A stretch of 64,000 bases of DNA, taken from sequence record MT446423.1. One strand, written 5' to 3'. The translations under genes and the position numbers were made by a program. The notes below the pieces were generated by a model, which saw only the letters and a list, made by a program, of their open reading frames with translations, was not told the DNA's origin and searched no databases. Shown here one piece after another: positions 1 through 64,000 of this stretch. This DNA is from Escherichia virus TH58. How positions within the stretch are numbered: the first letter of the stretch is position 1; every line of letters starts with the position of its first letter.

Positions 1-2
1 AT

Positions 3-389
3 GTACACGTATCAGATGCTTCTCGCTCTAAAGTTGTCGGGAAGTTGGTCGAAGTTCTTTCTGTGAGTGATCCGGTTTTTGGACGTAACGAAGTTAAAGT
101 TCGTGACGCTGATGGTAACATTGGTTACGTTAAAAGCCAATTCATTGAACCAGAAGAAAAAGCGTTCAAATGGAAACTGTGCAGATCGGTTTTAGTTGTA
201 AAAGACCATGAATTTACTATTGCTGCTGCAACTGACGGGTCTCCATGGAAAACTAAGCAAATAGCCGGATTTATTAGCGACCGTTGGGTAGAAGATGGTG
301 TTAAGCTTTATAACATCGTTTTCGCTGGGCAGTTCATGGTAGTTCCTGAGTTCCAAATCAAAAAATATTGTCCAGCATCTTTTGCATAA
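3..389 (+). CDS. hypothetical protein, 5'-partial (reading frame open to window edge)
   Basis: Frame of track ORF 45-389 has no stop back to position 3; codon at 45 is TTG, so the true start is probably upstream of the window. Confidence 0.35.
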   Translation, partial: VHVSDASRSKVVGKLVEVLSVSDPVFGRNEVKVRDADGNIGYVKSQFIEPEEKAFKWKLCRSVLVVKDHEFTIAAATDGSPWKTKQIAGFISDRWVEDGVKLYNIVFAGQFMVVPEFQIKKYCPASFA

Positions 390-393
390 AGTT

Positions 394-422
394 GTTTACT
401 TCTCCTCTAGATGTGTTACTAT
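394..422 (+). promoter_or_regulatory. T4 early-type promoter (GTTTAC-N17-TACTAT with upstream TGt)
   Basis: GTTTAC 394-399, TACTAT 417-422, followed by GAGGAG RBS and ATG 451. Confidence 0.5.
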
Positions 423-450
423 AGACCTATCAAAACAAGAGGAGAATATT

Positions 451-678
451 ATGAAACGTCAAATCATTAAAAATGTAACTACTGATTCAAACATCGATGA
501 GTTTGAAGATGTTCTGTTTAATCCTGATTTAGTTGTTGTACAGAAAAACTGGACCGAATTTTTATGCTACACCGAAGTGGTTTACGTTTACGAAAAACTC
601 GGTGATGAAATGCCTATCTACGGTATCTTCCGTGAAATCACTGAAAACGGTACAACTTATTGGAAGGAAACTTACTAA
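451..678 (+). CDS. hypothetical small early protein (75 aa)
   Basis: Track ORF 382-678 trimmed to first ATG with RBS (aagaGGAGaatatt-ATG). Confidence 0.5.
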
Positions 679-1088
679 TGGCTAATAAATTCCGCGTTAA
701 CTCATGGTACCAATTTATAGATAAACGTGCCCAAGAAGAGTTTATTAAAGACCACACTGATAATGGGATTTATGCACGACGTCTTGGCATGGAACCATTT
801 AAAGTATTAGATGTTGACCATCTTGGTCGTCCTACTAAAATTGTGACATCTACTGGCATGGTTGGATATGCAACAGGCGGTGATATCCTTGATGAAAACT
901 TTATCTGGCTCTCCACGAATGAAGCAGAGTTCTTTGAAGAAGTTGGAAATCCATATCAAGCGTCTGAAGAGCAAGATTCTGGTGAACTTGACGAATTGTC
1001 TGAATTTCCTGTGATGACGATTACTATCGAAAATAATGACCAGGCATGGTCTTTGTATCAAATGTTGAAAGCACATTTTAAGGAATAA
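678..1088 (+). CDS. hypothetical protein (136 aa)
   Basis: Track ORF 660-1088 trimmed to ATG 678, which overlaps upstream stop (TAATG). Confidence 0.5.
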
Positions 1089-1090
1089 TA

Positions 1091-1270
1091 ATGCCGTTAT
1101 ACGACTATAAATGCCAATCTGAAGATTGTGGTCATGAATATGAAAAAATTAAAAGGATTTCTGAACGAGAAAACGATGTTTGCCCTGAATGTCATCGTCT
1201 GTCTACTCGTCGGGTTTCTGCTCCTAAACATGTGAACGGTGGTTTTTACGACTTACTTAAGAAGGGTTAA
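1091..1270 (+). CDS. small zinc-ribbon protein, 59 aa (CxxxxC ... CxxC)
   Basis: Not in ORF track (<60 aa). Own translation MPLYDYKCQSEDCGHEYEKIKRISERENDVCPECHRLSTRRVSAPKHVNGGFYDLLKKG; starts 3 nt after upstream stop. Confidence 0.45.
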   Translation: MPLYDYKCQSEDCGHEYEKIKRISERENDVCPECHRLSTRRVSAPKHVNGGFYDLLKKG

Positions 1271-1272
1271 TT

Positions 1273-1698
1273 ATGGCTTTTAAAGGTTTTGAAGTTGGTA
1301 AGAAATATCGTATTATCAAAGGACAGGAAGATAATTTCTTGAGACTTCTTAATACGACTGGTAAACGTCTTAATACTAATCTGCATACTACTTTATTGTC
1401 CAAAGATTTTATTGTGGAAAAGATGATTGGTTACGGTGTTTCTGTGATTGCTGTAGAAGCCGTAGGCGATTATGGCCGAACTATTCATAGTATGCAAGGT
1501 GATATTCTGCTTTATGGTGCAGAATTTAAATTCTTTGAAGAAGTTCCGGAACCAGATACAGCTGTCGATTTCAAAAAAGGCTCTGTAGAATTTGTTGATG
1601 GTTCGGTGATCGTATCAGGTGATGTGGTCATTACAGTTAAAAGTGAACAAGGGCGTTTGGCTGCAATTGATGCACTTCAGAAAATTAAATTTAAATAA
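1273..1698 (+). CDS. hypothetical protein (141 aa)
   Basis: ORF track; followed immediately by terminator hairpin. Confidence 0.55.
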   Translation: MAFKGFEVGKKYRIIKGQEDNFLRLLNTTGKRLNTNLHTTLLSKDFIVEKMIGYGVSVIAVEAVGDYGRTIHSMQGDILLYGAEFKFFEEVPEPDTAVDFKKGSVEFVDGSVIVSGDVVITVKSEQGRLAAIDALQKIKFK

Positions 1699-1716
1699 GG
1701 GCTTCGGCCCTTTTTG
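1698..1716 (+). terminator. rho-independent terminator (GGGCTTCGGCCC + T-run)
   Basis: GC stem with UUCG loop followed by TTTTT. Confidence 0.65.
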
Positions 1717-1761
1717 CTTTAGATTTCGGATGATAGAATACCTTCATAACGAGGAGACAAC

Positions 1762-3582
1762 ATGATTAAAAATGAAATTAAGGTATTGTCAGACGTAGAA
1801 CATATTAAGAAACGTAGTGGCATGTATATTGGTTCTTCGGCCAAAGAAGCCCACGAGCGTTTTTTGTTTGGTAAATATCAACAAGTTGAATATGTTCCTG
1901 GTCTGGTTAAATTAATCGATGAGATTATTGACAACTCGGTTGATGAAGCTATTCGTACATCATTTAAGTTTGCAAATAAAATTGATGTGCAAATTAAAAA
2001 TAATCAAGTTTCTGTTGAAGATAACGGACGTGGTATTCCTCAAGGTTTAGTTACCGACCAAACAGGTGAACAAATTCCTGGGCCTGTAGCAGCCTGGACT
2101 ATTCCAAAGGCTGGCGGTAACTTTGGTGATGACTCTGAACGTAAGACTGGTGGTATGAATGGCGTCGGTAGTAGTTTAACTAATATCTTCTCTACGTTGT
2201 TTACAGGCATCACGTCAGATGGTGAAAATGAAATCACTGTTAACTGTTCAAATGGAATGGAAAACAAATCATGGACTTCTAAGAAATCTAAAGGTAAAGG
2301 CACTAAAGTAATCTTCACTCCTGATTTCTCTTCATTCGAAGAGCATAATTTATCTCAAATTTATTTAGATATTACTTTAGACCGACTTCAAACATTGGCA
2401 GTCGTTTATCCTGATATCAAGTTCACATTTAATGGTAAAAAGGTTGATGGTAATTTTAAACGATTTGCTAAACAATTTGGCGAAGATAACATCATTCAAG
2501 AAAATGATAAAGTCTCTATAGCATTCACAACATCACCAGACGGCTTCCGTCATTTAACTTATGTGAATAACATCCATACCAAAAATGGCGGTCATCATGT
2601 TGAATGTGTAATGGATGATATCTGCGAACATCTTTTGCCGGGTATTAAAAAGAAATATAAGGGTATTGAAGTCACTAAAGCTCGTGTTAAAGAATGTCTC
2701 ACAATGTTGATGTTTATTAGAGACATGAGCAACATGCGTTTTGATTCTCAGACTAAAGAACGTTTAACGTCAACGTATGGTGATATTCGTAATCATATCC
2801 AATTGGATGCTAAGAAAATTGCTCAGGCACTTCTTAAAAACGAAGCCTTGATTATGCCTATTGTTGAAGCAGCATTAGCTCGTAAATTGGCAGCAGAAAA
2901 GGCTGCAGAAACTAAAGCAGCTAAAAAGGCAACTAAAGCTAAGGTTCATAAGCATATTAAAGCTAACCAATGTGGTAAAGATGCAGATACGACATTGTTT
3001 TTAACAGAAGGTGATTCGGCAATTGGTTATCTCATTGATGTTCGTGACCGTGAACTACACGGCGGATTCCCATTACGTGGTAAGGTGATGAATAGCTGGG
3101 GTATGTCATATGCTGATATGATGAAGAACAAAGAGCTCTTTGATATCTGTGCTATCACAGGTCTTATTCTTGGTGAAAAGGCAGAGAATACAAACTATCG
3201 TAATATTGCAATTATGACCGATGCCGATCATGACGGTCTTGGAAGTATTTACCCGGCTTTGCTTGCTTTCTTTAGTAATTGGCCTGAATTGTTTGAACAA
3301 GGACGTATTCGCTTTGTTAAAACACCTGTAATTATTGCACAAATTGGCAAAACTCAAAAATGGTTTTATACTGTAGCTGAGTATGAAGAAGCCAAAGATA
3401 CACTGCCTAAGCATAGTATTCGATACATCAAGGGATTGGGCTCACTTCAGCGGGATGAATATAAAGAAATGATTCAAAACCCTGTGTACGATGTAGTTAA
3501 ACTTCCTGAAAATTGGAAAGAACTATTTGAAATGCTCATGGGTAACGACCCTGAACTCCGTAAAGACTGGATGCTTGGTTAA
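1762..3582 (+). CDS. 39: DNA topoisomerase II large subunit, uninterrupted gp39 + gp60-equivalent (606 aa)
   Basis: GyrB-like GHKL ATPase motifs (MYIGSS, NSVDEA, EDNGRGIP) and Toprim-like C-terminal part; length fits the fused T2-type gene rather than split T4 39/60. Confidence 0.93.
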   Translation: MIKNEIKVLSDVEHIKKRSGMYIGSSAKEAHERFLFGKYQQVEYVPGLVKLIDEIIDNSVDEAIRTSFKFANKIDVQIKNNQVSVEDNGRGIPQGLVTDQTGEQIPGPVAAWTIPKAGGNFGDDSERKTGGMNGVGSSLTNIFSTLFTGITSDGENEITVNCSNGMENKSWTSKKSKGKGTKVIFTPDFSSFEEHNLSQIYLDITLDRLQTLAVVYPDIKFTFNGKKVDGNFKRFAKQFGEDNIIQENDKVSIAFTTSPDGFRHLTYVNNIHTKNGGHHVECVMDDICEHLLPGIKKKYKGIEVTKARVKECLTMLMFIRDMSNMRFDSQTKERLTSTYGDIRNHIQLDAKKIAQALLKNEALIMPIVEAALARKLAAEKAAETKAAKKATKAKVHKHIKANQCGKDADTTLFLTEGDSAIGYLIDVRDRELHGGFPLRGKVMNSWGMSYADMMKNKELFDICAITGLILGEKAENTNYRNIAIMTDADHDGLGSIYPALLAFFSNWPELFEQGRIRFVKTPVIIAQIGKTQKWFYTVAEYEEAKDTLPKHSIRYIKGLGSLQRDEYKEMIQNPVYDVVKLPENWKELFEMLMGNDPELRKDWMLG

Positions 3583-3596
3583 TTGATAGATGTCCT

Positions 3597-3625
3597 AAGC
3601 TCCTGAAGGAGCTTCATTTTAATTT
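3597..3625 (+). terminator. terminator-like hairpin AAGCTCC-tgaa-GGAGCTT + U-rich tract
   Basis: 7-bp stem, 4-nt loop, followed by cATTTTaATTTTT. Confidence 0.5.
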
Positions 3626-3641
3626 TTAATAAGGCTTAATT

Positions 3642-4742
3642 ATGAAAGTTATGTTTATCCCATCTCGTGCGGTCCCATTTAATCCTGACCGTGTACAAGG
3701 TGGCCTTGAAGCAGTACATTTAAATGTGTTGAAATATTTAGTTTCTATTGGTGCTGATATTGATTATATCGGTTTTGATAATGACACGTTTGGTGACTGG
3801 AAAGTTACACACCATCCTGTTGGTCATCTGACTAAATTCAGTCTAGGTATGAGTTATACTATGGCTCGTAAGATTGTTGAACTAGCCGGCATCCATGAAT
3901 ACGATTTTGTTGTTACTATGGAACCGACTAAACTAACCGTTCAGGCAATTAAAGACGCAGGTCTCTCTAAAGTTCATAAGAATTTTATGGCAACACCATT
4001 TGAACCGGTATCTCGTGGCATTGTTCAAATTTGGGACCAGACTATTCAAATTCATAAGAATGGTGGTAAGAGTTATGCTCCTACTAAAGCCTTCCGTGAA
4101 TTTGAACGTAAATATTGTTATATGACTTCAGGTCTGACTGACAAAATTGATTATGATTATTGGCGAGCAAATCCGTTGTTTGAAGCCGAAGATTATCCGG
4201 TTATTTGTTTGAATGAGAAACCTGAAGTTCTTCCGGCGACTGATTTGATTATTAGTGCACAACGTTATGACACTAAAATGCGTCGTACTGATGTTGCTCT
4301 TGAAGCGATTAAAGCACTAGGCGAAAATGGTGTAGGATATTGTCCAAGCAAATGGGCACCACCAGCTAAATATCCTGTTATTATTGATGCTCAACATAGT
4401 GAAATCATGGAACGTCTTAAAACAGCTAAAGCACTTATTAATACGTGTCCTGACACAGGTACGGTAGAGAATAGTTCTATTGAAGCCATCTCTAAAGGTG
4501 TCCCTGTAATCCAGTTAGTTTTTAAGGATTATCCTCATGCGACATTCGAATACGACCCAGATACTGTGCGTGTAGAAATTGATTCCTCTACTCCTAAGAA
4601 AGAAGTAGTTGCGCTTTACACAAAAGCTGTATTAGAATTCACTGACACATACGAAGCTCGAGTTAAACGTGCTGAAGCAGTATGGAAGAAGTATAATCGA
4701 GATGCAGTTGTTGCGATGTGGGATAAAATCTTCACAGCGTAA
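3642..4742 (+). CDS. putative GT-B fold glycosyltransferase (accessory gene, substrate unknown)
   Basis: 366 aa; N-terminal MKVMFIPSRAV...GGLEAV and C-terminal GTVENSSIEAISKGVPVI resemble GT-B/GT4 signatures; no similarity to T4 alpha-gt or beta-gt as recalled. Confidence 0.4.
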   Translation: MKVMFIPSRAVPFNPDRVQGGLEAVHLNVLKYLVSIGADIDYIGFDNDTFGDWKVTHHPVGHLTKFSLGMSYTMARKIVELAGIHEYDFVVTMEPTKLTVQAIKDAGLSKVHKNFMATPFEPVSRGIVQIWDQTIQIHKNGGKSYAPTKAFREFERKYCYMTSGLTDKIDYDYWRANPLFEAEDYPVICLNEKPEVLPATDLIISAQRYDTKMRRTDVALEAIKALGENGVGYCPSKWAPPAKYPVIIDAQHSEIMERLKTAKALINTCPDTGTVENSSIEAISKGVPVIQLVFKDYPHATFEYDPDTVRVEIDSSTPKKEVVALYTKAVLEFTDTYEARVKRAEAVWKKYNRDAVVAMWDKIFTA

Positions 4743-4758
4743 ATCCTGAATAGCCTGA

Positions 4759-4809
4759 GGCACTATTACACATAAGATGATAAATTATATGGTCTTTAGT
4801 AATAGTGCC
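4759..4809 (+). repeat. 11-bp inverted repeat GGCACTATTAC / GTAATAGTGCC bracketing a 29-nt AT-rich loop
   Basis: Exact reverse complement read directly from sequence; lies between glycosyltransferase-like gene and rIIA.1-position ORF. Confidence 0.6.
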
Positions 4810-4834
4810 CTAGCAATCTACTGAAGAGAATATT

Positions 4835-5035
4835 ATGAGAACGTATAACGTAGACTTGGAACTTTTTGATAAAGCAGTGCTCCGGGAATTCCGGCTTATC
4901 CAAAGATTTTTTGATATCGAATCAGCTGAAGCCTTTAAAGAACGCTTTAAGGAAATTCGATATAAAATACAAAACGATACAGCTACTAAAGAAGAACTTC
5001 TTGAAGTAGCAGAAATTTTTAAACGTAACTTGTGA
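4835..5035 (+). CDS. small protein at the rIIA.1 position (66 aa)
   Basis: ORF track; RBS GAAGAGAA upstream; position directly upstream of rIIA. Confidence 0.5.
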   Translation: MRTYNVDLELFDKAVLREFRLIQRFFDIESAEAFKERFKEIRYKIQNDTATKEELLEVAEIFKRNL

Positions 5036-5047
5036 TGAGAGAAAAAT

Positions 5048-7261
5048 ATGATTATTGAAACGGCTAAAGAAACGATTATTGGTTCAGGCGGTAAGAGCAC
5101 AGCATTTACTATTCAAGGCAATAGCAAAGTTTATAAGATTTTGTCTAATGACCTTTATACAAACAAAGAATTGGCTTGTGTACGTGAATTAATCACAAAC
5201 TGTATCGATGGACAAATTCTTAACGGTTGCACTGATAAGTTTATTGTTCAGGCTCCAGGTCGTTTAGACCCGCGTTTTGTAGTTCGAGACTTTGGTCCTG
5301 GTATGAGTGATTTCACCATTCGAGGTAATGACGAAGAGCCAGGAATCTATAACTCATATTTTGCTTCAACTAAAACATCGAGTAACGATTTCATTGGTGG
5401 ATTCGGACTCGGCTCTAAAGCTCCACTAGCATATACCGATACGTTTAACCTTACGTCTTATCACAACGGTGAAGTTCGTGGTTATGTAATTTATCAAGAT
5501 GACAGTGGTCCACAAATTAAGCCAACCTTTGTAGATAAGATGGGCCCTGATGACCGGACTGGCGTTGAAGTAGTTGTGCCTGTTAACCCAGAAGATTTTG
5601 AAAAGTTCGCATCTGAAATTGCATATGTTATGCGTCCTCTAGGTGATATTGCAGAAGTTCGTGGTGTTAAAGATATCAAATACTTCCCTGAATTTGACGA
5701 TGTATATTTGGCCAAGGAAGCTCCATGGGGTGAACGCGGTAATATCATGGCTGTTTATGGCGGTATTGTATATCCAATCGGAAGTGTTATTAAAGAACAA
5801 ACGTGGATGATGACGCGATGCACTACAGCTTATATTAAATTCCCTATGGGTGAACTAGATGTAGCTCCGTCTCGTGAAGCATTGTCATTTGATAAACGTA
5901 CAGTAGCAAATATCCATAAACGTGTTGCAGAAATCGATGCTAAATTGTTCGCTGAAGATTCTAAGAAATGGATTGATTGTAAATACCCACGTCATGTGTT
6001 CCGTGAAATTGATTCTCTTGGCTATACCGCTCGTAAATACATGGAAAAGGCCGGGTCTAATATTGAATCACTGAAATACTCTAAAGAACAACTAACTTAT
6101 TCTGAGTTGTACAAACGTTTTAAAATGGGGCCTGAGTGGTGTAATCTTGGTGTCGTATACGATATCGTTGAATCCCCTCGTCTTCGTCGTATTCGTGAAA
6201 GCGGTAGCTCAACGGCAACCATTTCAATTAACAGTCTGATTGGCATTAACATTAAAAATGTTGAAATTGTTATTGACGACGTTAAGGGACGCGTTCCATT
6301 AATGCGAGCTCTTAATTCAATTGAAATGTCTAAAGACGAGGTTAAATTAACCGGTAAAGTTCCACGCGGTTTTGGTAAAAGCGTACTATTCGTTGACCCT
6401 ACAGACGAAGATGCAATGAAACTTCTGGAACGCCTTAAAGTTATCTTTGATGGCGACAACATTAACATGTACAAGACTTCAGAGCTTTTACAAATCGTTA
6501 AGCCATGGATTGAAGTCAGGAAACGGACTAATGAGCCTCGTCCTAAATCGCCAAGTGCTCATCGATTCTTTAAGAATGAAAACGATGTTTGGGTATCAGA
6601 AGACCTCTTTATTCCGGCAAGTGAAGCAGATGAAATCCAAGGTTATGCTATAGTTCGTAATCGTTCTAATGCTGAATGTCTTGACGCAGATAAAGGTTGG
6701 TTGAACTATGACTCCAATTTCTTAACCCGTATTGCTGATTTGTCAGGTATTAAAGAGTTCACTGTAGTTCGTCCACAGATTGCTAAGAAAGTTCGTAAAC
6801 TTGGTGAAGTAGAATGCTTGTTCGAAAAATCAATTAATGACTATATTACGCTAATCGATAAAGTGGATTATGATGAGTATGTATCACCAAGTCGTAGAGC
6901 ACAGCCTTATTTGAATCATATTACTCGTAATGAAGAGCTTAACTTCCTTAGTAAGTATTTTAGCTCTAAGAACAAAGAAATCAGTAAAGACTTTGCAAAG
7001 CTCTCAACAGTAAATAATCGTTGGGGATGGAATCGATTCGCAGGTGCTACTAATACAGACCTGAATAAGAAGTTAGAATTGTGTGCTAAAATTTTCGATA
7101 AGCTTAAAGATAATGCTTACGATAATGATGATAAAATGGTTATTGAATTTGAAACCAATTATCATATTGTGTCAGAATACATGGGACGACGTGGTACTCT
7201 TTCTAAAGAACAGGTCGCTCAAATCGTTAAATTCATGAAGGCCGTGGAAGCGGCCAAATAA
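5048..7261 (+). CDS. rIIA: rIIA protein (membrane-associated, GHKL ATPase-like N-terminus)
   Basis: 737 aa, length and position match T4 rIIA (about 725 aa); directly followed by rIIB. Confidence 0.9.
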   Translation: MIIETAKETIIGSGGKSTAFTIQGNSKVYKILSNDLYTNKELACVRELITNCIDGQILNGCTDKFIVQAPGRLDPRFVVRDFGPGMSDFTIRGNDEEPGIYNSYFASTKTSSNDFIGGFGLGSKAPLAYTDTFNLTSYHNGEVRGYVIYQDDSGPQIKPTFVDKMGPDDRTGVEVVVPVNPEDFEKFASEIAYVMRPLGDIAEVRGVKDIKYFPEFDDVYLAKEAPWGERGNIMAVYGGIVYPIGSVIKEQTWMMTRCTTAYIKFPMGELDVAPSREALSFDKRTVANIHKRVAEIDAKLFAEDSKKWIDCKYPRHVFREIDSLGYTARKYMEKAGSNIESLKYSKEQLTYSELYKRFKMGPEWCNLGVVYDIVESPRLRRIRESGSSTATISINSLIGINIKNVEIVIDDVKGRVPLMRALNSIEMSKDEVKLTGKVPRGFGKSVLFVDPTDEDAMKLLERLKVIFDGDNINMYKTSELLQIVKPWIEVRKRTNEPRPKSPSAHRFFKNENDVWVSEDLFIPASEADEIQGYAIVRNRSNAECLDADKGWLNYDSNFLTRIADLSGIKEFTVVRPQIAKKVRKLGEVECLFEKSINDYITLIDKVDYDEYVSPSRRAQPYLNHITRNEELNFLSKYFSSKNKEISKDFAKLSTVNNRWGWNRFAGATNTDLNKKLELCAKIFDKLKDNAYDNDDKMVIEFETNYHIVSEYMGRRGTLSKEQVAQIVKFMKAVEAAK

Positions 7262-7270
7262 GGAAACATT

Positions 7271-8218
7271 ATGTACAATATCAAATGCTTGTCCCAAGAA
7301 GAACAGTTAGAAGCTTACGGCCTGGTTGAATCAGGCAAATGGACTCGTAAAGAAATTGCTGATTACTTCGACATTTCAACAGATACTCTTCGTAAGATTG
7401 TTAAGAATTTTAAAGCTGAAGGCGTTGTCCCTGAAGCAAACGATGCCTCTTATGTAATCGAAGAAGTTCCAGAAAATAATGAACCTATTATTACAGGTCA
7501 CCGTCCAGAAATAGTATGGAACGCGTCATCTAAATTTATTTCAATCATTGAAGGACGCGTAGCATACAATGCGACCCCATCAAGTCATGCAAATTTTGAA
7601 GAAATTAAAGCTAATTTGGTCGCAGGAAACCTTAGTAAAGCTGTCGAACTTATTAACATCAAGAAAGCTATTAGTAAGTTTGTTGACGGTAATGTTGTTA
7701 TTGAAGGTGGTAGTTTATTTTATCAAGGTATAGAGATTCGTTCTGGTCTGGTTAATCGTATTATTGATTCTATGGAAAAAGGCGAAGACTTTAAATTCTA
7801 TCTACCGTTCCTTGAAAACCTGTTAGAAAACCCAAGCGAAAAAGCTGTACAACGTTTATTCGACTTCTTGGTTGCAAATGATATTGAAATCACTGAAGAT
7901 GGGCATTTCTACGCGTGGAAAGTAGTTCGTAAAGATTATTTAGATTGCTATAGCGGTACATTTGATAACTCACCAGGTAAAGTTGTTTCAATGCCTCGTA
8001 CTCGTGTTAACGATGATGATACACAAACCTGCTCCCGTGGTCTACATGTTTGCGCTAAATCGTATATTCGTTACTTTGGTTCTAGCTCAGATAAAGTTGT
8101 TAAGGTTAAAGTTCATCCACGTGATGTTGTGTCCATCCCAGTTGACTATGGCGATGCTAAGATGCGTACTTGTCGTTATGAAGTAATTTCAGACGTTACT
8201 GAATTATTTGCAGAATAA
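7271..8218 (+). CDS. rIIB: rIIB protein
   Basis: 315 aa; length and position match T4 rIIB (312 aa). Confidence 0.9.
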   Translation: MYNIKCLSQEEQLEAYGLVESGKWTRKEIADYFDISTDTLRKIVKNFKAEGVVPEANDASYVIEEVPENNEPIITGHRPEIVWNASSKFISIIEGRVAYNATPSSHANFEEIKANLVAGNLSKAVELINIKKAISKFVDGNVVIEGGSLFYQGIEIRSGLVNRIIDSMEKGEDFKFYLPFLENLLENPSEKAVQRLFDFLVANDIEITEDGHFYAWKVVRKDYLDCYSGTFDNSPGKVVSMPRTRVNDDDTQTCSRGLHVCAKSYIRYFGSSSDKVVKVKVHPRDVVSIPVDYGDAKMRTCRYEVISDVTELFAE

Positions 8219-8223
8219 TAATT

Positions 8224-8246
8224 GGGGACTTCGGTCCCCTTTTTTT
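8224..8246 (+). terminator. rho-independent terminator (GGGGACTTCGGTCCCC + T7)
   Basis: Perfect 6-bp GC stem with UUCG loop and TTTTTTT. Confidence 0.75.
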
Positions 8247-8260
8247 CTTTAGGGGTAATT

Positions 8261-8548
8261 ATGATTCATCCATTTGACGTATCAGAATCCAAAATTGCTA
8301 ATCTTCGTGGTCATCATAAGTGTAAATCAGTTTATTGTGCTAAATTGGTAAAACATCCTGGCGATGCACACTACGGTTGGTTAGAATGCGACGAAGTTGT
8401 TATTGAAATCCCACCGGTAGATGCAGAATATCTTGAAGAAGGTGACCGCATTTATTTTGGCGAACTACACATCAGAGGTATCTATGGTAAAGACGAACTT
8501 GGGACTGTTGAGACTGAAGAATCTTCCGACATTTATCCTGTCGAATGA
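8261..8548 (+). CDS. hypothetical protein (95 aa)
   Basis: Track ORF 8222-8548 begins inside the terminator hairpin; trimmed to ATG 8261 with AGGGG RBS. Confidence 0.5.
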   Translation: MIHPFDVSESKIANLRGHHKCKSVYCAKLVKHPGDAHYGWLECDEVVIEIPPVDAEYLEEGDRIYFGELHIRGIYGKDELGTVETEESSDIYPVE

Positions 8549-8564
8549 GTTTTTGACTAGTGAA

Positions 8565-9041
8565 ATGAAGGTGAAGATTGCTGACACTGCTCGGTATTCC
8601 CTGAGCCAAAATCCTGACCAAAACAAAGAAGATGTAGTTCGACGTTGTAAGGTTGCGGTCTTTGCAGAGTATGTAGTAGCAAATTGGCTAGACGGATATG
8701 TTAATAAAGGTATTGAAGATGTAGAAGACCCGTACACGTATGCATGGGACGTGTTAGCCCATCCCAAATATTGTGGAATTCGTGTAGAAGTCAAGACACA
8801 CCAGATAGATTCTAAATGGATTTCTGTTACCACAGGATACAGTGGTGATTATCCGGGTGGCAACGGAATCAATATAGGGCCCTTCTTGAACCATCGAGTC
8901 GCAGATTGCATTATTATATTAGATGTCAAAGAAACCTCACCTGACGTCTTCTCTTATTCTATAAAGTTCGTGGGAGACCATGAAGACCTAAAGAAAATCG
9001 TCCGCAAGAGCAACTACAATGGGTGGTATCTTCAACTTTAA
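8565..9041 (+). CDS. hypothetical protein (158 aa), occupies the denB position but identity not established
   Basis: Track ORF 8421-9041 overlaps upstream gene; trimmed to ATG 8565. Confidence 0.5.
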   Translation: MKVKIADTARYSLSQNPDQNKEDVVRRCKVAVFAEYVVANWLDGYVNKGIEDVEDPYTYAWDVLAHPKYCGIRVEVKTHQIDSKWISVTTGYSGDYPGGNGINIGPFLNHRVADCIIILDVKETSPDVFSYSIKFVGDHEDLKKIVRKSNYNGWYLQL

Positions 9042-9053
9042 TTTCATAAAAGT

Positions 9054-9090
9054 GTTTACAACTAAGTAGGACTATGATATAGTAGTCCTA
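9054..9090 (+). promoter_or_regulatory. early-type promoter with -10 inside an inverted repeat
   Basis: GTTTAC 9054-9059, TGa-TATAGT 9075-9083, inverted repeat TAGGACTA 9067-9074 / TAGTCCTA 9083-9090. Confidence 0.5.
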
Positions 9091-9109
9091 TCTAAAAGAG
9101 GATAACATC

Positions 9110-9373
9110 ATGAAATTTAAATTTTTCTACGCAAAACATAAAGTAACAGGCGAATTTGTTTCAATGTACAACACTGCAGATGACGAAGGGATGATTTATA
9201 CCCATTTGGGACTATCTCATTGGGACTCAGACGTGCCTTATATGTCATCTGAAGCCGAAATAACTCGTCTGGTTAATGGACATATGAACGACCATTTTAG
9301 TGTTATTCTTTCTAAAGACCTTAAAGAGGTTATCAACAAAGGATATATGGAACTCGCGGAAGTTGAGATATGA
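9110..9373 (+). CDS. hypothetical protein (87 aa)
   Basis: ORF track; RBS AAGAGGA upstream. Confidence 0.55.
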   Translation: MKFKFFYAKHKVTGEFVSMYNTADDEGMIYTHLGLSHWDSDVPYMSSEAEITRLVNGHMNDHFSVILSKDLKEVINKGYMELAEVEI

Positions 9374-9456
9374 GCTCTAAAATGTGGATCGGAATATGGT
9401 TGCTTAGTATCCCTATGATTTGTATAATATTTTCAATTGCATTGAGGTACTTATGA
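9370..9456 (+). CDS. hydrophobic micro-ORF, 28 aa (MSSKMWIGIWLLSIPMICIIFSIALRYL)
   Basis: Not in ORF track; start overlaps upstream stop (ATGA); predicted single transmembrane helix. Confidence 0.3.
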   Translation: MSSKMWIGIWLLSIPMICIIFSIALRYL

Positions 9457-9563
9457 AAAATGCACTTCTTATTGTACTAAGAACAATTTGCGATACAGGT
9501 TTTTACATCGCATGTTCGTTCACCGGAACATGGTTGGCTTTAACATATTTTAATGTAATTTAA
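9453..9563 (+). CDS. hydrophobic micro-ORF, 36 aa (MKNALLIVLRTICDTGFYIACSFTGTWLALTYFNVI)
   Basis: Not in ORF track; start overlaps previous micro-ORF stop (ATGA). Confidence 0.3.
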   Translation: MKNALLIVLRTICDTGFYIACSFTGTWLALTYFNVI

Positions 9564-9565
9564 TT

Positions 9566-9603
9566 GTTTACATCAAGGTAGGATTATGGTATAGTAGTCC
9601 TAC
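9566..9603 (+). promoter_or_regulatory. early-type promoter with -10 inside an inverted repeat
   Basis: GTTTAC 9566-9571, TGg-TATAGT 9587-9595, inverted repeat GTAGGATTA 9578-9586 / TAGTCCTAC 9595-9603 (one G-T position). Confidence 0.5.
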
Positions 9604-9623
9604 TGAAACATGAGGAACACAAA

Positions 9624-9824
9624 ATGGCTAAGCTTTTTAAAGATGTTGAAATTGGTGAAAAATTTGTTCTGAATAATGGTCAGCAGCTTATTCGTGTAGC
9701 TTCTATCGCCGGACAAACTCATAACTGTATCGCCCCAACGTGTTGGACTCGATTCTTTATTGAAGATGATACTGAATGTTTAACTGTTGAAGAGCTTTTT
9801 GAACGTTCTGATATGGCCGAATAA
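9624..9824 (+). CDS. hypothetical protein (66 aa)
   Basis: ORF track; RBS GAGGAA upstream. Confidence 0.55.
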   Translation: MAKLFKDVEIGEKFVLNNGQQLIRVASIAGQTHNCIAPTCWTRFFIEDDTECLTVEELFERSDMAE

Positions 9825-9827
9825 AAT

Positions 9828-9862
9828 TGTACAAACTCTTGAGAGCAGAGTATAATGCTCTC
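9828..9862 (+). promoter_or_regulatory. sigma70/early-type promoter with TATAAT inside inverted repeat GAGAGCA / TGCTCTC
   Basis: TTGTAC 9828-9833, TATAAT 9851-9856, 7-bp inverted repeat 9841-9847 / 9856-9862. Confidence 0.45.
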
Positions 9863-9900
9863 ATGGATTACAAAAACATTAATCAATTGAGGAAATTAGC

Positions 9901-10347
9901 ATGTCCAAATATTTAACTCGTAAAGACCTTCTGGCAGTTGGCGGTGAAGTTGTTGCAGTAGTTCGTAATGGCGAATACGGTTCTGAAGTTTCTAAAGAGT
10001 TTCGTTCTCGTGAAGGTTTTTACTTCTTTGTTAAAGGTTCATCTGATTGGCGTCAAGTAGCAGCACGATTCTTTGTAGGACGTCAACGTTCTAAACAAGG
10101 GTTGGATGCAATTCTTTCTCACATTCGTCAAGGCCGTTCGCAACTAGCCCGTACCATGGGCACTAACAATATTGAATATGATGTAATCTTTGTTGCAGCT
10201 AAGAACATGAAACCACTGACTACTGGTTATGGTAAAGGACAATTGGCTCTAGCATTCACTCGCAATCATACATCAGAATATCAAACACTCACTGAAATGA
10301 ACCGTCTTCTGGCAGATAATTTCAAATTCATTCTGCAGAGTTACTAA
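9901..10347 (+). CDS. ndd: nucleoid disruption protein Ndd
   Basis: 148 aa; strong match to recalled T4 Ndd ([40 protein letters not shown]). Confidence 0.92.
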
Positions 10348-10354
10348 TTTATAC

Positions 10355-10386
10355 GGGCCTATTAAGTTGGCCCTTTAATTTATTTT
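10355..10386 (+). terminator. terminator-like hairpin GGGCC-N9-GGCCC + T-rich tract
   Basis: Follows ndd stop; TTTAATTTATTTTTT downstream. Confidence 0.55.
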
Positions 10387-10400
10387 TTGAGGTAATTAAA

Positions 10401-10547
10401 ATGGTAACATGGATTATTGCATTGCTGTGTTGGACGTTTTTATTCGTTAACACTTTAGTTACAGGCGAAACAACAGTATTTCAACAGGCGGTGTCACAAG
10501 GTACTTTAGCGGTCTTAGCTCTTTTTAACGTATTAAAAGGCGAGTAA
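10401..10547 (+). CDS. small membrane protein, 48 aa (ac-like position)
   Basis: Not in ORF track; own translation MVTWIIALLCWTFLFVNTLVTGETTVFQQAVSQGTLAVLALFNVLKGE; RBS GAGG upstream. Confidence 0.4.
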   Translation: MVTWIIALLCWTFLFVNTLVTGETTVFQQAVSQGTLAVLALFNVLKGE

Positions 10548-10687
10548 TGATTAAGAAAATCTTAGCAGGAGCCTTCGGGCTCTTGTTGTTGCTTATGGTT
10601 CTGTACTATGGTGTGATGTTTGGACTAATCCAAGTAGTGCTTTTCATTTCAGATGTTATAATGACTATTCGTTCATTAATATGGTGA
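10547..10687 (+). CDS. small membrane protein, 46 aa
   Basis: Not in ORF track; MIKKILAGAFGLLLLLMVLYYGVMFGLIQVVLFISDVIMTIRSLIW; start overlaps previous stop (TAATG). Confidence 0.35.
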   Translation: MIKKILAGAFGLLLLLMVLYYGVMFGLIQVVLFISDVIMTIRSLIW

Positions 10688-10691
10688 AAAT

Positions 10692-12017
10692 ATGCAATTG
10701 AATTCTCGTAATCTAAAAAGTATTATTGATAACGAAGCCTTAGCATATGCTATGTACACCGTTGAAAACCGTGCAATCCCAAACATGATTGATGGATTTA
10801 AGCCGGTTCAACGTTTTGTAGTTCATCGTGCATTAGATTTGGCTCGTGGTAATAAAGAAAAATTTCATAAACTTGCGTCAATTGCAGGTGGTGTAGCAGA
10901 CCTTGGATATCATCATGGTGAAATCTCTGCGCAAGACGCAGGTGCTTTGATGGCTAATACTTGGAATAATAACTTTCCTCTGTTAGATGGTCAAGGAAAC
11001 TTTGGTTCTAGAACAGTCCAAAAAGCTGCAGCATCTCGTTATATTTTTGCTCGTGTAAGTAAAAATTTCTATAACGTATATAAAGATACTGAATATGCTC
11101 CAGCTCATGAAGATAAAGAACACGTTCCACCAAAATTCTATCTTCCTATTATTCCGACAGTTCTTTTGAATGGTGTCTCCGGTATTGCAACCGGTTATGC
11201 AACAAATATTCTGCCTCATAGTTTTAAATCGGTCAAAAAGGCGGTATTACAAGCTCTTCAAGGTAAAAATGTCACTAAGCCAAAAGTTGAATTCCCAGAA
11301 TTCCGTGGTGAAGTGCATGAAGTTGATGGGCGTTATGAGATTCACGGAACATACAAGTTCACATCTCGTACTCAAATGCAGATAACTGAAATCCCATATA
11401 AATTCGACCGTGAAACGTATGTGAGTAAGGTTCTTGACCCGTTGGAAGACAAAGGTCTAATCTCATGGGAAGATGATTGTGGTGAACACGGCTTTGGGTT
11501 TAAGGTGAAGTTCCGTAAAGAGTACTCGCTTCCTGATGATGAAGAGCTACGTCATGAAAAAATCATGAAAGATTTTAGTCTCATCGAACGTCGCTCACAA
11601 AACATCACAGTGATTAATGAAAAGGGTAAATTAGCGGTCTACGATAACGTAGTGGACTTAATCAAAGATTTTGTTGAAGTCCGTAAGACTTACGTTCAGA
11701 AACGTATTGACAACAAAATCCTTGAATCTGAAAAAGCATTTAAACTGGCTTTTGCTAAGGCACACTTCATCAAAAAAGTTATCAGTGGCGAAATTGTGAT
11801 TCAAGGCAAGACCCGTAAAGCTTTGACTGAAGAGCTAGCACAAATCGAAATGTACAAAGAACATGTCGATAAACTGGTGGGTCTTAACATCTTCCATATC
11901 ACTTCTGACGAAGCACGTAAACTGGCAGAAGAAGCTAAAGCTAAGAAAGAAGAAAATGAGTATTGGAAGTCTACTGATGTTGTGACAGAGTACACTAAAG
12001 ACTTGGAGGCGCTTTGA
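10692..12017 (+). CDS. 52: DNA topoisomerase II medium subunit (GyrA-like)
   Basis: 441 aa, same as T4 gp52; GyrA-type N-terminus (AMYTVENRAIP, GFKPVQR, HHGE). Confidence 0.93.
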   Translation: MQLNSRNLKSIIDNEALAYAMYTVENRAIPNMIDGFKPVQRFVVHRALDLARGNKEKFHKLASIAGGVADLGYHHGEISAQDAGALMANTWNNNFPLLDGQGNFGSRTVQKAAASRYIFARVSKNFYNVYKDTEYAPAHEDKEHVPPKFYLPIIPTVLLNGVSGIATGYATNILPHSFKSVKKAVLQALQGKNVTKPKVEFPEFRGEVHEVDGRYEIHGTYKFTSRTQMQITEIPYKFDRETYVSKVLDPLEDKGLISWEDDCGEHGFGFKVKFRKEYSLPDDEELRHEKIMKDFSLIERRSQNITVINEKGKLAVYDNVVDLIKDFVEVRKTYVQKRIDNKILESEKAFKLAFAKAHFIKKVISGEIVIQGKTRKALTEELAQIEMYKEHVDKLVGLNIFHITSDEARKLAEEAKAKKEENEYWKSTDVVTEYTKDLEAL

Positions 12018-12093
12018 GTGCCCTAGCCTTAGGATTTCTCGGTGCAATAGCTGCACTAGTGATTTGGCTGTATTGGTTAGACAAACATGATTA

Positions 12094-12120
12094 GGGAGCT
12101 TCGGCTCCCTTTTGTGCATT
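12094..12120 (+). terminator. rho-independent terminator (GGGAGCTTCGGCTCCC + T-rich)
   Basis: Perfect stem with UUCG loop, TTTTgTgcaTTTTTTT. Confidence 0.65.
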
Positions 12121-12136
12121 TTTTTCTCACAAAACA

Positions 12137-12165
12137 GTTTACATGTGCTTCAAACATGATATTAT
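12137..12165 (+). promoter_or_regulatory. T4 early-type promoter upstream of motA
   Basis: GTTTAC 12137-12142, TATTAT 12160-12165, spacer 17. Confidence 0.5.
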
Positions 12166-12204
12166 AGACCTATCAAAACAAAACAACCAAATTGGAGAAA
12201 TAAA

Positions 12205-12837
12205 ATGTCTAAAGTTACTTACATCATCAAAGCTTCTGAAAACGCTCTGAATGAAAAAACTGCTGCAATAATGGTTTATATCATTAAGAACAACTTCACC
12301 ACTGCTGCCAATGTCCGTGAAGCTCTGGAAGCAGAATACAATGCATCAGTTGTTAACTCTAACATTGGTGTATTGATTAAGAAAGGTTTAGTCGAAAAAT
12401 CAGGTGATGGACTTGTAGCAACAGGCGAAGCAATGGATATTATCCAAAAAGCCGCAGACCTCTTTGCCCAAGAAAATGCTCCAGAACTTCTTCAGAAACG
12501 TAACACCAGAAAAGCACGTGGAGTTACTCCTGAAATGCATGAATTAGCAAACTTTGTTTTTGAAAATATTAAAGATAAAGTTGAAGTTAAAGAAATTGGC
12601 GAAAACCGTAGTAACTTAGAAGTTCGATTTGCAAAACGAGTTCTAGGTATTCGCCAGATCGAAATTCGTCGAGATGGTTCTCTTAGAATCTTTGCGTACA
12701 ACATGTCAGAAACTGAATCAAAGCTGTTTACTTCTCTTGAAAATGATGTTAAGATTAAAATCGGTGGTAAATATACTTACATTGACTTCCCTAATGTGTC
12801 CAAAGAAATCATTACCCTTGTAACTAACGTACTGTGA
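12205..12837 (+). CDS. motA: middle-transcription activator MotA
   Basis: 210 aa; N-terminus MSKVTYIIKAS and NSNIGVLIKKGLVEKSGDGL match recalled T4 MotA. Confidence 0.93.
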   Translation: MSKVTYIIKASENALNEKTAAIMVYIIKNNFTTAANVREALEAEYNASVVNSNIGVLIKKGLVEKSGDGLVATGEAMDIIQKAADLFAQENAPELLQKRNTRKARGVTPEMHELANFVFENIKDKVEVKEIGENRSNLEVRFAKRVLGIRQIEIRRDGSLRIFAYNMSETESKLFTSLENDVKIKIGGKYTYIDFPNVSKEIITLVTNVL

Positions 12838-12847
12838 GGAATACATA

Positions 12848-13177
12848 ATGAATAAGCTGAATATTATTAACGAACTTCGTAAATGCGCAGAACCTACTCA
12901 GGAAGGATGGGATATTTGGTACCACGGAGCTTATCTTGGAACTATTGTAAAGATTAAGACTGGTAAATACATGATTATTCGTGAATGTAAAGATGCTCCA
13001 GTAGGTATTCGCAATAATTTCATGGCAGCGATAAGTTCCTTTACAGATTCAGCTTACGAAATTTACCTTGCTGATTATAAAGAATTCCAGGAATCTCAAC
13101 CAGTTATTCGCTCAATTGGTGTTAACAAAGCTCAACAGAAAACTTTGTGGCAACGTATTAAAGGATGGTTTAAATGA
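12848..13177 (+). CDS. hypothetical early protein (109 aa)
   Basis: ORF track; part of tightly packed small-ORF array. Confidence 0.55.
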   Translation: MNKLNIINELRKCAEPTQEGWDIWYHGAYLGTIVKIKTGKYMIIRECKDAPVGIRNNFMAAISSFTDSAYEIYLADYKEFQESQPVIRSIGVNKAQQKTLWQRIKGWFK

Positions 13178-13467
13178 ATATAAAGACAATCGAAGAGCAG
13201 TATAAAGATTACTCTAAGTTGGTTCATTCAGTAAAAACAATCAGCATTATTAATCTTCAGGTTAATAATTTAACTCTTAATTTTGGTAATGAACTGGCTA
13301 AATATTGTTGTATTATTAATACAAATCTAACACCAGTTGATATGTATGGTTCACGCCAAACTGCTGATATCAAGATTTCAGGTGAATCACTGAATGATGT
13401 ATTAGATACCGCCGCCAAGATTCGAGCTTTCTGTGCAGTTAACAATTATGAGGCCTTAATCAAATGA
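13174..13467 (+). CDS. hypothetical early protein (97 aa)
   Basis: ORF track; start overlaps upstream stop (ATGA). Confidence 0.55.
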
Positions 13468-13925
13468 AAACTTTTAAAGAGCGCCTTGAACTTTTAGACC
13501 AGGCTTTATCGCGTGAGACTCCTGAAAGCCTAGCAGCTAAATTACAGTCCTATGGTTATAATTATTCTGCTGATGATGTAATGAATGAAGTTCCTGAAAT
13601 CTGTTGGCAAACGTGCTATTGGAATAATGACCAAAAAGTTCAACGTGTTATAGTATGTGCAGCTAATAGGTTTAAATTGAAGAGTGGTGGAACTCTGGTT
13701 ATTCCTGGAGTTCGTCATTACTCTAAAGATATGGCTGAAGTACTTGATATAGTTGGTCCTCAATTAGTCTCGCAACAAGTTTGTGGTGACGACCAAGGCT
13801 TTATCGATCAATACTCTAATTACTGGACTCGTGAAGAAGCAATGATTATTGCAACGTATGCTGGACAGGTACGTATTGAACGTGGCGGAAGTGAGAAAGA
13901 ACTTTATTCAGAGGACCTTTATTAA
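13464..13925 (+). CDS. hypothetical early protein (153 aa)
   Basis: ORF track; start overlaps upstream stop (ATGA). Confidence 0.55.
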
Positions 13926-14206
13926 TGAATATTAAACAACTGCAGAAAGATGCTATTGAATCACGTATCCAAGATATCAAACGTCTTAATCATATGATGG
14001 AAGAAAACTATGGTATGTATGCTAATCAGCCTGGTTGGGATGCTTTAGACCATCCTTATTTGGTTAATTTATGTAAAGGTGATACGTTAGCAATTATTCG
14101 TGATGGGTTAAAACCTTTCTTGCGTGACATGTATATTAAAATGAACGAAGAAATTATTAGCTCGTTGCAATATCAATTAAGGAAATTAGATGATGAGAAT
14201 AATTGA
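13925..14206 (+). CDS. hypothetical early protein (93 aa)
   Basis: ORF track; TAATG overlap with upstream gene. Confidence 0.55.
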   Translation: MNIKQLQKDAIESRIQDIKRLNHMMEENYGMYANQPGWDALDHPYLVNLCKGDTLAIIRDGLKPFLRDMYIKMNEEIISSLQYQLRKLDDENN

Positions 14207-14408
14207 TTCTAAAGCAGATTATTTTAATTCTGTTAATGATAAGAATAAAGCTTTAATTCGTCACTTTATTACTGAGATGGGATATACCGACTCTAAAGAT
14301 TTGAAAGAGCACATTGTCGAATGTTCTGTGGCTAAAAAGTTTTCTTTCACAGACAAATGTTTAAACGAGGTTATAAATCATTATGAACAATCTTGTAGCA
14401 AAACATGA
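14190..14408 (+). CDS. hypothetical early protein (72 aa)
   Basis: ORF track. Confidence 0.5.
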   Translation: MMRIIDSKADYFNSVNDKNKALIRHFITEMGYTDSKDLKEHIVECSVAKKFSFTDKCLNEVINHYEQSCSKT

Positions 14409-14791
14409 TTTCAATAAGGCTTCCGTCCATAAGGACAAGAAGAAATCAGAACTTCAATCTAAACGTAAACAAAAACATAAGGGTAAAGACTATGCTTACT
14501 AAAATCAAAGAAAATCCTGCCACTGAACTTGTTATTCGATGTGAAGAACTTGCAGAGCTTTATCAGGTTAACCGAGAAGTGTATCGTAGTGTTGTTGCAG
14601 ATATGGCAGACGAAGTATGTTCTCGTATTCCTTTTAGTGTCGATTTCAATCACATGAAGCCTGGTGAAATCACTATCGTCTTTGGTTCTGACTATACTGA
14701 AGAACGGGCTCTTAATGCCCTAGAATATGAAATGTCATTCTTTGACATACAGGACTATATTGATAGTTATAAGGAACGATATGAGTCATAA
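14405..14791 (+). CDS. hypothetical acidic protein (start uncertain: 14405 or internal ATG 14492)
   Basis: ORF track; acidic composition after residue 30; lies near asiA where T4 carries arn, but identity not established. Confidence 0.45.
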   Translation: MISIRLPSIRTRRNQNFNLNVNKNIRVKTMLTKIKENPATELVIRCEELAELYQVNREVYRSVVADMADEVCSRIPFSVDFNHMKPGEITIVFGSDYTEERALNALEYEMSFFDIQDYIDSYKERYES

Positions 14792-14945
14792 TCTTCAGAA
14801 CGTAGTAGAGGCCGAACGTGAGCGTGAGGCTTTAGTCTATAATGAACTATTAGTTCCGTTCTTGGCCTTACACTCGTACGAACAAGAAGACTACATTGAT
14901 TACGTTAAAAGCGTAGAAAAAGCCGTTTACAATCAACACCGATAA
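14781..14945 (+). CDS. hypothetical small protein (54 aa)
   Basis: Track ORF 14727-14945 trimmed to ATG 14781 with AAGGAA RBS. Confidence 0.4.
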   Translation: MSHNLQNVVEAEREREALVYNELLVPFLALHSYEQEDYIDYVKSVEKAVYNQHR

Positions 14946-14988
14946 TGGTACTATATCCATATCAACTAAGTGGAATGAATAAAACGTT

Positions 14989-15261
14989 ATGAATAAAGAT
15001 ATTGAAATCGTGCGTGAAATTATTACTATTGCTTCTATTTTGATTAAATTCTCTAGGGAAGATATTGTTGAAGACCGAGCAAGTTTCATCGGATTCTTGA
15101 ATGAGATTGGAATTAAAAAAGATGGTCGGCAGCTAAATCAGAATTCGTTCAGAAAACTAATTACAAATTTAACTGCCGAAGAAAAGAAAACACTGATTAG
15201 TGAATTCAATGAAGGTTTTGAAAATATTTATCGTCATTTAGCGATGTATTCTAACAACTAA
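14989..15261 (+). CDS. asiA: anti-sigma70 factor AsiA
   Basis: 90 aa; near-identical to recalled T4 AsiA (VREIITIASILIKFSREDIVE, LNEIG, NQNSFRK). Confidence 0.93.
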   Translation: MNKDIEIVREIITIASILIKFSREDIVEDRASFIGFLNEIGIKKDGRQLNQNSFRKLITNLTAEEKKTLISEFNEGFENIYRHLAMYSNN

Positions 15262-15921
15262 TTATTTAGCCCTTCCTAGTATTCGGACCGCTTGGTTGCA
15301 TATAGCCGCTAAGCGATCCTCCTCAAGTATATTACTCCCCTTATACCAATACATCGTCACAGTTCCAGCATAGATGTTATCCAAATTAAAGTATGGGCAA
15401 CTATACATATAAGAAAGTTCGGCAGTCTTAGATTTTGTAGGCAAAAATGCAAATTCTGATTTAGATGAGAAATGACGGCCACTTAAATGAATTATATATT
15501 CATTAGCCGTTTTATCCACCGGGAATCCGCCAAGGGACTTTTCAGAAATTGTGCTAGGTAGTTTGCCTTCATAAGCTATAAGGTCGACGAAATAATTTAA
15601 GTTTTTAGGTCTGAAAGAATACACAGCACTAAAATCTGCACCAGATGAGATATGAACTATTTGCAGTTGTTCTAGAGCCGCAGATTCAAAACGTAAAGCT
15701 CGTTCTTTTTGGATTACTTCAGTATAAGTATCATACTTAGCTCTTACATAATAATCCAGCAAAATACTTCCTTTGTACCATATTAGTGCCATTAGGAACA
15801 AAAGAATAATTACCGCTACTCGGGATATTAAGACTTTCCCAGTAGCGTTATCTTTGAAAATACGATCTAGCAACCCAAATAGAATATCACTAGGCGAAAA
15901 TGATACTTTTGGTGTTGCCAT
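15262..15921 (-). CDS. t: holin T (lysis inhibition-sensitive)
   Basis: 219 aa; matches recalled T4 T (SFSPSDILFG, FKDNATGKVL, SAVYSFRPKNLNYFVD). Confidence 0.93.
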   Translation of the reverse strand: MATPKVSFSPSDILFGLLDRIFKDNATGKVLISRVAVIILLFLMALIWYKGSILLDYYVRAKYDTYTEVIQKERALRFESAALEQLQIVHISSGADFSAVYSFRPKNLNYFVDLIAYEGKLPSTISEKSLGGFPVDKTANEYIIHLSGRHFSSKSEFAFLPTKSKTAELSYMYSCPYFNLDNIYAGTVTMYWYKGSNILEEDRLAAICNQAVRILGRAK

Positions 15922-15930
15922 AATACCTCC

Positions 15931-16482
15931 TCACTTAAAGATATTTATAATCGCTTTAATAATAGATTTGTTTTCAAGGTCAGGGAATTTAGGGAACTCG
16001 CCGCCAAGATGCTTGTGTTTTTCTAAAAGGGCAAAGAATTTTTTGAGCTCTTTAAATTTTTGTTTTTCTTCTCTATTAGCAACCTCAGCATCAATAAGAG
16101 AACTTAAAACACTGAATAATTTATAGAGTTCACGAATTTTCTTATCGCGTTGAACTGTGCGCTTATACACTTCATCTTCCTTCCATCCGTTGCCTGTCCA
16201 AAGGTCAAATTCACCCGGTTCTTCTGTGGTGACATTTTGAAGAGGGCCCAGAGTGTCAATAACAATTTTTTGCTTATCATAAGTCCATACTGTTTTTCCA
16301 CGATGGTCTTCGATGTATTCCCAGTCCTTTTCACGTTCATTAAAAATAACAGCGTATCCATCTTTAGGTTCTAAAGGTGGTATTTCCGAGGAGTGTGCCG
16401 GTAATCCTAATCCCGGGATTACCGTATGGTCGGTTTCTTTATAAAATTCAAATGTGTCATAATAATAGTGATAAATTTTCAT
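15931..16482 (-). CDS. 38: long tail fiber assembly protein gp38 (T4-type)
   Basis: 183 aa; MKIYHYY N-terminus and GLGLPAHS, DHRGK, FFALLEKH..HLGGEFP motifs as in T4 gp38. Confidence 0.92.
   Translation of the reverse strand: MKIYHYYYDTFEFYKETDHTVIPGLGLPAHSSEIPPLEPKDGYAVIFNEREKDWEYIEDHRGKTVWTYDKQKIVIDTLGPLQNVTTEEPGEFDLWTGNGWKEDEVYKRTVQRDKKIRELYKLFSVLSSLIDAEVANREEKQKFKELKKFFALLEKHKHLGGEFPKFPDLENKSIIKAIINIFK
15943..15950 (-). promoter_or_regulatory. late promoter TATAAATA for t, inside 3' end of gene 38
   Basis: Reverse complement of TATTTATA at 15943-15950, about 22 nt upstream of t start. Confidence 0.5.
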
Positions 16483-16508
16483 AATTAAAGGGGCTAACGC
16501 CCCTCTCC

Positions 16509-19500
16509 TTAGGCTAAGCGAACGATATAGTTAAAAGCAATGTTTTTAACAGTGTTTTCGGTGTTACCGGTGCTGTTAACAGTAATTGTATGGCCATGAG
16601 CAGCAATAGAAAACGTGTGAGTATGTGAACCTATAGCCACTGTATGGTTATGTGTACCGATATCAGTATAGTGACTATGTTCTGGAGCGACTGATGTAGT
16701 ACCTGACCACGTGTGTGAGTGTAGACCATCCTCGTTAGTCCATGTCGTTGCTGTCTGACCGGAACTGGATGCTGCAAATCTACCGGACTGAACGTTAGCG
16801 TTGTTACCAAGTGAAGCAGTGTGTGCGTGCCTACCGTCAGTACTCGTTGTACCGGATACTGTATGAGTATGTGCACCAGCGGTGTTAGTATGTTTACGGC
16901 CTAGATCTGTTGTACTAACAGTTTTAGTCCCTAAATCAGTAGCGCTTGTAGTACCAGACAAAGCAGTAGTGGATGCAGAAGCAATATGGGTATGGGACTT
17001 AATACCATCAGCTTCAGCACTCAACACTGCGCGACCGCTCGGTTTACCCTTAATAGTCTGCCCTCGCATATCAGGAATTACGCCACTAGGATACGCAACA
17101 GCTAGCTTTGGATATGCAGACTTATCAAAGGTCTGGCCTTCCATTAAAGCAAATCCGGCTGGAACTGAATCACTCGGCCATGGAATCGGAGCACCGACCG
17201 GATAAGGTATCTGGGCATCAGAATACATCATATACACTTGTCCGAGTATATGGCCTGCAGGTAATTCTTCTACTGGTGTTTGGGCGCCGCTGTTAATCCC
17301 AACAACTGACACGGTGGAGTTGGCTGAGCACTCATATTCAACCACCAACGAGTTTGCATAGGCCCCAACATATACATAAACATCATACACATCACCGGAG
17401 GTATTCATGGTAGCAATATTAGTGAAACCCTTATCGGTACGAGACCATAAAGTAGCGTTAATGGCTTTAGGATTATTATTGCCTGTACGAAGAACAATTT
17501 CTGTAATAGTAGCTTGTTCCGGAGAATTGGCATTAAATCCACTACCACCCATTACTTTAAAGCTTGCAGTCCCTACAGATTGTGGAATATTTACTGTAGC
17601 AAATTTATACCATCCAGCGCTTGCGCCTGCGGCACTCCAACCACCCGTATTAACCTTACGGTCTAAAGTGGTGTTCAAGTTAGAAAAGTTACCAGTACCG
17701 CCAGTAATATTACCATCAGTTCCTAATTTAGTATTTCCTATTTTAAGAGGCTTAGTAATATCGACAGTATCAGAGTTTAATGCAATACCATGGGCGTAGG
17801 TGTAATTATGCATACGAACAATGTTTCCACCATCACCAATACCTACATACCATTTTGTAACATCTGCTTTGCGTCCTTGGATGAAGTTAGAAGACTCTTG
17901 TGTTGGAGCATTTATTCTAATAGCATCGGCGGCAGTATTAACTGTTATACGCTGAGATGCTGTAGTACCTGATGTATCTACTTTAAACTTGCCCGCACCA
18001 ATATCAACAACGTGATTCATAGAAACTGCGCCGGTGCCTAACTCAATACTAAACGGGCGAAGGTTGTTTATTTCACCATTTTCCCCTTCATTTTCGTTAG
18101 TTGGGATAATATGTAATGATGTTTCTGAGCGTCGGAAAATGGCACCATAACGAGAGTTCCAAATTCTTAATGCATTGATGATGCCACCGATTTTAACTGG
18201 TCCATTTGCAGTTAAATTGTTGGTAAGTAAATTACCAAATGTCACAGTTTGACCTTCACCGACGCCAAGGTTATTACGGGCAGCAGCTACAGAAGTCGCT
18301 CCAGTACCACCTAAATTAATCGGTTGAACACCAGATACAACTTCCTGCCATGCAGTCCACGATCCGCCTTGTCCGTAGCGAACATATACGCCTAAAGCAT
18401 TACCGCTCTTTGTAGTAAAGGTCTGCTTACATGACCAGTCGCTATCGGAAACTTTACGCAAAGACAGAACTTCGAGAACAAAGTTTCCATCAGAGGTAGG
18501 TTTGTTCAATATATTAGAACCACCACCAGAAGATGTACATTTATACAGCTTACGAGTACCTAAATCTGAACGTCTAATAATCAGGCTATTAAGGTCAATA
18601 GTCTGGTCAGTAATATCAACTGCTTCTTCAACACCACGGTAAGTTTGCTTAAAAACTAAATCACCTTCTACTTCAAGACCGTTAGGTTTAATTAGAATAT
18701 ACTTACTAGGAGATGGAGTAACAACTGTAGGTTGATAACCAAATTGCACGTGTCCTTCAGGAGTAATTTTAAGCATTGCTACACCAGCGCCATCTCCAAT
18801 TTTACGAGCAAGAGTTAATCTGCTATACTTATCAGATTCCTCTGAACCTAAATCAACAAACGTTCCGTTGGTGTTTTCGACTTTTAAGTTAGCGTTAATA
18901 GTCAAGTTACCGGTCATGGTATCGCCGGTTTTACTTACTTTCTTATTATCACCAGCAACAATGTCATTTTTAATAGAAGTCAAATAGTTGTTAAGGTTAC
19001 CACCAAACAATGAACCTGACGTAATGTTACCGTCTTTGGTTAGCATCGCAGCCCCGCCGATTTTAACTGCTACAGGAACCTCAAATTGGCCATCAGAGCG
19101 GAAACTGTACTCGCCGGCAGAAACACCACCTGTGGTTTTTGCCCGAATACGTACAGTGCCTAGGTCTGAGGTGTTTGGAGTAGCCCAAATCACACCACGT
19201 TCTATACCATTGTTATTTTCAAACCAAACATGTGTATTCGCATCGACATCTGGAGCACGAGCATAATAAGAACCAGACCGAGCATAATAAGTTGTTGCAA
19301 TTATAGCGGCTCCAGAATTAATACCGCCCGTGGTATTAATACCAGCTAGAGTCTGAACATACGCACCATTTAATGTTAATTTACCGTTGATAGTCACATC
19401 ACCATCGACTTGCCCACCTTTAGCGAAGCCAAGGTCGATAATTTGACCTGCATCATCTTTAGTAAAAATTGTTCTATCTTTTAAGTTTATAGCCAATTCA

Positions 19501-19580
19501 CCTTCGGCTAATACTGAAGCAGCAGGACGTGCACCTGCGGTTTTGCTTCTTTTAAATTGTATTTGTTTTAAAGTAGCCAT
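16509..19580 (-). CDS. 37: long tail fiber distal subunit gp37
   Basis: 1023 aa; [17 protein letters not shown]-terminus; His-rich HxH repeats near C-terminus as in T4 gp37. Confidence 0.93.
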
Positions 19581-19588
19581 AAGTCCTC

Positions 19589-20254
19589 TTAATAATAGCC
19601 GAAATCTTGAACAGAATCCTTAATTACGATTTGGTCAAATCGTGGAACATGCGAAGGTTGAGATGCAGGATTCTGTGAGAAAAAGTTTGGCGCTGTTAAG
19701 TTACCTGTCATGGTATCACCTGACCGTAGCACCCTGGAATTTGCGTTATCTGTAACAATATTTATTCGTCCATCAACGTAATCTTTTCTTGTGAGATCAT
19801 TCGCTGCTATAGGAGCAGTCGCATCACTTCTTACTTGACCAGCTGCCGACACAACACCTTTTGTATTAATATCACCATTACGTGCATTAATTACAACAGT
19901 TCGGGCTGCTGAACCCTGTGATGATTTAAAACCAATGCCATTCCACGAAACAATATCGATATTTGCTACAGCAAAAGTAGCATTATCACCGTTACCTGGA
20001 TAAATACCACATGGGTTTGTATTGTTTACAGCATATGGTACTTGAACACCAGCATTAAATGTTACCTTTGATGCATAAGTACCGCCATTAGCTTTAGAAA
20101 CGAAATCGTTATCAGCAGCTTGTGGTTTATTATATTCTGAATAAAGTTTAAACGTTTTATACAGGACGTCATCACCTGCCGGCATTAAAGGGAAATTACC
20201 TTGATGCCATATAACGGCACCACCAGCTGTACTACCAGCTTTTAAATCGGCCAT
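19589..20254 (-). CDS. 36: long tail fiber distal connector gp36
   Basis: 221 aa, same length as T4 gp36; [23 protein letters not shown]. Confidence 0.9.
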
Positions 20255-20278
20255 AGTTGTCTCCTTATATGTATACCA

Positions 20279-20286
20279 TATTTATA
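20279..20286 (-). promoter_or_regulatory. late promoter TATAAATA upstream of gene 36
   Basis: Reverse complement of TATTTATA 20279-20286. Confidence 0.5.
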
Positions 20287-20293
20287 CAAAAAT

Positions 20294-20311
20294 GGGAGAC
20301 CGAAGTCTCCC
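20294..20311 (-). terminator. terminator hairpin GGGAGACTTCGGTCTCCC after gene 35
   Basis: On minus strand followed by AUUUUUGU. Confidence 0.5.
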
Positions 20312-20316
20312 TAAAT

Positions 20317-21444
20317 TTATTCTGATGCTTCTTTAAATTCTTGTCCAAATACCTTACCAGTATCAGTTGAAGATTGAGTAGGTAATGTCATTATGTCTGG
20401 GGCACTTAAAGATTCTGAAACATAATTTACACGAATACCATTTATACCAAACTCAGCAGGTTTTGAAACGCTTCCATTACCTGATACTTCAGTGAATATA
20501 ATGTTTCTTAATCCGCCTTGTCCTATTGGAGCTGTACGATAACAATAAATCGTGAACCCGTCAGCACCAGCAGGAATTTCTATGTAGTCTTCATATATCT
20601 TCCATTCACCTGCGGCCCCATCAAAGTTTATATCCTTAAATGAAATAGGTGAAGTAGAAGGAGATTTAAAGAAACGAATAGAAAGACGTGTCGTTCCTTG
20701 TGCTAACAAATCAGCATCTGCCGTTAGTTGGAATTTCGTATAAAGGAAATTTCCGGGCTTCAATTTGTACCCAGCGAGAGGTGTAATAAGGGATGTTGTA
20801 GGCATCCTTTTAATTTCGTTATTAGTACCTCCAACAGCAGATAAAAATGTGTCTATCGATTCATACATACGTCTAGGGAAGCCAGTAGCACCAATATCAT
20901 CAATCGTGTCATACACAACGTCAAGTGGTGTACTATAGTCAGTTGAAGTTTTCTTATTACTGTACTTAATATGTTCTAATGCTATAGCATTCTTACCGGA
21001 AATATAAAATGCTGAATAAGAAATGTCCACTATATTTAAAACTTGTTGTGCTAATGGAATAACAGAACTCCCGACTTTAGTAAACCATGCAAGAACTTCA
21101 GGAGGAAAGTTTGTTTTAGCATTAGTAACAAGGGCAAATATAAAATTAGAAGCATATGTGTCCATGTAAGTAACGAATGCACTCGACGTGGCGTCATTTA
21201 CAGTAGAGAAATTATATGACTTAGATTCAACTACCGCACCTGTTGTAGGATTTATTACACGAACGTTTAATCCAACAGAAAAAACCTGAGACCCAAGTGG
21301 ATTATCTTGGAACTTAATATAAGCAGGAGATGTTGATAGCGGGCAAGAGCCCGCTATGCTTAATTTAAATCGCACCGAATTGCTTTCCGATAAAAATGGC
21401 GTTTGGACATATCCTTGTCCAAACTTAGCCATAAATTTTTCCAT
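20317..21444 (-). CDS. 35: long tail fiber hinge protein gp35
   Basis: 375 aa; position and length as T4 gp35. Confidence 0.9.
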   Translation of the reverse strand: MEKFMAKFGQGYVQTPFLSESNSVRFKLSIAGSCPLSTSPAYIKFQDNPLGSQVFSVGLNVRVINPTTGAVVESKSYNFSTVNDATSSAFVTYMDTYASNFIFALVTNAKTNFPPEVLAWFTKVGSSVIPLAQQVLNIVDISYSAFYISGKNAIALEHIKYSNKKTSTDYSTPLDVVYDTIDDIGATGFPRRMYESIDTFLSAVGGTNNEIKRMPTTSLITPLAGYKLKPGNFLYTKFQLTADADLLAQGTTRLSIRFFKSPSTSPISFKDINFDGAAGEWKIYEDYIEIPAGADGFTIYCYRTAPIGQGGLRNIIFTEVSGNGSVSKPAEFGINGIRVNYVSESLSAPDIMTLPTQSSTDTGKVFGQEFKEASE

Positions 21445-21452
21445 AATACCTC

Positions 21453-24400
21453 TTATTCAATCCACTCGAATTTAACAGATTTATTCACAGGGTCTGGAAT
21501 AATGCGGACATTACCAATTCGTAAGAAATCACGAATAGTAAGATTCCCCATTGTAGCATTATCAGACGGTAAAGCACCGATATCAGATGGTTGAGGAGGG
21601 TTACCTCCATCAAATACCTGAACAAAACTTGACCAAGAGTTTTTGGTTTTCTGCCATGTACGTGTCCAGCGAGTGGTACGCGCTTCTGGAGTTGTTGGAT
21701 AAGTAATCCAATCTTGGTAAAGAGAATCAAGCGTATTACCAAACTGAGTCAAAGTACCAGGAGATTTAACTTCTTCGCCACGTTCTAAGTACGGAAGTCC
21801 AGTCACTTCATTAGTTTTTTCAACCATTTTAAAATAACCTGGGAACTGGTTATAAGTGGCCGAATCATTAATGTCAATTGACCAGAATCCTACAGTATCA
21901 GATGTTGGCGCACGAGTATATAAATCAGATGTTTTAGTACCCTGAGAACGAATTCTCGAGTTAACAGTCAAACCACCTGAATTTATAGTAGCACCTTTGG
22001 CAATGATTAAGCTTTCACCAATCGTAACCTGACCGGATTGATTATTAATTGATAATGGACGTAATCCATTAAATCCACCGCTCTGATCACCTGCTGCAGT
22101 GAGCATAAAATAGGTGTCATTACCAGCATTACGAATAAAGAATCCGTAATTTCCGTTTATTGCTCTAAAAGCATTTGACGATTTACTGATAATTTCGCCG
22201 GTTGCAGTAACTGAACTACCGAATGTTGCAACGCCATTCGCATTCAATGAACCCGAAGCATTTACATTTATCGGCATTACAGTACCATTGATATTAAACA
22301 TTATATTTCCGGCTGTATTGCGCTGAGAATAAAAGTGATGAGATGTTTCATCACCAACTTCAAATACAGTAGAACGCGTTGTATCTGGTCTGTCACTAAA
22401 CTGATTTCCCCAAACTTTGATATCCATCGTCTGTGCTGGGTTAGTTCCAGTTTGAGGTCCTTTCTCAAAAATCAAACGAGATGCTGTTCCAGTTTTAGAA
22501 ATAGTTAATGTATTTACCGTAACTGCCCCACCAAACGTAGCAGTACTAGATGATACAAGAGGGGCACTCAGATTCGTTTGTTGGGTTAAGGTTAGTGAAC
22601 CATTAACCGTCTGTGCAATGTCCCTACGAATGAACTGAGATGAATCTAGGCCATCTAATAAATTTGCGTCAGCAGCTTTTGCTTTTAATGGCAAATAATT
22701 TGCTAATACACGGTTTAATTCATATGGTGATACCGCATAGCTATTTTTCTCATATGATTCTAAAGGTTGTGTTGAACCAACTGTATCATCACCAACGAAT
22801 GTAATAGAACCGGATGAAGTTTTAACGAATCCACGAATTGCCGTAGTAGCAGCCCATGTTGGTTCAGACTGGACAATCCATTTTAAATTCTTAGGCGATA
22901 CAGCAGTATTAGCAGAAGTTCCTGTTACAGTTTCAGCCCGAGTAGCAACCTTAATTACGCCTTCAGACGTTTCAGTGGACTTAGTCCCTAAAAGCTTTTT
23001 AGGAGTAATAAGAACATCATCTAAAGTTCCTGCATTAGATTCTGCCTGAGTCGCTACGCGAAGTGTACCGCGTTGTGTTTCATTTGCTTTAGAAATATCA
23101 AGAGTATAATGGTTCCACAAGGTTCCTTCTTCAATAAGTCCGGAATCAGAATTAACACTGGTACGGTCAGAAGAATCAAAATAAGTTTTAATTTTCAGTG
23201 GAGTCGAGATACGAGTATCATCAGTTCCAGTATCAAATTCAACTTGCGTAGCAATTTCGGCTATGCCGGATAATCCTTCCGTAGCTTTCCTACCATTTAA
23301 TGTCTTAGGCGTTACTGCACGTGTATAATCAGTCCCAGCATTAGTTTCTGTTTGCGTAGCAATTTCAATTAAACCAATACGTCCATCAGTAGAAGTTTTC
23401 TTATGTAGTGTTTCAGGAGTTACTACAGCGTGAGAATAACCTGCTTGTGATTGTCCAGCAATAACTTCACTATCAACAGCTAAAATTACTGCACCTTGTT
23501 GAGCATAAGTTGCTTTATATTGGTCAAGGGCTTTAGGAGAAATAGTTAAATTATTTACTGTTTTATTATAAACGTTAGTGCCTGCAGCCCCACGAGTTTC
23601 AGCAGGAGTAGCAGAAGTAGTCGATACATATTTAACTATACCCGATAGTGTTTCGGAACCCTGACGTGCCTGTAATTTCTTAGGCGTAATAATCGTTGTG
23701 TCATCAATACCAGCATCAGTTTCAGCCTGAGTAGCAATTTCAGCAAGACCACGACGAGTTTCAGTTGCTGTACGCTCATTTAGTTTTTTAGGCGTAACAA
23801 TAGTATCGTCCACAAATGATGCTATGGAATTCTGGTTAACTTGCGCTGTTGTAGCAATTTTGGCGATACCACGTCGAGCTTCAGTTGCTGTACGATTTGC
23901 CAACGTTTCAGGAGTAATAGCCACTTCTTTAGCTGGAGTATTCTCTAAATCAACATTTGCTTGCGCTTGAGTAGCAAGAGCAATAACACCTAAACGAGCT
24001 CGTGTAGCATCAGATCCAGCATCAACGCGTTCTACCGTAGGGACATTCTGTTGCACAACCCAATAACGTGTACCAGCAACGGTGTCTTCGATATACGATA
24101 ATTCTAATACAGGAACATATGAAGTAGTGCCATTGAATTCTAGTTCAGTAACAGAGACCCATTGAGCATCAGGTGGATATTCAGAACGTTTAGGGAACTG
24201 AAGCAACGCAACAGAAGAAGCAATTGTATCACCTTCGGCAGCTTTAATTTTTACTGTTTGGCCTTTACGCATGTAGTTCATTGAAATTTTAACGGTGTCA
24301 CCACTCAAAATTCCGGTAGGCAGCGTAAGATTAATAGTTCCGGTTGCATCGTTATTTGTGCCAAAAATAAGAACTTCTTCATTTGGACGAATATTTGAAT

Positions 24401-25325
24401 CCGCACGGATAATACGAAGACGCGATTTCTGGTCGCCTTCCCATATACGCCATAAACTATTTGCAGCATCAAAAACAAAAAACGCGTCGGAGTCATTTCT
24501 GCCTTCGGCAATATGAGTCCCGACTTCACCAATAGACGTTGTATCATCAAATGTTTTAACAATTGTATGATACAGTGGGTTTAATTTATCTAAATCGACT
24601 AGGCTGATTATATCGCCATTGTTAGCATTACGTGGAAGTGTAATGTTGATTGGTGCTGCACTAGTAAAACGACGAACGATAAAATCATTTGCTTGCGCTT
24701 GATATGGTGCTGCAGGTGTAACAGTGATTGATTCTTTACCATAATCAATGATATACATCTGCCACAAACGATTACTAAACACAAACACTAGTTGTGAACG
24801 TGGTCGCGTCATTAAAACTGAACGAACTTGTTCACCTCTAAAGTTTAAAATACTCTGAACAGACGCGTTAATCTGTACTTTAACTGTCCCGGTTCTTCCA
24901 CCAATATCAGCCAAAACAACAGTATCACCATCAACCGGTGTATTTGGCAATGTGAAAACCATATCATTGCCGGCACCAGTGTTAACCGAAATCGAATCAC
25001 CTGAAGAAAGTTGATAAGTCCCAGAAGCGACAGTTATCCATTGTGCATCGGTACGAACTGCACGCCATTGTAAAAGGTTAAATGCCCCGGAAGGAGACAC
25101 GATATCATTTATTGCTTGATATAAACGGTTGTCATAAAGAACAACAAATCCTTTGTTATATCCACGCGTAGAATCATATACTTGAACGGTGTTTTCTTGT
25201 ACCAGGAAGTCAACGTTTACGCCATCAGTACCTACTGTACGGTCGGCTAATGCTACGTTAACAATCTTGTCGCCACCGGCGTCCAGACCGTCTTCGGCTC
25301 TGAACTTACGTTTGATGTCGGCCAT
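21453..25325 (-). CDS. 34: long tail fiber proximal subunit gp34
   Basis: 1290 aa; near-identical to recalled T4 gp34 over long stretches (MADIKRKFRAEDGLDAGGDKI, PYLERGEEVKSPGTLTQFGNTLDSLYQDWITYP). Confidence 0.95.
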   Translation of the reverse strand: MADIKRKFRAEDGLDAGGDKIVNVALADRTVGTDGVNVDFLVQENTVQVYDSTRGYNKGFVVLYDNRLYQAINDIVSPSGAFNLLQWRAVRTDAQWITVASGTYQLSSGDSISVNTGAGNDMVFTLPNTPVDGDTVVLADIGGRTGTVKVQINASVQSILNFRGEQVRSVLMTRPRSQLVFVFSNRLWQMYIIDYGKESITVTPAAPYQAQANDFIVRRFTSAAPINITLPRNANNGDIISLVDLDKLNPLYHTIVKTFDDTTSIGEVGTHIAEGRNDSDAFFVFDAANSLWRIWEGDQKSRLRIIRADSNIRPNEEVLIFGTNNDATGTINLTLPTGILSGDTVKISMNYMRKGQTVKIKAAEGDTIASSVALLQFPKRSEYPPDAQWVSVTELEFNGTTSYVPVLELSYIEDTVAGTRYWVVQQNVPTVERVDAGSDATRARLGVIALATQAQANVDLENTPAKEVAITPETLANRTATEARRGIAKIATTAQVNQNSIASFVDDTIVTPKKLNERTATETRRGLAEIATQAETDAGIDDTTIITPKKLQARQGSETLSGIVKYVSTTSATPAETRGAAGTNVYNKTVNNLTISPKALDQYKATYAQQGAVILAVDSEVIAGQSQAGYSHAVVTPETLHKKTSTDGRIGLIEIATQTETNAGTDYTRAVTPKTLNGRKATEGLSGIAEIATQVEFDTGTDDTRISTPLKIKTYFDSSDRTSVNSDSGLIEEGTLWNHYTLDISKANETQRGTLRVATQAESNAGTLDDVLITPKKLLGTKSTETSEGVIKVATRAETVTGTSANTAVSPKNLKWIVQSEPTWAATTAIRGFVKTSSGSITFVGDDTVGSTQPLESYEKNSYAVSPYELNRVLANYLPLKAKAADANLLDGLDSSQFIRRDIAQTVNGSLTLTQQTNLSAPLVSSSTATFGGAVTVNTLTISKTGTASRLIFEKGPQTGTNPAQTMDIKVWGNQFSDRPDTTRSTVFEVGDETSHHFYSQRNTAGNIMFNINGTVMPINVNASGSLNANGVATFGSSVTATGEIISKSSNAFRAINGNYGFFIRNAGNDTYFMLTAAGDQSGGFNGLRPLSINNQSGQVTIGESLIIAKGATINSGGLTVNSRIRSQGTKTSDLYTRAPTSDTVGFWSIDINDSATYNQFPGYFKMVEKTNEVTGLPYLERGEEVKSPGTLTQFGNTLDSLYQDWITYPTTPEARTTRWTRTWQKTKNSWSSFVQVFDGGNPPQPSDIGALPSDNATMGNLTIRDFLRIGNVRIIPDPVNKSVKFEWIE

Positions 25326-25355
25326 TCGTTTTTCCTTTATTGTTTCAATAATACT

Positions 25356-25363
25356 TATTTATA
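25356..25363 (-). promoter_or_regulatory. late promoter TATAAATA for gene 34
   Basis: Reverse complement of TATTTATA 25356-25363, 31 nt upstream of gene 34 start. Confidence 0.55.
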
Positions 25364-25366
25364 CCA

Positions 25367-25396
25367 GTTTACGCTTTCAAATGAGTATGTTACTAT
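25367..25396 (+). promoter_or_regulatory. early-type promoter upstream of rnh
   Basis: GTTTAC 25367-25372, TGt-TACTAT 25388-25396. Confidence 0.5.
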
Positions 25397-25428
25397 AGTC
25401 AAGTTGACTAACTGAACAAGAGGTTCAT

Positions 25429-26346
25429 ATGGATTTAGAAATGATGTTGGATGAAGATTACAAAGAAGGTATTGCACTTGCTGATTTTAGTAACATTGCA
25501 TTGGCAGCCGCATTAAACAACTTTGAAGACGGCGATAAAATTACTGTTCCGATGGTTCGACATGTAATCTTGAATTCAATTCGTAAAAACGTAGTGATGT
25601 TCCGTAAGCAAGGCTATACAAAATTTGTATTGTGTATGGATAATGCTACTTCAGGTTATTGGCGTCGTGACTTTGCTTACTATTACAAGAAAAATCGTAA
25701 AACCGATCGTGAAGCTTCAAAGTGGGATTGGGAAGGATATTTTACTGCACTCCATCAAGTTGTTGATGAGATTAAGAAATACATGCCATACGTTGTAATG
25801 GATATTGACAAGTATGAAGCGGATGACCATATTGGTGTATTAACTAAATATTTGTCATTAGCTGGACATAAGGTATGTATTGTTGCATCAGACGGTGACT
25901 TTACACAATTACACAAATATCCTAACGTTAAACAGTGGTCACCACCACAGAAAAAATGGGTTAAAATTAAGAACGGTTCTGCTGAAATTGATTGCATGAC
26001 TAAAATTCTTAAAGGCGACCGTAAAGACGGCGTTGCATCTGTTCGAGTTCGTGGCGACTTCTGGTTTACTAGAGTTGATGGTGAACGAACTCCGAGCATG
26101 AAAACAACGATTATTGAAGCAATTGCCAATGACCGTTCTCAAGCTGAAGTATTATTAAGTGCAGAAGAATATAAACGGTATCAAGAAAATTTGGTTCTCA
26201 TTGATTTTGATTATATCCCTGATAATATTGCTTCAACCATTATAGAGTATTATAACTCATATAAACCACAACCTAAAGGCAAGATTTATTCATACTTTGT
26301 AAAATCTGGTCTTTCTAAATTAACAAGTGTAATTAATGAATTCTGA
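25429..26346 (+). CDS. rnh: RNase H (5'-3' exonuclease, FEN-1 family)
   Basis: 305 aa, same as T4 RNase H; DFAYYYKKNR, YEADDHI, SDGDFTQLHKYPNVKQW motifs. Confidence 0.93.
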   Translation: MDLEMMLDEDYKEGIALADFSNIALAAALNNFEDGDKITVPMVRHVILNSIRKNVVMFRKQGYTKFVLCMDNATSGYWRRDFAYYYKKNRKTDREASKWDWEGYFTALHQVVDEIKKYMPYVVMDIDKYEADDHIGVLTKYLSLAGHKVCIVASDGDFTQLHKYPNVKQWSPPQKKWVKIKNGSAEIDCMTKILKGDRKDGVASVRVRGDFWFTRVDGERTPSMKTTIIEAIANDRSQAEVLLSAEEYKRYQENLVLIDFDYIPDNIASTIIEYYNSYKPQPKGKIYSYFVKSGLSKLTSVINEF

Positions 26347-26353
26347 GGTAAAC

Positions 26354-26623
26354 ATGGCTAAGAAAGAAGCAGTTGAATTTAATCAAGATGTGCATGGTGA
26401 AGAACTGGCTAAACTAGTCAAGGAAGCTTCCGATAACAAACTTAAAATTTCTGGTTATAATGAACTGATTAAAGACATTCGTACTCGTGCTAAAGAAGAG
26501 CTTGGCGTCGATGGAAAAATGTTTAACCGTTTGTTGGCTCTTTATCATAAAGACGCTCGTGATCAATTTGAAGCTGAAAACGAAGAGGTAGTCGAGCTTT
26601 ATGACACAGTTTTCACTAAGTGA
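26354..26623 (+). CDS. dsbA: dsDNA-binding late transcription protein DsbA
   Basis: Track ORF 26336-26623 trimmed to ATG 26354 (GAGG RBS); 89 aa matching recalled T4 DsbA. Confidence 0.85.
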   Translation: MAKKEAVEFNQDVHGEELAKLVKEASDNKLKISGYNELIKDIRTRAKEELGVDGKMFNRLLALYHKDARDQFEAENEEVVELYDTVFTK

Positions 26624-26939
26624 TATTAAACCGGTTGATGAGACCGGTTTATCTGAACAAGAATTAGCAGTAAAACACGATAAAGATGATATCGCTAAAT
26701 TGCTTGACCGACAAGAAAATGGATTCATTATCGAATCCATGGTTGAACAATTTGGTATGTCTTATTTAGAAGCAACAACTGCTTTCTTGGAAGAAAATTC
26801 TATTCCAGAAACACAATTTGCTAAATTTATTCCTACAGGAATTGTTGAAAAAATTACAAGCGAAGCAATTGACGAAAATATGCTTCGCCCATCAGTTGCT
26901 CGTGGTGAAAAAACTAATACGTTAGATTTCTTATTATGA
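26601..26939 (+). CDS. 33: late transcription co-activator gp33
   Basis: 112 aa; MTQFSLSDIKPVDETGLSE ... EKTNTLDFLL as in T4 gp33. Confidence 0.9.
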   Translation: MTQFSLSDIKPVDETGLSEQELAVKHDKDDIAKLLDRQENGFIIESMVEQFGMSYLEATTAFLEENSIPETQFAKFIPTGIVEKITSEAIDENMLRPSVARGEKTNTLDFLL

Positions 26940-27589
26940 TTAAAATACGCATGCCTCCTGATGGAGAACGTTATATTAACGGAAAATCGGTATACAAACT
27001 ATACTTGATGTGCAAACAACATTTTAATGGTCGGTATGACGTAATCAAATATAACTGGTGCATGCGTGTTTCGGATAATGCGTATCAAAAACGCCGAGAT
27101 AAATATTTCTTTGAAAAACTAGCAGAGAAATATAAATTGAAGGAACTCACCTTGATATTCATAAGTAACTTAGTTGCTAACCAAGACGCATGGATTGGTG
27201 AGATATCAGACGCTGATGCATTAGTTTTCTATAGGGAATATATTGGACGTCTCAAACAAGCCAAGGAGACGTTTGCTGAAGATGTACGTAACATCTACTA
27301 TTTCGGTAGGAAAGTTGAAGTTAGCGCGCTTCAAGAGATATTTGATTATAATAATAAAGTTCAGTCGAGCTACATATTTAAATTGCTACAAAGCAATATA
27401 ATTTCATTTGAAACCTTCTTGTTGTTAGATTCATTTTTGAATATTATAGATAAGCACGACGAACTCACCGATAACTTAGTCTGGCAAAATTATTCTACCA
27501 AATTAAAGGCATATCGAAAAATACTTCAAATCGATGGAAATGCTGCTAAGAAATTGTTCATAGAAACAATCAAATCATGTAAGTATTAA
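26936..27589 (+). CDS. 59: helicase loader gp59
   Basis: 217 aa; near-identical to recalled T4 gp59 (KYNWCMRVSD, LVANQDAWIG). Confidence 0.92.
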   Translation: MIKIRMPPDGERYINGKSVYKLYLMCKQHFNGRYDVIKYNWCMRVSDNAYQKRRDKYFFEKLAEKYKLKELTLIFISNLVANQDAWIGEISDADALVFYREYIGRLKQAKETFAEDVRNIYYFGRKVEVSALQEIFDYNNKVQSSYIFKLLQSNIISFETFLLLDSFLNIIDKHDELTDNLVWQNYSTKLKAYRKILQIDGNAAKKLFIETIKSCKY

Positions 27590-27618
27590 GCTTTATTTCT
27601 TGTGTGTTAAAATTACTT

Positions 27619-27626
27619 TATAAATA
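27619..27626 (+). promoter_or_regulatory. late promoter TATAAATA upstream of gene 32
   Basis: Exact TATAAATA 27619-27626. Confidence 0.45.
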
Positions 27627-27636
27627 AATCATACCA

Positions 27637-27707
27637 GCTACGAGGTATAAGTGTCGTAGCAACCAACTGTAAATAAATTAAATAATCTAAATAAAAGGTA
27701 ATAATCC
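27637..27707 (+). promoter_or_regulatory. candidate gene 32 translational operator (hairpin + AU-rich leader)
   Basis: 7-bp hairpin GCTACGA-N10-TCGTAGC 27637-27660 then AAATAAATTAAATAATCTAAATAAAAGG before ATG. Confidence 0.4.
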
Positions 27708-28610
27708 ATGTTTAAACGTAAATCTACTGCTGACCTCGCTGCTCAAATGGCTAAACTGAATGGTAACAAAGGTTTCTCTTCAGAAGATAAAGGCGAATGG
27801 AAGCTGAAGCTAGATGCATCCGGTAATGGTCAAGCGGTAATTCGTTTCTTGCCAGCAAAAACTGATGATGCACTACCATTTGCAATTCTTGTTAACCACG
27901 GTTTCAAGAAAAATGGTAAATGGTATATTGAAAATTGCTCTTCTACACATGGTGATTACGACTCTTGTCCTGTATGTCAGTACATTAGTAAAAATGACCT
28001 GTACAATACAAACAAAGCTGAATATTCTCAACTGAAACGTAAAACTTCTTATTGGGCTAATATTCTGGTTGTTAAAGACCCTCAAGCTCCAGATAACGAA
28101 GGTAAAGTATTTAAATATCGTTTCGGTAAAAAGATTTGGGACAAAATCAATGCAATGATTGCAGTTGATACCGAAATGGGTGAAACTCCGGTTGATGTTA
28201 CTTGTCCGTTTGAAGGTGCTAACTTCGTTCTGAAAGCTAAGCAGGTTTCTGGTTTTAGCAACTATGACGAATCTAAATTCTTGGGTCAATCTGAAATTCC
28301 TCGTATTAATGACGAAGCATTCCAGAAAGAACTATATGACCAGATGGTAGACCTTACAACTTTAACGGCTAAAGACCAGTTCAAATCATTTGAAAAATTA
28401 AATGAATCTTTCGCTAAGGTTCTTGGTACTGCCGCTCTTGGTGGTGCAGCAGCCGCAGCAGCTTCTGTTGCAGATAAAGTTGCTTCTGACCTTGACGATT
28501 TTGATAAAGACATGGAAGCCTTTAGTTCTGCAAAAACTGAAGATGACTTCATGAGCTCTACCTCATCCTCTGATGATGGTGACCTCGATGACCTGTTAGC
28601 TGGTCTATAA
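27708..28610 (+). CDS. 32: single-stranded DNA-binding protein gp32
   Basis: 300 aa; near-identical to recalled T4 gp32 (MFKRKSTA, zinc site [14 protein letters not shown], acidic C-terminus). Confidence 0.95.
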
Positions 28611-28616
28611 TAAATC

Positions 28617-28638
28617 GGGAGACTTCGGTCTCCCTTTT
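28617..28638 (+). terminator. rho-independent terminator (GGGAGACTTCGGTCTCCC + TTTT)
   Basis: Perfect stem with UUCG loop. Confidence 0.7.
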
Positions 28639-28665
28639 GAGTATCTGTAAATTGCCGAAAAAGTT

Positions 28666-28694
28666 GTTTACTTCTTCCCTGGATGTGTTAGTAT
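28666..28694 (+). promoter_or_regulatory. T4 early-type promoter
   Basis: GTTTAC 28666-28671, TGt-TAGTAT 28686-28694. Confidence 0.5.
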
Positions 28695-28723
28695 AGTCAT
28701 ATCAACAACATGAGGAAATCAAA

Positions 28724-29128
28724 ATGGAAATCGGAAAATCTTATATCATTAACCCTTTATTTAAAGACGACTTTGTTCAAGAAGCACCACATAATAACGC
28801 TAAGATGTTAAAACTGATTGAACTCCATGGGCCTAGTTTTGTTGTAAACGGAATGGAACCTGATTATGATAGCGATACGTCAAACGTAGTAAGTGTAACT
28901 ATGGAAGATGGTACTGTATGTTCTGCCGGTGGTGAAATTGAAACTTATTTTGAGATTTATCCCGACGAGTTTAAATACTTTATTGAGTACTTTACTGAGG
29001 TAGATTTAGTAAAGCCTCAACCTACTAACGAAGGTATAACTTTAGGTGTAACAAAAATCCATTGTATCGTAGATGAAACCAACGTCGACGAAATCATCAA
29101 ACTTTTGCAAAAAACTTTTAAAAAGTAA
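28724..29128 (+). CDS. hypothetical protein (134 aa), frd.x-region
   Basis: ORF track; RBS GAGGAAA. Confidence 0.6.
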   Translation: MEIGKSYIINPLFKDDFVQEAPHNNAKMLKLIELHGPSFVVNGMEPDYDSDTSNVVSVTMEDGTVCSAGGEIETYFEIYPDEFKYFIEYFTEVDLVKPQPTNEGITLGVTKIHCIVDETNVDEIIKLLQKTFKK

Positions 29129-29139
29129 TATACAATCAG

Positions 29140-29165
29140 ATAGGGTTATGTTATAGTAGCCCTAT
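29140..29165 (+). promoter_or_regulatory. -10-like TGt-TATAGT embedded in inverted repeat ATAGGGTT / AGCCCTAT
   Basis: Same architecture as 9067-9090 and 9578-9603; -35 element weak. Confidence 0.4.
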
Positions 29166-29192
29166 CAAATCAAAAGTGAAGCGGAGAATAAA

Positions 29193-29441
29193 ATGAGATT
29201 GCAACGCCAGAGCATCAAAGATTCTGAAGTTAGAGGTAAATGGTACTTCAACATCGTCGGTAAAGACGCTGAACTCCTTGAACAAGCTGAAGAAGCTTTA
29301 CGCGAAATGGGTTGGAACGAAGAATGTGACAGATGTCCACTCTACGAAGATGGTGAAAGTGCAGGATTCTGGATTTATCATTCTGACGTCGATCAGTTTA
29401 AAGCTGATTGGAAAGTTGTTAAGAAAAATCTGAGGAAATAA
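29193..29441 (+). CDS. hypothetical protein (82 aa)
   Basis: ORF track; RBS GGAGAA. Confidence 0.55.
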   Translation: MRLQRQSIKDSEVRGKWYFNIVGKDAELLEQAEEALREMGWNEECDRCPLYEDGESAGFWIYHSDVDQFKADWKVVKKNLRK

Positions 29442-29443
29442 TT

Positions 29444-29692
29444 ATGAATGTTGTTGTTGAATACTCCCAAGGCGCTGATGTCGGATATGAAGTTTATACT
29501 TCAGTTAATTTAGACCATCCGGATTTGGCTGAATTCATTGGTGACGCATTTGATTTATCCGGGCGATACACAACAAAACCTCGCGTTTGTGTTACAACAT
29601 TTGACCAAACCGATGGTTTGGAAATTCAGACAGAACTAGTTTCGTCTAAATCAAAAATCCAAAAAGTTATTAAAGGACTTAAAAATGCTTAA
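29444..29692 (+). CDS. hypothetical protein (82 aa)
   Basis: ORF track. Confidence 0.55.
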   Translation: MNVVVEYSQGADVGYEVYTSVNLDHPDLAEFIGDAFDLSGRYTTKPRVCVTTFDQTDGLEIQTELVSSKSKIQKVIKGLKNA

Positions 29693-30272
29693 ATTAGTAT
29701 TCGCATGTGCTCCGTCTAAAACAGTTGATGATAAACTGGAATATGCTTTTGGGTTAGGTGATGGGCTGCCGTGGAAGCATATCAAACAAGATATGAGTAA
29801 CTTTGTTGCTCGCACTAAAAACACTTTAATGGTTATGGGTGCTAAGACTTTTGCATCATTACCTCGTCTACTCCCAGATCGTACTCATGTGGTTGTCACT
29901 GATATGGCCAGAAAACTGCCTAGGACTAAAACTGATGAACTTGCACGGTTCTATATCACCCAAGCAGAATTTATTACCCTGGTGACTGGTAGTGAAATTA
30001 ACTTGTTCGGCCCTTCAACAGACGTACCGTTTAAACTTTCTACTGAACATGTTGATGTATCTGTTATCGGCGGTCCTGCTCTATTAAAACAAGCACTGCC
30101 TTATGCCGATGAAATTGTGATGACTAAAATCATTAAGAAATGTCGTGTTAATTCCGATGTTCAACTTGATAAAGATTTCGTCCAAGATATTATGCTTCAA
30201 CGTTCTATGGTAGAATCTCATTACTACAGAATCGATGAACTCACCGAAATTACTGAGAGCGTTTATAAATGA
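29685..30272 (+). CDS. frd: dihydrofolate reductase
   Basis: 195 aa; matches recalled T4 Frd (GLGDGLPW, MGAKTF, VIGGPALL). Confidence 0.92.
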   Translation: MLKLVFACAPSKTVDDKLEYAFGLGDGLPWKHIKQDMSNFVARTKNTLMVMGAKTFASLPRLLPDRTHVVVTDMARKLPRTKTDELARFYITQAEFITLVTGSEINLFGPSTDVPFKLSTEHVDVSVIGGPALLKQALPYADEIVMTKIIKKCRVNSDVQLDKDFVQDIMLQRSMVESHYYRIDELTEITESVYK

Positions 30273-31129
30273 AACAATACCAATACCTAATTAAAGATAT
30301 CTTAGAAAATGGCTACGAAACAGACGACCGTACAGGCACAGGAACAATTGCCCTGTTCGGAACTAAATTACGTTGGGACCTGACTAAAGGATTCCCTGCA
30401 GTAACAACTAAGAAATTAGCATGGAAAGCTTGTATTGCCGAGTTACTGTGGTTCATGTCTGGTTCTACTAATGTTAATGAATTACGTCTTCGTACTCATG
30501 GTAGTCTAATTGAAGGTAAAACTATTTGGGATGATAATTACGAAAATCAGGCAAAAGACCTTGGGTACCATAGCGGTGAACTTGGTCCTATATATGGTAA
30601 GCAATGGCGTGATTTTGGTGGTGTAGACCAATTAGTTGAAACAATCAACCGTATTAAAAAATTACCAACTGACCGTCGTCAAATAGTTTCTGCATGGAAC
30701 CCTGCCGAAATTGACCAAATGGCTCTTCCTCCTTGTCATATGTTCTATCAATTTAATGTGCGTAATGGTCATCTTGATTTACAATGGTACCAGAGAAGTG
30801 TCGATGTTTTCTTGGGTTTGCCGTTCAACATTGCCTCGTACGCTGCCTTGACGCATATTGTAGCGAAGATGTGTAACCTTATCCCAGGTGATTTAGTGTT
30901 CTCAGGCGGCAACACGCATATCTACAGCAATCATGTAGAACAATGCAAAGAAGTTCTTCGTCGTGAGCCTAAAGAACTGTGTGAATTAGTTATTAATGGA
31001 TTACCATACAAATTTAGACATCTATCAACCGAAGAACAAATCGAATATGTATTAAAACTTCGTCCTAAAGACTTTATTCTTAAAAATTACGAATCTCATC
31101 CAACTATCAAAGCTAAAATGGCGGTATAA
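30269..31129 (+). CDS. td: thymidylate synthase, uninterrupted (no intron)
   Basis: 286 aa contiguous; near-identical to recalled T4 TS (MKQYQ, DRTGTGT, ALPPCH, WYQRSVDVFLGLPFNIASYA). Confidence 0.95.
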   Translation: MKQYQYLIKDILENGYETDDRTGTGTIALFGTKLRWDLTKGFPAVTTKKLAWKACIAELLWFMSGSTNVNELRLRTHGSLIEGKTIWDDNYENQAKDLGYHSGELGPIYGKQWRDFGGVDQLVETINRIKKLPTDRRQIVSAWNPAEIDQMALPPCHMFYQFNVRNGHLDLQWYQRSVDVFLGLPFNIASYAALTHIVAKMCNLIPGDLVFSGGNTHIYSNHVEQCKEVLRREPKELCELVINGLPYKFRHLSTEEQIEYVLKLRPKDFILKNYESHPTIKAKMAV

Positions 31130-31384
31130 ATGATTTTACGTTTTATTAATTCATATGGCACAACAATTTTTGAAATGAAAAATCCAAGTGAACTGGATAT
31201 CCCTTCACCAAATAGTGAAATCACAGTTAAAGGTGAACGATTCATTTGCTATTCACACGAACGAATTTATGAATATCGTGAATTTTGTGGTGGATTCGGT
31301 ATAGAAAAAGAACCGTTGGTTTATTTCGATATCACGGTCTTGACACCTAAAGAATACGAAGAAATTATTGCTGAGGATAATTAA
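31130..31384 (+). CDS. hypothetical protein (84 aa)
   Basis: ORF track; between td and nrdA. Confidence 0.5.
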   Translation: MILRFINSYGTTIFEMKNPSELDIPSPNSEITVKGERFICYSHERIYEYREFCGGFGIEKEPLVYFDITVLTPKEYEEIIAEDN

Positions 31385-31399
31385 CGCTTCAGTTTAAAA

Positions 31400-31436
31400 G
31401 TGTATAATAAATTAACGGGATAAATACTATCCCGTT
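31400..31436 (+). promoter_or_regulatory. extended -10 (TGtTATAAT) followed by 9-bp hairpin AACGGGATA / TATCCCGTT
   Basis: TGTATAAT 31400-31407; hairpin 31414-31436 would sit at the 5' end of the nrdA transcript. Confidence 0.4.
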
Positions 31437-31471
31437 TGGAGTAATGTCTATCAACCTATACTGAGGAATAT

Positions 31472-33727
31472 ATGCAAGTAACTAAGAGCAGTGGGGTATC
31501 CCAAAATTTTGATGCACAGAAAATTATTCAAGTCTTAACTTGGCAATGTGAAGGAACACAAATCGACCCATATGAATTGTACGAAGAAATTAAGACCCAT
31601 CTTGTCGATGGGATGAGCACCAAAGATATCCAGAAGATTTGTATTAAAGTTGCAGCTAACTCGATTTCTGTCGAAGAACCTGACTATCAATATGTCGCTG
31701 CCAAAGGGCTGATGTTTGCACTTCGTAAAGATGTATACGGACAGTTTGAACCACCTGCTTTTATCGACCATATTTCTTACTGTGTTAATGAAGGCAAATA
31801 TGACCCTGAGTTGTTGTCTAGATATTCTGCAGAAGAAATCATTTATCTTGATTCTCGGATTAAACATGAGCGAGATTTTGACCTGACTTATGCTGGTGCT
31901 ATGCAGCTTAAAGAAAAATATCTAGTTAAAGATAAAACAACTGGGAAGATTTATGAAACTCCTCAGTTTGCTATCATGGCTATTGGTATGGCCTTACACC
32001 AAGACGAAACCCATGACCGTTTGAAACATATTATTCGTTTTTATGATGCCGTTTCTACTCATCAAGTTTCATTGCCAACCCCAATTATGGCAGGTGCTCG
32101 TACTCCAACTCGCCAGTTCTCTAGTTGTGTAGTTATTGAAGCAGGTGATTCGTTAAAATCTATTAACAAAACTTCAGCGTCAATTATCGAATATATTTCT
32201 AAACGAGCTGGCATTGGTATTAACGTTGGTATGCTTCGTGCAGAAGGTTCTAAGATCGGTATGGGTGAAGTTCGACATACGGGTGTTATTCCATTCTGGA
32301 AACATTTCCAAACTGCAGTAAAATCTTGTTCTCAAGGTGGTATTCGCGGTGGTGCTGCTACAGCGTATTATCCGATGTGGCACTTAGAAGTAGAGAACCT
32401 ATTAGTTCTGAAAAATAACAAAGGCGTGGATGAAAACCGTATTCGACATATGGACTACGGAATTCAGATTAACGACCTCATGATGGAACGCCTTGGCAAA
32501 AATGATTATATTACTTTATTTAGCCCTCACGAAATGTCAGGCGATCTATATTACTCATTCTTTGAAGATCAAGATAAATTCCGTGAGCTTTATGAGAAAG
32601 CTGAAAAAGACCCCACAATCAGAAAGAAAAGAATCAAAGCACTAGAACTCTTTGAATTGTTCATGACTGAACGTTCTGGTACTGCTCGAATTTATCCACA
32701 GTTTGTTGATAACACGAATAACTACACTCCATTTATTCGTGAAAAAGCTCCAATTCGTCAGAGTAACTTATGTTGTGAAATCGCTATTCCAACTAATGAT
32801 GTGAATGGTCCTGACGCTGAAATTGGTTTATGTACGTTATCTGCTTTTGTATTGGATAAATTTGATTGGCAAGACCAAGATAAAATTAATGAACTTGCTG
32901 AAGTACAAGTACGTGCACTTGATAACCTGTTAGACTATCAAGATTATCCGGTTCCAGAAGCTTTAAAAGCCAAAAAGCGTCGAAATCTCGGTGTTGGTGT
33001 GACGAACTATGCTGCATGGTTAGCTTCTAACTTTGCTTCATATGAAGACGCTAACGATTTGACTCATGAATTGTTTGAGAGATTGCAATATGGCCTTATC
33101 AAAGCTTCAATCAAACTCGCCAAAGAAAAAGGACCTTGTGAGTATTATTCAGACACTAAATGGTCTAGAGGCGAATTACCTATCGACTGGTACAATAAAA
33201 AAATTGACCAAATCGCAGCCCCGAACTACGTCTGTGACTGGGAAGAACTTCGAGCTGAACTCAAAGAACATGGAATTCGTAACTCAACGTTGTCTGCACT
33301 CATGCCTTGTGAGTCAAGCAGTCAAGTATCTAACTCTACAAACGGGATTGAGCCACCACGCGGTCCAGTAAGTATTAAAGAATCTAAAGAAGGTAACTTC
33401 CGTCAGGTTGTTCCTAATATAGAACATAACATGGGTCTTTACGACTACGCGTGGAAACTTGCTAAGAAAGGTAATAAACCTTATTTGACCCAAGTTGCTA
33501 TCATGTTGAAATGGGTGTGCCAATCTGCTTCTGCTAATACTTACTATGACCCTGCAGTATTTGAGAAAGGTAAAGTGCCAATGTCAGTAATGCTTGACGA
33601 TCTGCTTTACTTCTGGTACTTTGGCGGAAAAAACCTCTACTATCATAACACTCGTGATGGGTCAGGTACAGATGACTATGAATTAGAAACACCTAAAGCT
33701 GAAGATTGTTCTGCTTGTAAGCTTTAA
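31472..33727 (+). CDS. nrdA: ribonucleotide reductase large subunit (class Ia)
   Basis: 751 aa; ATP-cone N-terminus; catalytic NLCCEI and C-terminal redox Cys pair (CSAC). Confidence 0.95.
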   Translation: MQVTKSSGVSQNFDAQKIIQVLTWQCEGTQIDPYELYEEIKTHLVDGMSTKDIQKICIKVAANSISVEEPDYQYVAAKGLMFALRKDVYGQFEPPAFIDHISYCVNEGKYDPELLSRYSAEEIIYLDSRIKHERDFDLTYAGAMQLKEKYLVKDKTTGKIYETPQFAIMAIGMALHQDETHDRLKHIIRFYDAVSTHQVSLPTPIMAGARTPTRQFSSCVVIEAGDSLKSINKTSASIIEYISKRAGIGINVGMLRAEGSKIGMGEVRHTGVIPFWKHFQTAVKSCSQGGIRGGAATAYYPMWHLEVENLLVLKNNKGVDENRIRHMDYGIQINDLMMERLGKNDYITLFSPHEMSGDLYYSFFEDQDKFRELYEKAEKDPTIRKKRIKALELFELFMTERSGTARIYPQFVDNTNNYTPFIREKAPIRQSNLCCEIAIPTNDVNGPDAEIGLCTLSAFVLDKFDWQDQDKINELAEVQVRALDNLLDYQDYPVPEALKAKKRRNLGVGVTNYAAWLASNFASYEDANDLTHELFERLQYGLIKASIKLAKEKGPCEYYSDTKWSRGELPIDWYNKKIDQIAAPNYVCDWEELRAELKEHGIRNSTLSALMPCESSSQVSNSTNGIEPPRGPVSIKESKEGNFRQVVPNIEHNMGLYDYAWKLAKKGNKPYLTQVAIMLKWVCQSASANTYYDPAVFEKGKVPMSVMLDDLLYFWYFGGKNLYYHNTRDGSGTDDYELETPKAEDCSACKL

Positions 33728-33780
33728 GACTTTTGATTATAATTTACTCATGGATGAGTTAAACTAAGTGAGAAAATATA

Positions 33781-34920
33781 ATGAGTACAGTTTTTAACAC
33801 GCAACAAGTCGATGTTTTGAATGAACCAATGTTCTTTGGTTCTGGTCTTGGCCTCGCACGTTATGATATTCAGCGACATAAAGTTTTTGAAGAACTTATT
33901 GAAAAGCAATTGTCGTTTTTCTGGCGCCCAGAAGAGGTAAACTTGATGTTGGACTCTGCGCAGTTCAATAAGCTTCCTCAGTTCCAACAGGACATCTTTA
34001 CAAACAATCTTAAGTATCAATCATTATTAGATTCTATCCAAGGCAGGGCCCCATCTGCGGTACTTATGGCACTGATTTCCGACCCTTCATTAGATACGTG
34101 GGTTGCAACATGGACATTCAGTGAAACTATTCACTCTCGTTCGTACACTCATATTATGCGAAATCTTTATACCGATCCATCTAAGGTATTTGATGAAATT
34201 GTATTAGACGAAGCAATCATGAAACGAGCTGAATCAATAGGTAAATATTACGATGATGTTCTAGTCAAGACTCGCCTTTACCAGAATGCTTTAGAAGAAT
34301 ATCACGAGTTTAGCGAAGGCGTAAAACAGGCTAAATACGAACTAATGCGTTCTCTTTACCTCTGTCTGCACGTAATCAACGCTCTGGAAGCTATTCGTTT
34401 TTACGTATCATTTGCATGTACTTTCAACTTCCATAAAAATATGGAAATCATGGAAGGTAATGCAAAGATTATGAAGTTCATTGCTCGTGACGAACAACTC
34501 CACCTCAAGGGTACTCAGTACATTATTCGTCAACTTCAATCCGGTATTGACGGCGATGAGTGGGTTAAAATTGCCCAAGAGTGTGAACAAGAAGCAGTTG
34601 ATATTTTCATGGAAGTTAACCGTCAAGAGAAGGAATGGGCTGCACACCTCTTTAAAGATGGTACATGTCCAGGTATCAATACGCAGAGTATGTGTGCTTT
34701 TGTTGATTACTTGACTGTGTCTCGTATGAAACAGTGTGGTTTGCCATGCCCAATCACTGATGCTCCGACCAAGCATCCGTATCCTTGGATTCGTGAATAT
34801 CTGAACTCTGATTTAGTTCAAGCAGCTCCTCAGGAAGTTGAAATCAGTTCTTATCTTGTCGCACAAATTGATAATGATGTAGACCAAAATGTAATCAATT
34901 CATACAAAAAATATTTCTAA
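33781..34920 (+). CDS. nrdB: ribonucleotide reductase small subunit, uninterrupted (no intron)
   Basis: 379 aa contiguous; di-iron/tyrosyl radical motifs (EAIRFYVSFA, ARDEQLH). Confidence 0.93.
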   Translation: MSTVFNTQQVDVLNEPMFFGSGLGLARYDIQRHKVFEELIEKQLSFFWRPEEVNLMLDSAQFNKLPQFQQDIFTNNLKYQSLLDSIQGRAPSAVLMALISDPSLDTWVATWTFSETIHSRSYTHIMRNLYTDPSKVFDEIVLDEAIMKRAESIGKYYDDVLVKTRLYQNALEEYHEFSEGVKQAKYELMRSLYLCLHVINALEAIRFYVSFACTFNFHKNMEIMEGNAKIMKFIARDEQLHLKGTQYIIRQLQSGIDGDEWVKIAQECEQEAVDIFMEVNRQEKEWAAHLFKDGTCPGINTQSMCAFVDYLTVSRMKQCGLPCPITDAPTKHPYPWIREYLNSDLVQAAPQEVEISSYLVAQIDNDVDQNVINSYKKYF

Positions 34921-34924
34921 GGAC

Positions 34925-34945
34925 GGGACTTCGGTCCCACTTTAT
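34925..34945 (+). terminator. terminator-like hairpin GGGACTTCGGTCCC
   Basis: Perfect stem with UUCG loop; weak U-tract (aCTTTATT). Confidence 0.5.
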
Positions 34946-34946
34946 T

Positions 34947-35357
34947 ATGAAAGATATCGCCGCCGAATATTCCTTTATTAAATATACAGAATTGGAGCTA
35001 TTAGAAGATGCAACAATTAAAACAGTTGATGTCCCTAATAAGAAAAATGTCATATACGCTATTGCTATAGATGACGAACTTGTGTATATTGGTAAAACCA
35101 AGAATTTAAAGAAACGCATTAACTATTATCGAACAGCCATAAATCGAAAAGACCAGACTTCAGATTCAAGAAAATCACTTATGATTTTGGATGCCTTAAT
35201 GCAAGGCAAAAAGGTTGAATTCTGGGCCCGCCAATGTTTTGACCTTTCAGTCACCAACGAACTTGGTTCAATGACCATCGCAACAATGGACCTTGAAGAA
35301 CCGCTTTTTATCAAAAAGTTCAACCCGCCTTGGAATATCCAACATAAGAAAAAGTAG
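34947..35357 (+). CDS. denA: endonuclease II (GIY-YIG family)
   Basis: 136 aa; GIY-YIG core VIYAIAIDDELVYIGKTKNLKKRINYY; matches recalled T4 EndoII. Confidence 0.9.
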   Translation: MKDIAAEYSFIKYTELELLEDATIKTVDVPNKKNVIYAIAIDDELVYIGKTKNLKKRINYYRTAINRKDQTSDSRKSLMILDALMQGKKVEFWARQCFDLSVTNELGSMTIATMDLEEPLFIKKFNPPWNIQHKKK

Positions 35358-35386
35358 TTTACACACCACAAGGATTGTGGTACAAT
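35357..35386 (+). promoter_or_regulatory. early-type promoter with CCACAA-gga-TTGTGG inverted repeat in spacer
   Basis: GTTTAC 35357-35362, TACAAT 35381-35386, inverted repeat 35366-35380. Confidence 0.5.
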
Positions 35387-35404
35387 TTAAAAAAAACTAA
35401 CTGA

Positions 35405-36538
<1,134 letters not shown>

Positions 36539-36540
36539 CG

Positions 36541-36570
36541 GTTTACAAACACCAAGGATGGTGATACTAT
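36541..36570 (+). promoter_or_regulatory. early-type promoter with CACCA-agga-TGGTG inverted repeat in spacer
   Basis: GTTTAC 36541-36546, TGa-TACTAT 36562-36570, inverted repeat 36550-36563. Confidence 0.5.
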
Positions 36571-36599
36571 GGCTTTATCAACAACACGAGGAGAAAATT

Positions 36600-37100
36600 A
36601 TGAATATGCAATTGATTACTAACGATATGGTTGTGGCAGCATTTGGTGATTCTACAGATGGAATCCGGGTCTTTAAGAAAGGCCGTGCAGTTGGTTATCT
36701 TACAGACCTTCGTACTACTCTAGCGAAAAATGCTAAAAAGAAATTAAAGCAAAAGGAATATTCCACCCGATACGCTGAAGAGAAACGTGAAGCAATGCCG
36801 GAAGCAGTTAATGCTATGGTAGAATTTCTTCAAAACAATTTGACTAAATACGACGCTAATGTGTTCGTTAATATTAGTCAACCTAACGTACATATCGCGG
36901 GTATAAAATTCTACATCATTTGCGACCCTCTTACCGACAAATTCAACCGTCTCGGAATTTCAAGTCCGTATCATACAGCAGAAGAGTTGTGTGTATTGTT
37001 TGAATCGTACAAAATTCAGTGTGATGGTCCGAAAACCGTTCTTATCAATGGATTATCCCGAGATGAAATCATTGAGATTATTAAAACATGCTTAAAGTAA
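36600..37100 (+). CDS. alc: probable Alc (terminator of transcription on cytosine-containing DNA)
   Basis: Track ORF 36558-37100 trimmed to ATG 36600 with AGGAG RBS; 166 aa, position between rnlA and spanins as in T4. Confidence 0.6.
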   Translation: MNMQLITNDMVVAAFGDSTDGIRVFKKGRAVGYLTDLRTTLAKNAKKKLKQKEYSTRYAEEKREAMPEAVNAMVEFLQNNLTKYDANVFVNISQPNVHIAGIKFYIICDPLTDKFNRLGISSPYHTAEELCVLFESYKIQCDGPKTVLINGLSRDEIIEIIKTCLK

Positions 37101-37444
37101 ATGCATCATATATTGTAGTGGCAGCTTTTGCGGTTGTTGCTACTGTAACAATAGCATTTCTGAACCATAAAGTCGATTCGCTGAATACTGAATTGGCTTC
37201 TGTTAAAGAGACTGCTAAAAACAATGCTAAAGTATTAGACGACTTCAAGATTCAATATCAGTCTATAGAAGAAATGACATATAAGAATCGTGTTTTAGTT
37301 GACCAACTTAAGGCTGAAAATGAAAAGCTCCGTAAGGATTCGAAGAAGAAGAACGTGGTGGCAAGTAAGCCAGGATTGGTCGAAAAACAAATCAACAGGT
37401 CCTTCGATTCCTTTGCAGAAGACCTCAGGAAGCTCTCAGAATGA
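37088..37444 (+). CDS. i-spanin (inner-membrane spanin subunit, pseT.3-like)
   Basis: 118 aa; N-terminal transmembrane helix then coiled-coil-type periplasmic region; next gene is lipoprotein. Confidence 0.65.
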   Translation: MLKVNASYIVVAAFAVVATVTIAFLNHKVDSLNTELASVKETAKNNAKVLDDFKIQYQSIEEMTYKNRVLVDQLKAENEKLRKDSKKKNVVASKPGLVEKQINRSFDSFAEDLRKLSE

Positions 37445-37731
37445 TTAAATTAACTGTGGCTGTATTATCTATTGGTCTCCTAGTTGGATGTACTCAGGAT
37501 GTGCCAGTAAGCCCTAAAGAAACTTTACATCCTTCATGGCCTACGCCTATTTCCGAATACAACCAGAAATGGCAAGTAAAGGTTATTGATGGTAATCCAT
37601 GGGTTGGAATGCCGTTTGAAGACTCTCAAGAATTTCGTATCTGGTTAAACGACGTAAAAAGATATGTACATGACCAGAAGACTATGTTATGTTATTATCG
37701 TAGTGGTTTAAAAGAGGAAAAATGCCAATGA
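37441..37731 (+). CDS. o-spanin (outer-membrane lipoprotein spanin subunit, pseT.2-like)
   Basis: 96 aa; signal peptide with lipobox LLVGC; overlaps i-spanin stop. Confidence 0.7.
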   Translation: MIKLTVAVLSIGLLVGCTQDVPVSPKETLHPSWPTPISEYNQKWQVKVIDGNPWVGMPFEDSQEFRIWLNDVKRYVHDQKTMLCYYRSGLKEEKCQ

Positions 37732-37946
37732 CTAAAGAACAGCATGAATACATTAAAGGGCTTATCTATGAATCTGAAATGGCGGCTATGATTTATGGGC
37801 GACAGATTCAACGATTAGAATCTTTGCCTCCGACTAATGACCGCTTGTTAGTTCAGTCTCGTGCTAATCTGAAAAATGAATATCAGAATAAGTGGGCAGT
37901 AGCTACTAAAGCTCTTCATGAGTATATTGGATCTTTAGTAAAATAG
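37722..37946 (+). CDS. hypothetical protein (74 aa)
   Basis: ORF track. Confidence 0.5.
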   Translation: MPMTKEQHEYIKGLIYESEMAAMIYGRQIQRLESLPPTNDRLLVQSRANLKNEYQNKWAVATKALHEYIGSLVK

Positions 37947-37981
37947 TTTACAAACTCTCGGGAGCGGAGTATAATGCTCCT
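37946..37981 (+). promoter_or_regulatory. early-type promoter with TATAAT inside inverted repeat GGGAGC / GCTCCT
   Basis: GTTTAC 37946-37951, TATAAT 37970-37975; core GAGTATAATGCTC shared with 9848-9860. Confidence 0.45.
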
Positions 37982-38003
37982 ATGGATAATTGAGGAAATC
38001 TAA

Positions 38004-38302
38004 ATGAAAACATTACTAGAGAATTACATCAAACGGTCCGATGAGTATATTGATATCTGCCGTGGAATGTCACTTGCCAATTATGACAAAGATGCAGCAA
38101 AGGCATTAGATGAAGCAGGTAAAGCTCTTCGTAAAGCTGCTAAAGAAAAAGGGGTGGATTTGCAACAACTCAAAAGTCATATGATTAAATTTATTTCTTC
38201 AAACGTTAGAAGTAAGTCAATTAATAAAAACGTTGCTGAAATTAATAAAGACCGTCGCGAGCATAACATTCGTATTCTTGAAACTTTCTTAGGAATAAAA
38301 TA

Positions 38303-38303
<1 letters not shown>
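38004..38303 (+). CDS. hypothetical protein (99 aa)
   Basis: ORF track; RBS GAGGAAA. Confidence 0.55.
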
Positions 38304-39389
<1,086 letters not shown>

Positions 39390-39390
<1 letters not shown>

Positions 39391-39581
39391 TGAAACGATT
39401 ATATGAAGTGATTGAGGCCATCGAACAGCATAAAGAATATTTGTTTGTAGCCTGGCCTTTAGTAAATGGACAATTCGGTATTGATGTGCTGGACTATGAG
39501 CATGAAGAACGTTTGGACGGCGGTATATTTGATAACGTCGACCAGGCAATTGAATGGTTAAATGAAAACTATGTACGATAA
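39390..39581 (+). CDS. hypothetical protein (63 aa)
   Basis: ORF track. Confidence 0.5.
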
Positions 39582-39786
39582 ACATCATGAAATCGAAGAT
39601 GAAGCATACAAAATGCTTCGTAAACTAGTGGGACTTAATATGAGTCCTACATTAATTAACAAACTCGCAGGAATTCGTAATGATCTGAATACTCGTTACA
39701 AAGGCGAATATCATGTAGAGTTTGTTCCTGTAGGTGAACCGACCGAGCGATTTGTTGTTCGAGTTAAAGTAAATACTGTACACTGA
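39562..39786 (+). CDS. hypothetical protein (74 aa)
   Basis: ORF track. Confidence 0.5.
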   Translation: MKTMYDKHHEIEDEAYKMLRKLVGLNMSPTLINKLAGIRNDLNTRYKGEYHVEFVPVGEPTERFVVRVKVNTVH

Positions 39787-39793
39787 GGTAATT

Positions 39794-40069
39794 ATGTTCC
39801 CAACTTATTCTGAAATTGTAAAGGTAGTCTTCAGTCAGATTATTGCTAATAATATGTTTGAAGTGCTTGATAATGCAGCCGAACTCAGAGTTCATTCTCA
39901 ACTAACTCATGTACTCAATGCTTTGCTCCCAGACCAAGTAGATTCTATTGCTATTACTCTTCTCCCTGGGTCTGCACACGCCATAGTGGTATTTGATCTT
40001 GACGGCGATTTAGTTATCCAATGTGATATCAATTTCGGTACACAAAAAATTGAATGCAAAGCAATTTAA
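39794..40069 (+). CDS. hypothetical protein (91 aa)
   Basis: ORF track. Confidence 0.5.
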   Translation: MFPTYSEIVKVVFSQIIANNMFEVLDNAAELRVHSQLTHVLNALLPDQVDSIAITLLPGSAHAIVVFDLDGDLVIQCDINFGTQKIECKAI

Positions 40070-40071
40070 TG

Positions 40072-40101
40072 GTTTACAACATGGTGGAGTTGTGATACTA
40101 T
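40072..40101 (+). promoter_or_regulatory. T4 early-type promoter
   Basis: GTTTAC 40072-40077, TGa-TACTAT 40093-40101. Confidence 0.5.
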
Positions 40102-40129
40102 AACTCTACCAACAAATGAGGAAATAGAA

Positions 40130-40366
40130 ATGCTAAGTGAAAACCCAATTACAGTACACGAATTTCAGATTAAAGTAAAAGAATTTGCTCAAGCACTCAT
40201 CAATAAAGTGTCTGAACGTTTCCAAGATGCAACATTACGAGTTATTCAAGAATCTCCACGTTCTTTTCTCATAATCGTTAATCCTAAAGATGGTGACCAA
40301 ATTACTAATCTTAAATTAGGCAGTGATGGTCTTGTTGAAGCAACTCGAGTATACGGAACACTATAA
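40130..40366 (+). CDS. hypothetical protein (78 aa)
   Basis: ORF track; RBS GAGGAAA. Confidence 0.55.
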   Translation: MLSENPITVHEFQIKVKEFAQALINKVSERFQDATLRVIQESPRSFLIIVNPKDGDQITNLKLGSDGLVEATRVYGTL

Positions 40367-40486
40367 TGAGAGCTATCTCATTACTATCGAGAATGGTCAT
40401 AAATCTGAGCACTACCAACTTAGCCTGTCTAATCCGGTTAAAGGTATTGTTGAATCAGAATCTTTTTATATCTCCTAAGGATTGTT

Positions 40487-41479
40487 ATGTTACCTGTCGT
40501 CAGAAAACTTATTTCTCCAAAAGAACTGGCTGAGATTATTCCTTTGTCGGAAGCTTACGCATCACAAGTGGCTTCTCATCGCGAACAAGTTAATTCGATT
40601 ATGAATGGTGAAGACCCACGCAAACTTATTGTTGTAGGTCCTTGTTCAATTCATGACCCTATTGCTGCTGTTGAATACGGCAAACGACTGGCTGAACTTC
40701 AAACTCGTCTTCCTAATGTTCTGTTAGTGATGCGCGTTTATTTTGAAAAGCCTCGAACTACCGTAGGTTGGAAAGGTCTTGTAAATGATCCATATCTTGA
40801 CGGAAGCTTTGATATGAACCACGGTCTTATAGTTGCACGAACATTGTGTCGTAAACTTCTACGTATGGGACTTCCATTAGCAACTGAAGTATTAGACCCA
40901 TTCACGATTAAGTATCTTTCTGGTATTTTCTCATGGGTTGCTATTGGCGCCCGTACGACTGAAAGTCAGACACATCGTGAAATTGCTTCAGGTCTACCGA
41001 TGTGCGTAGGCTTCAAGAACGCAACTAATGGTTCTATTAAAGTAGCTACAGACGCGATGTATAGTGCCGCCTGGCCTCATCGGTATATGGGTATGGACGT
41101 CGATGGTACTGTAGGCATTGTTGAAGCTGAAGGTAATCAGAATACGCATATCGTATTGCGTGGCGGGACTAACGGCCCGAACTATCATTCTTCTGATATT
41201 CAAGAAGCTTCTAACAAAGCAAGTGCATTAGGTCTGAATCATTATGTAATGGTTGACTGTAGCCATGCAAACGCTGATGGGTATTATAGCAATCAAATTG
41301 GTATTGGTAAAAATTTAGCAGCTAATGATTTGGTCAAAGGAATTATGATAGAATCATTCCTACATGAAGGAAATCAAAAAATTTCTGATAATATGTCCTA
41401 TGGCGTTTCCATTACCGATGCGTGTATCAGTTGGGAACAAACTAAAGAGCTGTTAACTTATATTAATAAGGTTCAATAA
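40487..41479 (+). CDS. 3-deoxy-D-arabino-heptulosonate 7-phosphate (DAHP) synthase, AroG/AroF/AroH-type (class I-alpha)
   Basis: 330 aa; long blocks shared with recalled E. coli AroG: GPCSIHD, RVYFEKPRTTVGWKGL, GARTTESQTHRE, GFKNATNGSIKVA, HIVLRGG, CSHAN, HEGNQ, SITDACI. Confidence 0.85.
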   Translation: MLPVVRKLISPKELAEIIPLSEAYASQVASHREQVNSIMNGEDPRKLIVVGPCSIHDPIAAVEYGKRLAELQTRLPNVLLVMRVYFEKPRTTVGWKGLVNDPYLDGSFDMNHGLIVARTLCRKLLRMGLPLATEVLDPFTIKYLSGIFSWVAIGARTTESQTHREIASGLPMCVGFKNATNGSIKVATDAMYSAAWPHRYMGMDVDGTVGIVEAEGNQNTHIVLRGGTNGPNYHSSDIQEASNKASALGLNHYVMVDCSHANADGYYSNQIGIGKNLAANDLVKGIMIESFLHEGNQKISDNMSYGVSITDACISWEQTKELLTYINKVQ

Positions 41480-42060
41480 TGAAAGCTAGCACATATCTTC
41501 AAATTGCTTATTTGATTTCTCAAGAATCAAAATGTTGTTCATGGAAAGTTGGTGCCGTCATTGAAAAAGATGGACGCATTATCTCTACTGGATATAATGG
41601 TTCACCGGCCGGTGGCGTTAACTGTTGTGAACATGCATCTGAAAATGGTTGGTTGAAGAATAAACCAAGCCCGGTCATCGTTGCTGGCCATAAAGAAGGC
41701 ACTACAGCATTTGGACGGGTAGATAATTTTGTTTTAGCTAAAGAACATCGGGCCGCTCATAGTGCATGGTCTGCTAATAATGAAATCCATGCAGAATTGA
41801 ATGCAATTTTGTTTGCAGCTCGTAAAGGTAATTCTATTGAAGGTGCTACGTTATATACGACGCTTTCCCCATGTCCTGATTGCACTAAAGCTATTACGCA
41901 GTCAGGTATTAAAAAGGTTGTATACGCAGAATTATACGATCGATCTCCTGAAAATTGGGCAGACATTCTAAAACAAGCAGGTATTGAAGTAATTCAGTAC
42001 TCTCGTAATAATCTTCGTTCTCTGAATTGGGAACAAATTCGAAACTTTTGTGGTGAATAA
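41479..42060 (+). CDS. cd: dCMP deaminase
   Basis: 193 aa; near-identical to recalled T4 Cd (SQESKCCSWKVGAVIEK, HAELNAILFAAR, SPCPDC); start overlaps DAHP synthase stop (TAATG). Confidence 0.93.
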   Translation: MKASTYLQIAYLISQESKCCSWKVGAVIEKDGRIISTGYNGSPAGGVNCCEHASENGWLKNKPSPVIVAGHKEGTTAFGRVDNFVLAKEHRAAHSAWSANNEIHAELNAILFAARKGNSIEGATLYTTLSPCPDCTKAITQSGIKKVVYAELYDRSPENWADILKQAGIEVIQYSRNNLRSLNWEQIRNFCGE

Positions 42061-42061
42061 T

Positions 42062-42358
42062 ATGATTTTAACTGAACAAGAAACTATGGTTCTTCGTGAA
42101 CGTATTAAAACTATTCTGTCTGTAGGCGTTCATTGTGTTGTATTTGAAAAGGCTAACGGCGAGGTACGCACCATGTTTGCTTCGCGCGATGAACTTGAAG
42201 TCAAATATGAAAATAACAATCCAGCAACAGAAGTTCGTTATGAACCTCGTGAATCAGTTCGAGCATTCGATACCAAGTTAGGTCAGTGGCGTTCTTTCCG
42301 CCTTGATAAAGTAATTTCGGTTGATGGTACTCCGGTAGAACGTTTGCTTCTTATGTAA
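42062..42358 (+). CDS. hypothetical protein (98 aa)
   Basis: Track ORF 42050-42358 trimmed to ATG 42062. Confidence 0.5.
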   Translation: MILTEQETMVLRERIKTILSVGVHCVVFEKANGEVRTMFASRDELEVKYENNNPATEVRYEPRESVRAFDTKLGQWRSFRLDKVISVDGTPVERLLLM

Positions 42359-42360
42359 TA

Positions 42361-42385
42361 TGCTTTACGAATAGTATGGTATTAT
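42361..42385 (+). promoter_or_regulatory. candidate MotA-dependent middle promoter upstream of gene 31
   Basis: MotA-box-like TGCTTTA 42361-42367, 12-nt spacer, TATTAT 42380-42385. Confidence 0.45.
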
Positions 42386-42415
42386 TAATCTATCGTCAAA
42401 TAACAAGGAAATAAG

Positions 42416-42748
42416 ATGTCTGAAGTACAACTCCCAATTCGTGCTGTTGGTGAATATGTCATTCTGGTTTCTGAACCCGCTCAAGCAGGTGATGAAGAAG
42501 TTACCGAATCAGGACTTGTGATTGGTAAACGTGTTCAAGGTGAAGTTCCTGAACTATGTGTAGTTCATTCTGTAGGTCCTGATGTTCCTGAAGGTTTTGT
42601 TGAAGTCGGTGATTTGACTCCACTGCCAGTTGGACAAATTCGAAATGTTCCACATCCATTTGTGGCTTTGGGACTTAAACAACCTAAAGAAATTAAACAG
42701 AAATTCGTAACATGCCACTATAAAGCTATTCCATGTCTTTATAAGTGA
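42416..42748 (+). CDS. 31: co-chaperonin gp31 (GroES analogue)
   Basis: 110 aa; near-identical to recalled T4 gp31 ([29 protein letters not shown] ... [11 protein letters not shown]). Confidence 0.93.
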
Positions 42749-42756
42749 TATAAATA
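42749..42756 (+). promoter_or_regulatory. late promoter TATAAATA upstream of rIII
   Basis: Exact TATAAATA immediately after gene 31 stop. Confidence 0.45.
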
Positions 42757-42872
42757 ACTATATGAAGAGAACACTCTTCTAAGCGGTAGCCTACAACTGA
42801 GAGACTTGTCGAAAGAAGGTGAAATTCAGACGAACGTGGCTACTAAATATTATCTCGAATTGAGAATTTAAA

Positions 42873-43121
42873 ATGATTAAACAATTACAACACGCTCTCG
42901 AACTGCAACGCAACGCATGGAATAACGGTCATGAAAACTACGGTGCATCTATTGATGTTGAAGCCGAAGCTCTTGAAATCTTACAGTATTTCAAACATCT
43001 GAATCCAGCACAAGCCGATCTTCGCGATATCCTGGTCCAGAAAGATGAATTGAAATATGCTAAGCCTCTGGCTTCTGCAGCACGTAAAGCAGTTCGTCAT
43101 TTTGTTATTACCCTGAAGTAA
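42873..43121 (+). CDS. rIII: lysis-inhibition accessory protein RIII
   Basis: 82 aa, same as T4 RIII; position between 31 and 30.x genes. Confidence 0.8.
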   Translation: MIKQLQHALELQRNAWNNGHENYGASIDVEAEALEILQYFKHLNPAQADLRDILVQKDELKYAKPLASAARKAVRHFVITLK

Positions 43122-43148
43122 GTTAAATCGAGGAGCCGTCGAACTGTT

Positions 43149-43177
43149 TGATTAATGATTTGCGAATCATTATAGTT
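43149..43177 (+). promoter_or_regulatory. sigma70-like promoter TTGATT-N17-TATAGT with palindrome AATGATT-tgcg-AATCATT in spacer
   Basis: Read directly; lies in unusually long 264-bp non-coding stretch. Confidence 0.4.
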
Positions 43178-43385
43178 TTAAGACCTCAACAGTTTTACGG
43201 TGTACCTCTTGAATGTATTTTGTACTATCACGCGTCAGAAAAAGGTTATCTGTCTAAGTCGTGGTCGGTATGATGACGGGTTTATGGTTATCCTGTCGTT
43301 AAATATCCAAAAACCTATGTTCCCCTCGAGGGCTTGCGCAGGCAATGTCAATAAGTCCTGCATTTTCATTTAAAGAGAATTTATA

Positions 43386-43565
43386 ATGGCAAAACAAGCT
43401 AAAGCAAAGAAAGCAGTTGAAAAGAAAGTTGATGGTACCTCTAAACGCGCTGGATACAAGCGTGGGTCGAACTCTCGTATTAATCAAACAGTTGAGAAGA
43501 TCATGCGCAGAGCACGTGCAGTTCTTCGAGATGATGCTTCTCGTTTTGGAAAGGTTGTTGCATAA
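43386..43565 (+). CDS. small basic protein, 59 aa (MAKQAKAKKAVEKKVDGTSKRAGYKRGS...)
   Basis: Not in ORF track; ends 5 nt before a strong terminator; preferred over track ORF 43417-43602, which reads through that terminator. Confidence 0.45.
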   Translation: MAKQAKAKKAVEKKVDGTSKRAGYKRGSNSRINQTVEKIMRRARAVLRDDASRFGKVVA

Positions 43566-43570
43566 TTTTA

Positions 43571-43593
43571 GGGAGACCGAAGTCTCCCTTTTG
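43571..43593 (+). terminator. rho-independent terminator (GGGAGACCGAAGTCTCCC + TTTT)
   Basis: Perfect 7-bp stem and T-run. Confidence 0.7.
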
Positions 43594-43625
43594 TGCGTTT
43601 AGGGCAGAAAAAGTTTAAAAAAGAT

Positions 43626-43654
43626 GTTTACTCTCCTGTAGGATGTGTTACTAT
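43626..43654 (+). promoter_or_regulatory. T4 early-type promoter
   Basis: GTTTAC 43626-43631, TGt-TACTAT 43646-43654. Confidence 0.5.
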
Positions 43655-43695
43655 AGACTTGTACCACCTAATCAATAAAACAATCGGAGAATAAA

Positions 43696-44064
43696 ATGAA
43701 AATCAATCTGAACTCATACATCAAATGTAAAGACCACGATGGTTATAAAGCTATCGAAATTAAAGAATTCCAGTGGATGTTATACAAAGAGCAATTTGAG
43801 TTCGTAGGTTGTATGACACCTGAAGGTCCTTCAGATGATTTCTCTTGGAAAATTGTGTTAGCAAACTTTTTCACAGGTGACACATACGAATTAAAAACTA
43901 TTATTACCGGTAAAATTCGTTCAGAAACATATGTTGACGAAGAAACTGGTTACTCTGAAGATGTTACATGGTATCAAAATGGACGCATTACAGCAGATAA
44001 CCTGATCGAAAAAATGAAAGCCAAAGGTGTTTTAAATTTAGACAATTGGATTAAAGTTGCATAA
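43696..44064 (+). CDS. hypothetical protein (122 aa)
   Basis: ORF track; RBS GGAGAA. Confidence 0.6.
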   Translation: MKINLNSYIKCKDHDGYKAIEIKEFQWMLYKEQFEFVGCMTPEGPSDDFSWKIVLANFFTGDTYELKTIITGKIRSETYVDEETGYSEDVTWYQNGRITADNLIEKMKAKGVLNLDNWIKVA

Positions 44065-44068
44065 AACA

Positions 44069-44108
44069 GTTTACTTTGGTACAGGTTATGTTATTATAGA
44101 CCTGTACC
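44069..44108 (+). promoter_or_regulatory. early-type promoter; -10 region bracketed by 8-bp inverted repeat GGTACAGG / CCTGTACC
   Basis: GTTTAC 44069-44074, TATTAT 44092-44097, inverted repeat 44078-44085 / 44101-44108. Confidence 0.45.
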
Positions 44109-44138
44109 AACAAACAACTTAAACATCTGGAGAATAAA

Positions 44139-44504
44139 ATGAACTACACCAACTTCGAACGTAAATATGTTTCTAACGGTATCGCTGGTTCTATTGATAC
44201 GATTTGTTTATGGAAACATAAAAATGGTTCAGTATGTGAAATTGAGCAGTATATGACTCCTAATTACGTTTATATGCGATTTGAAAATGGCATCACGGTT
44301 TCAGTCACAATGGAAGGTTCCAACTTCAAAATTGCATTAGATGACGATTTCCGTCAACGTGATTTAGGTACTCATCCTTGCTGGAACGGTGTTAATCGTA
44401 AACTTCTGGTTAAAACTTGGATTCGTCATATCCTGAGTAACCGAGCTAAACCTGAACATCTCGAAGCAATCTTTGATGTAGTTCTTAACGAATTCGATAT
44501 CTAA
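44139..44504 (+). CDS. hypothetical protein (121 aa)
   Basis: ORF track; RBS GGAGAA. Confidence 0.6.
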   Translation: MNYTNFERKYVSNGIAGSIDTICLWKHKNGSVCEIEQYMTPNYVYMRFENGITVSVTMEGSNFKIALDDDFRQRDLGTHPCWNGVNRKLLVKTWIRHILSNRAKPEHLEAIFDVVLNEFDI

Positions 44505-44510
44505 TTTAAC

Positions 44511-44528
44511 TGGGAGCCGAAGCTCCCA
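44511..44528 (+). other. RNA hairpin TGGGAGCCGAAGCTCCCA without U-tract
   Basis: Perfect 7-bp stem with 4-nt loop, followed by GAGGAAATT-ATG of next gene rather than a T-run. Confidence 0.4.
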
Positions 44529-44539
44529 GTGAGGAAATT

Positions 44540-45154
44540 ATGTTTAAAGTTAATACTTTTTATAAAATGAATTTTAAAAATGGGGATATTACTCCACGCC
44601 TTAAAAACATGTTCTCATATGACCTTATTGAGCCTTTTGAAGTTTTAGAAGTTACTGATGCCGGCTCGGTTTGTGAAATTAGAACTTCTGAAGGTAAAAT
44701 TTATCAGGCAGGTGTTGGTAAATTTAGTAATTGTTTTACTTTAATATTCTCGACCGATTTAGATGAGCATTTTATTGAATGTCCTAACCCTAAGGTCTAC
44801 GAAGTTCCACATCAAGAAACTAAGAAAAACGGCCCGCACGAATATACGAAGGTTGAAACTCCTCACGGCGTGATGTGGCGTCATAACTCTCCTTTTGGAA
44901 GTAAAGGAACATTTGCTCAACCATCTAAACCGTATGACGATGAAAAATACATCGTCGTCTTTTTATCTGAACAGGGTACTCAAGACCGTGGATGCCAACG
45001 AAGTGGTTTACTAAGTGAACTTGAAGCTCATAACCAAGCACGTGAATTCGTTGAGAAAAATCCTGGTTCTGAAGCTCTAGTCATGAAAGCAATTACTCAA
45101 TATATCACTGCTCAACCTGTTGTTCATCCGGTAGAAATTAATTTCGTTAAGTAG
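44540..45154 (+). CDS. hypothetical protein (204 aa)
   Basis: ORF track. Confidence 0.6.
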   Translation: MFKVNTFYKMNFKNGDITPRLKNMFSYDLIEPFEVLEVTDAGSVCEIRTSEGKIYQAGVGKFSNCFTLIFSTDLDEHFIECPNPKVYEVPHQETKKNGPHEYTKVETPHGVMWRHNSPFGSKGTFAQPSKPYDDEKYIVVFLSEQGTQDRGCQRSGLLSELEAHNQAREFVEKNPGSEALVMKAITQYITAQPVVHPVEINFVK

Positions 45155-45183
45155 TTTACATCCAAGGACGGATTAGAGTATAA
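45153..45183 (+). promoter_or_regulatory. possible early promoter (GTTTAC ... TATAAT, 19-nt spacer)
   Basis: GTTTAC 45153-45158, TATAAT 45178-45183; spacing non-optimal. Confidence 0.3.
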
Positions 45184-45207
45184 TGATTTCTTTAGTAAGT
45201 GGAAAAT

Positions 45208-45405
45208 ATGAAATTTTTAATAGCACAAACAGTCCAATTAAAAGGTGTTGGAATCCCTGGGATGATTTTTAAAGTTCTCCATGAATTTAAAACCGCTGCT
45301 GGAATTATCAATGAAGCGTATGCTGTTCAATGGGTTGATGGGACTTCTGACATACGTATGGGTAAAGAGTTATCTCCTATTAAAGGGTTGAAACATGTTG
45401 AATAA
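45208..45405 (+). CDS. hypothetical protein (65 aa)
   Basis: Track ORF 45199-45405 begins at GTG; trimmed to ATG 45208. Confidence 0.45.
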   Translation: MKFLIAQTVQLKGVGIPGMIFKVLHEFKTAAGIINEAYAVQWVDGTSDIRMGKELSPIKGLKHVE

Positions 45406-45607
45406 ATTAATCCAGAAATTTTTTGGTACGGAAATGATTGAAGTTACGTATCGTGTGACTGATGTAAGCCCGTGGGCCCGAAAAGTTGAACCATATACTA
45501 AAACAATTAAAATGCTGAAATATGACGGTGGATTATCTATCAAAGACCGTCTACCGGCTTATGGACATTGGGCTGATGTTGAAATTATAAGTGTTAAAGA
45601 TGTCTGA
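45395..45607 (+). CDS. hypothetical protein (70 aa)
   Basis: ORF track. Confidence 0.5.
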   Translation: MLNKLIQKFFGTEMIEVTYRVTDVSPWARKVEPYTKTIKMLKYDGGLSIKDRLPAYGHWADVEIISVKDV

Positions 45608-46058
45608 GTTAGAGATTAGAAGCAATTTTAGATGGCCGTCATGTGCATTAAGTAACTTTGCTCAATGGCCTTTTGTTATGGATGGTATTCAATTCGGAGG
45701 TCTTGAAGGATTTCTCCAAGGATGTAAGGTGAAAAATGTTGAACAACAAAAACGTATATTTGGGTTGTCTGGATTGGCTGCACAGCAAGCTGGAAGGTCT
45801 TATGCAAGAGCTCAGGACCGTGGGACTCTCTTCTGGTTAGGAGTTCCATTTTCAAGATACTCCGAAGCGTGGAAAGAATTATACACAAATGCATATTTTG
45901 AAGCCGCGATCCAAAATAAGGGGTTTCGTGATGCCTTACAAGCCTCTAAAGGAAAAATTTTGAAGCACAGCATGGCCAGCCATCTAACAAAAGATGATAC
46001 AATATTAACCGAAGCCGAATTTATTGATGTGTTAAACCTATTAAGAGACTCTTTATGA
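45600..46058 (+). CDS. NADAR / YbiA-like domain protein
   Basis: Track ORF 45591-46058 (GTG) trimmed to ATG 45600; SNFAQWPFVMDGIQF resembles E. coli YbiA core SNFAAWPIKVDGKTW. Confidence 0.55.
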   Translation: MSELEIRSNFRWPSCALSNFAQWPFVMDGIQFGGLEGFLQGCKVKNVEQQKRIFGLSGLAAQQAGRSYARAQDRGTLFWLGVPFSRYSEAWKELYTNAYFEAAIQNKGFRDALQASKGKILKHSMASHLTKDDTILTEAEFIDVLNLLRDSL

Positions 46059-46879
46059 AACCTACTATTTTGACTGATATTGATGGTGTATGTTTAAGCT
46101 GGCAATCTGGACTTCCTTATTTTGCCCAAAAATATAATCTTCCATTAGAACATATTTTAAAAATGATTCAGGACGAAAAATTTATTTCTCCTGGTAAACT
46201 ATTCAATACCGATGATAACCTTGGTAAACAATTAATAGAAAAATATAATAGCTCTGATTTTATTCGTTACTTAGCGCCTTATTCAGATGCTCTTCGAGTT
46301 ATCAATAAACTAAAAGAAGACTATAATTTTGTAGCCGTGACGGCGCTAGGTGATTCAATTGATGCTCGATTGAATAGACAATTTAATTTGAATGCTTTGT
46401 TCCCAGGCGCCTTTTCTGAAGTAATGATGTGTGGACATGATTCTTCAAAGGAACAATTATTCGAACTAGCTAAAACAAAATATAACGTGATTTGTTACGT
46501 TGACGATTTAGCTCATCACTGTGACCATGCAGCAGAAATTCTTAATGTACCGATTTATTGGTTGGCTCGTGGTGAACGTGATGATATTCCTCGCGCTGCA
46601 CAACGTGTACACACGTGGGATGATATTGAATCTCGTTTGGTTCCACCAGAGCATAATTCAGATTCAGATCGTGAAGACCTTTTAAAACGATTGGCGGATT
46701 TGCTTAAAGAATCTGGTGCAACAAGTCCAGGTGCATGGCCTAATCAAATTGGTGGCCCCTCGACAACACGTACTCCATATACCTGGCGAACCCCAGGACC
46801 AACTGATATGCAGCCGTGGTGGACGATTCAAAACTTTCCTTTAGATTCGTCTAAATGGACTTGGTCTATAAATTGTTAA
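46055..46879 (+). CDS. HAD-superfamily hydrolase-like protein with atypical Pro/Trp/Thr-rich C-terminal tail
   Basis: 274 aa; HAD motif I ILTDIDGV at N-terminus; C-terminal 60 aa low-complexity. Confidence 0.5.
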   Translation: MKPTILTDIDGVCLSWQSGLPYFAQKYNLPLEHILKMIQDEKFISPGKLFNTDDNLGKQLIEKYNSSDFIRYLAPYSDALRVINKLKEDYNFVAVTALGDSIDARLNRQFNLNALFPGAFSEVMMCGHDSSKEQLFELAKTKYNVICYVDDLAHHCDHAAEILNVPIYWLARGERDDIPRAAQRVHTWDDIESRLVPPEHNSDSDREDLLKRLADLLKESGATSPGAWPNQIGGPSTTRTPYTWRTPGPTDMQPWWTIQNFPLDSSKWTWSINC

Positions 46880-46888
46880 GGGTTAATT

Positions 46889-47158
46889 ATGTTTGTAGTT
46901 CATGATATTACAGATGGCAAAAACACCACACGTGACTACGGTCACGTTAACATGTTCTTTCGAGACTGGCCATTGTTTCGTTCAGTAAAAGACGCAGAAA
47001 TATTTAAAGAGTGTGTTGAACAAGGGTTCATCTACATTTCAGAATACTATGTTGAAGGACTCGGTAAATGGATTACCACTTATCAGAAAACGCTGAAATC
47101 GCTTCTAGATGAAGTGGCTTATAATAGAACCGTAACCAAAATCGAGGACATCAAATGA
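46889..47158 (+). CDS. hypothetical protein (89 aa)
   Basis: ORF track. Confidence 0.55.
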   Translation: MFVVHDITDGKNTTRDYGHVNMFFRDWPLFRSVKDAEIFKECVEQGFIYISEYYVEGLGKWITTYQKTLKSLLDEVAYNRTVTKIEDIK

Positions 47159-48648
47159 TTTTAGATATTTTAAACCAAATAGCTGCGATCGGTTCTACTA
47201 AAACAAAACAAGAAATCCTTAAGAAAAATAAGGACAACAAATTACTTGAACGTGTGTTTCGTTTAACATATGCACGTGGTATCCAGTATTATATTAAGAA
47301 ATGGCCAGGACCGGGTGAAAGGTCTCAAGCATATGGTCTTCTTGAATTAGATGACATGTTGGATTTTATTGAGTTCACATTAGCCACTCGTAAACTCACT
47401 GGTAATGCTGCAATTAAAGAGCTCATGGGTTATATCGCTGACGGTAAACCTGATGATGTAGAAGTCCTTCGTCGTGTAATGATGCGCGACCTTGAAGTAG
47501 GTGCTTCAGTGTCTATCGCGAATAAGGTGTGGCCTGGACTTATTCAATTGCAACCGCAGATGTTAGCATCTGCATATGATGAGAAATTGATTACTAAAAA
47601 TATTAAATGGCCCGCATTTGCCCAATTAAAAGCAGATGGTGCTCGTTGTTTCGCTGAAGTTCGCGATGATGGCGTTCAATTCTTTTCTCGTGCCGGTAAC
47701 GAATACCATGGTCTTACTCTATTAGCAGATGAACTAATGGAAATGACTAAAGAAGCTCGTGAAAGACACCATAATGGGGTTTTAATCGACGGTGAATTAG
47801 TTTATCATTCATTCGATATTAAAAAGGCTGTGAGCTCAGGAAATGACCTGTCGTTCTTATTTGGTGATAATGAAGAATCCGAAGAAGTACAAGTTGCAGA
47901 CCGTAGCACTTCAAATGGTTTAGCAAATAAATCTCTTCAAGGGACTATTTCTCCTAAAGAAGCGGAAGGTATGGTTCTTCAAGCCTGGGACTATGTTCCT
48001 TTAGATGAAGTCTATTCTGATGGCAAAATTAAAGGTCAGAAATACGATGTTCGTTTTGCTGCTCTTGAAAATATGGCTGAATGCTTTAAGCGAATTGAGC
48101 CAATTGAAAATCAGTTAGTTCGTAATCTTGATGAAGCTAAATTGGTTTATAAGAAATATGTTGACCAAGGTCTTGAAGGTATTATCCTTAAAAACCGTGA
48201 TTCATATTGGGAAAACAAACGCTCTAAGAACCTAATTAAATTTAAAGAAGTTATTGATATCGCTTTAGAAGTTGTAGGATACTATGAACACTCTAAAGAC
48301 CCTAACAAATTAGGTGGTGTCGAACTCGTATCACGTTGTCGTCGTATTACAACCGATTGTGGTTCAGGGTTTAAAGATACAACTCATAAAACAGTTGACG
48401 GTGTAAAGGTTCTTATTCCTTTAGACGAACGTCATGATTTGGACCGTGAACGATTAATGTCCGAAGCTCGTGAAGGTAAATTAATTGGACGTATCGCTGA
48501 TTGTGAATGTAATGGTTGGGTTCATTCTAAAGGCCGTGAAGGTACTGTAGGTATTTTCCTTCCAATTATTAAAGGGTTCCGTTTTGATAAAACAGAAGCG
48601 GATTCATTTGAAGACGTATTTGGACCGTGGTCCCAGACAGGTTTATAA
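47155..48648 (+). CDS. 30: ATP-dependent DNA ligase
   Basis: 497 aa; adenylation motif KADGAR and motifs matching recalled T4 ligase (LATRKLTGNAA, GLEGIILKN). Confidence 0.93.
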   Translation: MILDILNQIAAIGSTKTKQEILKKNKDNKLLERVFRLTYARGIQYYIKKWPGPGERSQAYGLLELDDMLDFIEFTLATRKLTGNAAIKELMGYIADGKPDDVEVLRRVMMRDLEVGASVSIANKVWPGLIQLQPQMLASAYDEKLITKNIKWPAFAQLKADGARCFAEVRDDGVQFFSRAGNEYHGLTLLADELMEMTKEARERHHNGVLIDGELVYHSFDIKKAVSSGNDLSFLFGDNEESEEVQVADRSTSNGLANKSLQGTISPKEAEGMVLQAWDYVPLDEVYSDGKIKGQKYDVRFAALENMAECFKRIEPIENQLVRNLDEAKLVYKKYVDQGLEGIILKNRDSYWENKRSKNLIKFKEVIDIALEVVGYYEHSKDPNKLGGVELVSRCRRITTDCGSGFKDTTHKTVDGVKVLIPLDERHDLDRERLMSEAREGKLIGRIADCECNGWVHSKGREGTVGIFLPIIKGFRFDKTEADSFEDVFGPWSQTGL

Positions 48649-48836
48649 TGAAAGCTTATTTAGAAACAGTTATTGTAGCTAAGAAGGAAGGTGGAGATGT
48701 TTCCACCTCTTGTTCCCAAATTGTATTAGATTTTCCTAATAACGATTCCTATAATATTTTTATGGACAATTTTGATAAGTACGAAAAAGGCCCTAATTTT
48801 GAAGTTTATCGTACTTTGCTCCTGATTGTGGATTAA
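48648..48836 (+). CDS. hypothetical protein (62 aa)
   Basis: Track ORF 48627-48836 trimmed to ATG 48648, which overlaps ligase stop (TAATG). Confidence 0.45.
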   Translation: MKAYLETVIVAKKEGGDVSTSCSQIVLDFPNNDSYNIFMDNFDKYEKGPNFEVYRTLLLIVD

Positions 48837-48856
48837 GAGCCTTCGGGCTCTTTTTG
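48837..48856 (+). terminator. rho-independent terminator (AGAGCCTTCGGGCTCT + T-run)
   Basis: Perfect stem with UUCG loop, TTTTT. Confidence 0.65.
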
Positions 48857-48891
48857 GCATAAATATAAATTATTACTAAAAGGAAAACACT

Positions 48892-50979
48892 ATGTCTGAA
48901 CAATTAAATGAAGTGTTTGAATCTGAAGGCAGTCTTCCTGTCGTCAATTTGAACCCTAAAGCTAAAGTTCCACAAGTCTGGAAAATTGGTGATATCGATA
49001 CAAACATCGTAGTTCGTTTATTCTCTTACCTTTCCGAAGGCGATGCTGTAAAACAAGTTAAACTTGGTGACAAATACGCTCATGTCGTTATTATGAGTCT
49101 TTCTGAAAAGGGTAATCTCGCTGAATTGAAAAATGGCCTTGGTCCTGCTCCTATTGATGCAATCAACACCATTTTCAATACGGTATATGAACAGGTTAAA
49201 GCTCTTCGTATGGATGCAGTTCTGTTCCGATTCCCTACCAAGAAATTGAAAGGACGTGGACAACAACTTCAAACTCTTCTTGCTCGTTTAGTTTCTACTA
49301 AAACCGGTGGTCGTTTTAAAGTATTGTCTGCAATGTATCAATTCACAGGTAAACACACATATGTGATGATGGTTCGTAAAAATGCCGACATTGAAGATAT
49401 TAAAGGCATCCCTAACATTAACACAGAGTTGTACACGAAAGTAGATTCTGATGTTGGTGAAGTTTATGTGAGTAAAAAGACTGGCGAAAAAGTCACCAAA
49501 GAAATGGCTATCGCTGGTTCTATTGCTGCTGTAGAAGAAAAACGTAAAGATAAGCCTGTTATTGCTCGTACTAAAATTTCTCGTCGCGCTATTGCAGCAA
49601 GTCAATCTTTAGAAGCTGACCGCCAAGAAGGTGAGCTATTCCAGAAATACGAAAATTCTGCTAAAGAAGTTAGTGGCCCAGCTACAGCTGAATTACTTCC
49701 TGAAGCATATGAAATCGTACTAGCCCAAGCATCGTCCACAGCAAAAGGCACTTTAGTTGCTGATATCGAAAATAAGATTTATAATCGTATTGATGAATCC
49801 TTTAGATTTGCTGATGAAGTTTCTTATGGCAGTGTTATTAAGCCAACTTTAGAAAAGTTTGCTAAGAAAATTAAAACTGAAAAAACAACATCTGTTAAAG
49901 CATTAGCTGCTTTTGTTGAAGCTGCAAACGAAATTGCAGACTCTATTAAAGACGAATGGTTTGAAGATTTTAGACGAGATAATTTCCAACTGGCTGACGA
50001 CGTTTTAGCTGAAGTATCTGAAAAAACTTGGAAACAACGTAAATCAGCGTTCTTGTCTAATGTGATGTATACTTATGCACGAGAATCGGCTAGAGGCACC
50101 TTTAATATAACAATGAATCGGGACCCTAAACAATACTCTGTTGCTGAAAAACGAGCTATTCGTGAATATGCCTCTTCTGCGTATACCGATATCAATAATA
50201 TGTTGTTAGGCCGTTATAAACCGGATTTTTACGATGTTGCAGATGAAGATGAAGTTAAACGCGCTATCGATGGTCTTGATTCGGCGTTTTTAAATGGAGA
50301 CCGTTTACCTGAAGGACTAACGTTATATAGAGCTCAGTCTATCAGAATGCCTATTTACGAAGCAATGGTTAAAAATAAGGTATTCTACTTCAGAAACTAT
50401 GTTTCCACTTCACTAGCTCCTATTATTTTCGGTGGGTTTAAAGAGAACGTTGCCCTTGGACTTGCTCCTGAAGAAGTTCGCAAAGAGCTTAACATTGACA
50501 ATAATGACGAAGGTGTTACTATTTCTCCTAGTCAAGTAAGAACAGCTATGCATGCACCAGAACAAATCCGTGTTAACGTTGGATGGGCTATTGATGGCGC
50601 CCATAAAGTTAACGTGATTTATCCTGGACAGTTGAGTAATCACCCTAATGAGCAAGAAATTATTTTGCCTAGAGGCATTCTCTTGCAGATAAATAAAATT
50701 ACGGATGCGTCATCTGACACTGGTGCAGGTTTAGAATCCAACCTTAAATTTATTCAAGCTGAAGTCATGTCCTCAGACCAGTTGGACGAAGCTGTCATTT
50801 ACGATGGTGATGTTCTCATGGAAACAGGCGAGGTTGTTGCTATGACTGGTGAAATCGAATCGGATGAGCCGGTATCGTTCTCTTCATTTGTAGAAAAAAC
50901 TAGTGCTCCTAAAGGATTGAAATTGTTAGCATCTTTAATGGATTTAGAATCAGTTCCGTTTAAATTTGTCCAAGGATAG
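48892..50979 (+). CDS. alt: ADP-ribosyltransferase Alt (virion-packaged, modifies host RNA polymerase)
   Basis: 695 aa; ART catalytic triad context R (YTYARESARG), STS (YVSTSL), ExE (EQEIIL); position next to ligase as in T4. Confidence 0.9.
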   Translation: MSEQLNEVFESEGSLPVVNLNPKAKVPQVWKIGDIDTNIVVRLFSYLSEGDAVKQVKLGDKYAHVVIMSLSEKGNLAELKNGLGPAPIDAINTIFNTVYEQVKALRMDAVLFRFPTKKLKGRGQQLQTLLARLVSTKTGGRFKVLSAMYQFTGKHTYVMMVRKNADIEDIKGIPNINTELYTKVDSDVGEVYVSKKTGEKVTKEMAIAGSIAAVEEKRKDKPVIARTKISRRAIAASQSLEADRQEGELFQKYENSAKEVSGPATAELLPEAYEIVLAQASSTAKGTLVADIENKIYNRIDESFRFADEVSYGSVIKPTLEKFAKKIKTEKTTSVKALAAFVEAANEIADSIKDEWFEDFRRDNFQLADDVLAEVSEKTWKQRKSAFLSNVMYTYARESARGTFNITMNRDPKQYSVAEKRAIREYASSAYTDINNMLLGRYKPDFYDVADEDEVKRAIDGLDSAFLNGDRLPEGLTLYRAQSIRMPIYEAMVKNKVFYFRNYVSTSLAPIIFGGFKENVALGLAPEEVRKELNIDNNDEGVTISPSQVRTAMHAPEQIRVNVGWAIDGAHKVNVIYPGQLSNHPNEQEIILPRGILLQINKITDASSDTGAGLESNLKFIQAEVMSSDQLDEAVIYDGDVLMETGEVVAMTGEIESDEPVSFSSFVEKTSAPKGLKLLASLMDLESVPFKFVQG

Positions 50980-51008
50980 TTTACAAACACATGGATGTGT
51001 GATACTAT
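50979..51008 (+). promoter_or_regulatory. T4 early-type promoter
   Basis: GTTTAC 50979-50984, TGa-TACTAT 51000-51008. Confidence 0.45.
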
Positions 51009-51037
51009 CATCCCATCAACAACATGAGGAAAACGTT

Positions 51038-51331
51038 ATGAAATCTATGCTTCGCTTTAATGGTCAAGAACTAGTAGTTGAAGATGCTATCCCAGCGGAT
51101 GATGTTTTTAACGAAGCTGTGATTGACGAATTGAATCGAGTATTCCCAGGTGCATTCCATATTGCTATGGAACCTCTTAAAAACTTTCGTGACCCTGAGC
51201 ACACTGATCAAATTTTTGTCGGTGTAGTGACAGGTCATTTAGAAACAGAGGTACCAATGGTCGTATTAGTTAAATACTCTAAAGATGATACTCCATTCCG
51301 AGCACCAGCATTCCTTTCATTCCGTAAATAA
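51038..51331 (+). CDS. hypothetical protein (97 aa)
   Basis: Track ORF 50966-51331 trimmed to ATG 51038 with GAGGAAA RBS. Confidence 0.5.
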   Translation: MKSMLRFNGQELVVEDAIPADDVFNEAVIDELNRVFPGAFHIAMEPLKNFRDPEHTDQIFVGVVTGHLETEVPMVVLVKYSKDDTPFRAPAFLSFRK

Positions 51332-51340
51332 ACCCCTAAA

Positions 51341-51364
51341 GGGAGACAACGTCTCCCTTTTTTC
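51341..51364 (+). terminator. rho-independent terminator (GGGAGACAACGTCTCCC + T7)
   Basis: Perfect stem, TTTTTTT; sits between convergent genes. Confidence 0.65.
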
Positions 51365-52327
51365 TTATAGACCTAAAACTCTTGATGTAGAATTCACCAT
51401 ACCTGTCATTGTGTTTATATTAGACACACCTCCAGCGGTCCCACCTAATCTAGAAAGTCTTGATACTGCACTTCCTAGCCCAGAATCATTCTGATTATTC
51501 CCAAACATTCCTGAAACACTACTAATAAGTCCTGATTCCAGCCATTCTAAAGCAGCCTGTCTATTTACAGCACCTGATTGCATAACGCGATAAGCAAATG
51601 TTACATCAAAAACTGTTATCTGATTATCACCATCATACGTTAACTCAGGAGAAGAGACACTAACAGGAATACATCCTGTGAACATGACAGCGGTATGTGG
51701 TAAACCATTTCGTGCATGTAAATTAACCTGAATATCTGCTTCGACGTCTTGTGGTAAAGCACGAAGACCTGTTACAGGGTCTTGGACCGAGTTTACCCAG
51801 TCTTGCATTGCTCTAAAGTTAGATGCTTCGGAATCCATTCTAAAGCTTATTACTAACGGGTCCATTTCACGACCGGTAATTCGGATATTCGGGGAGTTAT
51901 AGTTGAAATCCGTTTCATAAGATAATCGGTTCTCAGGCATTTTTACAGAATAAATCATTAAACCCGTATTATTATATGCCATATTGAAGAAGTCTATCAG
52001 ATAAGTTCCTACTGTGAACTCACCTAACAAGCTTTGTACCGTACGTTGACTCATTGCTCCAATCAGATATTTACTTGCACCCGATTTTCGAATTAATTTC
52101 TGTGTTCCTGCTGTAATCAAGGTTGTTACGCCCTGATTGATATCACCTTGAGACAATCCTAGCCAATCTGAATCCAACCCTAAGTTATTATAAGCAAAAC
52201 TACCAATTGACGAAATTAGTGAAGACGATTTGGTTGATGGTGTAGTAGCAAATACACAACTAAACATATTGTTTCGTTGGAAATCTGCATTTATAGCTTG
52301 GTTATTAAATTCTTCTAAAGAGTACAT
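51365..52327 (-). CDS. 54: baseplate tail-tube initiator gp54
   Basis: 320 aa as T4 gp54; N-terminus MYSLEEFNNQAINADFQRNNMF. Confidence 0.9.
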   Translation of the reverse strand: MYSLEEFNNQAINADFQRNNMFSCVFATTPSTKSSSLISSIGSFAYNNLGLDSDWLGLSQGDINQGVTTLITAGTQKLIRKSGASKYLIGAMSQRTVQSLLGEFTVGTYLIDFFNMAYNNTGLMIYSVKMPENRLSYETDFNYNSPNIRITGREMDPLVISFRMDSEASNFRAMQDWVNSVQDPVTGLRALPQDVEADIQVNLHARNGLPHTAVMFTGCIPVSVSSPELTYDGDNQITVFDVTFAYRVMQSGAVNRQAALEWLESGLISSVSGMFGNNQNDSGLGSAVSRLSRLGGTAGGVSNINTMTGMVNSTSRVLGL

Positions 52328-53436
52328 TAGAAAGTCCCCGCATAAAGTGAAGAACGGTTTAATGTAATAATTTCTCGCATTGTTATCTCTAACGTAAATG
52401 TTGACGGTAAGTTAGGAGCAACAGCAAGACCATTAAATTGTCCATTTGGAGTTTTATCAAAACGTACGCTTTGAATTTGGCATGGGCCAAATACGTCAGT
52501 TAATCCATCAAATTTAGACGTATAACCAAAGTTTTTAACCATCCAAATTGTAGGGTTGCTTACAACTAATACGTTTGTTAATGACGCAGTAATCTTTTCA
52601 AACAATGTCTTATTTTTTACTGCATCATCCGGCGTCATAGGCTCAATAAACGTTGAACGGTACCATTCGTCTAAATAACTTTTAATCTCTTGGGCGTACT
52701 GTGATTTACCGGTCTCACCATATGAGAAATAGTTAAAATACTGGTAAATGTTTATAATAGCCATAAGGTCTTCAGTTGAACGTGGAGTTAAATCCCATGT
52801 AAAGACTTTAGTACGGTTCTCAGCACCGCCATACATACTACGAGAAGTCGTATAAATCTGTTCGTTATTATCAGCCATAAGCCCTTGAGTAATAGAATCT
52901 AATGCACCAAAAACTGCAGTAGAAGCAATGTTACTTAAAACACCTGTAGCAGTACCTCCACCTTTAGTAATAAGGCTATCACCGATATCATTAAAACGAT
53001 GTGAAGTTGTATCAACGTCAGATTTGGAACGTGGCAAAAGTATATTAGCAACAGGAGTTTTATTTATAGTAGGTTTATTAGCTCCGGCAGGAAGCAACCC
53101 ATTAGAGAATTTAGTCACTGCATCTTTCACATTATCAGTTAAATCTGATATGATACCGTTAGATGAAGTGCCGGCATATGCAGGACGTAAATTCCTGAGG
53201 GATCCTGAATCGCGTGCAGACATATTGTACGCGGTAAATAATAATCCGTTCTTATAAAGGTCTGTTACCTGGAAGTCTCCTGTGGAGTCATTTCCGGCCG
53301 CTCTTCCTGTAGGAAATTGAGCAACATAAGTTTTAGTAGTTGTTTCGGTTTTAGTGCTTTGCCCGGCACTTTCTGAGACTGGGATTGCTTTATTTAAATC
53401 CTTTGCATCTACTACTATTTCTTTTACACTAATCAT
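52327..53436 (-). CDS. 48: baseplate tail-tube cap gp48
   Basis: 369 aa; position and length as T4 gp48. Confidence 0.9.
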   Translation of the reverse strand: MISVKEIVVDAKDLNKAIPVSESAGQSTKTETTTKTYVAQFPTGRAAGNDSTGDFQVTDLYKNGLLFTAYNMSARDSGSLRNLRPAYAGTSSNGIISDLTDNVKDAVTKFSNGLLPAGANKPTINKTPVANILLPRSKSDVDTTSHRFNDIGDSLITKGGGTATGVLSNIASTAVFGALDSITQGLMADNNEQIYTTSRSMYGGAENRTKVFTWDLTPRSTEDLMAIINIYQYFNYFSYGETGKSQYAQEIKSYLDEWYRSTFIEPMTPDDAVKNKTLFEKITASLTNVLVVSNPTIWMVKNFGYTSKFDGLTDVFGPCQIQSVRFDKTPNGQFNGLAVAPNLPSTFTLEITMREIITLNRSSLYAGTF

Positions 53437-53444
53437 AATAATCC

Positions 53445-55217
53445 TTAATTAACACCGGTGGCATGGAAAATTCCAGGAGCCGTTGTACTTGTTACAGGGG
53501 TCATATTCTGGACTACGGTATTCTTTTTGACGACATTATTTGTGTTACTAATCGCCGCTACCGGTTGCTGTTGTTTAGATTCAGAAGCACGTCCTTTCTC
53601 TATTGACTGAACTTGTTTTGCTTCAGGAGATTTAGTCGAAGATTCAGGCTTAACTGTTGTCTGAGCCTTTTTGGCTTCAGCCATTTTATTATTTAGCTTT
53701 TCAAATCTAGCATCTAATTCCTTTTTAACAACAGGAGTTTTATTAAGTTCAGGGTCTTTAATAAGTTTACTTAAATCAGCATAAGACTTCTCGACGTTTT
53801 TAGCATTTTCCGGATTAGTCATATCGATTTTATCGATATAATCCTCAAATCTAACTAGTGCAGCACGAGTTTCATTAGCTTTTATATACGCCTCTTTACG
53901 TTCCTCTTCAGGTAACTCTTTTAATTTTGCTGATTCCGCAGCACGCTCATCGCTTGTACTAAACTCTTCTTTATTGTCATTACCACGAACCCAGTTAGTA
54001 ACGAATGTTTTGCCGCGTTGTAACATATCAAGACCTTTAGAAACGGTTCCTAATTCCCCATCATCACGCTTCATTTGATATTTAGCGACTTTCTCTTGGT
54101 CTTCTTTCTTTAATGTGTTCCCAGTAGTTTCTTGGAATCCTTCCAAAGCACGTCCTTCTATTTCGTCCGCGGTATCACCAAAACCTATAGCACGCAATAT
54201 AGACGCAGAGAGTTTAGCCATTCCTAATTGAATTAGTTCACCTAAGTTCATTAATGCTGTTCCTACACCTTTGACAATAGCAACGGTTAAACCACCCCAG
54301 TCTCCAGCTTCCCACAATTGTTTTATAGAGTCAATAGAAGTGAATATATCACTTAAGAATTTACCCCACTCTTTAGCTTCATCAGAGAATTTAGTAAAGT
54401 TTTCATCAAATAAATCCCAGGCAGAAGTGAACTTGTCTGTCCAATATTTGAAATGGACTATCAATAAATCAATACCGATAACAATACCAAGAATAAGTGC
54501 GGCCATTTTTGCTGCTTCAATAGCAGCCGTTATAGTGTATTTGAAAAGCATTCCAGCAATTCTGTCTGAAATTGATATTGATTTATTAAACCCGGTTTGA
54601 ACTGTTTTGGTGAGCATTGCAATTTTATCGCTCAATTTAAAGCTAATTCCGCCTTTAGAATCGGAAGTAGAATTAGCACTTTCTTGAACCGGGACCGGGA
54701 AGAAATCTTCGTCTGGCTTATTATCAATCTTTTCAGGTGTAGGTAATGCTTTAAACAACTCATCAGAAGTTTCGTTCTCAACCACTTTAACAGGTATCGC
54801 GTTCTCAATTACTTCAAGAGAGGTGCCTCCTGTATTTTGAATAGCGGTAGATGTTTGTAATTTTTGCTCTAATAATGTAGCTAATCGGTCTAACTTGGAG
54901 CTTATTGCACTAGAAACTTCGTTTATACTTTTAGTGACTTCAGTTTGTTTTTCAATAACTTCTGCGATAAGCTCTGTGCCTTCAGCAGTATTATCTGTCG
55001 AATTCTTTAAGTCTCCAATTGATTCAATAATTCCATTGCCTTTATCTTCTACACTTTGTGATGTGAGTTCAGACGCGGCTTGGACATCGTCTAGTTTTGA
55101 TGAAATGTCATTCAATGCTTCTAATGAATCAGTAGCTGCTGTTGCAGCTACTTTTTGTGGTTTATTATCGGCAATGACCTTATTTCTACGCATGGATTTC
55201 ATTTCTTCAGGTTTCAT
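53445..55217 (-). CDS. 29: baseplate hub subunit / tail length determinator gp29
   Basis: 590 aa as T4 gp29. Confidence 0.9.
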   Translation of the reverse strand: MKPEEMKSMRRNKVIADNKPQKVAATAATDSLEALNDISSKLDDVQAASELTSQSVEDKGNGIIESIGDLKNSTDNTAEGTELIAEVIEKQTEVTKSINEVSSAISSKLDRLATLLEQKLQTSTAIQNTGGTSLEVIENAIPVKVVENETSDELFKALPTPEKIDNKPDEDFFPVPVQESANSTSDSKGGISFKLSDKIAMLTKTVQTGFNKSISISDRIAGMLFKYTITAAIEAAKMAALILGIVIGIDLLIVHFKYWTDKFTSAWDLFDENFTKFSDEAKEWGKFLSDIFTSIDSIKQLWEAGDWGGLTVAIVKGVGTALMNLGELIQLGMAKLSASILRAIGFGDTADEIEGRALEGFQETTGNTLKKEDQEKVAKYQMKRDDGELGTVSKGLDMLQRGKTFVTNWVRGNDNKEEFSTSDERAAESAKLKELPEEERKEAYIKANETRAALVRFEDYIDKIDMTNPENAKNVEKSYADLSKLIKDPELNKTPVVKKELDARFEKLNNKMAEAKKAQTTVKPESSTKSPEAKQVQSIEKGRASESKQQQPVAAISNTNNVVKKNTVVQNMTPVTSTTAPGIFHATGVN

Positions 55218-55747
55218 TCAAGCAATCCAATAATTTCTGCTATACCCTTAATAGGGCCATTAGGGCCTGGAATAGCAATAGTTGTCGAAAGGTCTTCTGC
55301 CCATTTGATTACAAAAGCAGGCATCTCAAGGAAAGAAATTTCTTTCTCTTCGTCATTAACTTTTATTAAGCAATTTGATAACATTTCACTGATTGTAGCG
55401 AATTGTTCAAATTTGCCTGGAGGTCTAAAATAAAAAGTATTGCCTTGGAATTGGAATTCTGTTCGTTGGCATACATAGACGTCATCTAGTTTATATGTGA
55501 ATCCGTCTTTTTCAACTTCAGACTTAAGTTTGTTATTAAATTCCAATATATGTAGACATGCAAAATCAAAATCTGCGGGACTCATATTTTTACAAATAGA
55601 ATCAGCTAAGATTTTCATGTTTTCATCAGGACCTTTAACGTCCTTTAAAAGATTATAATGTTTGAGCCCTAATTTGGGAATCATTACCTTTTTATTAGAC
55701 TGTGGTAGAATTATTTTCTTTAGAGGTAGAATCAGATTTAAGTTCAT
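55214..55747 (-). CDS. 28: baseplate hub distal subunit gp28
   Basis: 177 aa as T4 gp28; start lies inside 3' end of gene 27. Confidence 0.85.
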
Positions 55748-56867
55748 TTTTAACCTTAACTGGGTTAACAGGTTCTAACACCATTGAGTTGGTAAACATG
55801 TACAGATGAGTTTGTGAGTTGTTATTTGATAACTCATGAATAACTTCATCGACGTAAAATTCGGATTTGAATTGGTTCTTTTGGTCAACAAATATAATTT
55901 TAGTAGCAGGCGTTATGTTAAAATTACCTGTAGTAGTGCATTTAGCATATCCATCATATTGAGCCATTGTCTGAAGACGACTTGCTTCTTCAAATCCATT
56001 ACGATAAGTCATTTCGGAATATCCACCGGATCTTGACACAAGAATAGCATTATCACCATCGCCTGTAACAATAACCGGAATAGATGTATCTAAAAATGAA
56101 TGAGCGAATATCGTGGCGTTTTTAATAGGGTCTCTTGTAAATTGGTTAGCTTTAGTCATCCAGGTGAAATCCCATACTAATGGATACTCAAGCTCTTGAA
56201 TATACTGACCTACAGTATTTGGCTCGCCTACAATCATCTTAATGCCTTCCTGACCAATAAGAGTATCATAGTCAATCATGTTTACGCCTAAAATATCTTG
56301 CCATACGAATACGAACTTATCACTCGCTGTAGCAAGTCCTAATTCTCTGACATATGCCAAATAATCATCAAATGTGCTTGTCCAAGGGATATCAGGAACA
56401 TAAGCATTAATAGTGTTTATTGGCGGAGTAATTAACGTACGGTCTTTATATATGACACCTAACATTTCACGTATAGATTCTCCTGCGTCTGAGAAGAATG
56501 GTCGCCCAAATTTAAGGTTCTCTATAGAATGTATTGTTCCAAGCTCAATTGCAATAATATTGTCACCTTTTGAGTCCACAGACACAGAATAATGTCTACA
56601 TCCATAAATTCGAGTTCTAACTTGGAGAGGTGTGTTTGAATTTGAAACAGAGATTTGGACTATCTGTCTACCATCCATTTTAGTGTGGATGTTTTTAGTG
56701 TCATAAAATTGAAGAATCCCTTCATTTCTTCCATATAGCGAATCTCGCATGGTTAAAGTTGTTATTGTTGCTGCGAGTTCAACGTATCTATTTTCTTGCC
56801 AAGCCGAATAATCTTGATATAATTTAACGCTTAAGTTAGGATATCCTGGACGTTGGAATACTGTCAT
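55695..56867 (-). CDS. 27: baseplate hub subunit gp27
   Basis: 390 aa, near T4 gp27 (391 aa). Confidence 0.9.
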
Positions 56868-57616
56868 TTTTTATGGTCCTTTTCTACTAATGTTAAAGCA
56901 ATACCACGTTCAACAGGAATCATTTGCATAATAGAATCCAATGTGTATTGACTCTTTACTAGTGAATGGTTTATCTGATAGAATGTAAAAATCTCATCAG
57001 GGTTAACTAACAATTTAAAAACCTCTAAGATATCAGTATATGTTTTAACATGGCGTTCACAACAACCTAATCTAAGGGTCAAATTAATAGGGTTCATAGA
57101 AGCAATAACCTTTTCGAGTGAGTCAATGTCTATTGCTTCTATTACTTGGATTTGGTTCTCTTCAGTCAAATCATTCCATGGGTACCATTCATCATTATAA
57201 TATATTTCTTTTATGTTTTCACTTATCATTAATGCTTTATTGTCATAAAACTTTTCAGGGAAAGAAAAACGTATTTTTATACCAGCAACATCAAGTTCAG
57301 GTTCGACTAGTTCTTTTTGATATATCTCAAATGGTGCAGTTTTTTCTTTAGAGCATTTAGGGCAAGTGAAAATAACGGGAACTTTTGTTTTGCCTATAGA
57401 GCCTGCAAAAACTTGCAGGAATATAAATGGTTGCCATGTTTTAGGGTACTCACCAAAATAATCATCAATCAGATCGGCAATTATTTCTTTTTGTTCTTGC
57501 GGCGAACGATGTTCGATATCATTTCTAACTAGTAAAAAGTCTCTATAATCCGCCACAGTGAACGGCTTAAAACGATGAACACCATCCGGTAATTTACAAC
57601 GAATTATATTAGCCAT
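56864..57616 (-). CDS. 51: baseplate hub assembly catalyst gp51
   Basis: 250 aa, near T4 gp51 (249 aa); Cys-rich (CPKC ... CCERH). Confidence 0.88.
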
Positions 57617-57633
57617 AATTACTCCTTTTCTAT

Positions 57634-57645
57634 TATTTATAAATA
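57634..57645. promoter_or_regulatory. divergent late promoters sharing palindrome TATTTATAAATA (gene 51 on minus, gene 26 on plus)
   Basis: 12-mer is its own reverse complement; each strand reads TATAAATA at the expected distance from an RBS. Confidence 0.5.
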
Positions 57646-57663
57646 CACAATAAAGGAGTTAAC

Positions 57664-58290
57664 ATGTACAAATATACGTTTACCGTACGTTTAGGCGATA
57701 AAGAAGTGAATTGTAGAGCCTTTACTTTAAAAGAATATTTAGGACTCATTGGTGCGCGGGCTACCGGTACTATTGAATCAGCAGTGAACGATATTATCAC
57801 TAATTGTTCTAACGCTAAAAACTTGACTAAACAAGAAGCCGAGTTATTGTTGGTAAATCTGTGGGCACATTCATTAGGTGAAGTGAATCAAGAACACACC
57901 TGGAATTGTTCCTGTGGGCATTCATTTCAAGTCTATATGAATTTATTGCACACTCAATTAGATGAACAGGCCGATCCCTGGTATTCGTTCAGCGGTATTA
58001 AAATTAAGTTCCGTCAACCTAAATTATTTGACGATAAAAATATCGCATTAATGATTGCTTCATGTATTGAGGCCGTTTTTGTCAATGGAGAGTCCATCCC
58101 TGTTGAAGATTTAACTGAAGCAGAAATAAACGACCTTTACGGCCTTATAACAGAAGATGACATGATCAATATTAAAAATCTTTTAGTATCGCCATCAATT
58201 TATCTGGCAACCCCTATTAAATGTCCCAAATGTGGGGCGTCACACGTTCACACAATACGAGGCCTCAAAGAATTCTTTGAGTTACTATAA
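57664..58290 (+). CDS. 26: baseplate hub subunit gp26
   Basis: 208 aa as T4 gp26. Confidence 0.9.
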   Translation: MYKYTFTVRLGDKEVNCRAFTLKEYLGLIGARATGTIESAVNDIITNCSNAKNLTKQEAELLLVNLWAHSLGEVNQEHTWNCSCGHSFQVYMNLLHTQLDEQADPWYSFSGIKIKFRQPKLFDDKNIALMIASCIEAVFVNGESIPVEDLTEAEINDLYGLITEDDMINIKNLLVSPSIYLATPIKCPKCGASHVHTIRGLKEFFELL

Positions 58291-58688
58291 TGTCTAATAT
58301 CAATAAACTTTATTCAGATATCGACCCAGAAATGCGTATAGATTGGAACAAGGACGTTGCTCGTTCTGTAGGACTTCGTTCTATTAAAAATAGTCTTCTT
58401 GGCATAGTGACAACTAGAAAAGGCTCGCGCCCCTTCGACCCTGAATTTGGATGCGATTTGGTAGACGAACTTTTCGAGAACATGACACCACTTACAGCCG
58501 ATACGATTGAGCGTAATATCCAGGCAGCTGTTCGTAACTATGAGCCACGCATCGACAAACTTTCTGTAAGTGTAACGCCAGTATATGATGACTATACGGT
58601 TATAGTAGAGATTAGATTTTCGGTCGTAGACAACCCTGACGATATTGAACAAATTAAACTTCAGTTGGCGTCAAGCAATAGAGTGTAA
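58290..58688 (+). CDS. 25: baseplate wedge subunit gp25
   Basis: 132 aa as T4 gp25; start overlaps gene 26 stop. Confidence 0.9.
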   Translation: MSNINKLYSDIDPEMRIDWNKDVARSVGLRSIKNSLLGIVTTRKGSRPFDPEFGCDLVDELFENMTPLTADTIERNIQAAVRNYEPRIDKLSVSVTPVYDDYTVIVEIRFSVVDNPDDIEQIKLQLASSNRV

Positions 58689-58713
58689 TGCTTCAAGGCA
58701 ACCTGTGTATAAT
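58689..58713 (+). promoter_or_regulatory. MotA-dependent middle promoter upstream of uvsY
   Basis: MotA box TGCTTCA 58689-58695, 12-nt spacer, TATAAT 58708-58713. Confidence 0.55.
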
Positions 58714-58768
58714 GGTTTTAGGTCCTTCCGATACAGCCGGGAGATTATTAGTTAAAAGAGAGAACATT

Positions 58769-59182
58769 ATGAAGCTGGAAGATTTACAGGAAGAGTTAGA
58801 CGCAGACTTAGCTATTGATATGACAAAGTTGCAATATGAGACGGCGAATAATGTTAAGTTATACAGCAAATGGCTACGTAAGCACTCGTTTATTCGTAAA
58901 GAAATGTTGCGTATAGAGACTCAGAAGAAAACTGCTCTAAAAGCAAGATTAGACTACTACTCGGGACGAGGTGACGGTGATGAATTCAGTATGGATCGAT
59001 ATGAGAAATCTGAAATGAAAACTGTCCTGGCCGCAGATAAAGATGTGCTTAAAATAGAGACTACTTTACAATACTGGGGAATTTTACTTGAGTTCTGTAG
59101 TGGTGCACTTGATGCAGTCAAGTCTCGTAGTTTTGCACTTAAACATATTCAAGATATGCGAGAATTTGAAGCGGGGCAATAA
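58769..59182 (+). CDS. uvsY: recombination mediator UvsY
   Basis: Track ORF 58688-59182 trimmed to ATG 58769; 137 aa near-identical to recalled T4 UvsY (LEDLQEEL, ARLDYYSGRGDGDEFSMDRYEKSEMKTVL). Confidence 0.92.
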   Translation: MKLEDLQEELDADLAIDMTKLQYETANNVKLYSKWLRKHSFIRKEMLRIETQKKTALKARLDYYSGRGDGDEFSMDRYEKSEMKTVLAADKDVLKIETTLQYWGILLEFCSGALDAVKSRSFALKHIQDMREFEAGQ

Positions 59183-59409
59183 TGCGTTATTCAATTGAAG
59201 ATGTCTTTAATAATGATGAAGAATTTGAAACTGAAATTAAATTCTTAATGGAAAAGTATCGTCTACGACGTCAGGATATTCGTATCCTGGCAGACCACCC
59301 CTGTGGTGAAGACGTCCTTTATATTAAAGGGAAGTTTGCTGGGTATATCGACGAGTATTTTTATACAAAAGATATGGGCATTGATATGCATATGAGAGAT
59401 ATTGGGTAA
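59182..59409 (+). CDS. hypothetical protein (75 aa)
   Basis: ORF track. Confidence 0.5.
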   Translation: MRYSIEDVFNNDEEFETEIKFLMEKYRLRRQDIRILADHPCGEDVLYIKGKFAGYIDEYFYTKDMGIDMHMRDIG

Positions 59410-59411
59410 AT

Positions 59412-59504
59412 ATGACAGATTATAAAGAAGTATTTCAACTATTAGCAGAGATGGAAGCTTGCTTAATCCGTGTACAAGAAATGCGGATTAAAATGGGTTT
59501 ATAA
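59412..59504 (+). CDS. possible micro-ORF, 30 aa (MTDYKEVFQLLAEMEACLIRVQEMRIKMGL)
   Basis: Not in ORF track; starts 3 nt after upstream stop; weak support. Confidence 0.25.
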   Translation: MTDYKEVFQLLAEMEACLIRVQEMRIKMGL

Positions 59505-59507
59505 ATA
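59500..59507 (+). promoter_or_regulatory. late promoter TATAAATA
   Basis: Exact TATAAATA about 26 nt upstream of ATG 59534. Confidence 0.4.
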
Positions 59508-59533
59508 TTACTATATTCAAAAAGGAGACAATC

Positions 59534-59701
59534 ATGTCAGATAAGATTTGCGTTGTCTGTAAAACTCCAATCGATGCTGCATTGGTTGTTGAAACAGACA
59601 AAGGTCCAGCACATCCTGGTCCTTGTTATAATTATGTCCAACAAATGCCGGTTTCAGAAAGTTCAGAAGAGCAATTGAACGAAACCCAACTTTTACTATA
59701 G
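59534..59701 (+). CDS. small Cys-containing late protein, 55 aa (MSDKICVVCKTPIDAALVVETDKGPAHPGPCYNY...)
   Basis: Not in ORF track; strong RBS AAAGGAGA, late promoter upstream, terminator downstream. Confidence 0.4.
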   Translation: MSDKICVVCKTPIDAALVVETDKGPAHPGPCYNYVQQMPVSESSEEQLNETQLLL

Positions 59702-59727
59702 TGTTACCTTTTTTGCCTATGGTTTTT

Positions 59728-59757
59728 GGCCCTTCCAAAAAGGTCGGGCCTTTTTTT
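59728..59757 (+). terminator. terminator hairpin GGCCC-N13-GGGCC + T7
   Basis: Stem followed by TTTTTTT; between convergent genes. Confidence 0.5.
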
Positions 59758-59759
59758 AA

Positions 59760-59993
59760 TTAGAAGTCTTCTTCCACATCCTCATCATCGTCGCCTTCAA
59801 GTTCGGCACGCTTACCTGCTAAGGCATCCCTGACAGAAATATCATCTGTATCTTTTAATTCCGTTTCTTTTATACGTTTCTTATAATAAGCTTCCAATTC
59901 TTCAAGCCCTTCTAAGGTATGACAACTAGCAATTTTACCCATGAATTCGTCAATAGATGCTTCGTATAAAAATTGTTTAAATTCAAGTACCAT
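59760..59993 (-). CDS. uvsW.1: UvsW.1
   Basis: 77 aa; acidic C-terminus; located directly downstream of uvsW on the same strand as in T4. Confidence 0.8.
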   Translation of the reverse strand: MVLEFKQFLYEASIDEFMGKIASCHTLEGLEELEAYYKKRIKETELKDTDDISVRDALAGKRAELEGDDDEDVEEDF

Positions 59994-60018
59994 TTTTATC
60001 TCCTAAGGGCCGAAGCCC

Positions 60019-61533
60019 TTATAAATTAATTGTTTTCATTACATAGTTAAATTTCTCATCAGCGTAACGTTGGATACGATCAATACCGTGTTTTAACAAG
60101 TAATTAAGATGAGTATACTTCTTTTTAGTATTTAATGATTTAGGTTTTACACCTGCGTCATCTATGAGATCCCAAACTGTAGCAACAGCTTTAGAACCAT
60201 GCTTACGAAGCACACGACCTACGGTTTGAAGTACGATAATTTTTGATTTAACACCATGGGCGAAAATAACATGATGAAGATTCTTGACTGAAATACCAGT
60301 AGAGAATACTCCATATGATGCGACAATAATAATGCCTTTACCATTTTCTGCCATGACTTTAAGCGCGTTACGTGTTTCAGTATCAACTTCACCTGATACG
60401 TAATAAACTTTTTCGTATCCAAGCTCTTTAATAGCTTCAAATATTTCTTTACCGTGTGTAACGTGTTTAAACATTACAAAGGCGTTCTCGTCTTTCTTAG
60501 CCAATTTGACTGAAAGTTGAGCAATCCACTTTGTACGTCGTTTTAGTCCGGTAATAATTTTAACTTCTTCTTGGTATGTTTTACCTTTTAATTTAACGGC
60601 GAATTCGTCCGGATAACGAAGGAAAATACTATTAATCTTAAGCTCAGTTACCTGTCCGTCTTCCATTAATTTAGACGTGCTAACAGGACGGAAGATTTCG
60701 CCGAACATACCTACGTACTGCATTACATTAGCTTTTCCGTCTCTTAATGAGCCAGATAAACCGAATTTAAACATGCAATTATTTAATCCTGAGATGATTG
60801 AAGAAATACTTTTGCCTGTGGCTAAGTGGCATTCATCGTTCATCATCATACCGAACTGAGAGAACCATTCTTTAGGCTGCTTAACTACTGTTTGCCATGT
60901 ACCAACAATAATTGGAGCGTCGTTTTTAGATTTGTCTGCTTTATCAGCACCACCGCCAATTTTCTTAATCATCGAATGACTAAACAAACGATAATCAACA
61001 AAATCATTAGCCATCTGGGTTGTCAATGCTGTTGTAGGGACGATAATGAGAATTTTACCTTCATAGTTCTCTAGATAATATCGAGCTAAAAGTGCTTGTA
61101 TTAGTGATTTACCTGCTGATGTCGGAAGGTTTAAAATTCGACGACGATTAACTAGTCCTTCGTATACTGCATCTTTTTGATACCAATGTGGTTCGATTTT
61201 GGCGTTGCCCGAATAAATTTCATGTTTAGAAAGCCATGCGTCAAAATCTTCCCTGGTAAGGTCTTCGGTCTCAAAGATTTTAGGGTCAATCCATACAGAA
61301 TAACTCATATTGTTACAGAACTTTTTTATTTGTCCTACAAGTCCATATGGTAACAAACGGTTATAATCTAAAAGTCGAATTCTACCATCCCATTGCCCAT
61401 AGCGATATTTTGGGTTAAATTTATACCCGTCAGCTTCAAAGCTAAAAAAGTCACGAAGTTCGTAAAACGTACTTTCGTCGCATTCAATGCGCACGTGACT
61501 AAAATCATAAAAATGTACTTTAATGTCAGTCAT
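60019..61533 (-). CDS. uvsW: DNA/RNA helicase UvsW (SF2)
   Basis: 504 aa; Walker A PTSAGKS, DEAD-box-like NDECH, helicase C-terminal motifs. Confidence 0.93.
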   Translation of the reverse strand: MTDIKVHFYDFSHVRIECDESTFYELRDFFSFEADGYKFNPKYRYGQWDGRIRLLDYNRLLPYGLVGQIKKFCNNMSYSVWIDPKIFETEDLTREDFDAWLSKHEIYSGNAKIEPHWYQKDAVYEGLVNRRRILNLPTSAGKSLIQALLARYYLENYEGKILIIVPTTALTTQMANDFVDYRLFSHSMIKKIGGGADKADKSKNDAPIIVGTWQTVVKQPKEWFSQFGMMMNDECHLATGKSISSIISGLNNCMFKFGLSGSLRDGKANVMQYVGMFGEIFRPVSTSKLMEDGQVTELKINSIFLRYPDEFAVKLKGKTYQEEVKIITGLKRRTKWIAQLSVKLAKKDENAFVMFKHVTHGKEIFEAIKELGYEKVYYVSGEVDTETRNALKVMAENGKGIIIVASYGVFSTGISVKNLHHVIFAHGVKSKIIVLQTVGRVLRKHGSKAVATVWDLIDDAGVKPKSLNTKKKYTHLNYLLKHGIDRIQRYADEKFNYVMKTINL

Positions 61534-61562
61534 GTCAAATTACCATGTAATAAATATAGTTA

Positions 61563-61570
61563 TATTTATA
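61563..61570 (-). promoter_or_regulatory. late promoter TATAAATA upstream of uvsW
   Basis: Reverse complement of TATTTATA 61563-61570, 30 nt upstream of uvsW start. Confidence 0.45.
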
Positions 61571-61583
61571 ATGAGGAAATACC

Positions 61584-62252
61584 ATGATCGATAAAGACTA
61601 TATTGAAGAGTTACGTGCTCTTTCTGATAAAAAGGAAGCCAAAGCTAAACTGTTTGAATATGCGGAACAATTTGGTATTAGTGTTAAGAAAACAAAATCA
61701 TTCGATAATATTGTTATTGATATCGAAGAAGCTCTTAACGCACTGGCTGATGAACCATTACCTGAAACTGATGGATTATCTATCACCGATTTAATTACTG
61801 CCGCAGATGATGTAGACGGTGTTAATTTCACCAACGAAGAAGTTAAAGAAGAAGCTATTCTGTTGTTTGATTCTCCAACAGAACAAGTTGAAGTATTAGA
61901 AGTTGTCGAACAAGAAAAAGAATTCGACCATGATAAATTCGAAGAAGCAATTACTCAGGTTGTTGAATCTGAAAAAGAACCTGAGGCAGAGGTAAATAAA
62001 GAAGTAAAATTTGTTCTGCCTGAAAATTTTAGTCCTACACTCATTAAATTAGGCAAAGCCCCAGGATATGTTACTGTTCCTTGGTGGATTTATCAATGGA
62101 TAGCCGAAACCCCAGATTGGAAATCTCGCCCAACTAGTTTTGTGCATGCTTCTGCTCACCAAACATTATTTAGCTTAATTTATTATATTAATCGCGATGG
62201 ATCAGTTCTAATTCGTGAATCTCGTAATTCTTCTTTCGTAACATTAAAATAA
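61584..62252 (+). CDS. inh: probable Inh (inhibitor of prohead protease)
   Basis: 222 aa acidic protein immediately upstream of hoc, as T4 inh; call is positional. Confidence 0.5.
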   Translation: MIDKDYIEELRALSDKKEAKAKLFEYAEQFGISVKKTKSFDNIVIDIEEALNALADEPLPETDGLSITDLITAADDVDGVNFTNEEVKEEAILLFDSPTEQVEVLEVVEQEKEFDHDKFEEAITQVVESEKEPEAEVNKEVKFVLPENFSPTLIKLGKAPGYVTVPWWIYQWIAETPDWKSRPTSFVHASAHQTLFSLIYYINRDGSVLIRESRNSSFVTLK

Positions 62253-62261
62253 GGATAACTT

Positions 62262-63392
62262 ATGGCTTTTACAGTTGATATAACTCCTAAAACACCTACT
62301 GGAGTTATAGATGAGACTAAGCAGTTTACTGCTACTCCCAGCGGTGAAACTGGAGGTGGAACTATTACCTATGCATGGAGTGTAGACGGTGCTCCTCAAG
62401 TAGGATCGGCAGAAACTTTTGATTATGTGTTAAAAGGACCTGCTGGAATAAAAACAATTAAAGTTGTTGCAACAAATACTATTCCTGATACCGACGCTGA
62501 AACAGCAGAAATTACTACGACTATCACAGTTAAAAATAAAACTCAGACAACTACGTTGGCAGTAACTCCTAATAGTCCTTCAGCTGGAGTAATTGGAACC
62601 CCGGTTAAATTTACTGCTGCCTTAGCTTCTCAACCGGCTGGAGCGTCTGCTACGTATCAATGGTATGTTGATGATTCTCAAGTTGGCGGAGAAACTAACT
62701 CCACATTTAGCTATACTCCAACTACAAGTGGTGTAAAAAGAATTAAATGTGTAGCCCAAGTAACCGCAACAGATTATGATGCAAAGGAAGTTACTTCGAA
62801 TGAAGTATCATTAACGGTTAATAAGAAGACAATGAATCCACAGGTTACATTGACTCCTCCTTCTATTAATGTTCAACAAGATGCTTCGGCTACATTTACT
62901 GCTAATGTAATTGATGCTCCTGAAGAAGCGCAAATTGCGTATTCATGGAAGAAAGATTCTTCTCCTGTAGAAGGGACAACTAACGTATATACCGTTAATA
63001 CTTCATCTGTTGGAAGTCAAACTATTGAAGTTACTGCAACTATTACTGCAACTGATTACGATAGCAAAACTATTACAGCAGAAGGTCAAGTTCAGGTAAC
63101 TGATAAAGTTGCTCCAGAACCAGAAGGTGAACTACCTTATGTTCATCCTCTTCCACATCGTACTTCAGCTTACATCTGGTGCGGATGGTGGGTTATGGAT
63201 GAAATCCAAAAAATGACCGAAGAAGGTAAAGATTGGAAAACTGAAGATCCAGATAGTAAATATTACTTGCATCGTTACACTCTTCAGAAGATGATGCAAG
63301 ATTATCCAGAAGTTGATGTTCAAGAATCACGTAATGGATACATCATTCATAAAACTGCTTTAGAAACTGGTATCATCTATACATATCCATAA
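62262..63392 (+). CDS. hoc: highly immunogenic outer capsid protein Hoc
   Basis: 376 aa; near-identical to recalled T4 Hoc, including C-terminal capsid-binding region (YVHPLPHR, YIWCGWWVMDEIQKMTEEGKDWK). Confidence 0.95.
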   Translation: MAFTVDITPKTPTGVIDETKQFTATPSGETGGGTITYAWSVDGAPQVGSAETFDYVLKGPAGIKTIKVVATNTIPDTDAETAEITTTITVKNKTQTTTLAVTPNSPSAGVIGTPVKFTAALASQPAGASATYQWYVDDSQVGGETNSTFSYTPTTSGVKRIKCVAQVTATDYDAKEVTSNEVSLTVNKKTMNPQVTLTPPSINVQQDASATFTANVIDAPEEAQIAYSWKKDSSPVEGTTNVYTVNTSSVGSQTIEVTATITATDYDSKTITAEGQVQVTDKVAPEPEGELPYVHPLPHRTSAYIWCGWWVMDEIQKMTEEGKDWKTEDPDSKYYLHRYTLQKMMQDYPEVDVQESRNGYIIHKTALETGIIYTYP

Positions 63393-63397
63393 TCGTA

Positions 63398-63418
63398 AGG
63401 GGCTTCGGCCCCTTTCTT
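63398..63418 (+). terminator. rho-independent terminator (AGGGGCTTCGGCCCCT + T-rich)
   Basis: Perfect stem with UUCG loop followed by TTCTTCGTTTTT. Confidence 0.7.
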
Positions 63419-63493
63419 CGTTTTTAAAGCATACAAAACACAACTTGAGATTGATGTGTATAATGGCACAAACCAAATAATATGGGATTGATT

Positions 63494-63688
63494 ATGAGAG
63501 CTGAAGTTGAAGTTTATACATTACACGAGGCGGGATTTTCATTCGTAGAAATTGCTCAAAAAATCGGTTTACAACCTAAAGAAGTTGGATTACTATGGAC
63601 TAAAGCCGAGACAGCTCGGTCAAAATTTAAAGCAAAAGAAAAAGTTGTATACCGTAAACGTTTGATTAATAAAAAGGTGAAGAAATGA
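63494..63688 (+). CDS. hypothetical protein (64 aa)
   Basis: Track ORF 63482-63688; internal ATG 63494 preferred. Confidence 0.45.
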   Translation: MRAEVEVYTLHEAGFSFVEIAQKIGLQPKEVGLLWTKAETARSKFKAKEKVVYRKRLINKKVKK

Positions 63689-63936
63689 GTTTTGCACAGG
63701 AATTAAGAGAAAGGGCTCTAGCCACTAAAGCTAATTTGTTGAGTGATTTTATTACTAACTTCTCTGTGATGGCAGAGAAAGCCGCTGACAAAGGTCAGAC
63801 ACAATTCACGTACTATCCATCAAAGAATGATTTAACTATAACTGAACAGGTCGGGCAATGGCTTCGTGATAACGGCTTTCAGTACAAAATTAATCACGAC
63901 CAACGTGATGGGCATTGGATAGAAATCAAGTTCTAA
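63685..63936 (+). CDS. hypothetical protein (83 aa)
   Basis: ORF track; ATGA overlap with upstream ORF. Confidence 0.5.
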   Translation: MSFAQELRERALATKANLLSDFITNFSVMAEKAADKGQTQFTYYPSKNDLTITEQVGQWLRDNGFQYKINHDQRDGHWIEIKF

Positions 63937-63938
63937 TA

Positions 63939-63964
63939 TGCTTTACATTTTTTGATGGTATAAT
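63939..63964 (+). promoter_or_regulatory. candidate MotA-dependent middle promoter
   Basis: TGCTTTA 63939-63945, 13-nt spacer, TATAAT 63959-63964; downstream gene lies beyond window. Confidence 0.4.
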
Positions 63965-64000
63965 GAATCTAGGTTCTATCCATTCAAATTAAACATCCGG

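Follow-up and report, generated by a model that had tools for sequence, protein, structure and literature searches.

A phage-borne, AroF-like DAHP synthase with substituted inhibitor-site residues in the pseT-cd region of a T4-like phage

The closest described relatives of the protein considered here are the class I-alpha DAHP synthases of bacteria. These include E. coli AroF, the tyrosine-sensitive isozyme (6AGM, 6AGL), and AroG, in which the substitutions P150L, S180F and F209A/S confer feedback resistance. In AroG the inhibitor main chain is contacted by Q151 and S180, and the roles of P150, Q151 and D155 have been documented (PMC9529685). The DAH7PS of Neisseria meningitidis (4HSO, 4UC5) also belongs to class I-alpha, and the titles of its PDB entries indicate that a single Ser/Gly swap changes its inhibitor specificity.

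Phage versions of the enzyme are not new. The gene is named in RefSeq and GenBank, where it appears as "phospho-2-dehydro-3-deoxyheptonate aldolase" in Mosigvirus and related Straboviridae, and it is catalogued in PHROGs as an auxiliary metabolic gene (phrog_5045). These records represent the same gene at the same locus with no difference in sequence, and they supply only a name. The protein described below is 100% identical to the RefSeq-annotated YP_010096495.1 of Escherichia phage SF. The novelty of a phage DAHP synthase that the first-pass annotation of this DNA implied, in proposing a candidate auxiliary metabolic gene, was thus overstated. Since the gene is already correctly named, it is ordinary as a database finding. 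A literature search on phage DAHP synthase returned no functional study and none on its regulation, origin or role; one genome paper, on phiC120, notes a DAHP_synth_1 domain and mentions lipopolysaccharide in connection with it (PMC8022965). What is contributed here concerns the phage clade, its synteny and selection, the early-promoter context of the gene and the remodelled residues of the inhibitor site.

Family, fold and catalytic residues

The window, a stretch of 64,000 nucleotides of Escherichia virus TH58 (MT446423.1), an RB69-like coliphage (Mosigvirus), carries at 40487..41479 an ATG-initiated open reading frame of 330 amino acids; this and all other features given below lie on the plus strand. 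Profile, structure, alignment and tree evidence identify its product as a class I-alpha, AroF-like DAHP synthase of a phage clade. A Shine-Dalgarno sequence, TAAGGA (40476..40481), can be read 5 nt 5' of the ATG. An in-frame stop at 40451-40453, 12 codons upstream, implies that the short N-terminus of the protein is genuine and that the start has not been mis-called. The blocks shared with AroG that had been listed for this frame, GPCSIHD, RVYFEKPRTTVGWKGL, GARTTESQ, GFKNATNGSIKVA, CSHAN, HEGNQ and SITDAC, were all found. Alignment bears out the earlier estimate that the N-terminus is 8 residues shorter than that of AroG. The C-terminus had been judged to be about 12 residues shorter, but it lacks only 5, and the remaining 7 are net internal loop deletions.

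A family search, one of the checks that had been proposed, gave matches well outside what chance would produce, among them one to Pfam DAHP_synth_1 (PF00793) with E = 1.7e-74 and a score of 250.6 bits against a cutoff of 25.5. NCBIfam model NF009395 was matched with 454.2 bits (cutoff 343), and residues 1-330 aligned with positions 8-337 of the 341 in the phrog_5045 profile (E = 8.6e-182). The AlphaFold model (pLDDT 91.7, pTM 0.92) consists of a (beta/alpha)8 barrel and a further beta-hairpin inserted among the barrel elements, the strands of which comprise residues 198-203 and 209-214. Foldseek placed this model at TM 0.94-0.96 and rmsd 1.5-1.7 A from solved DAHP synthases (AroG, NmeDAH7PS). 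The top structural match was the Neisseria enzyme (TM 0.95, rmsd 1.6 A; ~46% identity), which differs from the phage protein in being cellular and allosterically regulated and in possessing a full N-terminus.

The four metal ligands are in place, as the first-pass annotation had stated. By alignment and numbering, Cys53 (40643..40645, where the codon was also read directly), His260 (41264-41266), Glu289 (41351-41353) and Asp311 (41417-41419) correspond to AroG C61, H268, E302 and D326, and they are invariant in 9/9 aligned sequences and in 128/128 of a wider set. The residues that bind PEP and erythrose-4-phosphate (E4P) are also kept: R83, K88-P89-R90-T91, G154-A155-R156, K177 and R225 match AroG R92, K97-P98-R99-T100, G163-A164-R165, K186 and R234, which are invariant in the nine aligned sequences. 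With this complement of residues, the phage enzyme is expected to carry out the metal-dependent conversion of PEP and E4P to DAHP and Pi.

These data bear on the idea that the gene encodes some other PEP-utilising aldolase, for instance a KDO8P synthase that acts on arabinose-5-phosphate in lipopolysaccharide synthesis or in phage arabinose metabolism. Such an assignment would accommodate the link to lipopolysaccharide drawn in the phiC120 paper (PMC8022965) and the production of arabinose-5-phosphate by these phages, and PF00793 spans both enzyme types. It is nevertheless very improbable. All four NCBIfam matches are to DAHP synthase models, with no KdsA model among them, and the cutoff of the aroFGH equivalog TIGR00034 is exceeded 2.5-fold (426.2 bits against 173.2). 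Sequence comparison with the PDB likewise matched DAHP synthases only, and the same holds for each of the 50 fold matches listed. Finally, the substrate-binding residues are invariant, and none (0/6) of the clade-defining substitutions described below falls at a catalytic residue.

The designation of the protein as AroG-type held with respect to DAHP synthase and is imprecise with respect to the isozyme. The best PDB sequence match is E. coli AroF (6agm, E = 1.5e-104), and G202 places a Gly, as in AroF, at the specificity position occupied by S211 in AroG. The isozyme models for AroG (NF006723, 362 bits against a cutoff of 568) and AroH (NF009396, 385 against 463) were missed, and the NCBIfam matches include no AroF-specific model. 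The phage protein shares with AroF the metal ligands, the PEP/E4P-binding residues, a "DCSH" motif and the Gly that separates Tyr-type from Phe-type enzymes. It differs from AroF in that residues 1-9 are lacking, in a net loss of 8 internal residues, in a C-terminus that is 9 residues shorter and in the replacement of P151/Q152 by I/K, D156 by G, S181 by P, F210 by Y and T224 by A; in addition, its gene is borne by a phage and not by the host. Analysis of the sequence and of its predicted fold confirms that the frame encodes an AroF-like class I-alpha DAHP synthase with intact catalytic residues.

Substitutions at the inhibitor site

When the whole protein was screened for substitutions that define the phage clade, only six sites emerged, which in AroG numbering are P150I, Q151K, D155G, S180P, F209Y and T223A. 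Five of the six are documented inhibitor-site or feedback-resistance positions; four lie within the published nine-residue inhibitor site (P = 3.8e-6) and the fifth is the position of the classic P150L mutation. In the helix of the allosteric site, alignment shows P150, Q151 and D155 replaced by I141, K142 and G146 (codons within 40907..40924). The codon for P171 (40997..40999) replaces that of AroG S180, equivalent to AroF S181, a contact to the main chain of the inhibitor whose change to Phe in AroG gives feedback resistance according to the literature. The alignment and the AlphaFold model locate Y200 (AroG F209), G202 and A214 (AroG T223) in the region of the regulatory beta-hairpin (41084..41128). 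Feedback-resistant forms of AroG/AroF (AroG P150L, S180F, D146N, L175D, F209A) have been built for metabolic engineering, and the phage substitutions fall at positions (150, 180 and 209, together with 151 and 155) where laboratory mutation abolishes inhibition (PMC9529685). These laboratory variants bear a single substitution, whereas in the phage clade six natural substitutions are fixed in combination, the N-terminus is truncated as well, and the enzyme is predicted to be insensitive.

The pattern separates phage-type from cellular sequences. I, K, P and Y occupy positions 150, 151, 180 and 209 in all 24 phage-type clusters, apart from one exception each at 150 and 151, while the 95 cellular clusters possess P, Q, S and F. 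The N-terminal 8-9 residues of the bacterial enzymes are absent from the phage protein, so that AroG residues 2-8 are deleted. The number of residues that precede a conserved Pro is 8-12 in the phage-type clusters (n=24) and at least 16 in the cellular ones (n=95). Replacement of inhibitor-contact residues and loss of the N-terminus occur together in all 24 phage-type clusters and in 0/95 cellular clusters. Shumilin et al. in 2002 and Jossek et al. in 2001 reportedly dealt with the role of the N-terminal residues D6/D7 of AroG and N8/I11 of AroF; when the literature was searched for N8K, a mutant in the AroF N-terminus, no match was obtained.

Because the N-terminal residues that close the pocket are gone and inhibitor-binding side chains are replaced, Tyr, Phe and Trp are predicted not to inhibit the enzyme, and we infer that the phage DAHP synthase is naturally feedback-insensitive. 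The first-pass annotation had pointed in the same direction. It had relied on chain length, and the substituted inhibitor-contact residues provide a stronger basis.

An active synthase might instead possess an allosteric pocket that has been re-tuned from Tyr, Phe or Trp to another effector, such as some metabolite that signals how the infection is progressing. Among the phage proteins the six replacement residues hardly vary: I141, K142, G146, P171, Y200 and A214 are 97-100% conserved, against only 34% of all positions in the clade that are invariant. Such constancy is compatible with a pocket put to new use and equally with one that has been abolished. Retention of the regulatory hairpin, which is confidently modelled by AlphaFold, and of D146, P147, L179 and G211 (AroG numbering) would also be in keeping with re-tuning. 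On the other hand, the residues of the N-terminal lid are deleted, and the changes of S180 to Pro and of D155 to Gly are of a kind that collapses or rigidifies sites and does not create them. The strong conservation is equally well explained by structural packing, and the present findings point to no candidate ligand. On balance we regard a re-tuned pocket as unlikely.

A phage lineage and its proposed role in infection

The phage proteins fall into one clade with bootstrap support of 40/40. The gene is carried in about 140 records of Mosigvirus and in about 70 of other phages, among them those of Klebsiella (25) and Proteus (7). Its position between pseT and cd is common to at least five genera of the Straboviridae (Mosig-, Kanagawa-, Marfa-, Winkler- and Bragavirus) and to an uncultured T4-like contig, and its placement in this region of the window, as first annotated, was confirmed. 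The gene is absent from T4 and RB69. This outcome agrees with the earlier remark that T4 is not known to have an aro gene, and it answers the suggestion that close T4 relatives be surveyed: several genera of the Straboviridae possess the synthase, and T4 and RB69 do not. The gene has been subject to purifying selection, with dN/dS of 0.14-0.24, or about 0.15 (0.16 for the best unsaturated pair, at dS 0.62), and the copies in the window and in phage SF differ at synonymous sites only. Among cellular clusters, the nearest (Kimura distance ~0.74) consist of unnamed metagenomic proteins, and for this reason no donor lineage can be named. Judged from these sequence comparisons, the phage proteins are an old, exclusively phage-borne lineage derived from AroF.

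One might also imagine that the gene is a functionless passenger, either decaying or neutral, that host aroF was captured recently or that bacterial DNA contaminates the assembly: the region is hyperplastic, RB69 and T4 lack the gene, and NCBI labels some of the identical proteins "Escherichia coli". However, the entries so labelled sit on contigs of phage size (~170 kb), the ratio dN/dS and the intact catalytic residues speak against decay, and a monophyletic phage-only clade that is only ~50% identical to E. coli AroF and retains its synteny across genera is not what recent capture or contamination would produce. We consider this explanation hardly credible.

The synthase is an accessory, dispensable auxiliary metabolic gene, and since RB69 and T4 do without it, any benefit that it confers must be conditional. 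Our preferred explanation, to which we assign a probability of roughly 0.6, is that the gene provides a competent, early-expressed and feedback-insensitive AroF-derived DAHP synthase that feeds the shikimate pathway of the host. In the infected cell, transcription of the host aro genes has stopped and the host isozymes are feedback-limited; the phage enzyme would then keep, or force, carbon flowing into the host shikimate/chorismate pathway. All the downstream enzymes come from the host, and phage production would draw on the aromatic amino acids and the chorismate-derived cofactors so supplied. By this argument the synthase would be of physiological benefit to the phage. An evolutionary form of the proposal, which we hold at slightly better than even odds, is that T-even-type phages of several genera possess a constitutively deregulated synthase: in a descendant of AroF the site that senses aromatic amino acids would have been dismantled a single time, when the phage clade arose, through the six substitutions and the N-terminal deletion, and kept in that state since, so that the phage would override the main point of host control over the shikimate pathway. 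Its more exotic versions would invoke the sensing of an infection-specific metabolite or a sink for E4P linked to the need for pentose in arabinosylated DNA.

To our knowledge, the well-studied auxiliary metabolic genes of T4-like phages almost all belong to nucleotide metabolism or, where the phages infect cyanobacteria, to photosynthesis and the pentose-phosphate pathway. The cyanophage genes talC, CP12 and zwf/gnd redirect host central carbon flux during infection; they involve another pathway, other proteins and another group of hosts, and the analogy is purely conceptual and implies no homology. Here an enzyme at the entry to an amino-acid pathway is present in about 200 sequenced enterobacterial phages, many of which are candidates for phage therapy. 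If it is feedback-insensitive, these phages would override allosteric as well as transcriptional control in the host, and metabolic engineering might make use of the enzyme as a naturally evolved DAHP synthase with multi-site feedback resistance. RB69, which lacks the gene, and the other Mosigvirus, which possess it, offer a natural contrast for learning under which conditions phage yield is limited by the supply of aromatic compounds or chorismate.

A different role would be played if the consumption of E4P and PEP served as a drain that pulls the non-oxidative pentose-phosphate pathway toward pentose phosphates for nucleotides and, in many of these phages, for arabinosylation of 5-hydroxycytosine, a pathway that takes ribulose-5-phosphate from the pentose-phosphate pathway (PMC13326640). 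Most of the carrier genera (Mosig-, Kanagawa-, Marfa-, Braga-, Kagamiyama- and Winklervirus) recur among those in which the 5-hydroxycytosine/arabinosylation pathway has been reported (PMC13326640), a strong overlap, and T4, which uses hydroxymethylcytosine and glucose, has no synthase. This overlap may be explained by shared ancestry, however, and several observations oppose the idea. Arabinose-5-phosphate isomerase is common in phages of Acinetobacter (57 records) and Yersinia (6), largely without the synthase, whereas the synthase-bearing Klebsiella and Proteus phages are not among the top carriers of the isomerase. The proposed route is wasteful in carbon, and neither of two papers on RB69-type DNA arabinosylation, one of them PMC13326640, mentions the synthase gene. 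A carbon-flux role therefore appears quite improbable. Strict functional coupling to DNA arabinosylation was rejected, with isomerase and synthase overlapping only in part and RB69 possessing the arabinosylation pathway and the isomerase without the synthase.

The proximity of cd had suggested a demand for folate, with chorismate converted through pABA to folate for the synthesis of dTMP and hm-dCMP. This idea was weakened by two facts. First, T4 needs folate for hydroxymethyl-dCMP and yet has no synthase. Second, the carriers of the synthase mostly use a flavin-dependent 5-hydroxy-dCMP synthase.

Neighbourhood of the gene

In the interval that separates the cd.3-like from the cd.2-like reading frame, a consensus scan located an early-promoter-like site at 40073..40101 (TTTACA, a 17-nt spacer and TACTAT, with TG). 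Its scan score alone is not above chance, but the site aligns almost base for base with the cd.3-cd.2 gap of T4, where the T4 record annotates the promoter Pe133295. Early transcription of the synthase is thus probable, with T4 sharing the promoter. The first gene of this presumed transcription unit would be a cd.2 homolog (40130..40366; Pfam DUF7320, E = 1.5e-35), which matches in position the gene annotated as cd.2 in RB69 and PEi26. A small reading frame follows at 40323..40478, between cd.2 and the synthase (phrog_15876, E = 3.5e-30); phage SF has a CDS at the equivalent position, and its annotation covers the last 41 codons. Downstream of the synthase is cd, at 41479..42060, which encodes a dCMP deaminase of 193 amino acids (Pfam dCMP_cyt_deam_1, E = 1.6e-26) and is so annotated in SF and T4.

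The last base of the synthase stop codon (TAA, 41477-41479) is at the same time the A of the cd start codon, which gives the TAATG overlap from which translational coupling of the two genes had been proposed. The overlap is real, and a special functional tie does not follow from it. Overlaps occur at 11/28 same-strand junctions in the homologous region of phage SF and represent the generic packing of T-even genomes; cd.1 and cd of T4 overlap too, and representatives of Winklervirus and Bragavirus have one or two reading frames between the synthase and cd. Coupling to cd was accordingly ruled out as a functional argument.

The same overlap lies within the right copy (41476..41494, with the cd ATG at 41479-41481) of an imperfect 19-nt direct repeat, D4, found by alignment and repeat search. 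Its left copy (ATAATGAGAGCTATCTCAT, 40363..40381) is a degenerate version of the cd start, recognised by alignment with the cd.2/cd junction of RB69; the copies are identical at 16/19 positions with a spacing of 1113. Since equally good repeats arise by chance in the same 1.3 kb, only the position of this repeat is informative, and the left copy coincides with the left boundary of the segment that is missing in RB69.

Family membership and phage ancestry

The predicted class I-alpha DAHP synthase is encoded by a 330-codon ORF, which the ORF listing places at 40487..41479 on the + strand of the window, with an ATG start. Inspection of the sequence shows that this ATG lies 5 nt 3' of a TAAGGA Shine-Dalgarno and that an in-frame stop is present 12 codons 5' of it, and therefore the N-terminus of the protein can be no longer than annotated. 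A first-pass annotation, made without database searches, had assigned the protein to the DAHP synthase family, and profile searches bear this out. It matches Pfam DAHP_synth_1 with E = 1.7e-74, and its scores exceed the cutoffs of two NCBIfam models, the aroFGH equivalog TIGR00034 (426 bits vs 173) and NF009395 (454 bits vs 343). It misses the NCBIfam isozyme cutoffs for the Phe-sensitive AroG (362 vs 568) and the Trp-sensitive AroH (385 vs 463). When solved structures were searched by sequence, the Tyr-sensitive E. coli AroF (6agm, E = 1.5e-104) ranked first, followed by Neisseria DAH7PS and E. coli AroG. The protein is thus AroF-like and not, as had been proposed, of the AroG type. The motifs quoted in its support are all present in the ORF, and the four metal ligands, C53, H260, E289 and D311, are indeed in place and invariant in the alignment, as are the substrate-binding residues R83, K88-P89-R90-T91, G154-A155-R156, K177 and R225. 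A confident AlphaFold model, built from a 46-sequence alignment (pLDDT 91.7, pTM 0.92), gives TM 0.94-0.96 and rmsd 1.5-1.7 A when superimposed on solved structures of class I-alpha DAHP synthases. Profiles, invariant residues and predicted fold together identify the protein, by every computationally testable feature, as a member of the class I-alpha family. A KDO8P-type aldolase was also considered, but the profiles, the structure and the active site all contradict it.

The gene is already known, and its novelty had been overestimated. Megablast detects it in 145 phage records, of which 139 show at least 95% identity. Nearly all come from Escherichia/Shigella Mosigvirus phages, and most already name the gene, correctly, phospho-2-dehydro-3-deoxyheptonate aldolase or DAHP synthase I alpha. 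The window protein and its counterpart in the Mosigvirus Escherichia phage SF (RefSeq YP_010096495.1) are 100% identical, and the two genes differ at synonymous sites only. Overall, tblastn finds the synthase in 212 phage records, with identities of 78% in Kanagawavirus, 67-69% in Winklervirus and Marfavirus and 59% in Bragavirus. It is catalogued as phrog_5045 (E = 8.6e-182), in the PHROGs category 'moron, auxiliary metabolic gene and host takeover'. In the searchable literature, only the phiC120 genome paper (PMC8022965) was found to mention the domain, in passing, and no functional study of a phage DAHP synthase came up. Several NCBI entries of the phage synthase in the protein cluster of P0001 are tagged 'Escherichia coli' and lie on contigs of about 170 kb, as long as the phage genome; these are probably phage sequence within bacterial assemblies.

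An NJ tree (40 bootstraps) was constructed from the best 120 protein clusters of a search of 5.8 billion sequences. The 24 phage-type clusters form one clade, recovered in 40/40 bootstraps, and are on average nearest AroF (0.80, vs 0.86 for AroG and 0.98 for AroH). The closest of the cellular sequences sampled lie at about 0.74 from this clade. These two results indicate an old phage lineage rather than the recent acquisition of a host gene. Pairwise dN/dS ranges from 0.14 to 0.24, with 0.16 for the least saturated pair (dS 0.62). We conclude that the gene is real, intact and under selection, and predict that its product is catalytically active.

The regulatory site

The protein had been described as shorter than AroG by about 8 residues at the N-terminus and about 12 at the C-terminus. 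The first value holds; the second is actually 5, and the remaining deficit, a net 7 residues, resides in internal loops, where AroG 290-292 are deleted throughout the phage clade. At the N-terminus, 6/6 aligned phage proteins lack the 8-9 residues with which the host enzymes begin. Residues deleted there (AroG D6/D7, AroF N8/I11) reportedly take part in inhibitor binding as well (Shumilin et al. 2002; Jossek et al. 2001).

The six aligned phage proteins also carry I-K for AroG P150-Q151, P for S180 and I for L175, and keep the AroF-type Gly at AroG S211. This pattern extends to a survey of 128 phage-type and cellular sequences. At AroG positions 150/151/180/209 the phage-type proteins have I/K/P/Y, with one P-K and one I-R as exceptions, whereas the cellular proteins all have P(V)/Q/S(T)/F; the conserved Pro is preceded by 8-12 residues in the former and by at least 16 in every one of the latter. 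A blind screen of the whole protein, for columns in which each group is at least 90% conserved but the residues of the two differ, returned six sites, P150I, Q151K, D155G, S180P, F209Y and T223A, none of them catalytic. The inhibitor site, in AroG numbering, comprises M147, Q151, D155, L179, S180, F209, S211, V212 and K214. Of these, Q151 and S180 bind the main chain of the inhibitor; P150L, S180F and F209A/S are cited as feedback-resistant variants (PMC9529685). Four of the six screened sites fall within this nine-residue list (hypergeometric P = 3.8e-6), and five within the 14-residue union of inhibitor site and known resistance positions (P = 3.7e-7).

From these substitutions and the N-terminal deletion we infer that the phage synthase escapes inhibition by aromatic amino acids. 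The replacement residues are nearly invariant among the phage proteins and the regulatory hairpin is retained in the AlphaFold model, as might be expected if the allosteric pocket had instead been re-purposed for another ligand; we consider this unlikely. The clear and testable prediction is that the feedback site has been systematically dismantled throughout the phage clade. The changes at this site were not found in annotations or in the searchable literature, and the prediction lifts the gene somewhat above routine annotation.

A distant DAHP synthase (38% identity) is encoded by the unrelated Aeromonas phage HJ05, which has a 79 kb genome and is not T4-like (L011 3399-4562). This enzyme, too, carries Pro in place of AroG S180, with A-H instead of P-Q at 150/151; the feedback site may have been lost convergently here. 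The N-terminus annotated for it is long and rich in His, and its start codon is possibly mis-called.

The cd locus and probable early expression

The last base of the synthase TAA doubles as the A of the ATG that opens the following ORF, cd (41479..42060), which encodes dCMP deaminase (Pfam dCMP_cyt_deam_1, E = 1.6e-26). This overlap had been reported correctly, but such overlaps are typical of the region, and it should not be taken for a specific functional link: in the SF locus, 11/28 junctions between same-strand genes overlap, four by a single base. In agreement with the first-pass annotation, T4 has no aro gene; there, the 112-aa cd.1 fills the slot directly upstream of cd. A survey of relatives placed the synthase in the pseT-to-cd interval of SF, Entb_45 and PEi26 (Kanagawavirus), F48 (Marfavirus), X20 (Winklervirus) and PM2 (Bragavirus). 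It directly adjoins cd in the first four of these phages, and is separated from it by one small ORF in X20 and by two in PM2. Because the intervening ORF of Serratia phage X20 (L009 4498-4839) is a T4 cd.1 homolog (30% identity, E = 2e-10), the data suggest an ancestral order cd.2 - synthase - cd.1 - cd, from which Mosigvirus lost cd.1 and which in T4 is without the synthase. An uncultured T4-like contig, whose copy is 57% identical (P0020), likewise has the synthase between pseT and cd, in the order pseT - small ORF - synthase - cd. Another basal copy (P0022) has a T4 Y05Q-family gene nearby. A neutral passenger or contaminant is contradicted by selection, synteny and monophyly.

In RB69, the Mosigvirus type member (AY303349, L014 4743-5503), the synthase is absent and cd.2 directly adjoins cd. 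In the window, the 1113-bp segment that it lacks is flanked by two copies of an imperfect 19-nt direct repeat with 16/19 identities (40363-40381 and 41476-41494). The left one is a degenerate version of the cd start, and in it begins a 55-codon ORF (40366..40533) for which no PHROG match was found. Repeats of equal quality arise by chance in this region, so that only the position of this one is suggestive.

Between the cd.3-like and cd.2-like ORFs there is a gap with a sigma-70-like site (TTTACA, 17 nt, TACTAT; 40073-40101) that by itself is not above chance. The site can, however, be aligned at nearly every base with the T4 cd.3-cd.2 gap, in which the T4 record places the early promoter Pe133295. 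The gap (window 40068-40110; T4 excerpt L002 5262-5335, - strand) is near-identical, whereas the flanking genes are far more diverged. A promoter element, putative in the window, is conserved across genera, and the alignment argues that the synthase most likely belongs to an early unit of the cd.2-like gene, the small ORF, the synthase and cd.

The cd CDS of RB69 is annotated 24 codons shorter than in the window and T4, and several phage records mis-annotate cd homologs as 'ribD riboflavin biosynthesis protein' or 'tRNA-specific adenosine deaminase'. Downstream of cd, the window encodes a WYL_2/SH3-fold homolog of T4 31.1 (42050-42358) and the gp31 co-chaperonin (42416-42748; Cpn10 match, E = 4e-7); T4 gene 31.2 is absent there.

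A possible role in infection

In the host, TyrR/TrpR control the expression of aroF/G/H, whose products are subject to feedback inhibition (PMC4174253). Early in infection, a phage-made DAHP synthase that does not respond to end-product inhibition would then set the entry flux into the host shikimate pathway. Alc, the inhibitor of host transcription, is also phage-encoded. Candidate benefits are aromatic amino acids, chorismate-derived cofactors or effects on carbon flux, and any benefit must be conditional because RB69 and T4 lack the gene.

The enzyme might instead serve as an erythrose-4-phosphate/PEP sink for the pentose demand of arabinosyl-5-hydroxycytosine DNA, since the genera that carry it overlap those reported for this modification (PMC13326640). 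However, the synthase and arabinose-5-phosphate isomerase co-occur only partly, and RB69 carries the isomerase but no synthase. We regard such a sink as quite improbable and favor an unregulated entry into the shikimate pathway.

Phage-wide, the overlap of the synthase with genera reported to make arabinosylated 5-hydroxycytosine DNA is strong but imperfect, with exceptions on both sides (HY126, L013 15989-16624). Acinetobacter phages, Yersinia phages and RB69 have only the isomerase; Klebsiella and Proteus phages apparently have only the synthase.

Follow-up and report, generated by a model that had tools for sequence, protein, structure and literature searches.

A putative mobile cassette of structured RNA modules in the gap between rIII and 30.9 of T4-type phages

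Comparison of the rIII–30.9 gap among related phages firmly supports the presence of a functional structured RNA region on the plus strand. The region would be a chain of modules, namely a long stem-loop, a hairpin with a UAAGU bulge, an H-type pseudoknot, an 18-nt string, a second UAAGU hairpin and a hairpin occluding the ribosome binding site (RBS). That these modules form an autonomous, mobile non-coding RNA cassette with a putative function is a reading to which we give about an even chance of being right.

The window (the whole 64-kb stretch of DNA that was analysed) comes from a Mosigvirus, an RB69-like T4-type phage, and its best matches are the phages JN02, PhAPEC2 and ATK47 at 96–97% identity. 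Plus-strand order of the locus is cd, 31.1, 31, rIII (42873–43121), the gap, 30.9 (43386–43565), 30.8 and 30.7. The initial annotation had drawn attention to an unusually long non-coding stretch between rIII and a small basic ORF, and this is what we find: with 264 nt, against a median gap of 57 nt, it ranks third in length among the stretches that a crude gene set leaves uncovered in the window, and one of the two longer ones is the cut-off end of the window. The same gene arrangement is present in phage T4, whose rIII–30.9 gap of 244 nt contains no annotated feature in the T4 reference records, and no RNA is described at this gap in the literature found on these phages. A label reading 'ori type 2 repeat' beside the 30.9 start in ATK47 was taken as an uninformative pattern label. 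Terminator-promoter cassettes resembling PeSLs adjoin the locus at 43566–43695, and the region is hyperplastic. The features of the locus are as follows.

43122–43385, plus strand: non-coding rIII–30.9 gap, read as an RNA-module cassette (rIII stop at 43119–43121, 30.9 start at 43386)
43130–43208, plus strand: long bipartite stem-loop, predicted
43130–43133/43205–43208, 43135–43139/43197–43201 and 43141–43144/43192–43195, plus strand: outer helices of the stem-loop, GAGG/CCTC, GCCGT/ACGGT and GAAC/GTTT
43148–43153 and 43171–43176, plus strand: sigma-70-like hexamers TTGATT and TATAGT, 17-nt spacer, predicted start near 43183
43153–43172, plus strand: apical hairpin with palindrome 1, TAATGATT-TGCG-AATCATTA
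43228–43264, plus strand: hairpin D, first UAAGU-bulge copy, with a CACG/CGTG outer stem, a CAGA...TCTG inner hairpin and TAAGT at 43255–43259
43269–43323, plus strand: H-type pseudoknot E1, supported by covariation, with a conserved 5' flank TATGAT
43275–43280/43292–43297, plus strand: E1 stem S1, GACGGG/CCTGTC
43286–43289/43312–43315, plus strand: E1 stem S2, GGTT/AACC
43298–43311, plus strand: E1 loop 3, A-rich and conserved, GTTAAATATCCAAA
43319–43336, plus strand: conserved 18-nt string GTTCCCCTCGAGGGCTTG, which holds palindrome 2 (43323–43332)
43338–43361, plus strand: hairpin E3, second UAAGU-bulge copy and palindrome 3, GCAGG/CCTGC, with TAAGT at 43352–43356
43362–43380, plus strand: U-rich tract ATTTTC, predicted to pair with the 30.9 Shine-Dalgarno sequence GAGAAT in minimum-free-energy folds
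43386–43565, plus strand: gene 30.9, whose product is a basic protein of 59 aa with unknown function (phrog_1427); a strong terminator follows

The gap is identical to that of T4 at 206 of 213 aligned bases (96.7%). Third-codon-position identity to T4 is 72% in gene 31, 70% in rIII and 88% in 30.9, and the gap lies above even the last of these figures. The alignment breaks into blocks: the window lacks a 31-nt piece behind the rIII stop, phage teqdroes and locus L027 lack the 40-nt block containing the promoter-like hexamers, and T4 lacks a 52-nt block (43217–43268). Relatives also differ by 1-nt indels and by the presence or absence of whole modules. Comparison with these relatives revealed no conserved reading frame in the gap, and the 1-nt indels between T4 and Mosigvirus shift the frames. 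ORFs of 41 aa and 57 aa are listed in the gap, the latter a GTG ORF at 43200–43373, and the two internal ORFs have no match in PHROG or Pfam. A 97-aa 'ORF D' (11.1 kDa) in the T4 record X17657 runs from the 3' half of the gap into 30.9; in the window this frame is closed by a TAA at 43371–43373. Given the frames broken by indels and the missing PHROG matches, we regard 'ORF D' as an artefact of an open frame. The identity to T4, the indels and the missing protein-family matches therefore indicate that the gap is strongly selected yet not coding, and they argue strongly for purifying selection on its nucleotide sequence. The initial annotation had preferred a small structured RNA to simple spacer DNA, and this preference is supported: conservation is strong and exceeds that of neighbouring synonymous sites, no frame is conserved, no orthologous protein gene covers the stretch and the plus-strand helices are compensated.

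When the window region, 12 diverse loci and the gap of ATK47 were scanned with Rfam, only chance snoRNA-type matches with E above 1 came up, and no riboswitch, ribozyme or sRNA model of Rfam matched even at E up to 10. Folded alone, the putative transcript does no better than its shuffles (z = +0.55), so that the case for structure rests on comparison between phages and not on energy. Sequences of the gap, which is present in roughly 800 phage records, were taken from 40 IMG/VR loci, from 19 metagenome loci and, for several phages, from GenBank. The T4/Mosigvirus clade shows little diversity, which leaves part of the covariation resting on few events, and the shuffle controls ignore phylogeny.

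The pseudoknot E1 has the features of the H-type class, with a covarying hairpin stem and a covarying pairing between the loop and the tail. Its stem S1 changes by compensation, from GACGGG/CCUGUC in the window to GUCGUAG/CUAGAC, GUGGA/UCCAC and GGCGAGG/CCUGCC elsewhere, and conservation is seen in the loop (..GGUUAU) and in the 3' tail GUUAAAUAUCCAAAAC. Stem S2 has 4 bp in the window (GGUU/AACC) and in T4, and extends to 7 bp in L046 (GAAAGUU/AACUUUC), L099 (AGUAGUU/AACUACU), L034 (GUUGGUU/AACCAAC), L030 (CAAGGUU/AAUCUUG) and L021 (GGUAGUU/AACUGCU). In diverged lineages the loop and the tail are complementary through unrelated sequences, which are GUGAG/CUCAC in L020 and UAGUGGG/CCCUACUA in L065; the latter locus has a pseudoknot-like fold but no match to the covariance model. 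The initial annotation had proposed covariance analysis across related phages, and compensatory changes are indeed seen both here and in the long stem-loop. It had made no mention of this pseudoknot, which is the best-supported element inside the stretch that it covered.

Among 23 distinct sequences, 84.5% of the cells of both helices are paired, compared to at most 53.5% when the partners are slid. The covariation score of E1 is 0.345 against at most 0.138 in the slid controls, a comparison in which phylogeny is ignored, and eight pairs change on both sides against two to four in the controls. Helix 1 is 91.8% paired; its pair 8–30 occurs as UA in 12, AU in 10 and GC in one sequence, and its pair 9–29 as CG in 18 and GC in five. 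Helix 2 is 78.2% paired, with the pair 19–48 occurring as GC in 17 and AU in six sequences and never unpaired. After correction of the register, cognate S2 strands have a slight advantage over non-cognate ones (5.7 vs 4.9 of 7). A covariance model of the hairpin matches once per genome and always on the coding strand, in the rIII–30.9 gap of T4-type loci and, for phi92-like loci, in a transplanted cassette. The full-model scan of the 64-kb window gave no second copy of E1. In the T4 record NC_000866, E1 corresponds to 130,604–130,659, and the predicted start near 43183 to about 130,694 on the minus strand.

The long bipartite stem-loop of 80 nt at 43130–43208 has 24 consensus pairs in an RNAalifold analysis of 17 sequences, five of which show compensatory changes. 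Two of its G.U pairs are invariant in this analysis and would be C.A on the opposite strand; such pairs make sense only in a plus-strand RNA and are meaningless in duplex DNA. An inverted repeat (43136–43148 and 43188–43200) carries the promoter-like block in its loop, and the outer stem is kept as a short hairpin in teqdroes (L005) and L027, where the inner 40 nt are absent. Palindrome 1 of the initial annotation, AATGATT-TGCG-AATCATT, is present at 43154–43171, one base lower than noted there, and forms the tip of the stem-loop as part of an inverted repeat with 8-nt arms (43153–43160 and 43165–43172). The paired columns 29–44 and 30–43 of the alignment change on both sides in L026 and L047, the former from A-U to U.G or U-A and the latter from U-A to C-G.

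The same block was described earlier as a sigma-70-like promoter. TTGATT-N17-TATAGT is indeed there, with 9 of 12 consensus positions, but sites of equal quality are not enriched in the region (6 seen, 7.2 expected from shuffles), so that taken by themselves the hexamers do not exceed chance. The '-35' hexamer covaries at its first base with the pairing partner, T-A being present in the window and C-G in T4, where the hexamer reads CTGATT (3 of 6 consensus positions). L026 and L047, whose cassette is a variant, retain the hexamer positions (with TATGTT), while the spacer is altered by compensatory pairs, and a 20-nt stretch after the -10 hexamer is unpaired, yet conserved. Because the hexamer positions and this unpaired stretch are conserved, a weak internal promoter of the sigma-70 type within the stem-loop is possible; it would be a putative element that the proposed structure does not require.

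Each of the three palindromes occurs once in the window, and for CCCTCGAGGG and GCAGG-N14-CCTGC the expected number in shuffles is 0. All three had been recorded with coordinates that are off by one base. The perfect 10-bp CCCTCGAGGG lies at 43323–43332 within the 18-nt string, which reads GTWCCCYTNGAGGRCTTG in relatives. It is perfect in the window only; relatives examined have mostly CCCTTGAGGG, and also CCCTTCGAGGG or CCTCTTAGAGGG. RNAalifold gave zero consensus pairs for the string and its palindrome, and a hairpin at palindrome 2 was rejected for this reason. Judged from these alignments, palindrome 2 is a lineage-specific accident in a conserved non-palindromic string. The string follows E1 in the window; in L021-type phages it is located directly after the rIII stop and before E1.

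Palindrome 3, GCAGG-N14-CCTGC, is present at 43338–43361 (again one base lower than first noted) and is one of two hairpin copies with a UAAGU bulge, the other being hairpin D. The proposal that three palindromes make up a regulatory hub thus loses its basis, the palindromes being the tip of a stem-loop, a lineage-specific sequence and one hairpin copy of two. Hairpins of the UAAGU type usually contain a small inner hairpin. Their 3' side invariably carries UAAG(W)C (TAAG.C as DNA), around which the outer stems are unrelated among lineages (GCAGG, GAACTGG, GCTCTATG and GCTTACTG). Hairpin D is absent from T4, and in other phages its position is occupied by a module of 134 nt. A crude scan for a regulon of UAAG-bulge hairpins across the window found fewer candidates than in shuffles (24 vs 38.8).

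The U-rich tract noted earlier after the GCAGG/CCTGC hairpin is there (ATTTTC, within 43362–43380). E3 departs from an intrinsic terminator, for which a G+C-rich stem, a loop of 3–8 nt and a U run are expected: its stem has 5 bp, its loop 14 nt and its tail is ATTTTCATTT, and a terminator scan gave no call. The equivalent hairpins of L021 and L046 look more terminator-like. An alternative helix, GGGCTTG/TAAGTCC, would compete with E3, and its centre does not covary (G.U, A-U, G.A and A.A). The predicted pairing at the RBS involves different sequences in different lineages, which are UUUUC/GAGAA in the window and UCUCC/GGAAGA or CCUC/GAGG in others.

Further modules are found in the same gap of relatives. 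Many of them carry one unit that is about 91% identical to the 36-nt ToxI repeat, which forms a tandem array upstream of toxN on the plasmid pECA1039 and 74 other plasmids. T4 has a diverged positional homologue of this unit; the window has lost it, and no ToxI similarity was found in the window. The 134-nt module is present in 407 phage records. Of its 40 predicted pairs 13 covary, and neither Rfam nor E. coli gave a match to it. The order of modules varies by lineage, with the string and the 134-nt module before or after E1, and indels fall at module borders. Searches of plasmids and E. coli genomes gave no bacterial or plasmid counterpart of the gap or the pseudoknot; three genome matches to a strict pseudoknot pattern were not matched by the covariance model and were discarded.

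A T4-type cassette is present within the tRNA cluster of 17 phi92-like records (Stephanstirmvirinae, Justusliebigvirus), with no 30.9 at the locus. This copy is circularly permuted. It starts with the unit behind the rIII stop, includes the pseudoknot and E3, and arrives at the ATG of 30.9, which is joined to the final 28 rIII codons in a fused ORF. The insert lies beside tRNA-Gln and is flanked by a 13-nt direct repeat, TTTATTGGAGATT. One phi92-like sub-lineage, whose records are flagged UNVERIFIED, has another T4-type variant of the cassette, which includes hairpin D and a pseudoknot like that of teqdroes; here the fused ORF contains a 1-nt deletion and the RNA modules are intact. These phages show that the cassette can be kept without the gene that it precedes in T4. 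With an identity of up to 99.7% between the phi92-like copy and T4-type phages, long-term retention there can be called no more than putative.

The cassette would be transcribed within transcripts that run from rIII to 30.9, with additional transcription perhaps from the weak internal promoter in the stem-loop. It would act at the RNA level and largely autonomously, and its most likely role is that of a protein-binding RNA, and not that of DNA operators or only of a switch for 30.9. That it probably works as RNA itself is suggested by its having been copied without 30.9 into an unrelated phage family. An autonomous cassette is favoured by the variable order and spacing of its modules, the presence of ToxI-like and 134-nt RNAs in the same slot and retention without 30.9. 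The main rival is a cis-acting structured leader of 30.9, in which the pseudoknot would recognise a ligand or a protein, for example the basic gp30.9 itself, and together with E3 and the RBS hairpin set the translation of 30.9 or read-through, on the pattern of the autoregulatory gene 32 leader or of a small pseudoknot riboswitch. The constant place of the cassette upstream of 30.9 and the hairpin that occludes the RBS make such a leader reasonable, although we consider it possible rather than probable. T4-type loci always have the cassette directly upstream of 30.9, with one coding-strand pseudoknot per genome, and the distant loci L037, L038 and L040–L042, which are without 30.9, are also without the pseudoknot. 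Several lineages with differing sequences have a U/C-rich tract after E3 that is able to pair with the Shine-Dalgarno sequence, and the unpaired loop-3 nucleotides are conserved, as in pseudoknots that bind ligands or proteins. However, the distance from E1 to the 30.9 start varies from about 60 nt in the window to about 300 nt in Klebsiella-type loci, where unrelated modules are inserted, no conserved alternative pairing of the anti-terminator or anti-sequestrator kind was found, and no riboswitch family matches. L039 and L062 have a 30.9 homologue with neither a model match nor a recognised pseudoknot, and phi92-like phages keep the cassette without 30.9. The autonomous cassette and the cis-acting leader are not mutually exclusive.

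Three further explanations are less compatible with these observations. A hub at the DNA level, with an early promoter whose spacer holds an operator palindrome and with other palindromes that bind proteins, could account for the hexamers at 43148–43176, for their kept positions in the L026/L047 variant and for the conservation of the unpaired 20 nt behind them. We nevertheless consider it quite improbable, as promoter-quality sites do not exceed shuffle expectation, the T4 '-35' hexamer has diverged with its base change matched by the pairing partner, the whole block is absent from several phages, the helices hold G.U pairs and CCCTCGAGGG is not a palindrome in relatives. The gap might also be neutral debris, consisting of scars of PeSL-type shuffling and deleted genes that are conserved only through recent recombination; the hyperplastic surroundings with the adjoining PeSL-like cassettes (43566–43695), the indels at module borders and the 88% third-position identity of 30.9, which hints at a recombination tract shared with T4, are in line with this. 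It is very improbable in view of a gap identity above even that of 30.9, of helices maintained by compensatory changes, of a pseudoknot that persists with different sequences in distant lineages and of another phage family having captured and kept the cassette. A small protein gene, be it the 'ORF D' extension of 30.9 as in X17657, the 57-aa GTG ORF (43200–43373) or a 13-codon upstream ORF at 43345–43386, is extremely improbable. In its favour are the open frames of 97, 57 and 41 aa; against it, the TAA at 43371–43373 closes the 30.9 frame, 1-nt indels between T4 and Mosigvirus shift the frames, L018 lacks the start codon (ATG) of the upstream ORF and no PHROG family matches.

If the reading of the gap as an RNA cassette is true, T-even phages encode a conserved family of structured RNAs that is absent from Rfam, in a gap of 244–264 nt that is unannotated in the reference records of T4, the best-studied lytic phage. 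The pseudoknot, the UAAGU hairpins, the 134-nt RNA and the ToxI-like unit would then move jointly between phage families, and the RNAs of the cassette would be candidates for an RNA-based counter-defence or for a new post-transcriptional control. In a more specific and rather unlikely version, the gap would be an anti-defence 'RNA island' of exchangeable decoy RNAs spread by mini-circles from one phage family to another, unrelated one, in which the ToxI-like unit is a mimic and the pseudoknot and UAAGU hairpins mimic or sponge the targets of further RNA-binding toxins or nucleases of the host. This version is drawn by analogy with the ToxI-like module, which the window lacks.

PeSLs (promoter-early stem-loop cassettes of T4-type phages) have their stem-loop just upstream of a promoter (PMC4122927, Fig. 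3 legend), for which shuffling by mini-circles has been proposed (PMC2839356, PMC4122927). The cassette is similar in its hyperplastic region, its sigma-70-like promoter with a stem-loop and its indels at borders, the last in agreement with the published definition, and the circular permutation and 13-nt direct repeat in phi92-like phages fit the mini-circle model. However, the palindrome at 43153–43172 lies between the -35 and -10 hexamers and not upstream of the promoter. Compared to the T4/PST consensus TTTACW-N17-TAYWAT, TTGATT agrees at 3 of 6 positions and TATAGT deviates at position 5. The start codon is 209 nt past the -10 hexamer and not at the 3' end of the element, and the cassette is single-copy, with its promoter buried in a larger conserved RNA stem. 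As three of the four defining features are absent, the published definition excludes the cassette from the PeSLs; the cassette also belongs to no Rfam family.

ToxI is the RNA antitoxin of the type III system ToxIN and is described as a pseudoknot RNA, and a phage mimic, pseudo-ToxI, occurs in the Pectobacterium phage PhiTE (PMC3475682). Sister phages carry the ToxI-like unit in the gap, and E1 is likewise a compact pseudoknot with conserved A-rich single strands. Unlike ToxI, E1 occurs as a single copy and not in tandem and lacks a neighbouring toxin gene. It shows no sequence similarity to ToxI, and the searches run gave no bacterial counterpart of it; the window is also without the ToxI-like unit.

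The preQ1-I, SAM-II/V and guanidine-III riboswitches resemble E1 in being compact hairpins whose loop pairs with the tail past an A-rich linker. Like E1, these small pseudoknot riboswitches have conserved unpaired nucleotides and precede a gene that has an occluded RBS and a terminator-like hairpin. They differ from E1, which has no Rfam match, shows no alternative pairing for an expression platform, lies at a variable distance and survives without the gene. The stable RNAs rnaC and rnaD, located in the tRNA cluster of T4, are also structured phage RNAs of unknown function, and the phi92-like cassette is situated among tRNA genes; neither has sequence similarity to the cassette, and a relation to rnaC, rnaD or tRNA-Gln was set aside as no similarity was found.

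An autoregulatory H-type pseudoknot, conserved in T-even phages, is located in the 5' leader of the T4 gene 32 mRNA, with A/U-rich sequence behind it. E1 differs from it in locus and sequence, has a long (13–15 nt) and sequence-conserved loop 3, and has no evident link to gp32 and no second copy in the window by the model scan. It shares with the gene 32 leader the H-type fold, the position 5' of a T4 gene, the A/U-rich sequence that follows and the conservation among T-even phages.

A structured RNA module of 134 nt, with the ends GGCAAGTGCATGC...ACAGATAAGAG, is present in the rIII/30.9 gap of 407 phage records, and its carriers include phages of Klebsiella, Escherichia, Enterobacter, Yersinia and other hosts. 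Compensatory changes are seen in 13 of its 40 predicted pairs, and searches against Rfam and E. coli gave no match. The module is absent from the window, where its position is occupied by hairpin D, a UAAGU-bulge hairpin (43228-43264). Examples are located as follows.

L034, ~1857-1990: 134-nt module
L019, ~1890-2023: 134-nt module

The T4-type cassette, the set of RNA modules in this gap, is also present within the tRNA cluster of phi92-like phages (Justusliebigvirus, 17 records).

L044, 1290-1640 (phage PD06, NC_052653.1, ~95,470-96,080): phi92-like cassette copy
L115 and L116: further phi92-like cassette loci

This copy is circularly permuted, with the last 28 codons of rIII joined to the ATG of 30.9, and the direct repeat TTTATTGGAGATT lies on both sides of it. 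In one sub-lineage, a different variant of the cassette is present and the fusion ORF is frameshifted. Four UNVERIFIED records classified as phi92-like Justusliebigvirus are named 'Campylobacter phage' (MG065639.1, MG065645.1, MG065656.1 and MG065689.1); all four contain E. coli-phage sequence, and their Campylobacter host label is probably wrong.

Immediately upstream of 30.9, the window contains a short ORF which terminates in TAATG, overlapping the 30.9 start codon.

43345-43386: upstream ORF of 13 codons (ATG TCA ATA ... TTA TAA)

In T4, a 1-nt indel brings the ATG of this ORF into the 30.9 frame. Since the ATG is missing in the related locus L018, the ORF is not conserved. Directly 5' of 30.9, loci L021 and L023 share a hairpin with the stem GAGAGGT/ACCTCTC, its loop being CTTAC in L021 and the reverse complement GTAAG in L023, the pattern that an inversion of the loop segment in the DNA would leave. 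The 59-aa gp30.9 itself is labelled '1,4-alpha-glucan (glycogen) branching enzyme, GH-13-type' in many phage records (e.g. AV112, pEK20, PHB12), which is clearly a propagated mis-annotation.

Neighbouring junctions and gaps of the window carry the following features.

43566-43695: typical PeSL-like (promoter-early stem-loop) junction
~44065-44138: similar PeSL-like junction, 5' of 30.7
42749-42872: gene 31/rIII gap
near 42750-60: late-promoter motif TATAAATA, in this gap
42825-42853: sigma-70-like site, in this gap

At 43566-43695 the order is a strong terminator (GGGAGACCGAAGTCTCCC followed by Ts), a T4-early-type promoter (GTTTAC...TACTAT) and the 30.8 RBS. The motifs of the gene 31/rIII gap are consistent with the early, middle and late control described for rIII (PMC9409239).

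Sister phages contain, directly 3' of either rIII or the pseudoknot E1, a single ToxI-like unit, of which we found no report in the literature on T4-type phages.

L009, 1749-1780: ToxI-like unit
L029, 1834-1863: ToxI-like unit
L075, 11891-11925, minus strand: ToxI-like unit

The window has lost this unit through a 31-nt deletion, the equivalent site lying between 43124 and 43125, and T4 retains a diverged positional homologue. The unit is ~91% identical to a 36-nt repeat of ToxI, the RNA antitoxin of the type III ToxIN system.

Follow-up and report, generated by a model that had tools for sequence, protein, structure and literature searches.

Within the 64,000-nt stretch of the Escherichia virus TH58 genome analysed here (MT446423.1; below, the window), the inverted repeat between genes 30.8 and 30.7 (site A) is, as predicted from sequence, a sigma-70, T4-type early promoter of gene 30.7 whose -10 element lies in the loop of a hairpin. 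Taken as a whole, site A is probably a composite element of the promoter-early stem-loop (PeSL) type, in which an early promoter and a built-in stem-loop are combined, and which would also serve as a 3'-end structure for read-through RNA and as a recombination joint. PeSLs were defined in RB49/phi1 by Arbiol et al. 2010 (PMC2839356) and extended to T4/PST and vibriophages by Comeau et al. 2014 (PMC4122927); the design of site A is therefore already published, and we describe another instance of it in an RB69-type phage. For a second inverted repeat (site B), the modelled fold makes an intercistronic RNA hairpin, placed behind a lineage-specific gene at its 3' end, the best reading.

The window comes from an RB69-type (Mosigvirus) T4-like myovirus, with HX01, JS09, NRG-P0074 and RB69 as the best matches (about 96-97% identity), and about 6% of it is non-coding. 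The genes around site A follow the order cd - 31 - rIII - 30.9 - 30.8 - 30.7 on the + strand, and those around site B the order gene 39 - 366-aa glycosyltransferase-like gene - rIIA.1 - rIIA. The 366-aa gene is annotated as 'putative hmC-arabinosyltransferase' in one record. The features discussed below are collected in Table 1.

Table 1. Features at sites A and B and at related early promoters of the window.
Feature	Coordinates	Strand	Remarks
Gene 30.8	43696..44064	+	upstream cistron; its read-through RNA would have hairpin A near the 3' end
AT-rich stretch upstream of the -35	44049..44068	+	UP-element-like; holds the gene 30.8 stop TAA (44062-64)
-35 element GTTTAC	44069..44074	+	predicted early promoter of gene 30.7; fits the T4/PST consensus
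5' arm of hairpin A, TTGGTACAGGT	44076..44086	+	within the promoter spacer; perfect reverse complement of 44100-44110
Extended -10, TGt + TATTAT	44089..44097	+	in the loop of hairpin A
3' arm of hairpin A, ACCTGTACCAA	44100..44110	+	predicted transcription start (44104-44106) inside the arm
Shine-Dalgarno of gene 30.7, GGAGAATAAAA	44129..44139	+	exact match to the strong RegB cleavage consensus GG*AGRAYARAA (PMC3014915)
Gene 30.7	44139..44504	+	ATG at 44139; gene predicted to be served by the site A promoter
Early-promoter cassette of gene 30.8 (GTTTAC ... TACTAT ... GGAGAATAAAATG)	43626..43698	+	direct repeat with the site A cassette
Early promoter, spacer arm TTCTCCTCT (400-408) pairing with Shine-Dalgarno AGAGGAGAA (438-446)	394..453	+	second sub-design
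Early promoter, TAGGACT (9067-73) / AGTCCTA (9084-90) around TATAGT	9054..9090	+	sister element at 9566-9603
Early promoter, GGGAGC (37960-65) / GCTCCT (37976-81) around TATAAT	37946..37981	+	PeSL class
Early promoter, GGTGGAGTT (40083-91) / AACTCTACC (40102-10) around TACTAT	40072..40110	+	site A sub-design; one G·U pair
Glycosyltransferase-like gene	3642..4742	+	Mosigvirus-specific, 366 aa, upstream of hairpin B
Hairpin B	4759..4809	+	11-bp stem (4759-69 / 4799-4809), inner stem (4774-78 / 4792-96); no promoter
rIIA.1	4835..5035	+	gene downstream of hairpin B

Both inverted repeats lie where they had been predicted. At site A, GGTACAGG (44078-85) and CCTGTACC (44101-08) are separated by 15 nt, and pairing continues beyond them without mismatch to give a stem of 11 bp around a 13-nt loop. 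At site B, GGCACTATTAC (4759-69) and GTAATAGTGCC (4799-4809) are separated by 29 nt, and the repeat begins 17 nt past the stop codon of the 366-aa ORF, directly downstream of it as claimed. One distance had been misassigned: the 8-bp core of site A begins 3 nt past GTTTAC, not 17 nt downstream of it, 17 nt being the length of the spacer that separates GTTTAC (44069-74) from the -10-like TATTAT (44092-97). Both repeats exceed chance. In fact, three perfect inverted repeats with a stem of at least 11 bp and a loop of at most 40 nt are present in the window, against 1.03 in dinucleotide shuffles, and two of the three fall in non-coding DNA, where about 0.06 are expected. RNA structure prediction, proposed originally as a check, gave stable folds for site A (-19.5 kcal/mol, z -3.3) and site B (-25.2 kcal/mol, z -4.1), and both predicted hairpins lie just past stop codons. 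A search of Rfam at gathering thresholds returned nothing anywhere in the window.

We trained an early-promoter weight matrix on 38 such promoters taken from the window and T4. Seventeen sites of the window score at least 17 and every other position scores below 10; site A, with a score of 30.0, ranks 10th among the 64,000 positions. This bears out the claim that the stem encloses a promoter core, which consists of GTTTAC, a 17-nt spacer and TGt-TATTAT. The consensus of T4/PST early promoters is TTTACW-N17-TAYWAT (PMC4122927), and T4 early promoters are UP/-35/TGn/-10 promoters (PMC2988021); ahead of the TTTAC hexamer of site A, 15 of 20 bases (75%; 44050-44069) are A or T. The -35 element is invariant in 18 orthologous loci apart from a GTTTTAC variant, and the TG and TA...T of the extended -10 are invariant among the orthologues. 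The ortholog in Yersinia phage fPS-90 is annotated as 'predicted early promoter', and in T4 the element recurs between 30.8 and 30.7; its 8-bp arms are the same, its loop is not. Moreover, the cassette is complete, with the upstream stop (44062-64), the Shine-Dalgarno (44129) and the ATG (44139) in place, the ORFs co-oriented and an intergenic space of 74 nt. The start position given in Table 1 is inferred from the usual distance of about 7 nt past the -10; our literature search turned up no measured 5' or 3' RNA ends, either for the phage itself or for the T4 ortholog.

Site B had been described as a similar design, and this is true of the hairpin shape: its predicted pairing probability is about 1.0 and its 29-nt loop folds on itself. 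The likeness does not reach the promoter, as site B has no -35/-10 pair and the early-promoter matrix gives it at most -5.3 (+ strand) or -7.5 (- strand), against 30.0 for site A. The AT-rich loop offers no usable -35/-10 on either strand, and the idea of a promoter at site B was given up. We considered an early promoter, a middle promoter (MotA box), a late promoter (TATAAATA) and an antisense promoter (minus-strand TATAAT) in the loop, and each was rejected for want of a usable partner or score. By inspection, site B contains neither a MotA box nor a late promoter, and the late-like GATAAATT is changed to GATAGATT in one relative. No feature is annotated at hairpin B in the two annotated relatives inspected. 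The element is confined to Mosigvirus (154 records), and all records are at least 95.6% identical, so that a covariation test is impossible and intermediates are lacking; the three positions that vary among the aligned relatives all fall outside the stems, which is not significant. A search of IMG/VR with the glycosyltransferase-like protein returned three near-identical loci only. Site B is a stem-loop at an intergenic mosaic boundary, with homology to the T4 group resuming at about 4826, 17 nt past the hairpin.

In T4, the slot of site B is occupied by an ordinary early promoter that has a hairpin in its spacer. We regard it as possible but unlikely that site B is a PeSL in decay, in which an early promoter once serving rIIA.1 has lost the -35 and -10 while the stem was kept or gained. 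The T4 promoter occupies exactly that slot, the right arm of hairpin B stands at the correct distance from the start codon, and this arm with its flank (GTAATAGTGCCCTAGCAATC) resembles the -10/initial-transcribed block GTACTATAGACCTATCAAC (-10-block score at the 99.6th percentile); however, the likeness is weak and unaided by alignment to T4, the total promoter score is only the -5.3 given above, and none of the 154 relatives is an intermediate. 'Degraded' PeSLs near indels have been described (Comeau 2014, PMC4122927). Functionally, the intercistronic RNA hairpin is the best reading of site B.

Sites A and B had been set apart as a separate family with long stems. Instead, most early promoters here and in T4 form a continuum in which site A is the strongest, and its stem is the strongest among the 16 early-promoter-like sites of the window. 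The search for further copies that had been suggested was made within the window and yielded stem-bearing promoters at 394, 9054, 9566, 37946 and 40072. The stem at 37946-37981 carries compensatory changes relative to window position 9828 and T4. The cassette of gene 30.8 is identical to 44059-44141 at 65 of 86 aligned positions (76%); it has a canonical terminator ahead of it (about 43572-43592), and its embedded stem is weak.

Four results bear on what these stems are selected for. First, the spacer of a promoter pairs better with its own sequence past the -10 than with that of other promoters, both in the window (-7.76 vs -5.31 kcal/mol, p=1.5e-4) and in T4 (-10.67 vs -5.50 kcal/mol, p=5e-5), and the complementarity is therefore no by-product of the shared consensus. 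Second, the arms covary. We took 34 ungapped spacer-17 promoters of the window and T4, picked without regard to stems, and fixed the register at columns 12-20 paired with columns 39-31. Paired cells made up 54.6% against 46.7 ± 2.0% in shuffles, cells altered on both sides numbered 51 against 28.7 ± 5.1, and the covariation score was 0.300 against 0.197, each value being reached by 0 of 500 shuffles, although the window and T4 samples are partly orthologous and hence incompletely independent. Registers slid by 1-3 columns gave at most 0.176. Third, the duplex is stabler in the sense strand than in the antisense strand (window, p=0.011; T4, p=0.0013), also beyond a composition control with mismatched pairings (window, p=0.038; T4, p=0.0005). 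Of the seven internal mismatches that an unbiased tally found in real stems, six are G·T and become G·U in the sense RNA; in control pairings the figure is 7 of 26. Fourth, embedded stems are weaker where a terminator lies upstream (-5.2 kcal/mol, n=8, vs -10.8 kcal/mol, n=30), a marginal difference (p=0.041), and the strongest ones, site A included, are all without an upstream terminator. The canonical terminators of this genome have a UUCG or CGAA tetraloop followed by TTTT. Specific pairing, covariation in a fixed register, the sense G·U bias and weaker stems behind terminators together indicate that early-promoter stems are selected as RNA structures; the strong pairing and covariation statistics hold for the promoter class, not for site A itself.

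The arms of site A are near-invariant among orthologues, and covariation at the site itself is seen in no more than a single distant relative and a single G·U variant. The sole arm variant among the orthologues is a C to T change at one locus (L006), which gives a sense-strand G·U. As the close orthologues are therefore uninformative, we used other genera and paralogous promoters. In a Klebsiella phage (L026), the -10 is enclosed by a different arm pair, TTGGGTGGT / ACCACCCAA, and to judge from this sequence it is the structure, not the sequence, that is maintained. Enterobacter phage PG7 and another locus (L018) have a promoter of 30.7 without the site A stem, and in both the spacer pairs with the Shine-Dalgarno (CTCCGTTGTAT with ATACAACGGAG in PG7), so the exact design of site A is dispensable.

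Alignment to T4 places a sharp mosaic boundary at site A. Identity is about 95% in 30.9, about 40-55% across 30.8 and 78-93% from about 44060 through 30.7, with homology to the T4 group beginning right at GTTTAC (44069); it falls again at about 44500, beside another hairpin. Phages of Kagamiyamavirus, Karamvirus and Jiaodavirus have an additional gene, encoding about 170 aa, exactly between 30.8 and 30.7. This mosaic evidence fits the role in modular shuffling proposed for PeSLs.

We propose the following mechanism for site A. Host RNA polymerase would recognise GTTTAC, the 17-nt spacer and TGt-TATTAT and would start at about 44104-44106, in the 3' arm. Because transcription is predicted to start downstream of the spacer that holds the 5' arm, hairpin A would be possible only in read-through RNA: transcripts of the 30.7 promoter would have no 5' arm and no hairpin, and those coming from the 30.8 promoter or beyond would contain both arms and form the 11-bp hairpin just past the stop codon of 30.8. 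In the modelled read-through RNA, the 5' arm is paired with a probability of 0.78-1.0. We infer both the folding in vivo and the role, for which the likeliest candidates are an attenuator and/or a 3'-exonuclease barrier of the 30.8 message. A barrier would protect this message against 3' exonucleases after RegB cleavage 19 nt downstream; the products of RegB turn into exonuclease substrates once PNK phosphatase has acted (PMC3014915). The 13-nt loop is large for a stable barrier hairpin. The stem is followed by CAAACAAC, without a U-tract, which makes efficient intrinsic termination unlikely. Hairpin A would take the place of the separate terminator with UUCG loop and U-tract found ahead of other early promoters, and may have been folded into the next promoter since the 74-nt intergenic space is too short for a separate one. 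The cassette of about 80 bp is repeated between genes, and would thereby also be a recombination joint for swapping gene modules. Control of 30.7 translation by hairpin A was considered and rejected: the 30.7 ribosome site is predicted to be open in both RNAs (probability unpaired 0.69 in the read-through RNA and 0.47 in the promoter's own transcript), so that the hairpin is no gate on 30.7 translation.

The early-promoter stems can be divided into two sub-designs. In one of them, the spacer arm pairs with the Shine-Dalgarno of the next gene, as in the element at 394-453, several T4 promoters and the 30.7 promoter of PG7; at 394-453, the predicted probability that the ribosome site is unpaired is 0.01 in the read-through RNA vs 0.88 in the promoter's own transcript. 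In the other, to which site A belongs, the 3' arm lies right behind the -10 and the ribosome site is open. No member of the latter is followed by a U-tract, the tails being A/C-rich (ATCAACAAC type), and these stems are therefore not canonical terminators. A tentative generalisation, to which we give somewhat less than even credence, is that the spacer-borne 5' arm of T-even-type early promoters is a general 'transcript-origin' switch. RNA started upstream would fold, capping the upstream message (site A) or burying the next ribosome and RegB site (394-453, many T4 promoters, PG7), and RNA started at the local promoter would stay open. If true, such a switch would spread the logic known from the late promoters of T4 e, soc, 49 and I-TevI to roughly half of the early promoters, and PeSL stems would be regulators at the RNA level rather than mainly terminators or recombination sites. 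If the stems fold only in read-through RNA, the 3'-end signal of one gene and the promoter of the next share 40 bp, and the position of the start site decides which RNAs fold. This would matter for the many genomes of T4-like therapeutic phages, both when their promoters and transcript ends are annotated and when they are engineered, since deleting or swapping genes at such joints alters the RNA structure of the neighbours too.

The stem of site A could instead act as DNA, in the form of a cruciform or a preferred crossover point, and serve chiefly in recombination between cassettes, as in the PeSL shuffling/mini-circle model. The sharp mosaic boundary at site A, the extra gene at this junction in other genera and the direct-repeat cassettes flanking 30.8 all agree with such a role, and a crossover in RB49 has been mapped within the loop of a PeSL stem-loop (PMC2839356). 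Nevertheless we consider it improbable as the main function, since homologous recombination requires the repeated cassette and not a palindrome, and since the sense G·U bias and the near-exclusive G·T mismatches would be unexpected in a cruciform, in which G·T and A·C are equally disruptive. The RNA and DNA roles of the stem are mutually compatible.

Slightly less probable again is a stem without function at site A, that is a chance or hitch-hiking palindrome in a conserved promoter. The excess of 11-bp perfect repeats in non-coding DNA (two, with about 0.06 expected) speaks against chance, as do the class-wide, promoter-specific complementarity, the covariation and the other arm pair of the Klebsiella phage, even though the arms are conserved no better than the surrounding promoter, some orthologues are without the stem, and site A shows 4 differences over about 40 positions between the window and T4, which is near the roughly 88% identity of gene 30.7.

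We give very little weight to the palindrome as an operator, at which a dimeric phage or host protein would bind half-sites around the -10 and shut the early promoter, although the dyad symmetry is centred on the -10 and the shut-off mechanism of early promoters is incompletely understood (PMC3014915). GGTACAGG is found at site A only and the exact GGCACTATTAC at site B only; the arm words are unique to each promoter, and a single protein could therefore not recognise all of them. A shared half-site word recurring at regulated promoters was not found, the arms covary and tolerate G·U, and arm and loop lengths differ between promoters. Least probable of all is that sites A and B are ordinary Rho-independent terminators with no promoter activity, the case named beforehand as a refutation, which does not hold for site A: stable hairpins do lie just past stop codons, and a PeSL stem-loop of RB49 equalled rrnB T1 in termination when placed in a reporter (PMC2839356), but the tails CAAACAACTT (A) and CTAGCAATCT (B) show no U-tract on either strand, the terminator scan calls neither site, loops of 13 nt and 29 nt are atypical, the canonical terminators of this genome look different, and site A matches the promoter consensus with a top-ranked score.

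The composite reading places site A closest to the PeSLs. Every sequence-level feature of these is found there: an intergenic cassette of about 80 bp that combines an AT-rich stretch, early promoter and stem-loop with the Shine-Dalgarno and start of the next gene, as well as a stem-loop that often overlaps the -10, repetition between small genes and an association with indels or mosaic boundaries. The 17 weight-matrix hits in the window represent the repeated cassette. However, the RB49/phi1 PeSLs have near-perfect TTGACA/TATAAT elements and polyG/polyC stems, whereas the promoters here are of the GTTTAC type with mixed-sequence stems unique to each site, and the PST/T4 stem-loops are placed 'just upstream' of the promoter in the 2014 paper (PMC4122927), whereas the stem of site A surrounds the -10. 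At site B, the promoter half of a PeSL is absent. The PeSL papers propose terminator/attenuator and recombination functions, without the sense G·U bias, the fixed-register covariation or the logic of read-through-only folding; our class-level evidence for RNA stems confined to read-through transcripts goes somewhat beyond the published description.

Analogous T-even elements with AT-rich stems on T4 early promoters were described by Repoila et al. 1994 (as cited in PMC2839356). Like site A, these elements of the internal-protein loci join T4 early promoters to AT-rich stem-loops of variable size that flank shuffled genes, and T4 has a 15-bp example of a promoter palindrome beside ipII. The 1994 study reportedly described a palindromic inverted repeat that overlaps the sequence of a T4 early promoter. 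The elements were described for two internal-protein loci only, whereas site A lies in the 30.9-30.6 region.

In four T4 genes (e, soc, 49 and I-TevI), the DNA encoding the 5' strand of an RNA helix includes the promoter, so that long RNAs from upstream fold and the promoter's own transcripts do not (PMC3014915). Site A shares this geometry, its 5' arm (44076-86) being upstream of the predicted start. The promoters of those genes are late ones and the 3' strand covers the ribosome site, whereas site A has an early promoter and an open ribosome site; the element at 394-453 and the 30.7 promoter of PG7 sequester the ribosome site in the same manner, but from an early promoter. Intrinsic terminators share with sites A and B a sense-strand hairpin right after the stop codon; the two sites differ from them in the missing U-tract and in loops of 13 and 29 nt.

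REP-like intercistronic hairpins are promoter-less stem-loops set between genes of one transcript, and they can shield the message upstream of them from 3' exonucleases. Such stabiliser hairpins are the closest functional analogue of site B, which is, unlike them, single-copy and lineage-specific and has no sequence relationship to REP elements. Other promoter-less hairpins of the window lie at 31414-31436 and 44509-44530.

At the early promoter of window 394-453, the spacer arm is perfectly complementary to the Shine-Dalgarno sequence downstream of it. In the read-through RNA, begun upstream of the promoter, the ribosome site has a predicted probability of being unpaired of 0.01, versus 0.88 in the promoter's own transcript, which should lack the 5' arm. 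The site is thus predicted by folding to be closed in the former and open in the latter. The same kind of pairing also occurs in several T4 early promoters and in the 30.7 promoter of Karamvirus PG7.

Two further stems in the window (9828-9871 and 29129-29172) enclose a -10, each with a degenerate -35, and may represent weakened or decaying cassettes (early promoter, stem-loop and the next gene's ribosome site and start codon). On the T4 minus strand (locus L028, T4 50001-80000), an early promoter at about T4 65,760-65,800, near ipII/ipIII, carries a 15-bp perfect stem whose arms TCCTAGAATTGTGAT/ATCACAATTCTAGGA surround the -10 TATATT; this stem is longer than that of site A, the early promoter of gene 30.7 in the window. 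Elements of this kind were first reported from the internal-protein locus (Repoila et al. 1994, described in PMC2839356), and this promoter lies there.

Inverted repeats and associated features of the window
Window	Feature	Sequence or size
394-453	Early promoter: spacer arm; Shine-Dalgarno	TTCTCCTCT; AGAGGAGAA
1762-3582	Topoisomerase large subunit, one ORF	606 aa
3597-3614	Canonical terminator and T-run	
3642-4742	Glycosyltransferase-like gene	
9828-9871	Stem; -35	GAGAGC/GCTCTC; TTGTAC
29129-29172	Stem; -35	ATAGGGTT/AGCCCTAT; ATATAC
43686-43696	30.8 Shine-Dalgarno region	GGAGAATAAAA
44129-44139	30.7 Shine-Dalgarno region	GGAGAATAAAA
44509-44530	Hairpin without promoter	ACTGGGAGC-cgaa-GCTCCCAGT
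44540-45154	Gene after this hairpin	204 aa
51338-51368	Canonical terminator	AAAGGGAGAC-aac-GTCTCCCTTT, then TTTTTCTT
57096-57142	Perfect inverted repeat, 12 bp, within coding region	ATAGAAGCAATA-N23-TATTGCTTCTAT

The Shine-Dalgarno regions of 30.8 and 30.7 are identical and match exactly the strong RegB cleavage consensus, GG*AGRAYARAA (PMC3014915). At the junction held in the window by site A, Kagamiyamavirus EcS1, PG7 and a Jiaodavirus Klebsiella phage carry an additional gene, about 170 aa long, between their homologues of 30.8 and 30.7, and in the Klebsiella phage both promoter cassettes flanking this gene share the stretch TTACTATAGACCTGTACCACCCAAACAGATA. The promoterless hairpin lies directly 3' of 30.7 and directly 5' of the next Shine-Dalgarno; exactly there, identity to T4 drops from about 90% to about 40%, and the gene that follows is unrelated to T4 30.6.

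In the window, one ORF encodes the whole topoisomerase large subunit, whereas in T4 it is split into genes 39 and 60, and the glycosyltransferase-like gene fills the slot of T4 60, 60.1 and mobA. The terminator between the topoisomerase gene and the glycosyltransferase-like gene leaves no space for a promoter. Judging from its A-run and T-run flanks, the terminator at 51338-51368 looks bidirectional; it stands where GC skew and gene orientation switch. The repeat at 57096-57142 is the longest perfect inverted repeat of the window.

Follow-up and report, generated by a model that had tools for sequence, protein, structure and literature searches.

Gene product 30.3 of bacteriophage T4 was characterized and renamed AdfN (anti-DarT factor NADAR) by Johannesman et al. 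(Nat Commun 2025; PMC11825919). In that work, recombinants between RB69, which is sensitive to DarTG1, and T2 or T4, which are resistant, mapped the resistance to the 3' end of 30.3; the RB69 allele, in which a frameshift deletes the final 15 residues, is inactive and leaves the phage DarTG1-sensitive. Deletion of adfN made T4 sensitive to DarTG1, adfN supplied to RB69 rescued that phage, and the substitutions E36A and K43A in T4 AdfN impaired counter-defence and rescue. The purified T4 protein strips ADP-ribose from DarT1-modified DNA in vitro, an activity that is abolished by E36A; it does not bind DarT1, and it does not act on the thymine modification made by DarT2 (PMC11825919). Hydrolysis of guanosine-ADPr (G-ADPr) in vitro by the T4 NADAR has been reported independently (PMC11125620; PMC12945103), and the T4 enzyme is also active on ADP-ribosyl-guanine in RNA, as cited in PMC12945103. 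In uninfected E. coli, T4 AdfN fails to neutralize DarT1, and it rescues non-T-even phages weakly (PMC11825919; PMC11125620); from these two observations the authors deduced that a T-even cofactor is involved (PMC11825919). Proteomic analysis of T4 has shown that gp30.3 accumulates late although its RNA is early (PMC9697503).

The NADAR clades are defined by a residue on the last strand of the fold, which is Glu in YbiA, Asp in the DarT1-linked proteins (DarG1), and His in phage gp30.3 (PMC11543638; PMC11125620). E. coli YbiA (PDB 2B3W; PF08719/DUF1768) is a housekeeping N-glycosidase that acts on riboflavin intermediates and is encoded in a LexA-controlled operon. The DarG1 antitoxins (BC4488 family, e.g., the Geobacter lovleyi NADAR, PDB 8BAT) are encoded adjacent to DarT1 and carry an N-terminal beta1-beta2-alpha1 extension that is thought to bind ssDNA; T4 AdfN cannot replace DarG1 in uninfected cells. 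Two further phage-borne orphan NADARs, AdfN(Bas32) and AdfN(Bas60) of T5-like and Vequintavirinae phages, reverse the guanine ADP-ribosylation made by DarT1 and allow phages to escape DarTG1. Both come from other NADAR clades (archaeal-like; bacterial non-YbiA), were independently acquired, and, unlike T4 AdfN, work in uninfected cells without a T-even cofactor.

Here we describe a gene of Escherichia virus TH58 (MT446423.1) that lies in a stretch of 64,000 nucleotides, the whole of which is referred to as the window.

Results

The coding sequence and the protein features on which the analysis rests are as follows:

45600..46058, + strand: adfN (T4 gene 30.3 ortholog), complete CDS of 152 aa for a predicted NADAR-superfamily ADP-ribosyl-guanine glycohydrolase
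45651..45695, + strand: N-terminal NADAR core motif SNFAQWPFVMDGIQF, residues 18-32, read from the sequence and aligned to YbiA FSNFAAWPIKVDGKTW
45705..45728, + strand: catalytic E-x6-K segment, Glu36 (GAA, 45705-45707) to Lys43 (AAG, 45726-45728), from conservation, the YbiA alignment, and the T4 mutants
45966..45968, + strand: clade-defining His123 (codon CAC) on the last beta-strand, invariant in 65 homologs; the model places its last strand at residues 120-123
46011..46052, + strand: C-terminal alpha-helix, residues 138-151, predicted in the model with high confidence and intact in the full 152 aa

The gene predicted at this position was confirmed as a complete CDS that starts with the ATG at 45600 and ends with the TGA at 46056-46058. 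The ORF listing reaches further 5', to a GTG at 45591; we took the ATG as the start because T4 annotates the equivalent ATG and because the resulting 459 nt equal the length of T4 gene 30.3. Alignment with T4 gp30.3 (AF158101) is gap-free over equal lengths of 152 aa, with 147 of the 152 residues identical (97%). The five substitutions relative to T4 (R51K, P89E, V120I, I125M, and G128H) are conservative or surface-type, and none of them hits a column that is invariant or at least 90% conserved. At the codon level, 32 synonymous differences stand against 5 nonsynonymous ones, indicating purifying selection on adfN. The C-terminal helix that is absent from the frameshifted RB69 allele is intact, and E36, K43, and H123 are common to the T4 and window proteins. 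PF08010 (Phage_30_3, 'Bacteriophage protein GP30.3') matches over its entire length (model 1-138 of 138) with 232.5 bits against a gathering cutoff of 36 (E 1.6e-69), and phrog_652 is also matched.

The surroundings are those of T4. Searching the neighbouring genes against the T4 locus by tblastn, together with the T4 annotation, revealed that the order 30.5-30.4-30.3-30.2-30.1-30(ligase)-alt.1-alt is reproduced, and Escherichia phages TH12 and 55 match 45000-47200 at 97.5% identity. The phage of the window is a T4-like Tequatrovirus. The flanking genes are shared with T4, yet their products are far less alike than AdfN, with amino acid identities of 47% for 30.4, 69% for 30.2, 58% for 30.1, 63% for ligase, and 41% for Alt.

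When used as a single sequence, the window AdfN had no match to PF08719 (NADAR/DUF1768) even at E ≤ 1, none in the PDB by phmmer even at E ≤ 10, and none in NCBIfam, and thus its placement in the superfamily depends on the fold and on comparisons made with a profile or at the level of the family. A profile built from 66 homologs reached YbiA (2b3w) at E 0.0045 with both the SNFA...DG motif and the E-x6-K pair aligned, and 24 of the 66 family members matched PF08719 individually (best 1.5e-7). In the fold search, 131 residues of PDB 8bat (219 residues) aligned with the AdfN model, which has an alpha-helical core and two small flanking beta-sheets and can be superposed on solved NADARs. The T4 sequence was left out of the homolog alignment behind the conservation figures and the structural model.

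Within the 65-homolog alignment, the conserved core motif begins at residue 13; S18, N19, F20, and F25 are invariant, and D28 and G29 are at least 90% conserved. The original prediction had compared the motif with a YbiA string, SNFAAWPIKVDGKTW. This string is genuine: it is present in PDB chain 2b3w_A, where it aligns to the motif with 8 of 15 positions identical. The motif alone would be weak evidence, and it is the profile and the fold that lead us to regard the likeness as true homology rather than chance. Among the same 65 homologs, E36 never varies, and conservation of K43 is at least 90%. The pair lines up with the corresponding E and K in SEHYFQAQKF of YbiA, and its members are seven residues apart, as are E43 and K50 of PnNADAR.

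The prediction of a NADAR/YbiA-like protein was therefore correct, with the family profile, the per-member Pfam matches, and the fold search in agreement and the catalytic residues conserved. However, because the invariant His123 stands where YbiA has its last-strand catalytic Glu, AdfN is not a strict YbiA-family member and is 'YbiA-like' in fold only; the housekeeping role and operon setting of YbiA are likewise unlike those of the window protein. Within the NADAR superfamily, AdfN falls in the gp30.3 phage clade. Nor is it a DarG1, since it has no adjacent DarT gene, lacks the N-terminal extension (the 152-aa protein is the core only), and has His123 rather than Asp at the last-strand site. 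Its immediate neighbours are homologs of 30.4 (phrog_2042) and 30.2 (phrog_420, with a weak HAD match), and no DarT gene lies beside it. It is an orphan, as are AdfN(Bas32) and AdfN(Bas60).

Three further features describe how adfN is joined to its neighbours:

45600..45607, + strand: 8-nt overlap ATGTCTGA between the adfN start and the stop of the 30.4 homolog (45395-45607), from ORF coordinates
46055..46058, + strand: ATGA in which the adfN stop overlaps the first codon of the 30.2 homolog (46055-46879; HAD-like, weak match), from ORF coordinates
45155..45184, + strand: sigma-70-like promoter candidate TTTACA-18 nt-TATAAT, 11/12, the best-scoring site, within the 44-nt intergenic gap before the 30.5 homolog

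The identical 8-nt overlap is found in T4, where 30.4 ends at 128758 and 30.3 starts at 128765, and the 4-nt overlap of 30.3 with 30.2 is present there as well; we infer that adfN is translationally coupled with 30.4 and 30.2. The promoter candidate could drive early 30.5-30.4-adfN-30.2 transcription. It is a candidate only, because the number of sigma-70-like sites in the region (35 versus 28.4 +/- 5.3 expected by chance) is not above chance. Beyond alt, an intrinsic-terminator-like hairpin at 51338-51360 (+), with a 10-bp stem followed by a T-run, lies between the ORF after alt (50966-51331) and a convergent minus-strand homolog of baseplate gene 54 (51365-52327).

At the nucleotide level, adfN stands out as an island of conservation, with 90% identity to T4 compared to 58% for 30.4 and 66% for 30.2. 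Identity leaps from ~57% to ~92% at the 30.4/30.3 junction, and a level of ~90% is held over the first ~120 nt of 30.2; for this comparison the island was taken as 45577-46176 and its flanks as 45100-45576 and 46177-46879. Either strong purifying selection or a mosaic boundary left by recombination could produce this pattern. Inside 30.3, T4 annotates an ORF in an alternative frame (30.3', 75 aa), whereas in the window equivalent at 45736-45963 (+) codon 35 is a TAG stop (45838-45840), which suggests that 30.3' is not a conserved protein-coding gene. The minus-strand ORFs of 46, 72, and 53 aa within adfN were set aside because they lie wholly inside a CDS under purifying selection. Farther upstream, a 204-aa ORF at 44540-45154 (+; phrog_17531) sits where T4 has gene 30.6. 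It has no Pfam and no NCBIfam match, and a blastn comparison of this segment with T4 was likewise negative; in this part of the early region the gene has been replaced in a lineage-specific manner.

By tblastn, a gp30.3 NADAR was detected in 1510 phage records. An Acinetobacter Lazarusvirus keeps the order 30.3-30.2-ligase, with alt adjoining but on the opposite strand. More distant homologs have other surroundings. In Aeromonas phage 31 (locus L003, 8001-8450) and Ralstonia phage RSP15 (L005, 7995-8513), the gene lies within a tRNA gene cluster rather than by ligase and alt. A gp30.3-type NADAR that is 38% identical is present in the 308-kb jumbo-phage-like metagenomic ENA contig NODE_6 (L006, 6001-6468; also L007 and L008), and a related jumbo-phage-like contig of 424 kb is listed among the gp30.3 homologs. 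In these contigs the NADAR gene has NUDIX and Thg1-like genes, but no alt, in its vicinity. In Vibrio D479, a macrodomain was suspected in the 'phosphatase' encoded two genes downstream of the NADAR, but the idea was dropped, as it had no Pfam match at E ≤ 0.01.

In the window, Alt (PF03496 ADP-ribosyltransferase, E 6e-28) is encoded at 48892-50979 on the + strand. The distance of about 3 kb from the NADAR gene to alt given in the original prediction was accurate, with 2834 nt separating the adfN stop from alt, while its placement of both genes in the same early island was half right. In T4 dual-omics data, 30.3 is classed as early at the RNA level and late at the protein level, and 30.4 and 30.5 as early (PMC9697503, supplement); that study cites alt to illustrate late genes, the Alt product being packaged in the virion (PMC9697503). 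Thus, the early assignment holds for the RNA of T4 30.3 and fails for alt. An exact match to the T4 late promoter TATAAATA was not found ahead of alt within 42757-53060, and the count of this motif in the whole window is not above chance.

The Alt alleles are deeply diverged, with several present among otherwise close Tequatroviruses. The window Alt is at least 99% identical to the Alt of 90 phage records, e.g., E. coli O157 typing phage 3 and Shigella phage Shf125875. Identity of at least 95% is seen in 148 records, and 1062 records fall below 60%; for AdfN, 597 database records are at least 95% identical to the window protein.

Discussion

We conclude that the ORF is, very probably, the ortholog of T4 gene 30.3, now adfN, and that it encodes a minimal, core-only N-glycosidase of the NADAR fold that reverses DarT1 damage. 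The orthology, the fold, the intact catalytic residues, and the intact C-terminal helix are established by the present analysis. We have high confidence that 45600-46058 is a functional adfN, the activity of this allele being predicted from that of the 97%-identical T4 protein. One of the two functions offered in the original prediction, a counter-measure to host ADP-ribosylating toxins, has been demonstrated experimentally for T4 AdfN against DarT1 (PMC11825919; PMC11125620).

In the proposed mechanism, the host DarT1 toxin, part of the DarTG1 toxin-antitoxin defence, would ADP-ribosylate guanines in phage DNA and block replication. AdfN would hydrolyse the ADP-ribose-guanine bond and so restore the template, acting as an orphan, phage-borne counterpart of the DarG1 antitoxin through enzymatic repair rather than toxin binding. 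By analogy with solved NADARs, Glu36 and His123 would contact the distal ribose and Lys43 the diphosphate. The window allele would be expected to behave like T4 AdfN and to be transcribed early with 30.5 and 30.4. The late build-up of gp30.3 protein in T4 sits oddly with a role in protecting replicating DNA, and the cofactor dependence of T4 AdfN leaves room for additional or different natural substrates.

Three other readings have to be weighed against repair of DarT1-modified DNA. The original prediction also raised the idea that the gene and alt form an ADP-ribose write and erase pair. In this case the NADAR would remove ADP-ribose that phage Alt (or ModA/ModB) puts on host proteins, limiting or timing the modification, and adfN and alt would be kept together for that purpose. 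The two genes are indeed on the same strand and 2.8 kb apart, their order is kept in T4 and also in an Acinetobacter Lazarusvirus, though alt is inverted there, and their co-location had previously been noted by Iyer et al. The arginine-ADP-ribose bond is also N-glycosidic, so that chemistry alone would permit the reaction. Both genes are widespread in T4-like phages, with counts of 598 and 593 in Escherichia, 83 and 83 in Shigella, and 69 and 69 in Acinetobacter phages; however, equal counts are expected for any two genes that are common in such phages. The synteny is of T4 type only: Aeromonas phage 31, Vibrio D479, and Ralstonia RSP15 have no alt within +/-8 kb of the NADAR gene, and a jumbo-phage contig has none within 6 kb. 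Nor is co-occurrence strict. Compared as record counts, the 1510 records with gp30.3 stand against 1222 with any Alt-like match, a figure that comprises 1832 places and may include Alt-related transferases such as ModA/ModB. At least 288 phage records thus have the NADAR but no Alt-like ART detectable by tblastn, and the imbalance is seen in Vibrio phages (55 NADAR versus fewer than 16 Alt-like) and Klebsiella phages (272 versus 163). The 97% and 41% identities of AdfN and Alt to their T4 counterparts indicate uncoupled histories, T4 alt is late and its product virion-packaged while 30.3 RNA is early, and DarT1 fully explains the phenotype of the adfN deletion. Furthermore, the T4 enzyme is reported to act on guanine-ADPr in DNA and RNA, and arginine-ADP-ribosylated proteins are not among its reported substrates (PMC11825919; PMC11125620; PMC12945103). 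Taken from co-location, the pairing with Alt is unsupported, and we consider it very unlikely.

We regard it as similarly improbable, to a high degree, that the main natural substrate is something other than DarT1-modified DNA, such as soluble ADPr-derived immune signals, by-products of RNA repair, or RNA ADP-ribosylated by other host toxins. Phage NADARs have been proposed to target mainly soluble ADPr derivatives (Iyer et al. 2022), and the proximity of gp30.3-type genes to NUDIX and Thg1 genes in jumbo-phage contigs, their position in the tRNA clusters of Aeromonas phage 31 and RSP15, and the failure of T4 AdfN to rescue E. coli from DarT1 outside infection would all be in keeping with this. 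[quoted passage not shown] Scavenging of soluble or RNA-borne ADPr could also exist alongside repair of DarT1-modified DNA instead of in its place. Unlikely, too, is a tie, through a T-even cofactor or a second substrate, between AdfN and either the phage ADP-ribosylation machinery or the translationally coupled neighbour. The HAD-like gp30.2 might potentiate or localize AdfN, or AdfN might clear collateral nucleic-acid ADP-ribosylation or RNAylation by Alt or ModB. If such a tie existed, the conservation island, which takes in adfN together with ~120 nt at the start of 30.2, would represent a co-selected unit. Among the phages compared, gp30.2 is found beside the NADAR in Tevenvirinae (T4) and an Acinetobacter Lazarusvirus only, and BLASTP and phmmer found no 30.2 homolog beside the NADAR of Aeromonas phage 31, Vibrio D479, Ralstonia RSP15, or the jumbo-phage contigs. 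Because the adjacency is absent in these distant phages, comparative genomics neither supports nor excludes gp30.2 as a partner of AdfN.

As a repair enzyme for DarT1-modified DNA, the window protein is a real but ordinary finding, its function having already been published for the 97%-identical T4 ortholog. Record annotation lags behind the characterization of 2024-2025: in most of the matched phage GenBank records the gene is still a 'hypothetical protein', and it is called 'DprA-like DNA recombination-mediator protein' in one Acinetobacter phage record. The practical value here lies in the correct annotation, adfN / NADAR DNA ADP-ribosylglycohydrolase, which predicts that the phage of the window is resistant to DarTG1.
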